DNA of 23,616 nt from Chiloscyllium plagiosum (taxonomy: Eukaryota), in assembly GCF_004010195.1 (NCBI RefSeq), contig NC_057719.1, forward strand, positions 39,794,252 to 39,817,867. Direction: 5' to 3'. The position numbers were made by a program, and so were the translations under genes. Shown one piece after another: positions 1 through 23,616 of the stretch; position 1 is the stretch's first letter; every line of letters starts with the position of its first letter. The notes under the pieces are model-generated. The model worked only from the letters and a program-made list of their open reading frames with translations. It did not search any database and was not told the origin of the DNA.

Positions 1-139
1 CCAGTGGATAGCAGATAGTTCAGTTCCCATGCAATCTTAGGTGGGTTTTATCCTCAAAACCTGGCATGTTCCCAACAGTTGTAACACTTAAATACAGTGA
101 AATACAGATAGGTATATACATGTTGCAGTTAAAATAGCG

Positions 140-1310
140 TTAACAGTTAAAGTATTTGTTCCCGTTAGGAGGTGCAGTCGTGCCTTGTTCTGTTATGTTT
201 TCGGTAGTCTCCCCGGGATGACTGTCTTGTCTGCCTTTGCTGCTTGCATCTGGGGAGTGGTCAATGACATGAGTTTGACAGGAGTCTTTAAACAGTTTTA
301 GTTGGGTCCAGTGCTTCCATGTGCCTTTTCCTTTAATATCGATGCAGGCCCAGGTGTCCCCGCTTATTACCACATCGTATGGTCCATTCCATTTTGGGAC
401 AAAGCCTGGTTTGTCGGGCAGTGCTCACACCAGGACGTGGCTTCCTGCTGCTGGGACCTCAGGAAAGACTTTGAGGTCCCCTGCCCTGTCCTTTTTGTCC
501 TGTTTGTCAATTACAGATTTCTGCATTCCTGTCAATCGGGCACTTAATTCTATGACATATCGCCGAATTTTGTCTTTTAGTGCACCCACATTAGTGCCAC
601 CTGTGATTATTGTCTCTGGCAATTGCATTGCTTGCCCCATCATTAATTCAGATGGGGTTAGCCCGGTCGTGGTGGCTCTTAATCTCATTAGTATGGCTGG
701 CAGCACTTCAGCCCATGTTCTGTTTGGGGCCTGCATAGCCTTAGCTAAAGTATTTGTGAGCGTTCTATTCATTCTCTCTACCATCCCTGAGCTCTGGGAG
801 TGATAGGGGATGTGGAATTTTTGTCTAATGCCGAGTAATTGGCATACAGTCTTCATGGCTCTTCCTGTAAAATATGTCCCTTGGTCAGGGTTGATCTGGA
901 GGGGCACCCCCCCACCTAGGGATTATCTCCTCTGCTAATATTCTGGCCAGAGTGGTTGCAGTGCAGCTTTTGGTTGGGAATGTTTCTACCCACTGGGTGA
1001 ATTGGTCTATGATGACCAGGCAGTACGTTTTCCCATGGGAAGGTGGTAGTGGCCCTGTAAAATCTATCTGTAAGTGTTCCCAGCGTCCCCTAGGTCTGGG
1101 CTGGTGTCCCATCCTAACTTTTATTGGTCTCCCTGGGTTATGTTGTGCACAAACCATGCAACTGCAGCAGGACTTGGCCACATCTCTTCCCATTCCCTTC
1201 CACTTACCACTCTCTCCCTAGGGTTGCTATTATGGCCTCTCTACCTGTATGGGAGAATCCATGGTGCAGTTCAAGCAATGTGTTCTGTATACATGTTAAT
1301 GCTACCACCT
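140..1310 (-). pseudogene. pol: Retroviral integrase (frameshifted)
   Basis: HHCC remnants (LHHGFSHTG ... CCSCMVC), catalytic core WEHLQIDFTGPLPPS / DQGTYFTG / SSGMVERMNRTL, and a C-terminal WNGPY...WKHWTQLK region; stop at 140-142. Confidence 0.93.
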
Positions 1311-1399
1311 TGTCTGCTCGCCTCCAGAGACCATCTTTCCCTTTGAATGCCCCCCACAGTTTCCGTTGTTCTCTCTCTTCCTGCAGCTGCTGAATTTGG

Positions 1400-1890
1400 A
1401 TAGCATCTTTTGCTAATTCAATAGAGGCTATTGCAGTCTCGTTATTAGCTTCTTGTTCTCGGGCTTTCTGAGTTGCTTGGTCTGATGCCTGGTTTCCTTT
1501 GAATTTTAGCCAACCTGGGCTCTCTTTTGCTGGCTCCTTTTGATGGGCTTTTATTTTTATTACTGCAGCTTTTTTTGGCTCTTCACTGGCACGCAATAGT
1601 GCCTGACTTCTTAATTGTTGTGAGATAGGGGTTCCCCCCACGGTGGTGAACCCTCTTTTGTCCCATGCCACCATGGACTACACTGAAGGCATATTAACTA
1701 TCTGTATTTATATTCACGGGTTTTTCTTTTGCTAGTTCCAGTGCTTTGGTGAGTGCTACCAGTTCTGCTACCTGTGTGGACAGACTTCCATCAATCCTCC
1801 CGGACATAACTGTTTCTAACTTTTCATCTACCACAGCCTATCCTGTTTGGAGCGACCCTGCTACATAGTTTTGTCACCCGTTCATGAAGA
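1400..1890 (-). pseudogene. pol: Retroviral RNase H (disrupted)
   Basis: Minus translation gives STQVAELVALTKALELAKEKPVNINTDS*YAF, then AVIKIKAH...KGNQASDQA in ORF 1204..1674. A separate tether-like region lies between this domain and the RT. Confidence 0.9.
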
Positions 1891-1899
1891 GGGTCTCCT

Positions 1900-3300
1900 C
1901 AGCTGTGTCTAGGGGGTATCTTTTACTTGCTCTTTATCCTCATCCCCATCTATATCCCCACAGCTCCTCGTTTTCCTGTGTCTATAATTCCCTCAGCTGG
2001 GTTTTCTCCCATATCCCTATCACCACGGACCGACTTGGGGATAAAAGAACTGCCTCCCATTTTGCCCTTTTCATATTGGAAATGGCCCTCAGTTTCTCTG
2101 TGTTTCGCATCTCTACTATGGTGTGCTGAGTGCAGAGGATGACAGTCCCTGTCATTACTATGGGCTCACTAACCCTAACGGCACAAGCAGCACAGTCTAA
2201 GATTGCTATGCACCTGGGCAACCCGGTGAATATTGACCCTTCTGTGACCCTACACACCTTCTCCTGCTAATGTGATCTTGGGTGACCACTGCGGAGTAAA
2301 ACCTTCCCTCATTATTACAGTGTATGTGAAAATCCTTGCTGGGATCTGGCAGCTCCAGCCCGGGGGTCAATATGAGCTGAGTTTTAAGCTGACTGTATGC
2401 CTCCTCCTGTTCTGGCCCCCAGGTTACAGTTTCCAAGGTGGGCTTGACTCCTTTAATTAGTCTCTGGATCGGTTCAGCCAATTTTGTGAACTCGGGTATA
2501 AAGCTCTGACTGTAGTTGAATAGCCCCATGACCTTTCTGACTCCCCTGACAGTAACAGGTCATGGCATCTGTTGGATTGCCTTCTTGCAGTCGTTGGGCA
2601 TTTCTTTGAGTCCCTGGGATATAAGGTAAGGTATAAGATTGGGGTTATGCCAATCTGTGCCTTTGTGGGGCTAACTTTTAACCCTATGGTTGCCAATTCC
2701 TGCAATACTAACCCTAAAGCTTCCTGGTGCCAATTCCTGCAATACTAACCCTAAAGCTTCCTGGTGAGGCAATTAAGATATTATCTACATTTGGAGGGCA
2801 GTGCTGCCCTCTGGTAAACCTATTCTCTTTAGGATGTCGCTTAGTACCCTGTGAAAAATAGTGGGGCTGTTGTGGAACCCTTGTGGCAGGCGAGTCCACA
2901 TGTACTGCCTGTCCCTTACTGTAAAAGCAAAATTTGTTCTGGGACTCAGGGTGTAACGGGATAGACAAGAACCTGTTGGCTATGTCTAAAACTGTAAACC
3001 TCTTGTGCTCAGGGGCCAAGCTGTTTAAAATGATGGAGGGGTCTGCTACAATGGGATGCAATTTGGGAGTGACCTTACTTAGTCCTGTATAATCAATGGT
3101 GAACCTATAGCTCATGTCAGGCTTTATTATTGGCCACATTGGAGAATTAGTTTTACTTGCAGTTTCTTTCAGGATTCCCTGTTTCGCTAGTCCTTGCGCT
3201 ATCTTCACAACTACTTGTTCTGCTTCGGGTTTTATTGGGTATTGCTGGTGGGGCTTATGCTCCAGTCTGGGAACCCTTATTGGGCCTAAGTTAACTAGAC
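1900..3300 (-). pseudogene. pol: Retroviral reverse transcriptase plus connection/tether (disrupted)
   Basis: NSPMWPIIKPDMSYRFTIDY, FTVLDIANRFLSIPLHPESQNKF, WTRLPQGFHNSP (shifted frame), YxDD decayed to NVDN at 2780-2791, GLKVSPTKAQ, GLFNYSQSFIPEF. Confidence 0.93.
2691..2766. repeat. Perfect 37-bp tandem duplication inside RT
   Basis: tgccaattcctgcaatactaaccctaaagcttcctgg at 2691-2727 and 2728-2764, followed by tg. Confidence 0.97.
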
Positions 3301-3479
3301 CTGTATCTAACTTTGTTTCTGCCCAGGCTCTGGGAATGGAGGCACAGATGGCTCCGAACCCCCCTTTTCAAGGTTCCAGTCTCTACTGGTGACAGTAGCC
3401 ACTTTAATAGTTTCAAGTTGACTTGTAAGTTTTCCAATCTCAGTCTTCCGACCGTCCTGTCTGGGCCAAATCAATTTCC

Positions 3480-3800
3480 CTTTTGCACAATTGATTAGAA
3501 CATTATATTCTCTCATGAGATCATTGCCCATTACGGTGCCCTCATTATTTTAGCATACATAGAATCTCATGGGCATATATATGTTATTTATTTCTACAAG
3601 AGTAGTTTCACTTAGGTAAGCTGGTGTTTTATCCCCTCCTACCCCAGTTAAATGAATCATTTTGTTTGTGTGGGGTAACGGTAGGTTTGTGATGGATACA
3701 GCGGCTCCTGTGTCTACTAGCATCTCACATTTCCTCCCTCCTATTACTGTGGGTACCATAAATTCTCTCCTCTCCCTTACTCTCACGAATGGGGACAGCT
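3480..3800 (-). pseudogene. pro: Retroviral aspartic protease
   Basis: IGGRKCEMLVDTGAAVS (DTG at 3706-3714), flap LTGVGG, and C-terminal MGNDLM in the next fragment. Confidence 0.92.
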
Positions 3801-3879
3801 GGTTGTCAGTTCTGCTGATCTCGGGACTCCCGAGGTTCTGCTGTGTTTCGGGTGGTATTTGGGGGTGCCCCATGCTTTT

Positions 3880-4885
3880 CCCAGCACACTGCTTGAGTGT
3901 ATGTCCTATCCTTTTGCAGTGGCTGCAGTATTACTCCCATTTTCAGGATGTCTTGGTGGGTACTAGAGAGCCCATCTTTAAAAGCTTGGATGAATGCCCA
4001 GTCTCCCCAATCTGGGTTTGCTTGCCCTGATAGATCCTAAATAATCGTTCCCCATATTCAGAGGTTCCTTCCCCTTTAAGTTGTTTTGTGTTTGTGATCC
4101 TGCTTCAGTTCATGGGAGCATTTCCTAGCACACTGGATTTCTTCTTTAAAGTCGATGAAGGGGGCTTGCTGGGCACCTATCTCTGCTGTGAAGGCAATGG
4201 CATGTGTCCACCATCCTCCCCTAAAGTCTTGGACTGTTGTGGCGTCGGGTTTGCCAGGTATCAGCCTCCACTTGTCTGCTGGACAAACTGCCCGGACCAG
4301 GTGTTTTGTGTCCCTCAGGTGTAGTTGGTGCCTTACCCATACACTATCCAGCTCTTCCCAGAAATTGGTGTTTGCACTCCAGGGCTGTAATTTGCCCAGG
4401 GAGGCCATAATCTGCTGCCTCTCCTCTGGAGTGAAGGGTTTATAATTCGCTTTGAGCTGTGAATCTGTTCCTCCTCTGGTAATGCGTGCTAAGTTGTACT
4501 CCTGCACGGTTTGTCCAGCAGAGGGAGCAGTTGGCTCCTGCTGAACGCTTCATAGGAGGGGAGACCGTCAATTTCTCTCTCCTAAGGTGAATTCTAAACT
4601 TTTTATTCTGCCCTCCACTTCTCTAACTTGCTCCTGGTCCTTTCTCCACCTACTTGTGGAGGCACTCATTTGTTCAATTAGGCCTGCTAATTGGTGTACT
4701 AACATTACCCCTAGCTTTTTAGTTTTATTCCATTTCTGCTTATCTATCCACTGTCTCTGTTGTGCTAATGTCTGGGATGGGTCCCACCCACTCTTCTTCA
4801 TTTGCTCTGTCAGCCCTTGTCTGTCTGCCTTGTATTTCTCAATAAGGGAACCTGCAGAATCCCCCTTAGAACTTCGATCTGCCAT
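3880..4885 (-). pseudogene. gag: gag (disrupted, probably internally deleted)
   Basis: ATG at 4885, PTAP at 4523-4534, capsid-like YKPFTPEERQQI, MHR-like TKQLKGEGTSEYG, and Cx2Cx4Hx4C knuckle CSHCKRIGHTLKQC at 3886-3927. Confidence 0.85.
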
Positions 4886-5740
4886 TTAGCAGATTGTGTA
4901 CCCCCGGATACTACCAACAGTAACATGTTCCTAATCTAGTGGGGACTTCTCTACCCCCTGGCCAGCACCATCCTTATTGCCATAGCAGTCTCCTAGCAAG
5001 GTATGCTCTCTACTGGTGGGACATCTCTGCCCTCCTGGCCGGCTGGTTCAAAAGGGTGTGCTCTCTATCTGTGGGACTCTTTAGCCTCTCGGTCACCTCT
5101 GCTGACCCAATGCCTCCCAATAGGCCCAGAAACATACCTCTAGCCCGGTGTGCTCTCTACCCTCCCGACCACCGCCACTACTCAAGCTCCACCGTTCTAC
5201 TACGGACTGACAGGGTATCACGGTTACTCACAGTGTCCATGCTCCCCATCTTGGTTATGTGCGCTCCACTGAGGTTTGGCTCTTGGTCAGAGTGATCAGC
5301 TCCAATTCCTCACCACACTGGAAGTTACAAGTACAGACAGCACTCAACCTTTAACTTCAACTCTAACTGGACTCTGCATTGTGCATTGTTCGCTCCTACA
5401 CAGTCCAATGTTATCCGACTTTGCCACTTGTGCTTCACAGCTCCTAGTGCCCTTGGCACCTCAATTCCCACTTCAAATCCCAACCTCCACGTGGTGGGGG
5501 CTACCCTCTTAACAACTGGTTTAGGGCAAGGCTTTTGAGACAGGCACTACCATGTCCTCTGGCTGTTTCAGCACCAGCAGCAGATTCTTACAACAGTTAA
5601 AACAGTTAAACACTTATTCTCCACAGATATGCACTTAAAAAATGGTAACGCAGTACTTGTAGCAAATCAAACATCAGTATATCTTTTAAACTGTGTTCTT
5701 GGCCCAGTCTGACTCTTCCCGTTTGCAGGTACAAATTGGT

Positions 5741-5749
5741 TCTTACCCT
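5741..5749 (-). promoter_or_regulatory. Candidate retroviral major splice donor
   Basis: Minus strand reads GG|GTAAGA about 50 nt downstream of the PBS, the usual position for the major splice donor. Confidence 0.55.
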
Positions 5750-5793
5750 GGTCTGCCCGATCGTGGCCTCCAACCAGGGCACCAGTAATAAGA

Positions 5794-5811
5794 ATCCTGC
5801 TCGCAGTGCCA
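5794..5811 (-). promoter_or_regulatory. Primer-binding site, tRNA-Ser-like
   Basis: Minus strand TGGCACTGCGAGCAGGAT begins 2 nt after ...TACAACA. It resembles the complement of vertebrate tRNA-Ser 3' ends (TGGCGCTG(C/T)GAGCAGGAT, recalled from memory) with 1-2 mismatches. Confidence 0.8.
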
Positions 5812-5813
5812 AT

Positions 5814-6617
5814 TGTTGTATGGAAAATCACCAGCCGCGGAGTCAGAATCTGGATTCTAATATAGAGTTTATTGCAAAAGGAAATACTGGAACTCCAGGG
5901 AGAGAAAGTCACCAATAGCACAGTGGTCAGCTGTGAGTCTTCTCTCGACCAGGAGCACGTCAAGAAACTTCTATACATCTTGTGAGACCATAGGTCGGTG
6001 ATGAGATTATTGTCTTTGTAACATGGTTTGTTTATGGCAATCATTACAGAATCATTAATAGTTTCGATACAGTCTTTGTCAGTTCCAGCACAGCCTTTTT
6101 TAATTTCTGCATGGTCATTGTCAGTTTCAATGTCTGCACGGAAATCCATTGCTGTAGTAATGGGTGCTAATTGCTCTTCTTAAGAAGGATGATTACTGCA
6201 GCCCTGGCTATTAGCATTTCGTATTGAGTCTGTATCAAGCTGTTAGCATTTGTATCAAAGGTGTTGGCTGGACCCAGACACTTTGGCGGGCAGTGTTCGT
6301 TACTCATGTGTGTTCTCTCCCCCACCTGTGTTAAACTAATTGACTGGGTCGTGAGTGCATTGTGCTGGCATTCTGGTGGCCCCAGGCAGTGTCTGTACCA
6401 GCTCTGCTGTTTCTCTCCATGTTGTGATCCGCGGCCATCTTGTGTATCTGTGTACTTAGTGTCACCCTGCCCCGTGCCATCTCCCTCTTCAGCGGCGATC
6501 TGAAAGATCTGCTTTGCTAAGCTCTGCACCACAACTCAGGCGAAGTGGTGCTTTTACCTTCCCCACCTAAGTTATTTCAGGAAATTTCAATAATTAAATA
6601 TTGGTGGAATCGTTACA
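5814..6617 (-). repeat. 5' LTR (~800 bp; outer boundary tentative)
   Basis: U5 end ...ACAACA at 5814; AATAAA on minus at 5868-5873; TATA-like GTATAGAAG near 5968-5976; YY1-like CAAGATGGCCGC at 6431-6442. Candidate start TGTAACG at 6617, alternative TGTCTGG at 6280. There is no second LTR in the window to confirm the boundary. Confidence 0.65.
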
Positions 6618-6627
6618 CACCTTTTTT

Positions 6628-7504
6628 AGCAAGGGAAGATGATTCAAAGGTTCGGTTGAGTCCCAACACACAGGACATTCCCTGCCAGCATTGGACACAT
6701 TCGTGACTACGACTGTGACTGCAGCTTCAGCCTCCTCTGCAACTCTGATGGAAACACTCAACCAAAAGACCTTGGCTGCAGAGCTTGTGAAGGTCTGGGA
6801 AATGGTCGAGGCTTCAGTTGAGAAGAGTCACACTAGGCTGGACCTGATCTCGGCCATGCTGCACAAACATGAGCAGGAGCCAGAAAGGCTCGGAAAGCGA
6901 ATGGAGGAGGCCGAACGTCGGACTGCAGCATCGGAGACCATGATCGAGTCCTTGACAGAGCGGATCCAGGCGCTCGAGAAGCAGGTCCAAGCCTTAACAG
7001 CGCAGGATGACAACCTTGAAAACAGATGTCAGAGCAAGAATTAACCGGGTCGTCGGGTTGTCGGAGGGAGTGGAAGGTGAACAGCCCGTAAATATTTTTG
7101 TAGACTGGCTGCCGCAATTTCTTGGTTGGGAGGCCGAGGCAGGCTGGGTGAAGGTCAACAGAGTTCACTGGGTTGCGGTGCACAGGCCCAGTTTGGACCA
7201 GCGCTCCTGCCAGGTCCTGGTGCGATTCCAATGCTACAGGAACAAGCAAAGAGTAATGGAAGCTTCCAGAATGCAGGGAAGGATCCACAGACCTTAATAC
7301 ACAATGGATCCAAGATAATGTTCTTCCAGGACTTTTCCGTGGCTGTGATCCGTAAAAGGAAATAGTTTGATGAGGTGAAGAGAAGACTGAGGGACCTCGG
7401 ACTCTGTAAGGTACCCGGCGGTGCTTCATTTTACTTATGATGGGTCTGTTCACTCATTTGAATCTTCAGAAAAAGTGAAAAACTTTCTGGACACTTTAAA
7501 ATAG
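6628..7504 (+). pseudogene. L1 ORF1p (coiled coil plus RRM/CTD), disrupted
   Basis: Coiled coil, then DDNLENRCQSKN..RVVGLSEGVEG (the L1 ORF1 LENRSRRNNIRIVGLPE motif) and IMFFQDFSVAVIRKRK; stop at 7502-7504. Start is approximate. Confidence 0.88.
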
Positions 7505-9359
7505 ACTGGATTGTCTAAAGGATATGGACAATAATGTTTTCTGTTTTTCTTTTGTACTTCTCTCCATTTCTTAACAAAAGAGTTGTTGGATGTTTTGTGA
7601 TGTTAATTGGGGTTAATGTATAGTTAGGGATGAGTAGAGTGCTCACTTTTAACTTCTTTGTTAATATTACTTTTTTTTCTTTTGCTTGAGTTTGGGGTGT
7701 GGCTCAAGCTGGAAGGAGTTATGGAGGTGTATGGGAGATGTGTAAGCCCCCACTGTGGGCAGGGTGTAGAGTCCCCCATTACCTGCCTTTTGTGTTTTGC
7801 ATTTGGTTTAGTTTGTTGGCTTTTTGTAGATGTAGTTTTTGAAAGTTAAGTTTGTTAGGTGTAGTAGTTTTAGTGTGCATAGTTTTAAGGGTCTATGAGT
7901 CTATCTTCATTTATACTGAGCGATTTGAAAGTCGAGTTATTCCTCTCAGGAGTTCAAAGGTTATTCTAGAGGGTCATGGCAAAATGTTGTACATGGAACA
8001 TTAAAGGGAGTCACTTGCCGGTCAAGAGGAAAAAGGTACTCTCAAGTCTTAAAACGGTAAGGGTTGATATTGCCCTGTTGCAGGAAACTCACCTTGATGA
8101 TAAGGAACATGCGAAATCACAGCAGGTGTTTTTTTTGTCCTTCAATACTAAGAGTTAGAGGGAAGCCAATACTCATTCGGAAGAATTTCCCATTTAAGTT
8201 ACTAGACCATATTAAAGATGAGCATGGGCTGTTCGTAATTCTTAGAATCTCAGTATATGGTGAAGAATATGGTATTTTGAATGTTTATTGTCCTCCGGCA
8301 CATCACCTTAAACTTCTGATAGATGTATTCTCCAAATTGATTGCTCTTGCGTCACGGCATATTATTGTAGGGGGAGATTTTAAAGGTCTCATGGGTGCCC
8401 CTGTGAATAGAATGTGCCCAAAGGTCCCCCAAAGCTTTCTTTGCAATCTAAGCAACTAGTTGATTTATGTATGGAATTGGGACGGTGGATATTTGGAGGC
8501 ATCTTTTTTCTAGTCAGCTCAAGTGTTATACTAGGGTTGATCTTTTCCTAGACCCCACATTTTTTTGGATTTGGTGATGTCCTGTACAATTGGGAATATC
8601 ACAATTTCCGATTTGCAGCAGTACATTTAGTGGTCAAGATTAAGGACAATGTGGCAGGGTCAAGGCACTGGCGAATGGTTCCCTTTATTCTCAAGGACAG
8701 TAAGTTCGAGTATTTTATGAATGAGTTTAAAGCATTCTTGGCCATTAATTTGGATATGGCGAGTAACCCGTCTATTCTCTGGGAGACTGCTAAGGCTTAT
8801 GCTAGGGGGATAATTATTTCTTACTCTGCCAGTCAGAAGCGACAGAAGGTAGAGCAGCAGCGCCTGCTCGAGGCCTGACTGAAGACAGCTAAGATGGCAT
8901 ATTTTGATAGGCCATTGGTGGCGAAGTTGCAGTGGGTGACAGTTCTTCAGTCCACCTTGAATTCCATGCTCACACAGACAGCGAGGAAGGAACTTTGCTT
9001 TGTGAAACAAAGGTTGTTTGAGCATGGCAATAGGCCGGGCGAATATCTGGCATATCTGGCGAGGACAAAGAACGCCCCCCACAATCTATTACCTCAATCA
9101 GGGAAAGGACTGGAACTCTTGTGATTCTAAAAAGATCAATGCTGCATGTCGGAGGTTTTACTCCGAATTATACCAGCCGCAAGGCTGTAAACACAGATGG
9201 GCTAAGGTGGAGTCGTTTTTTAGAAACCTGGATCTTCCAGGAGTAACCTCTGAACAGGCGTTTCTCCTTAATGCCTCTTTAACAGTGCAAGAGGTACAGG
9301 AGGCGGGGAAGCAGCTTCAAAGTGGAAAGGCACCCAGCCCTGATGGTCTCCCTAGTGAA

Positions 9360-10198
9360 TTAGAGTCAGAGATGTACAGCATGGAAACAGACCCTTCGGT
9401 CCAACCTGTCCATGCCAACCAGATATCCCAACCCAATCTAGTCCCACCTGCCAGCACCCAGCCCATATTCCTCCAAACCCTTCCTATTCATATACCCATC
9501 CAATGCCTCTTAAANNNNNNNNNNNNNNNNNNNNNNNNNNNNNNNNNNNNNNNNNNNNNNNNNNNNNNNNNNNNNNNNNNNNNNNNNNNNNNNNNNNNNN
9601 NNNNNNNNNNNNNNNNNNNNNNNNNNNNNNNNNNNNNNNNNNNNNNNNNNNNNNNNNNNNNNNNNNNNNNNNNNNNNNNNNNNNNNNNNNNNNNNNNNNN
9701 NNNNNNNNNNNNNNNNNNNNNNNNNNNNNNNNNNNNNNNNNNNNNNNNNNNNNNNNNNNNNNNNNNNNNNNNNNNNNNNNNNNNNNNNNNNNNNNNNNNN
9801 NNNNNNNNNNNNNNNNNNNNNNNNNNNNNNNNNCAACACTCCCTAGGACTTTACCATTAAGTGTATACGTCCTGCTAAGACGTGCTTTCCCAAAATGCAG
9901 CACCTTGCATTTATCTGAATTAAACTCCATCTGCCACTTCTCAGCCCATTGACTCATCTGGTCCAGATCCTGTTGTAATCTGAGGTAACCCTCTTCGCTG
10001 TCCACTACACCTCCAATTTTGGTGTCATCTGCAAACTTACTAACTGTACCTCTTATGCTCGCATCCAAATCACTTGGGTAAATGACAAAAAGTAGAGGGC
10101 CCAGCACCGATCCTTGTGGCACTCCACTGGTCACAGGCCTCCAGTCTGAAAAACAACTTTCCACCACCACCCTCTGTCTTCTACCTTTGAGCCAGTTC
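9360..10198 (-). mobile_element. 5'-truncated CR1-clade LINE inserted antisense into L1 ORF2
   Basis: RT C-terminus VTSGVPQGSVLGPLLF...KFADDTKIGG...WQMEFN..KCKVLHFG, with a CR1-type 3' UTR and tail at 9360-9514. Removing the insert restores GGTCTCCCTAGTGAA-TTCTACAAAGAA (GLPSEFYKE). Confidence 0.93.
9515..9833. other. Assembly gap (319 N)
   Basis: Run of N inside the CR1 copy. Confidence 1.
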
Positions 10199-13100
10199 TT
10201 CTACAAAGAATTTGTAAATATATTGCCAGCGCCGATGCTGGACACGTACAACTACTCATACAGTTGTGATTGACTCCCACCATCCATGAAAGAGACCAAA
10301 AGCTCTCTCAGCCTTAAGAAAGGGAAGACCCTGGAGGACTGTGCTTCTTAGAGGCCCATCTCGCTTTTAAATTTTGATTTTAAAATTTTGTCTAAGACTC
10401 TTGCATTAAGGGCTGGAAACAGTGTTGCCTTCCATTGTCATAGAGGATCAGACAGATTTTACAAAAGGTCGCAGATCCTCCAACAACATTAGGAGATTAC
10501 TTAATATGGTCCATGCGTGTCAGCAGCAATCTGTTCAGGGATTGGTGATCTCTTCAGATGCAGAGAAGGGGTTTGACCAGGAGGAGTGGCCATATCTTTT
10601 TAACACCCTGGAACGGTTCGGTTTAGGTGAAGTCTTTATTAGATGGGTAAGGGTCCTTTATAACAATCCTCTGGCTGAGGTTCTCACCAATGGAGTAAGA
10701 TCCAGTATTTGTAGGGACAGTTAGCAAGGTTGTCCCCTCTCACCACAATCTTTTACACTGATGATTGAACTGCTGTCAGAGGCTATCCATAGGGACCCTA
10801 ACATAACAGCCCCAGAAGTGAGATCAAAGGCACATAAGATCACATAATATGTGGATGACGTAGTTATCTTTCTGTTGAACCCAGTAGTTTCTGTACCTCA
10901 TTTGACACAATGTATTAATCTATTTGGCTCGTTTTTTGGGCTATAAGATTAATTTTTCCAAATTGGAGGCTACACCTATGGGGAGTCTTGGGGGAATATC
11001 TGATGTTGAGGGTGAGTCACGGTTCCCCTTCAAGTGGTCACTGGGAGGTTTTCTTTATTTAGGTATTTTTGTTACTTCCGTCTTCGATCAGTTATTTAAG
11101 GCTAATTTTATCCACTTGTTTGACATAATTAAGCAAGATCTTCAAAGATGGGAGGCTCTTCCAATATCCTGGTTAGGACAAGTAGCCCTTATTAAAATGA
11201 ATGTCCTTCTTTGTTTGCTATACCCCATGCGAATGCTTCCCTTGATTTTTCCCAGGTAAATATTTAAGAGACTTAATAGCTGGTTTAATTCTTTTATCTG
11301 GCACCATAGGCGGCCCTTTAGTAAGCTCACCAAATTGCAACTGCCCCAAGGTCTGTGGGGAGGGGATCTCCCGGATATTAAAAGATATCAATTAAGCGCC
11401 CTTTTATCTTTTGTGAGCAATTGGGCTTGTGAGGACCTGGTGTCAATATGGTTGGATATTGAGGCCTCCCAGGCAAAGTGACCCCTTATTAGCCTGTTGT
11501 CCTTAGATAAAATGAGGACAGCTGCAGAATACTATCGTAATCCAATAATTATTAATCCTGTCAAAGCGTGGAGGGCAATGAGACAGATTGAGAGTATATA
11601 ATTGGTATAGTTGGTATGCCAGGGTTCCGGCCAGGGATAATGGACTCCAGATTCAGACTCTGGGGAGCTAGGGGAGTTTCTTGTTTGGGTGAAATATTTG
11701 AGGGCAAAACATTGATGCCCTTTGACCAAGTAAGCCGCAAGTATGGATTATCTAGCAGAGATGTTTTTCATATTTTTCAGATTAGGGACTTTATTCAAAA
11801 AGGAACTATGCGCTTGACCGACTCTTACAGAACCGATACAGAGAAGAGGGTACTTTATGCCAAGAGCATTCTCTCAGTTAGTACTCTTTATCATCTGTTG
11901 GGGAATGGGCCATCAGATGATATTGAGCAATTATATGAGGTATGGGAGAGACAGGTAGGAGTTGAGATTTCTTCTGAGACATGGGAGGATATCTGGGAAA
12001 GTGCAATATCTGTAATAGGACCCATGCTATGCAGCTGGCGATTCTTCATAGGGTGCATCTGGCCCCAGACCGTCTCTTGAAATTTAAGGTGTGAGTATCC
12101 TCAGTTTGCCTCAAGTGTAAAATAAGTACTCTCACTCACTGTCTGTGGTCCTGCCACAGGCTTCGGATGTACTGGAGTACTGGAGTGCTATGGCAGGATT
12201 AATAGCAGGATTTTGGTCTTGGGGACCAAAATTAAGATGGACCTGATTTCTCTTCTGGGCCTGCCCAATTTATCTTCTTTAGACACTCTTTGGAGAAAGC
12301 TTTTTAATATGTTTACTTTCTGCACGAGGAAAAATATTTTGATGTATTGGGTGTCTGAAAACCCTCAAGCCTGTCTGGCTGGAGTAAGCTAATCATGGAA
12401 CATATCTCCCCTGGACTTCCTTACAAATATGGTGCACCAAAACACTGAAATTTTTTATCAGACGTGGTAGCCCTATTTGGATTACCTAGATATAGATTTA
12501 TCTGCCATTCTAATTAGGGCTTTTGTGTAGCTATGACGATCTGATTTAGTGAACTTGGTACCCTGACAGGAAGAATTTAGAATAAATGCAGGTGTTATAT
12601 TCAATGCTCTTGAAGGTCGGGAGCTATTGTTTCATTGCACTGAGTGATGCTATTTATTTATCACTTCTACTGGACTGTTTATCTTGCACATGAGTATAGT
12701 TTTGTTTTGTTTATATTGTTGTTTTTAAATTTTTTTTAAAAAGAGTAGCATTATTGTTGGTTTATTGTTGTAATTTTGTAAGAAATCTTTTTTCAATAAA
12801 AATACTTTTTAAAAATGCAGTTAAGAATAAACCAAACAGCAGAGCATAATACTGCTTGATTCATAAAACAAATCGCTTTGAAAGGACAAGCATTGTGCAG
12901 ATTCAAAATGTGCAATACAAAGAAAAACCCCAAAAATTAACAGATTCCATATTCTACAATTCTTTATAACAATAGTTTTGTCCTGTAGCTCAGTACCTTG
13001 AATGGTAAACAATAAATTGGCAGATGATACGAAGTTTTATTTGCCAAATTATTCTATTTAATATATTCACAGAAACACTGAATTGGGTTTCAGTCAAGAC

Positions 13101-13547
13101 AAACAAAACATGCATTTAATCAATCAAAACTTCAATAACATTTAATTTTAACACCATTCAACAAGAAATACAATAGTAAACACACTCTTGAGTTTTGCAA
13201 GCCTGAATCATGTGATGGCATAGACAAAAATGATCAGCAAAACAAAACACCAAAATAAATGGCAGGGCTACTTATAAAATGAAAAGAAGCTGGTCTCAGT
13301 AAATTGACAGCATACAGCCTTGCTTGATTTATTCATAAGTGGTGCCCTCAGAATCTAGAGTACAGCAAAGCAACACCAAGCTGAACTCTGCAATAACGTT
13401 ACACGATGTGGAAACGAATCATGTCTATAAACAATGCACCCTGGTGGCTTATGAGGATAGTCAACCTGCAAACCTGGGTGTCATCTGCACTCTTCACATT
13501 CTGATAACTCAGCCCTGAAAATCTAAGTGTCTCAGATATATTAGTAC

Positions 13548-13693
13548 AAAAGCAAAATACTGCAGGGATGAAATTCTGAATTAAAAATTAGAAAGATGAC
13601 CGATCATCTAAATCTGAAATATTAATTTTGCTTTTGTCTCCATAAATGCTGCCAGAACTGCTGTATTTTGATTTTAGTCTCATTTTGTTTTTA
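13548..13693. repeat. Old short repeat in inverted-end arrangement, related to the 20296-20417 element (putative Penelope-derived)
   Basis: tctccataaatgctgccagaactg matches tctccagagatgctgccagaccta at ~20341. The left part (aaaagcaaaatactgcag) is the reverse complement of that family's 3' end. Confidence 0.5.
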
Positions 13694-16600
13694 ATTCACT
13701 AGTTTGTCATGTTCACATTTCAAAATTGGAAATTGAAACAGGGCTATTATGAAAATATTGGTGCACAAATTCTCAAGCAGAATACCAATATGAAAAAAAA
13801 ACTTTATGCATAGCGTCTTAAAAACACCAATGTGACCTCAATCAAACACCTGAATACCTTTTGTCTTACTGCACTTTCATACTCCCATACTTTATTCTAT
13901 GTTTATTTATCCACGATTTCAATGCTCATGTCAGTCTTCTCAGAATACATTAATCAAATAGTTTCAATTTTTATCTTAAACTATACTGCCATAGGATTAG
14001 GCATTACTGGCAGGGTCAGAAGTTATTGACAATATCAGTCACCTTCTTCAATAAGCTGTTGTATGTGGCAATAGTGCAGGCATATTGACCACGCAATTAT
14101 GAAGGAATGGCAATATATGTTCAACTTAGGCTAATGTTTGACTTGGAGATGATGTCATTCCCAGATACTTGCTACCCTTTTCCTTCAAGATGTTGGAAGT
14201 TTTACTCAGTGCACTCCAACAACTTGCCAAAGCTTGTTCACCAAAGTCTCTAAAACTGTGAAACACATGACAACCATAGTACGCTGGAGCTACTAATTCC
14301 TCAGTCTGCACATAGCAATTTAACATGAATTTACACATTTAGCGTTTATAAACAATTCACAATTTTGTCAAATGCCGGTCTTTGAAGATTAGCTAGAAAC
14401 TCAGTACACCCATGAAAATAAAATTAATTTCTTTGGGCTGCTATTTTTAGTCAAAGAAAACAATTAAGTGTTTTTTCAAATGCAATTATTTGTTGCACAG
14501 ATATACTAATAAAATTTTGTTGTAATTATAGATTGATGTATTGCAAAATAGCATTTTTTAATCTTTGAAAAATGAACTCAGAAACTTAGAATTTATGCCA
14601 AGTATTTGAATTGAGAAGTTGCTATTTATTTCAAACAATTCAAAAAAATTAACATTATCATACCAAAGAAAACACACAATGCTGATCAGTAATATTTAAA
14701 TATTTCAAGTAAACCATTAATCTTTAGTATGGCAGTATTATTTAAATAAAATACTTTGTTTGTTGATGATGAAACGTGACTAGAAAAACAATTTCTTTGG
14801 AGATACCCTAAATCTTAAATAGAAATCACATGGAGAATGAAACTTATTCGAAGGTAGAGTACAACCTGATAATGCAGAGGATTATATTTTTAAATATAAT
14901 CATCCCATAATCCAACAGTTCAAGTTATTATTGGCCAAGTGGACCCTTGGAAAAATATAATTATCAATAGGACACTTGCTGAAACTTTTAAATCTGTTAT
15001 AATCAATAACTTTAGAAGAGAGTGCATTTCAATATCAATTGAGCAAATATTAACAGCATTGTTTGGTTTGCCAATTCACACTAGAAAAAAATTGTTCAAA
15101 TTTATTTTTTCAAAAAATTACATTAGTGCAATTTAAAATTAATATTTCACAGCTGATATCATTGCTGTAATTTTTTTAGAGATGAATTTTGAACTGTTGA
15201 TTTTAACGATATTCATCCAACTGATTAAAAAAGTATAGTCAGTTGATTGATACTGAATTTAAGCAGTGTAAAAAGAAACTGATCGGTATTGCAGGTACCA
15301 GAATAATTTGCTAAAAGATTTATTTGTGACACAATAATATTGTGCTACAAATCTGCATTATTCTTAACATGGTATTTTAAATTCAGTGTTGAGGTATTGC
15401 AATTTTTGATCCATTACAAAACTAAGGCATTTAACGATACATTTTCAGCAAATGCATAGCACAGATATTGAGATATGGATGAATTCTAAGAGCATATTTT
15501 AAGCAATTTATGATTGATGTGTTTCTGTCTTTAAAAAAGAGCAACTGTTATTATTTACAAAATATACAAGTACAGTACAAGCATGGGAGCATGAATATCA
15601 AGCTGCTGCAACTCAATCCTTTGATTCGAACTGCAGCCATATCCAGTTAAATTTTACTCCACATTAGTGATGCAGCATACTGAAAAAGGAAATATCAACC
15701 CTCACTAAAAAGAAAAATTTAAGAGGCTTCATACAAACACATTTTTCAAAAAAAAAGGCTTACTTGTTTTTTAACTGGAAAGTAAAAACATTGCTGAATC
15801 CATGTACTTCTGATTATAAATGCAAATTGATATTGTTCAATTTGCTATAAGGCCCCCAACATTTCAAATACAATGTTTTAACTATAATTCTCAACCCCTA
15901 TTAATGATGAGTGATATTTTAGGTTTAAACTATATTCAAGACAACTGCTGATTAAGTCAATATTCAGTACTATCAATTAAAATCGTTAGAAGTTAATTAA
16001 TGTCATATATCATTAATTTCTGGGCGCATTGGGGACACATTGTTATTTCATTTGATACAACAGACTGAATCAGCTTTTGTGGGATGAGGACAGCCATGAT
16101 GAATATAGTGTGACTATATAGATTGACTGATTGATTCATTTGAAAAGGGCATTGCAAATAATGCACTTTGGTTTGCTTTAACTAAACTGTACAATTAATT
16201 TACTTAACTTTGGTCTCATTCAGTGGAAAGTATATAAAGATTGAATCATTTTTGTATGATGTAAACACAATACAAAATATTGGAGTCACTATCAAGTTAA
16301 GCCAGAGTAAAATCCTAAAGTTTTTCAAAGTTTCTTTGCTAAATATTGAAAGGAGCACTGAAATAATCTTAACCTAATTACCAATCCCCAATTTTGTTTA
16401 AAACAGCCAGTCAACCTTTGTTTAATTTCAGGAAAATGTACATATATTCAAATACACTAAATTATTTTACTTTCATTGGGTATTATTTGGTGTTACCTAA
16501 ACTGCATTTTGATGAAGTACAATTGTCTATACAGAATCTCTCTAGCTATAATGCATTTACACAAGCTAATTGTCAGACTCTCAAAAATCGAGGAAGCATT

Positions 16601-17579
16601 CTCAAGTGCAGTGTGTAAATGTTTGACAAAATATCTCCCTACGGGAGATACATCATTGAAACATTATTGTCAACTCTGTGGGTCAAATCTTTAACAATAA
16701 CATTCAATTATTTTACCTTCAAACTCATCTAATACTTCTCCATGTTATTTCTTCAACACAGATGGATTCTTAGGGGAAAGCAATAAGGCCAGTGGGATAA
16801 CATGCTAGCATGGTAAATGTACATTAAAATATGTAAATTTAACATTTTCTCAAATTTCTCTCTACCATGTGTAGCTTATGTTTTGCATTTCTGGGTTGCT
16901 TTCAAGATAATTGTATAACTGCACAAATTTTAAAAATCTACTGCTTGTGCATGGGCTTGTTAGTTCCACAAACTATGTACTTGAGTGGCTACACAACTGC
17001 ATGCCCACATAGTTGAGGGAGAATAGGAGACTTATTCAATGGCAATAGAAATAAATACACAAACAAATTTAAAAAATTAAAAATTAGTGTGCTCACTTTC
17101 AGCACTCCATCTGAACTATTATCAATGAAATGGTTTGCTTGCAGGTCAAGGCCCAGTTATCTCAGCTAGTCAGCTGACGTGCTGGAGATGAATGAACCCC
17201 AAGAAAAATATGAATGGCTGAAAACCAGCATTAATACGGTAACACCTGGGGTCTAAATCTATCAATTCTTTTGCCGATTTCAAAATATTATAATTCACTG
17301 CCTTGCTATATTGCTCCTAACAAAGCATATATTGTTTGCAATTTTAATGATGTAATGAAATACCAAACCACCTTTATAGCATTCATTATATTACTATTCA
17401 AAATGTAAGAAAAACTTTAATTTTCTTTGAAAAATCTAGCTAAATCAATTACATAATTTAATGATATGAACTTTAATCTTCCTGATAGTGGTAAATGTGC
17501 CTCAACAATTCTTCTAAATGAATAGAAATAGTGCAAAGCATGAGTCAAAAACACTATACTTCATGCATCGAACTGCTAT

Positions 17580-18926
17580 TCAATATTCCCATTCATCTGT
17601 TTTCATGTCTAGATAATTCAGAATATTTTGAGCAAATTTCACTGCTTGTTTTCTGGCAACCTTAGCACCATCATTCCCTCGGGTCTCTACTGCATCGAGT
17701 GCTAGGAGTTGCTTTGTGAGCATTTCTTCCAGTCTCATGTAATTCTTGTCTGTTCTGTCTCCATCAAATGACAATACCTGCTTTTGAAATTCTGACAAAT
17801 CGCTCAGAACCTGCCATATAGCTTTCTGTGAAGGATGTTCATCCCTAAGTTGCTCTTCCATGTTTGCTCTCTTTGCAAGCGTCTCTTTCAGGTCAACATA
17901 AGCTATTACAGCCTGCACATCAACTACAGCTCTTCTCCTAGCTTCACGGATACATGGATTTTTGCCAATGTCTACTTTATCTAATTCAGTAAGAACACTT
18001 TGCAGTTCTCCTTTTGGTTTGAAATGGAGGTCAGAAGCATTTTCTAGTTGTAGCAGCTGTTGTTTTAAATGTGCCGTCTTCTTCCCTATTTCTTCTATCT
18101 GTTTGATAGACTGATTTTGTGCTAGATCGTAACTACCTGCAGCCTCGCCTTCTGATTCAATCTCCAAGTGTTCGAGTAAACAATTGATTTCATGCACTAC
18201 ACGTTTCCGATAGTTTCTTGCTTCTGAGTGCCCAACCACATCAATTGCATCCAATTGCATTAAAAATCCTGTGAGAATACGGGAAAGATGTGCACAGTTC
18301 TCCAAGGTATTCAGGTTCATAAGCAGGCCAATTACATCCCATCTTGCTTTGCTAACTTCACATAAAACAGAGTTGATCTTGGGAACAGAAGGGTGTGTAT
18401 CTGCAGACAGAGGTAAAGATAAGGCTTGCCGACCAATACAATTTTCAATGATGTCCTGCAGTGCACAAATCTTGGTCAAAGCTCGATATCTAGCTTTCCT
18501 CAAGCTAATTTTTCCTCCTGTTTTCACCTGTGTCAGTTGAAATATAATTTCTTGGATGCGCTCAGCAAATTCTTCAGTTATCAAACCCCCAGCTGAAGAT
18601 AACTCATTGGTAACCAACTGTTGTGCATCACTGAAGACCTTTTCCACCCTCAGGCGTGATGGATGAGTTGCAATTTGTTCTAACTCTTTGAGCAGTCCCT
18701 CCACATCATTCACTGCACTTCTACGGCCATGCTGGATGTCAGGCTTGCCATCAGTGTCTACTGCATCTAACTCAAACAGCATCTTGATCAAAGTACTCTC
18801 CAGGCGCTTGTATTCTCTATCAGACTGTGTACCACTGAACGAAACTACAAGTCGCCTAGCTTCATGGATTCCCTTTTGAATTTCTTGGATTCTAATCATG
18901 GAAGGATGTTGTTGACCCATGGCCAT
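17580..18926 (-). CDS. BAG5: BAG family molecular chaperone regulator 5 (tandem BAG domains), 448 aa
   Basis: Intact ORF. N-terminus MAMGQQHPS and C-terminus LNYLDMKTDEWEY match vertebrate BAG5 (MDMGNQHPS...LDLKSDEWEY). Repeated BAG units of the form L..LD.V...G....R..RK.AV. The CDS is in one exon, as in mammals. Confidence 0.97.
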   Translation of the reverse strand: MAMGQQHPSMIRIQEIQKGIHEARRLVVSFSGTQSDREYKRLESTLIKMLFELDAVDTDGKPDIQHGRRSAVNDVEGLLKELEQIATHPSRLRVEKVFSDAQQLVTNELSSAGGLITEEFAERIQEIIFQLTQVKTGGKISLRKARYRALTKICALQDIIENCIGRQALSLPLSADTHPSVPKINSVLCEVSKARWDVIGLLMNLNTLENCAHLSRILTGFLMQLDAIDVVGHSEARNYRKRVVHEINCLLEHLEIESEGEAAGSYDLAQNQSIKQIEEIGKKTAHLKQQLLQLENASDLHFKPKGELQSVLTELDKVDIGKNPCIREARRRAVVDVQAVIAYVDLKETLAKRANMEEQLRDEHPSQKAIWQVLSDLSEFQKQVLSFDGDRTDKNYMRLEEMLTKQLLALDAVETRGNDGAKVARKQAVKFAQNILNYLDMKTDEWEY

Positions 18927-18939
18927 ATTCCCTTTTTCC

Positions 18940-18951
18940 CTAATGAGTCAT
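18940..18951 (-). promoter_or_regulatory. Minimal upstream ORF (ATG ACT CAT TAG) in the BAG5 5' UTR
   Basis: Lies between the predicted acceptor (exon start 18958) and the main ATG (18926); its stop is 13 nt before the main ATG. Confidence 0.6.
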
Positions 18952-18958
18952 AGTGTGT

Positions 18959-18977
18959 CTGAAATTGAAGCAAAACA
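18959..18977 (-). promoter_or_regulatory. Splice acceptor of the BAG5 coding exon
   Basis: Minus strand tgttttgcttcaatttcAG|acac, 32 nt upstream of the ATG. Mammalian BAG5 has an upstream non-coding exon. Confidence 0.75.
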
Positions 18978-19739
18978 TGTTGGTCAGGTGTCATTTCTTG
19001 CAATTAGACCTAAACTTTATTCATCATTGCCTCCAGAATTCAAGTATTGTTAAGTGGAAGATCTGTACATTGGCTTCTACTCCATCTATGCATTTATTAA
19101 ATATGTTAATACATGTTCTTTGTTTAAACAGAAATTCTAACACTCAATTAATTAACCAAGCATTTGACTTTCATGTGGCAAAGCAAAATTCTGAGGCACT
19201 ATTCTGCCAACAGAGTCTAAATTTTGCAGTGACTTTATTTGAGATTTTAAAATGCCACAAATACTTTAGAAAATTGTTGTTTTTAAAAATCAATTGGCTG
19301 TGCTCAACCTTAGAAGTGTCTGTGCGTTATTTAAGCTGCAGTAGGCAATGCATATATCATCTCCACTTCCTATCCCTTAGCCAATTACACAGTTACCACA
19401 TCATTTTAAAAATACAATTAAAACAATCTCTATTTTCTAAAGGTATTGTCAAATACTTGGGAAAGTGCATAATTATACATTACCTTCAATCCCCTGTTAC
19501 TGTCAAACAGGTTAATCAGGTTAGATAGATAGAATTCACTGTCTACTAATGATGAAGCTAAATGAGAAGCACTCCAACGTTCTTCTCTTTAACTATATGT
19601 CAATATTTCATTGTTCCCCAGGAGAAACTGAACCAGTACAATTCATCTTTCACCTCTAAACCCTATCAGATAAGATAATTGAATATCTTTATTTGTCACT
19701 GATCATTTATATAAAACTGTTTGGACTCAGAAATTACAT

Positions 19740-20295
19740 TAGATTATATTGTATTAGATTAGATTAGCTACACAGAAACAGGCCATTTTGGTCCAATAAA
19801 TCAATGGTGATATTTATGGTCCAATCAAATCACCCCAGAATCTAAATATACAATCAATTCATTGCCCTCTTCTGTTTGCCCAGATTTGCCTTAAACATTT
19901 AAGACAAGCTTCAACCCACCCAGTGGTAATGAGTTTGACATTCTTGGTAAGAGATGAGTGAAGAAGTTTCTTCTGAATTACATATTGGTTTCCTTGGTGA
20001 CTAATTTATATTGATGGTCTTTAATTCTCCAGGAGAGGAAATATTCTCTCTGTATTTACTCATTCAAAACCTTTCACATTGTTTAAGATTTCTATTAGAT
20101 CACACATGAGCCTCTTTCTCCCAAGAGAGAAAACATCCAGCCTGTCAATCCTTTCTTGATGTGCATGCCTGTGCACCAGGTATCATTCTTGTAAAAATTC
20201 TCTGCACCCTCTGCATTCTTTTTATAAAATGTGACCAGAACTGTAAGGTCATATAATTGAGGTTTAATGCAGGTTTAGCATGACTTTCCTACTCT
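19740..20295 (-). mobile_element. Old CR1 3' fragment
   Basis: ttagattag tail followed by cagaaacaggccatt..ggtccaa, which resembles the CR1 ends at 9370 and 23420, then a decayed antisense ORF2 C-terminal region. Confidence 0.7.
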
Positions 20296-20417
20296 GTTTC
20301 AAGAAGAAATCATGTCTGACTCAAACATTTACTGTTTATCTCTCCAGAGATGCTGCCAGACCTATAGAGTTTCTACAGCATTTTGTTTTTATTTCAAATC
20401 TCCAGCACCTGCAGTAC
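20296..20417 (+). repeat. Decayed short repeat (putative Penelope-derived end), host of the HE1 SINE
   Basis: Ends tctccagcacctgcagtac[SINE]actgcttttg, similar to the reverse complement of the 21281-21310 terminus. Confidence 0.55.
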
Positions 20418-20737
20418 GGCACAGCAGCTCAGTGGCTAGCACTGCTGCCTCACAGCACCAGGGACCCAGGATGGATTCCCACCTTGGGTGCCTGTCTGGG
20501 TAGAGTTTGCACATTCTCCCAGTGTCTACCTGGATTTCCTCCAGTGCTCTGGCTTCTTCCCACTATCCAAAGATGTACAGGTCAGGTGAATTGGCCATAC
20601 TAAATTGCCCATAGTGTTAGGTGCATTAGTCAGGGGTAAATATAAGGTAGGGGAATGGGTCTGGGTAGGTTACTCTTTGGAGGGTTGATGTGGACTTGGG
20701 CTAAATGGCCTGTTTCCATACTGTAGGGAATCTAATC
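20418..20737 (+). mobile_element. tRNA-derived V-SINE (HE1-like), full length
   Basis: A box AGCTCAGTGG and a decayed B box GGATGGATTCC; V-domain-like gagtttgcacattctccc...ggcttcttcccac; CR1-like tail aaatggcctgtttccatactgtagggaatctaatc; TSD gcagtac (20411-20417) / gaagtac (20738-20744). Confidence 0.88.
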
Positions 20738-20899
20738 GAAGTACACTGCTTTTGACAGAGCTCAATGCACTTGTCAAAATAAATGATGCTGCTAATCTGA
20801 AGTGCAAATATTAGTGAATGGTGTATTTGTATTCAAATTATTTTGCTTCTCTACCCAATAAATAATAAGTGACTTCCTGTTCCTCCAAGCAAAATATAC

Positions 20900-21240
20900 T
20901 ACCTCACATTTTCAAGCAACTATGTTGAACTTCATTAATCAATTAATTGCCCATTCTACATATCTTTGGTAATATAGAGCTGTCCTCCTCAGCATTGACT
21001 ACTCACTCCCAACCCTCACCCCAAATTTTATGTAAAGTATACCAAAAATACCAACAACAATTTGGAGTTTGCAAATTGCAAACAGTAGTGGGCCTAATAT
21101 CAACTCTTGTGGAATACCACTTTCCACTTTGAATATCTATCATTCTCTCTATTTGCTTTCTGTCTTGAAGCCAACCAGCAATCTATTCTGACCCTTTCCC
21201 CTGACTCCACATTCTCTGATTTATCTACAATAGAGCACTT
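20900..21240 (-). mobile_element. Ancient CR1 RT remnant, probably continuing the 19740 copy
   Basis: Minus 21121-21090 translates SGIPQELILG, a decayed SGVPQGSVLG motif. Further decayed CR1-like sequence may continue after 21905. Confidence 0.6.
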
Positions 21241-21278
21241 CAGAAATTCACTTAAATTAGACTTGCAGCATAACCATT

Positions 21279-21654
21279 AGGCAAAAGTGAGGATTGCAGA
21301 TGCTGGAAACCAGAGTCTAGATTAGAGTGGTGATGGAAAAGCACAGCAGGTCAGCCAGCATCCGAGGAGCTGGAAAATCGATGTTTCGGGCAAAAGCCCT
21401 TCCACATAGATACTGGGAGAATGTGCAAACTCCACACAGACAGGCTCCCAAGGTGGGAATCCAACCTGGGTCCCTGGTGCTGTGAGGCAGCAGTACTAGC
21501 CATTGAGCCACTATGCCGTACTGCAGGTGCTTCATTAGTTTTCCTAATGTAAAACTATTTCATTAGGAAGGGCTTTTTCCTGAAACATCGATTGTCCTGC
21601 TCCTCGGATGCTGGCTGACCTGCTGTGCTTTTCCAGCACCACTCTAATCTAGAC
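21279..21654. mobile_element. Outer hairpin element (putative Penelope-derived) with broken hammerhead cores
   Basis: 88-bp inverted arms 21315-21402 / 21567-21654 (5 mismatches). Flanking direct repeat tgcagcataaccatt (21264-21278) / tgcaacataatcatt (21890-21904). Confidence 0.8.
21403..21530 (-). repeat. Inverted copy of 20405-20532 (SINE head plus its 5' flank)
   Basis: 116/128 identity by hand count, ungapped, including 13 nt of upstream flank gcacctgcagtac. Confidence 0.9.
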
Positions 21655-21709
21655 AAAGTTAAAAATCACACAACACCAGGTTATAGTCCAACAGGTTTAA
21701 TTGGAAGCA

Positions 21710-21744
21710 CACTAGCTTTCGGAGCGATGCTCCTTCATCAGGTG
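21710..21744 (-). ncRNA. Minimal type I hammerhead ribozyme motif
   Basis: CAC-CUGAUGA-A-GGAGC-auc-GCUCC-GAA-AGCU-A^GUG: both core boxes, a 5-bp helix II, a palindromic AGCU helix III, a CUA cleavage triplet and a 3-bp helix I. Confidence 0.75.
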
Positions 21745-21749
21745 ATTGT

Positions 21750-21784
21750 CACCTGATGAAGGAGCATCGCTCCGAAAACCAGTG
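21750..21784 (+). ncRNA. Mutated hammerhead motif (predicted inactive)
   Basis: Same motif with AGCU changed to AACC, losing U16.1 and the palindrome. Confidence 0.65.
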
Positions 21785-22743
21785 TGCTTCCAATTAAACC
21801 TATTGGACTATAACCTGGTGTTGTGTGATTTTTAACTTTGTACACCCCAGTCCAACACCGGCATCTCCGAATCATGACTAATCTAGACATGCAACATAAT
21901 CATTGCCTATTTTCTTTACCCTTCTCAAAAAAATGGTTGGCTAAGAAAGATTTTCACTTTGGAAATCTATCAACTATTCATTATAATATTTTTAATATCT
22001 AGGTATTCTTCTCTCCTTTAGTGAGAATTCAATTTTTTCTTTCCGCTAATGTTAAACTGGTTGACCTTTAATTCCCTGGATACGTATGGTCCCACTTCTT
22101 ACATAAATGAATAACATTAGCTTTCTACTGGCTCACTGGCACCTTTTTCTATTGAATTATTATGTGCTATTAATATTGTCTCTTCCCTAGATACTATTAG
22201 ATGTAGATGCAATCCATGCAGATTAAGGGCTGTTTTAGTTTCTTTATTCAATATGTACCCTTGATATTTTAATTGCACTTATTAATCATTTTTGTCTTTT
22301 AGTCAGTGTTATGTCTACCTGTTCCATCTGCCTGGTAAATGTCAAACTGAAGTAATTATTTAACATTTCTGCCATCTCTTTACTGTTACTTGTGGTTTTA
22401 TCCAAAGTGGTCCTACTCTCATCACAGCCCTCCTTTTCAATTGAGGTGAAATTCAAATTCAAATTACTACTGAATTACATCCCTTGATACTTTTATTTCA
22501 AGGCTTCTGTTAGCCTTCCTAATTGTTTTACTGATTTATCTACTACATTCTTCAAATTCTTTTCTGCTGTCAATGCTTTTAAAGGTTTTCCTATTTTCTT
22601 AATGCTCAATTATTCTGATACATTATAATGTTTAGTTTGCTCTTGTCTTTTAGAGAAAGATACTTCTTGCATTTGTTTAAAACTTTTAAAATTATTCCCA
22701 ATTTTCATTCTATAATGTTATTTTCTAGTATAATAAACTGTTC

Positions 22744-23084
22744 TTTATTCTTCCATGGGATATAGGCATCACTGGCAAGGCAACCATTGTTTGCCATCCT
22801 TAACTGCCCTTGAACTGCTACTTCTGAGGGAAGTAAACAGCATTCCTGAGGATCTAGAGACACAAGTGGTAATGAGTGGCCAAAGATGGAAGATGCCATT
22901 TTCCAAAGGACATTAGTGAACAAGAAAGGTGTTTGAACAATTAATTACAATTTAATGGTAACCAAAGCTGATACTTTTAATTCCAGGTTTATTATTAAAT
23001 TAAATCCCACCAGTTGCCATGGTTGAATTTGAACATGCCTATCTGCATTACTAGTCTGGTGAAATTATTGTACCACAATCTCCC
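22744..23084 (-). mobile_element. Old tRNA-derived SINE (second family)
   Basis: Minus strand begins gggagattgtggtac...gactagtaat, has a B-box-like gttcaaattc and a core gttcactaatgtcctttgga, and ends gggcagttaaggatggc...cccatggaagaataaa. Confidence 0.7.
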
Positions 23085-23401
23085 ATTTTATTTGCTCAAA
23101 TTCTAAAATCAGCTGTTTGCCAAGCTATTAGTTTTTTTTTCTTTAAATCATGTTTATGCTTTTATTTATTATGGTTACTATTGTTTACATATTCTTCTAT
23201 TTTTGCTTCTCTTACCTGCTTTGATTCAGACTCCATTTCCAAGACTGAAGAAGATTGTAATCATTGCAAAACAGCAGGATCTTAAGTGATGGCAGTCTAT
23301 CTAAAGCGTTTTAACCATTTTTATATTGTTCATCTCCTCCACTGCAATATTAATTATATTTTGTGTGCCTAATTGACCTTAACATTCCTTAAACTATTCT
23401 T

Positions 23402-23616
23402 ACATAGAACATAGAAGAATACAGTGCAGTACAGGCCTTTCGGCCCTCGATGTTGCGCCGATCCAAGCCCACCTAACCTACACTAGCCCACTATCCTCCA
23501 TATGCCTATCCAATGCCCGCTTAAATGCCCATAATGAGGGAGAGTCCACCACTGCTACTGGCAGGGCATTCCATGAATTCACGACTCGCTGAGTAAAGAA
23601 CCTACCCCTAACATCT
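23402..23616 (-). mobile_element. Young CR1 3' end, running off the right edge
   Basis: (acatagaa)2 tail, caggcctttcggccc stem, and a 3' UTR similar to 9370-9510; CpGs are retained. Confidence 0.85.

What the first reader, a model, noticed from the sequence alone, without database searches (positions are those of the whole stretch)
21653..21889. Young 93-bp palindrome made of two opposed minimal hammerhead ribozyme motifs, intact only on the BAG5 sense strand
Seen: the arms are 90/93 identical around a 3-nt loop, with a perfect 12-bp TSD. Each arm carries CUGAUGA-A-[GGAGC auc GCUCC]-GAA. The minus copy continues AGCU-A-GUG (intact); the plus copy continues AACC-A-GUG, so 2 of the 3 arm mismatches fall on helix III and the cleavage site. 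Established: Penelope-like elements carry minimal hammerheads whose short palindromic helix III allows cleavage as dimers, they often leave inverted 5'-truncated ends, and an extra A after A9 is tolerated in some natural hammerheads. Inference: this is a non-autonomous ribozyme-bearing retroelement. In a minus-strand (BAG5) pre-mRNA the antisense arm is transcribed first and should sequester the ribozyme, giving a self-locked ribozyme.
Basis: partly seen in the sequence, partly recalled or inferred. Interest (0 to 1): 0.72.

Follow-up and report, generated by a model that had tools for sequence, protein, structure and literature searches.

The report
Penelope stub copied from capped RNA
This mirror-image repeat is one of more than a thousand similar stubs of a Penelope-type jumping gene in this genome, with no sign of a special role at BAG5, and the fixed start point and extra G of such stubs suggest that they were likely copied from both cut DNA strands up to the capped front end of the element's uncut RNA.

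Summary
The palindrome, the 12-bp repeat and the hammerhead motifs are real. It is not a special locus or a separate non-autonomous family. It is the usual insertion product of a protein-coding Penelope-like element (PLE): inverted arm, sense arm, 37-nt one-sided tail and target-site duplication. 1,202 loci turn at the same place, 136 with the identical junction, and the tail can sit on either arm. Arms start 8 nt before the ribozyme core, 30 nt after a TATA box, and 81% of non-templated neighbours there are G (one base upstream: no excess). This likely records the mRNA cap, so both cut target strands likely copied the capped, uncut 5' leader and the two copies were joined. The broken plus-arm ribozyme fits neutral decay (p about 0.05-0.12), and 'self-locking' is a by-product of head-to-head geometry on either strand. 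Cleavage was not tested; two U6-like fusions at the predicted cut hint at occasional cutting. The architecture is published; I did not find the cap signature in print. This scan's earlier notes reached the same cap reading on other DNA; I saw them after my own tests.

The parts
21644..21655 (+). Left target-site duplication (12 bp; last 3 nt shared with the inverted arm)
   Evidence: 46 of 65 sister palindromes have exact repeats of 8 bp or more against 3 of 300 shuffled pairings
21653..21749 (-). Inverted, tail-less arm: pLTR positions r-3 to r93 (r1 = 21745 on this arm)
   Evidence: the inverted arm's outer end falls at r84-97 in most sisters
21749..21750 (.). 2-nt junction overlap; base 21750 reads on the minus arm as a G where longer copies have C (inferred cap copy)
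   Evidence: sequence
21710..21744 (-). Minimal type I hammerhead motif with intact core; predicted cut between 21713 and 21712
   Evidence: anatomy as in PMC4209133; activity not tested
21749..21841 (+). Sense arm, r1-r93
21750..21784 (+). Hammerhead motif with changes at 21778 (position 15.2) and 21780 (U16.1); predicted inactive
   Evidence: the double change is in 3 of 98 copies that carry the first change
21793..21798 (+). ATTAAA poly(A) signal of the pLTR (r45-50; mirrored in the left arm)
   Evidence: poly(T) loose ends at r62 and r65 in 199 and 239 raw reads, mostly from sister copies
21842..21879 (+). One-sided 37-nt Penelope tail; contains the ORF start codon at 21874-21876
21878..21889 (+). 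Right target-site duplication
21279..21654 (-). Older insertion of a second hammerhead-bearing PLE-like family (arms 21315-21403 and 21566-21654, 94%) whose end is the target of this insertion; worn flanking repeat 21258-21278 / 21884-21904 (18 of 21)
17580..18926 (-). BAG5-type ORF, 448 aa, four BAG domains; splice-acceptor-like site at 18959-18960

Best explanation
The feature is a 225-bp stub insertion of a protein-coding Penelope-like retrotransposon, made of two head-to-head copies of the hammerhead-bearing end repeat, and it was likely written when both cut strands of the target primed reverse transcription at the element's two internal start sites and both copies ran off the capped 5' end of uncut element RNA before being joined. 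Shown: family membership, linkage to an RT/GIY-YIG ORF, tail, TSD, pile-up of arm starts just before the ribozyme, the position-specific extra G, and a poly(A) site at r62-65. Inferred: (1) a TATA/Inr promoter starts the mRNA at r-3, so the ribozyme is at the very front of the mRNA; (2) since the poly(A) site lies upstream of the priming sites (about r90 and r128), a unit-length mRNA offers those sites only near its 5' end, so stubs are the default product and long copies need read-through RNA; (3) the cap is copied as an extra C in the cDNA, which helps the two cDNA ends anneal (2 nt here). The copy is then inert; its hairpin would block its own ribozyme on either strand, as a by-product.
For: Copy number: 7,942 exact 28-nt cores, 13,998 exact tail 26-mers. 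ORF chain: tail ATG to N-terminus with DKG motif, RT (weak Pfam RVT_1, E 4e-4; Atlas score 0.96 to HTH_animal clusters), GIY-YIG-type C-terminus read by eye upstream of the pLTR. In the first 100 tail-anchored copies on contig 1, 75 of 99 scorable have an adjacent inverted piece and 43 of 99 sense arms start at r-10 to r+9, against 14 at r10-29, 8 at r30-49 and 4 at r-40 to r-11. Head-to-head junctions: 1,202 at the core, 53 at the cut site, 38 about 40 nt upstream. Base before r-3: C (templated) 5,855, G 1,379, T 194, A 134; one base upstream G 165, A 267 (Fisher p 2e-110). 39 of 40 G cases are arm starts with varied upstream sequence; 7 of 7 arms starting at r-3 in the tail-anchored sample have G. 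TATAAA begins 30 nt before r-3 and is kept across subfamilies with different spacers. A second family repeats the signal more weakly: G 6,287, A 3,376, T 1,624, 19 of 20 G cases being arm starts. In 8 of 13 loci with this junction type the G-bearing arm lacks the tail, which a single self-folding cDNA cannot produce. A related PLE cuts and extends both strands, starts at two internal sites and uses uncleaved RNA in vitro (PMC11167929). An extra G at full-length L1 5' junctions reflects the cap (PMC11702581).
Against: No 5'-end RNA data: the start site and cap are inferred from DNA. In 19 of 40 G cases the G could also be templated by the other arm. Arm starts scatter over about 20 nt and only 7 of 71 arm starts scored were exactly at r-3 (the scoring mis-handles older subfamilies). 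About a fifth of sense arms (22 of 99) extend more than 60 nt upstream of r1, so other templates exist. In family 2 the G share is only 56%. Pfam support for the ORF pieces is below cut-off, four family pieces gave no Pfam match, and the PDB search gave nothing. No intact full-length copy was recovered; the ORF was linked through overlapping broken copies. The samples come from one end of one contig and hold a few duplicates (L095/L098, L170/L171).
Confidence: 0.72

Rival explanations
1. Same PLE stub, but made by self-priming or fold-back: one cDNA (or an antisense template, as proposed in PMC3846280) folds on its own end and copies itself.
For: Arms meet at tight hairpin-like junctions. Both arms here share a minority variant. 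In L283 both arms carry the same rare U6-like piece, so both came from one template. It suffices for 5 of 13 loci where the G-bearing arm has the tail.
Against: It cannot supply the tail in the 8 of 13 loci, this one included, where the G-bearing arm is the tail-less one. TSDs with element-target overlap at both ends fit priming from both strands. An antisense template does not explain a G at the sense-strand Inr.
Confidence: 0.13
2. PLE stub whose fixed 5' end is set by something other than the cap: an RT stall at the ribozyme fold, a processing site, or untemplated C addition at any template end.
For: No RNA 5'-end evidence. Many RTs add untemplated bases (general knowledge). In D. virilis an intron ends at helix I (PMC4209133).
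Against: The G excess is confined to one position (versus 64, 65) that matches TATA-30/Inr spacing. No shared upstream exon appears at junctions. A stall would be expected at the 3' side of the structure (inference).
Confidence: 0.09
3. A self-propagating non-autonomous unit (retrozyme-like or MITE-like palindrome).
For: 136 loci have the identical junction; short copies far outnumber long ones.
Against: The tail sits on either arm of the identical junction (6 versus 3 for the exact junction, 8 versus 5 with variants); junctions vary widely; outer ends are asymmetric; TSDs are variable, mostly 8-16 bp; no tandem array here; the sequence is continuous with the ORF.
Confidence: 0.04
4. A locus-specific, selected 'self-locked' ribozyme in the BAG5 pre-mRNA.
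For: The intact motif is on the BAG5 strand; on that strand all three mismatches become G-U pairs, giving a fully paired 93-bp stem (-171 kcal/mol). The copy probably lies in the BAG5 5' intron.
Against: Young copy of a family with over 20,000 arms; mismatch placement p=0.05-0.12; about half of the arms have a broken core; minimal PLE hammerheads do not cut as monomers and are weak as dimers (PMC4209133); selection would more simply break the sense-strand ribozyme.
Confidence: 0.02

Closest known systems
Insertion units of endonuclease-positive Penelope-like elements (Adineta Pen2a, D. virilis Penelope; PMC3846280, PMC8557442)
   Same: Inverted 5'-truncated pLTR next to a direct pLTR, head-to-head; 30-40 bp tail on one end; pLTR plus tail reaching the ORF start; TSD of about 8-13 bp; TATA and Inr-like motifs in the pLTR.
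   Different: Here the unit has no body at all and is the commonest product; arm starts pile up at one site with an extra G; PMC3846280 favoured self-priming on an antisense template.
Minimal type I hammerheads of metazoan PLE pLTRs (PMC4209133)
   Same: CUGANGA and GAAA boxes, extra base between 9 and 10.1, G10.1-C11.1 pair, palindromic helix III remnant, short helix I; opposite-strand pairs 100-700 bp apart were noted.
   Different: Helix I is 3 bp; the two motifs are only about 10 nt apart; activity untested here.
Anolis Poseidon PAc in vitro (PMC11167929)
   Same: Two internal RT start sites bounding the tail, both strands extended, uncleaved RNA as main substrate.
   Different: In PAc the ORF starts in hammerhead stem II; here it starts at the end of the tail. 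This family has a Cys motif before the endonuclease, typical of Neptune/Nematis (read by eye, no tree).
L1 twin priming and cap-derived extra G (PMC11702581)
   Same: Second RT primed from the other DNA end; extra G at complete 5' ends; microhomology joins.
   Different: In L1 the two cDNAs copy adjacent parts of the RNA; here they copy the same part and both reach the 5' end.
Non-LTR retrozymes (PMC7229834; 10.64898/2026.07.22.740005)
   Same: Short, non-coding, type I hammerhead, PLE-related.
   Different: Retrozymes are head-to-tail tandem repeats with canonical hammerheads; this is a head-to-head pair with a minimal hammerhead and a TSD.

Membership tests
EN+ Penelope-like element | Single ORF with RT linked to the pLTR | tested here: met
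   Overlapping copies link tail ATG, DKG motif and RT; RVT_1 E 4e-4, below cut-off; Atlas 0.96. Absent from this stub itself.
EN+ Penelope-like element | C-terminal GIY-YIG endonuclease | tested here: inconclusive
   Motifs (CxxxC..WYIGET, R, H, E, N) read by eye in L069 and L067; Pfam did not match these pieces; it matched the second family's piece weakly (E 1.6e-4).
EN+ Penelope-like element | pLTR in direct or inverted orientation | tested here: met
   75 of 99 copies with an adjacent inverted piece; pLTR both before and after the ORF.
EN+ Penelope-like element | 30-40 bp tail on one end | tested here: met
   Sense ends at r124-130, inverted ends at r84-97.
EN+ Penelope-like element | Short variable TSD | tested here: met
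   46 of 65 versus 3 of 300 control.
Neptune/Nematis clade | Zn-finger in the RT-EN linker; RT phylogeny | tested here: inconclusive
   PCHGGRCKxC motif seen; no tree built.
Minimal PLE hammerhead | Core boxes, extra base after A9, G10.1-C11.1, palindromic 15.2-16.2, UH site | tested here: met
   Minus arm meets all; plus arm lacks U16.1.
Minimal PLE hammerhead | Compensatory changes between families | tested here: met
   Family 1 versus family 2: helix II A-U to G-C, helix I A-U to U-A, palindrome AGCU to ACGU; two families only, no formal statistic.
Minimal PLE hammerhead | Self-cleavage as a dimer | not testable with these tools
   Indirect only: 2 of 2 U6-like fusions join at the predicted cut; 409 poly(A) reads span the site uncut.
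Rfam hammerhead families | Covariance-model match | tested here: not met
   No hammerhead match at E<=10.
Non-LTR retrozyme | Head-to-tail tandem units, each with a hammerhead | tested here: not met
   No tandem array at 20000-23616; head-to-head geometry.
MITE | Symmetric terminal inverted repeats, fixed TSD, fixed interior | tested here: not met
   One-sided tail on either arm, variable TSD and junction.

The most novel reading that the evidence does not exclude
In these PLEs the hammerhead sits in the first 40 nt of a capped TATA/Inr transcript whose only RT priming sites lie just behind it, so the default reaction writes a palindrome of the mRNA's front end from both DNA strands. The genome's thousands of stubs then map the start site, cap, priming sites and (through U6 fusions) the ribozyme cut, and the ribozyme acts as a decapping switch that removes a 36-nt capped leader from the element's own mRNA.
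Probability: 0.35. Interest if true: 0.7.

Novelty: new member of a known kind. Interest (0 to 1): 0.45.

Why it matters
The locus itself is ordinary. The family-wide pattern bears on an open question, how Penelope-like elements make their head-to-head inverted ends and what the hammerhead is for. It gives exact, testable coordinates (start site r-3, cut r33/34, poly(A) r62-65, priming about r90 and r128) and argues for a capped sense template instead of the antisense self-priming model. It also means that such palindromes will be mis-called as miRNA hairpins, MITEs or retrozymes.

Tried and rejected
Rfam gave no hammerhead. The PDB sequence search gave no relative of the RT piece. Pfam missed four ORF pieces of this family. 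Pile-up of junctions at the ribozyme cut site: looked for, not found (53 loci, most joined at the AGCT or CTAG palindromes); no pile-up of read starts or ends there in 3'-end single-cell reads, which are unsuited to show it (one sample, and run X20 laid nothing). No listed holder of the BAG5 stretch was on record as RNA, which is no evidence either way. BAG5 exon 1 could not be placed by reads, so intron placement rests on one contig with 29 unplaced letters at the acceptor, a CpG island with donor-like sites near window position 41,100 and a COA8 exon on the other strand at 51,587. Unconstrained dimer folding of the arm did not give the hammerhead fold. A sequence look-up in earlier findings gave nothing. 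PMC7353768 gave no passage. U6 matches were below the Rfam gathering score; only L284 matched U6 by E-value.

Full report
Numbering. r1 is the T of TCACCTGATGA: 21749 on the plus arm, 21745 on the minus arm. The hammerhead core starts at r5 and the predicted cut is between r33 and r34.

Observation. The arms (93 nt, 97%), 3-nt loop and 12-bp flanking repeat are as described. The three mismatches (r30, r32, r54) are all on the plus arm relative to a sister copy, and both arms share a minority base at r18. The insertion also has a 37-nt tail on the right. It sits at the end of an older insertion of a second hammerhead-bearing family (arms 21315-21403 and 21566-21654). Rfam reports no hammerhead, but the motif matches the minimal PLE hammerhead point by point as described in PMC4209133 (read: parts 1-2 of 4), and the two families in these loci differ by compensatory changes in helices I and II and in the helix III palindrome.

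Family. The plus arm finds 40 scored copies at 97-100% of 1,175 candidates. Exact patterns count 7,942 cores, 13,998 tails and 22,851 copies of a downstream 19-mer, with reversed controls at 0. Longer copies extend upstream through a 3' UTR into a GIY-YIG-type C-terminus and RT. Downstream, the ATG at r126 opens an ORF that runs through the DKG motif into sequence shared with the RT-bearing locus. Profile support is modest: RVT_1 E 4e-4, Atlas 0.96 to HTH_animal clusters, nothing for four other pieces or in PDB. No intact copy was recovered. The family is a protein-coding PLE, probably Neptune-type (linker Cys motif, no tree). That the host is a shark comes from my recall of these repeats and from earlier notes, not from a test.

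The palindrome is the usual product. I took all of the first 100 tail matches on contig 1. One was dropped for an assembly gap; 75 of 99 have an adjacent inverted piece and 43 of 99 sense arms start within r-10 to r+9. In 65 with a normal inverted arm, 46 have an exact TSD of 8 bp or more, against 3 of 300 shuffled pairings. Genome-wide, 1,202 loci turn just before the core, 53 at the cut site and 38 about 40 nt upstream; the first anchor is shared by older subfamilies and the second is not, but the second region is itself very abundant. The exact junction of this locus occurs 136 times. In 13 loci of this junction type the tail was on one arm in 8 and on the other in 5, so the unit is rebuilt each time, not copied whole. 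The architecture is published: inverted 5'-truncated pLTR, head-to-head, one-sided 30-40 bp tail (PMC3846280, passages and Discussion; PMC8557442 and its preprint, passages).

Why arms start there. The base before r-3 is templated C in 5,855 copies, and G 1,379, T 194, A 134 in the rest; one base upstream G is 165 and A 267. Of the first 40 G loci fetched, 39 are arm starts; in 19 the G could also come from the other arm, in 20 it could not by my rule. In the tail-anchored sample 7 of 7 arms starting at r-3 have G, with no such excess at neighbouring starts. TATAAA begins at r-33 and, with TCCACA at the start (an Inr match by a recalled consensus), is kept across subfamilies whose spacers differ. 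The second family shows G 6,287, A 3,376, T 1,624 before its own Inr-like A. An extra G marks cap copying at full-length L1 ends (PMC11702581, passages). Raw poly(A) reads from one sample show family RNA ending at r62 and r65, after ATTAAA at r45, and 409 reads running through the uncut ribozyme into upstream pLTR; most come from other copies (454 of 540 differ from this copy at 21728). So a unit-length mRNA likely runs from r-3 to r65 of the next pLTR and has the priming sites only near its 5' end. A related PLE extends both strands from two internal sites on uncleaved RNA (PMC11167929, parts 1-2 of 4). Here the tail-less arm ends in r-3 plus G and overlaps the other arm by 2 nt, as expected if two run-off cDNAs annealed; a single self-folding cDNA could not supply the tail. 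These steps are inferred from DNA; no 5'-end RNA data were available.

Is the ribozyme active? Not tested. Junctions do not pile up at the cut. Following a lead from earlier findings, one pattern search found 2 loci with a U6-like end before the family sequence; both join at r34; one matches U6 at E 4.8e-7, below the gathering score. This is a small hint of occasional cutting.

BAG5. The ORF is at 17580-18926 on the minus strand. The element probably lies in its 5' intron, not shown directly. The minus-strand hairpin folds at -171 kcal/mol and would hide the motif, but so would either strand of any such copy. The mismatch placement has p=0.05-0.12 and only 65 of 124 sampled arms keep the core. 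Nothing points to selection. It is not a retrozyme by the tandem criterion (PMC7229834, passages; 10.64898/2026.07.22.740005, part 1 of 5 and passages).

Novelty. The element is a new member of a known kind. I found no paper reporting a cap-derived G or a run-off origin for PLE palindromes in searches; the library lacks most subscription papers, and I saw no supplements, where PMC11167929 Fig. S2 and PMC4209133's alignments may bear on this. The scan's earlier notes give the same cap reading on other DNA; they are unreviewed, and I saw them.

Noticed in passing
window 21258-21904: Nested insertions: an older second-family PLE-like palindrome with tail and a worn flanking repeat (18 of 21), split by what looks like a SINE at about 21404-21535, with the present element inserted at its end.
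   Followed up: partly
L283:1419-1558 (G000:C30): Palindrome in which both arms carry a U6-like 3' piece joined at the predicted ribozyme cut, so both arms came from one chimeric template.
   Followed up: partly
L284:1010-1062 (G000:C52879): U6 3' half (E 4.8e-7) joined exactly at the predicted cut of the young subfamily.
   Followed up: partly
L064:5780-6170 (minus strand): Two G-started leaders in direct order, with 150 nt of ORF start between them, as from a template jump after run-off.
   Followed up: no
window 21653-21841, minus strand: All three arm mismatches become G-U pairs on the BAG5 strand, giving a fully paired 93-bp stem, a possible ADAR substrate; chance 1 in 4.
   Followed up: no
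window 1-5800, minus strand: By eye, a broken gag-pol-like LTR retroelement or provirus; not examined with tools.
   Followed up: no
window 6600-12000, plus strand: By eye, a decayed L1-type element with a SINE and an assembly gap inside; not examined with tools.
   Followed up: no
L032:8001-9000 and G000:C10:39845838-39846002: CpG island with minus-strand donor-like sites, and a COA8 exon on the plus strand: probable shared BAG5/COA8 promoter about 19 kb beyond the element.
   Followed up: partly
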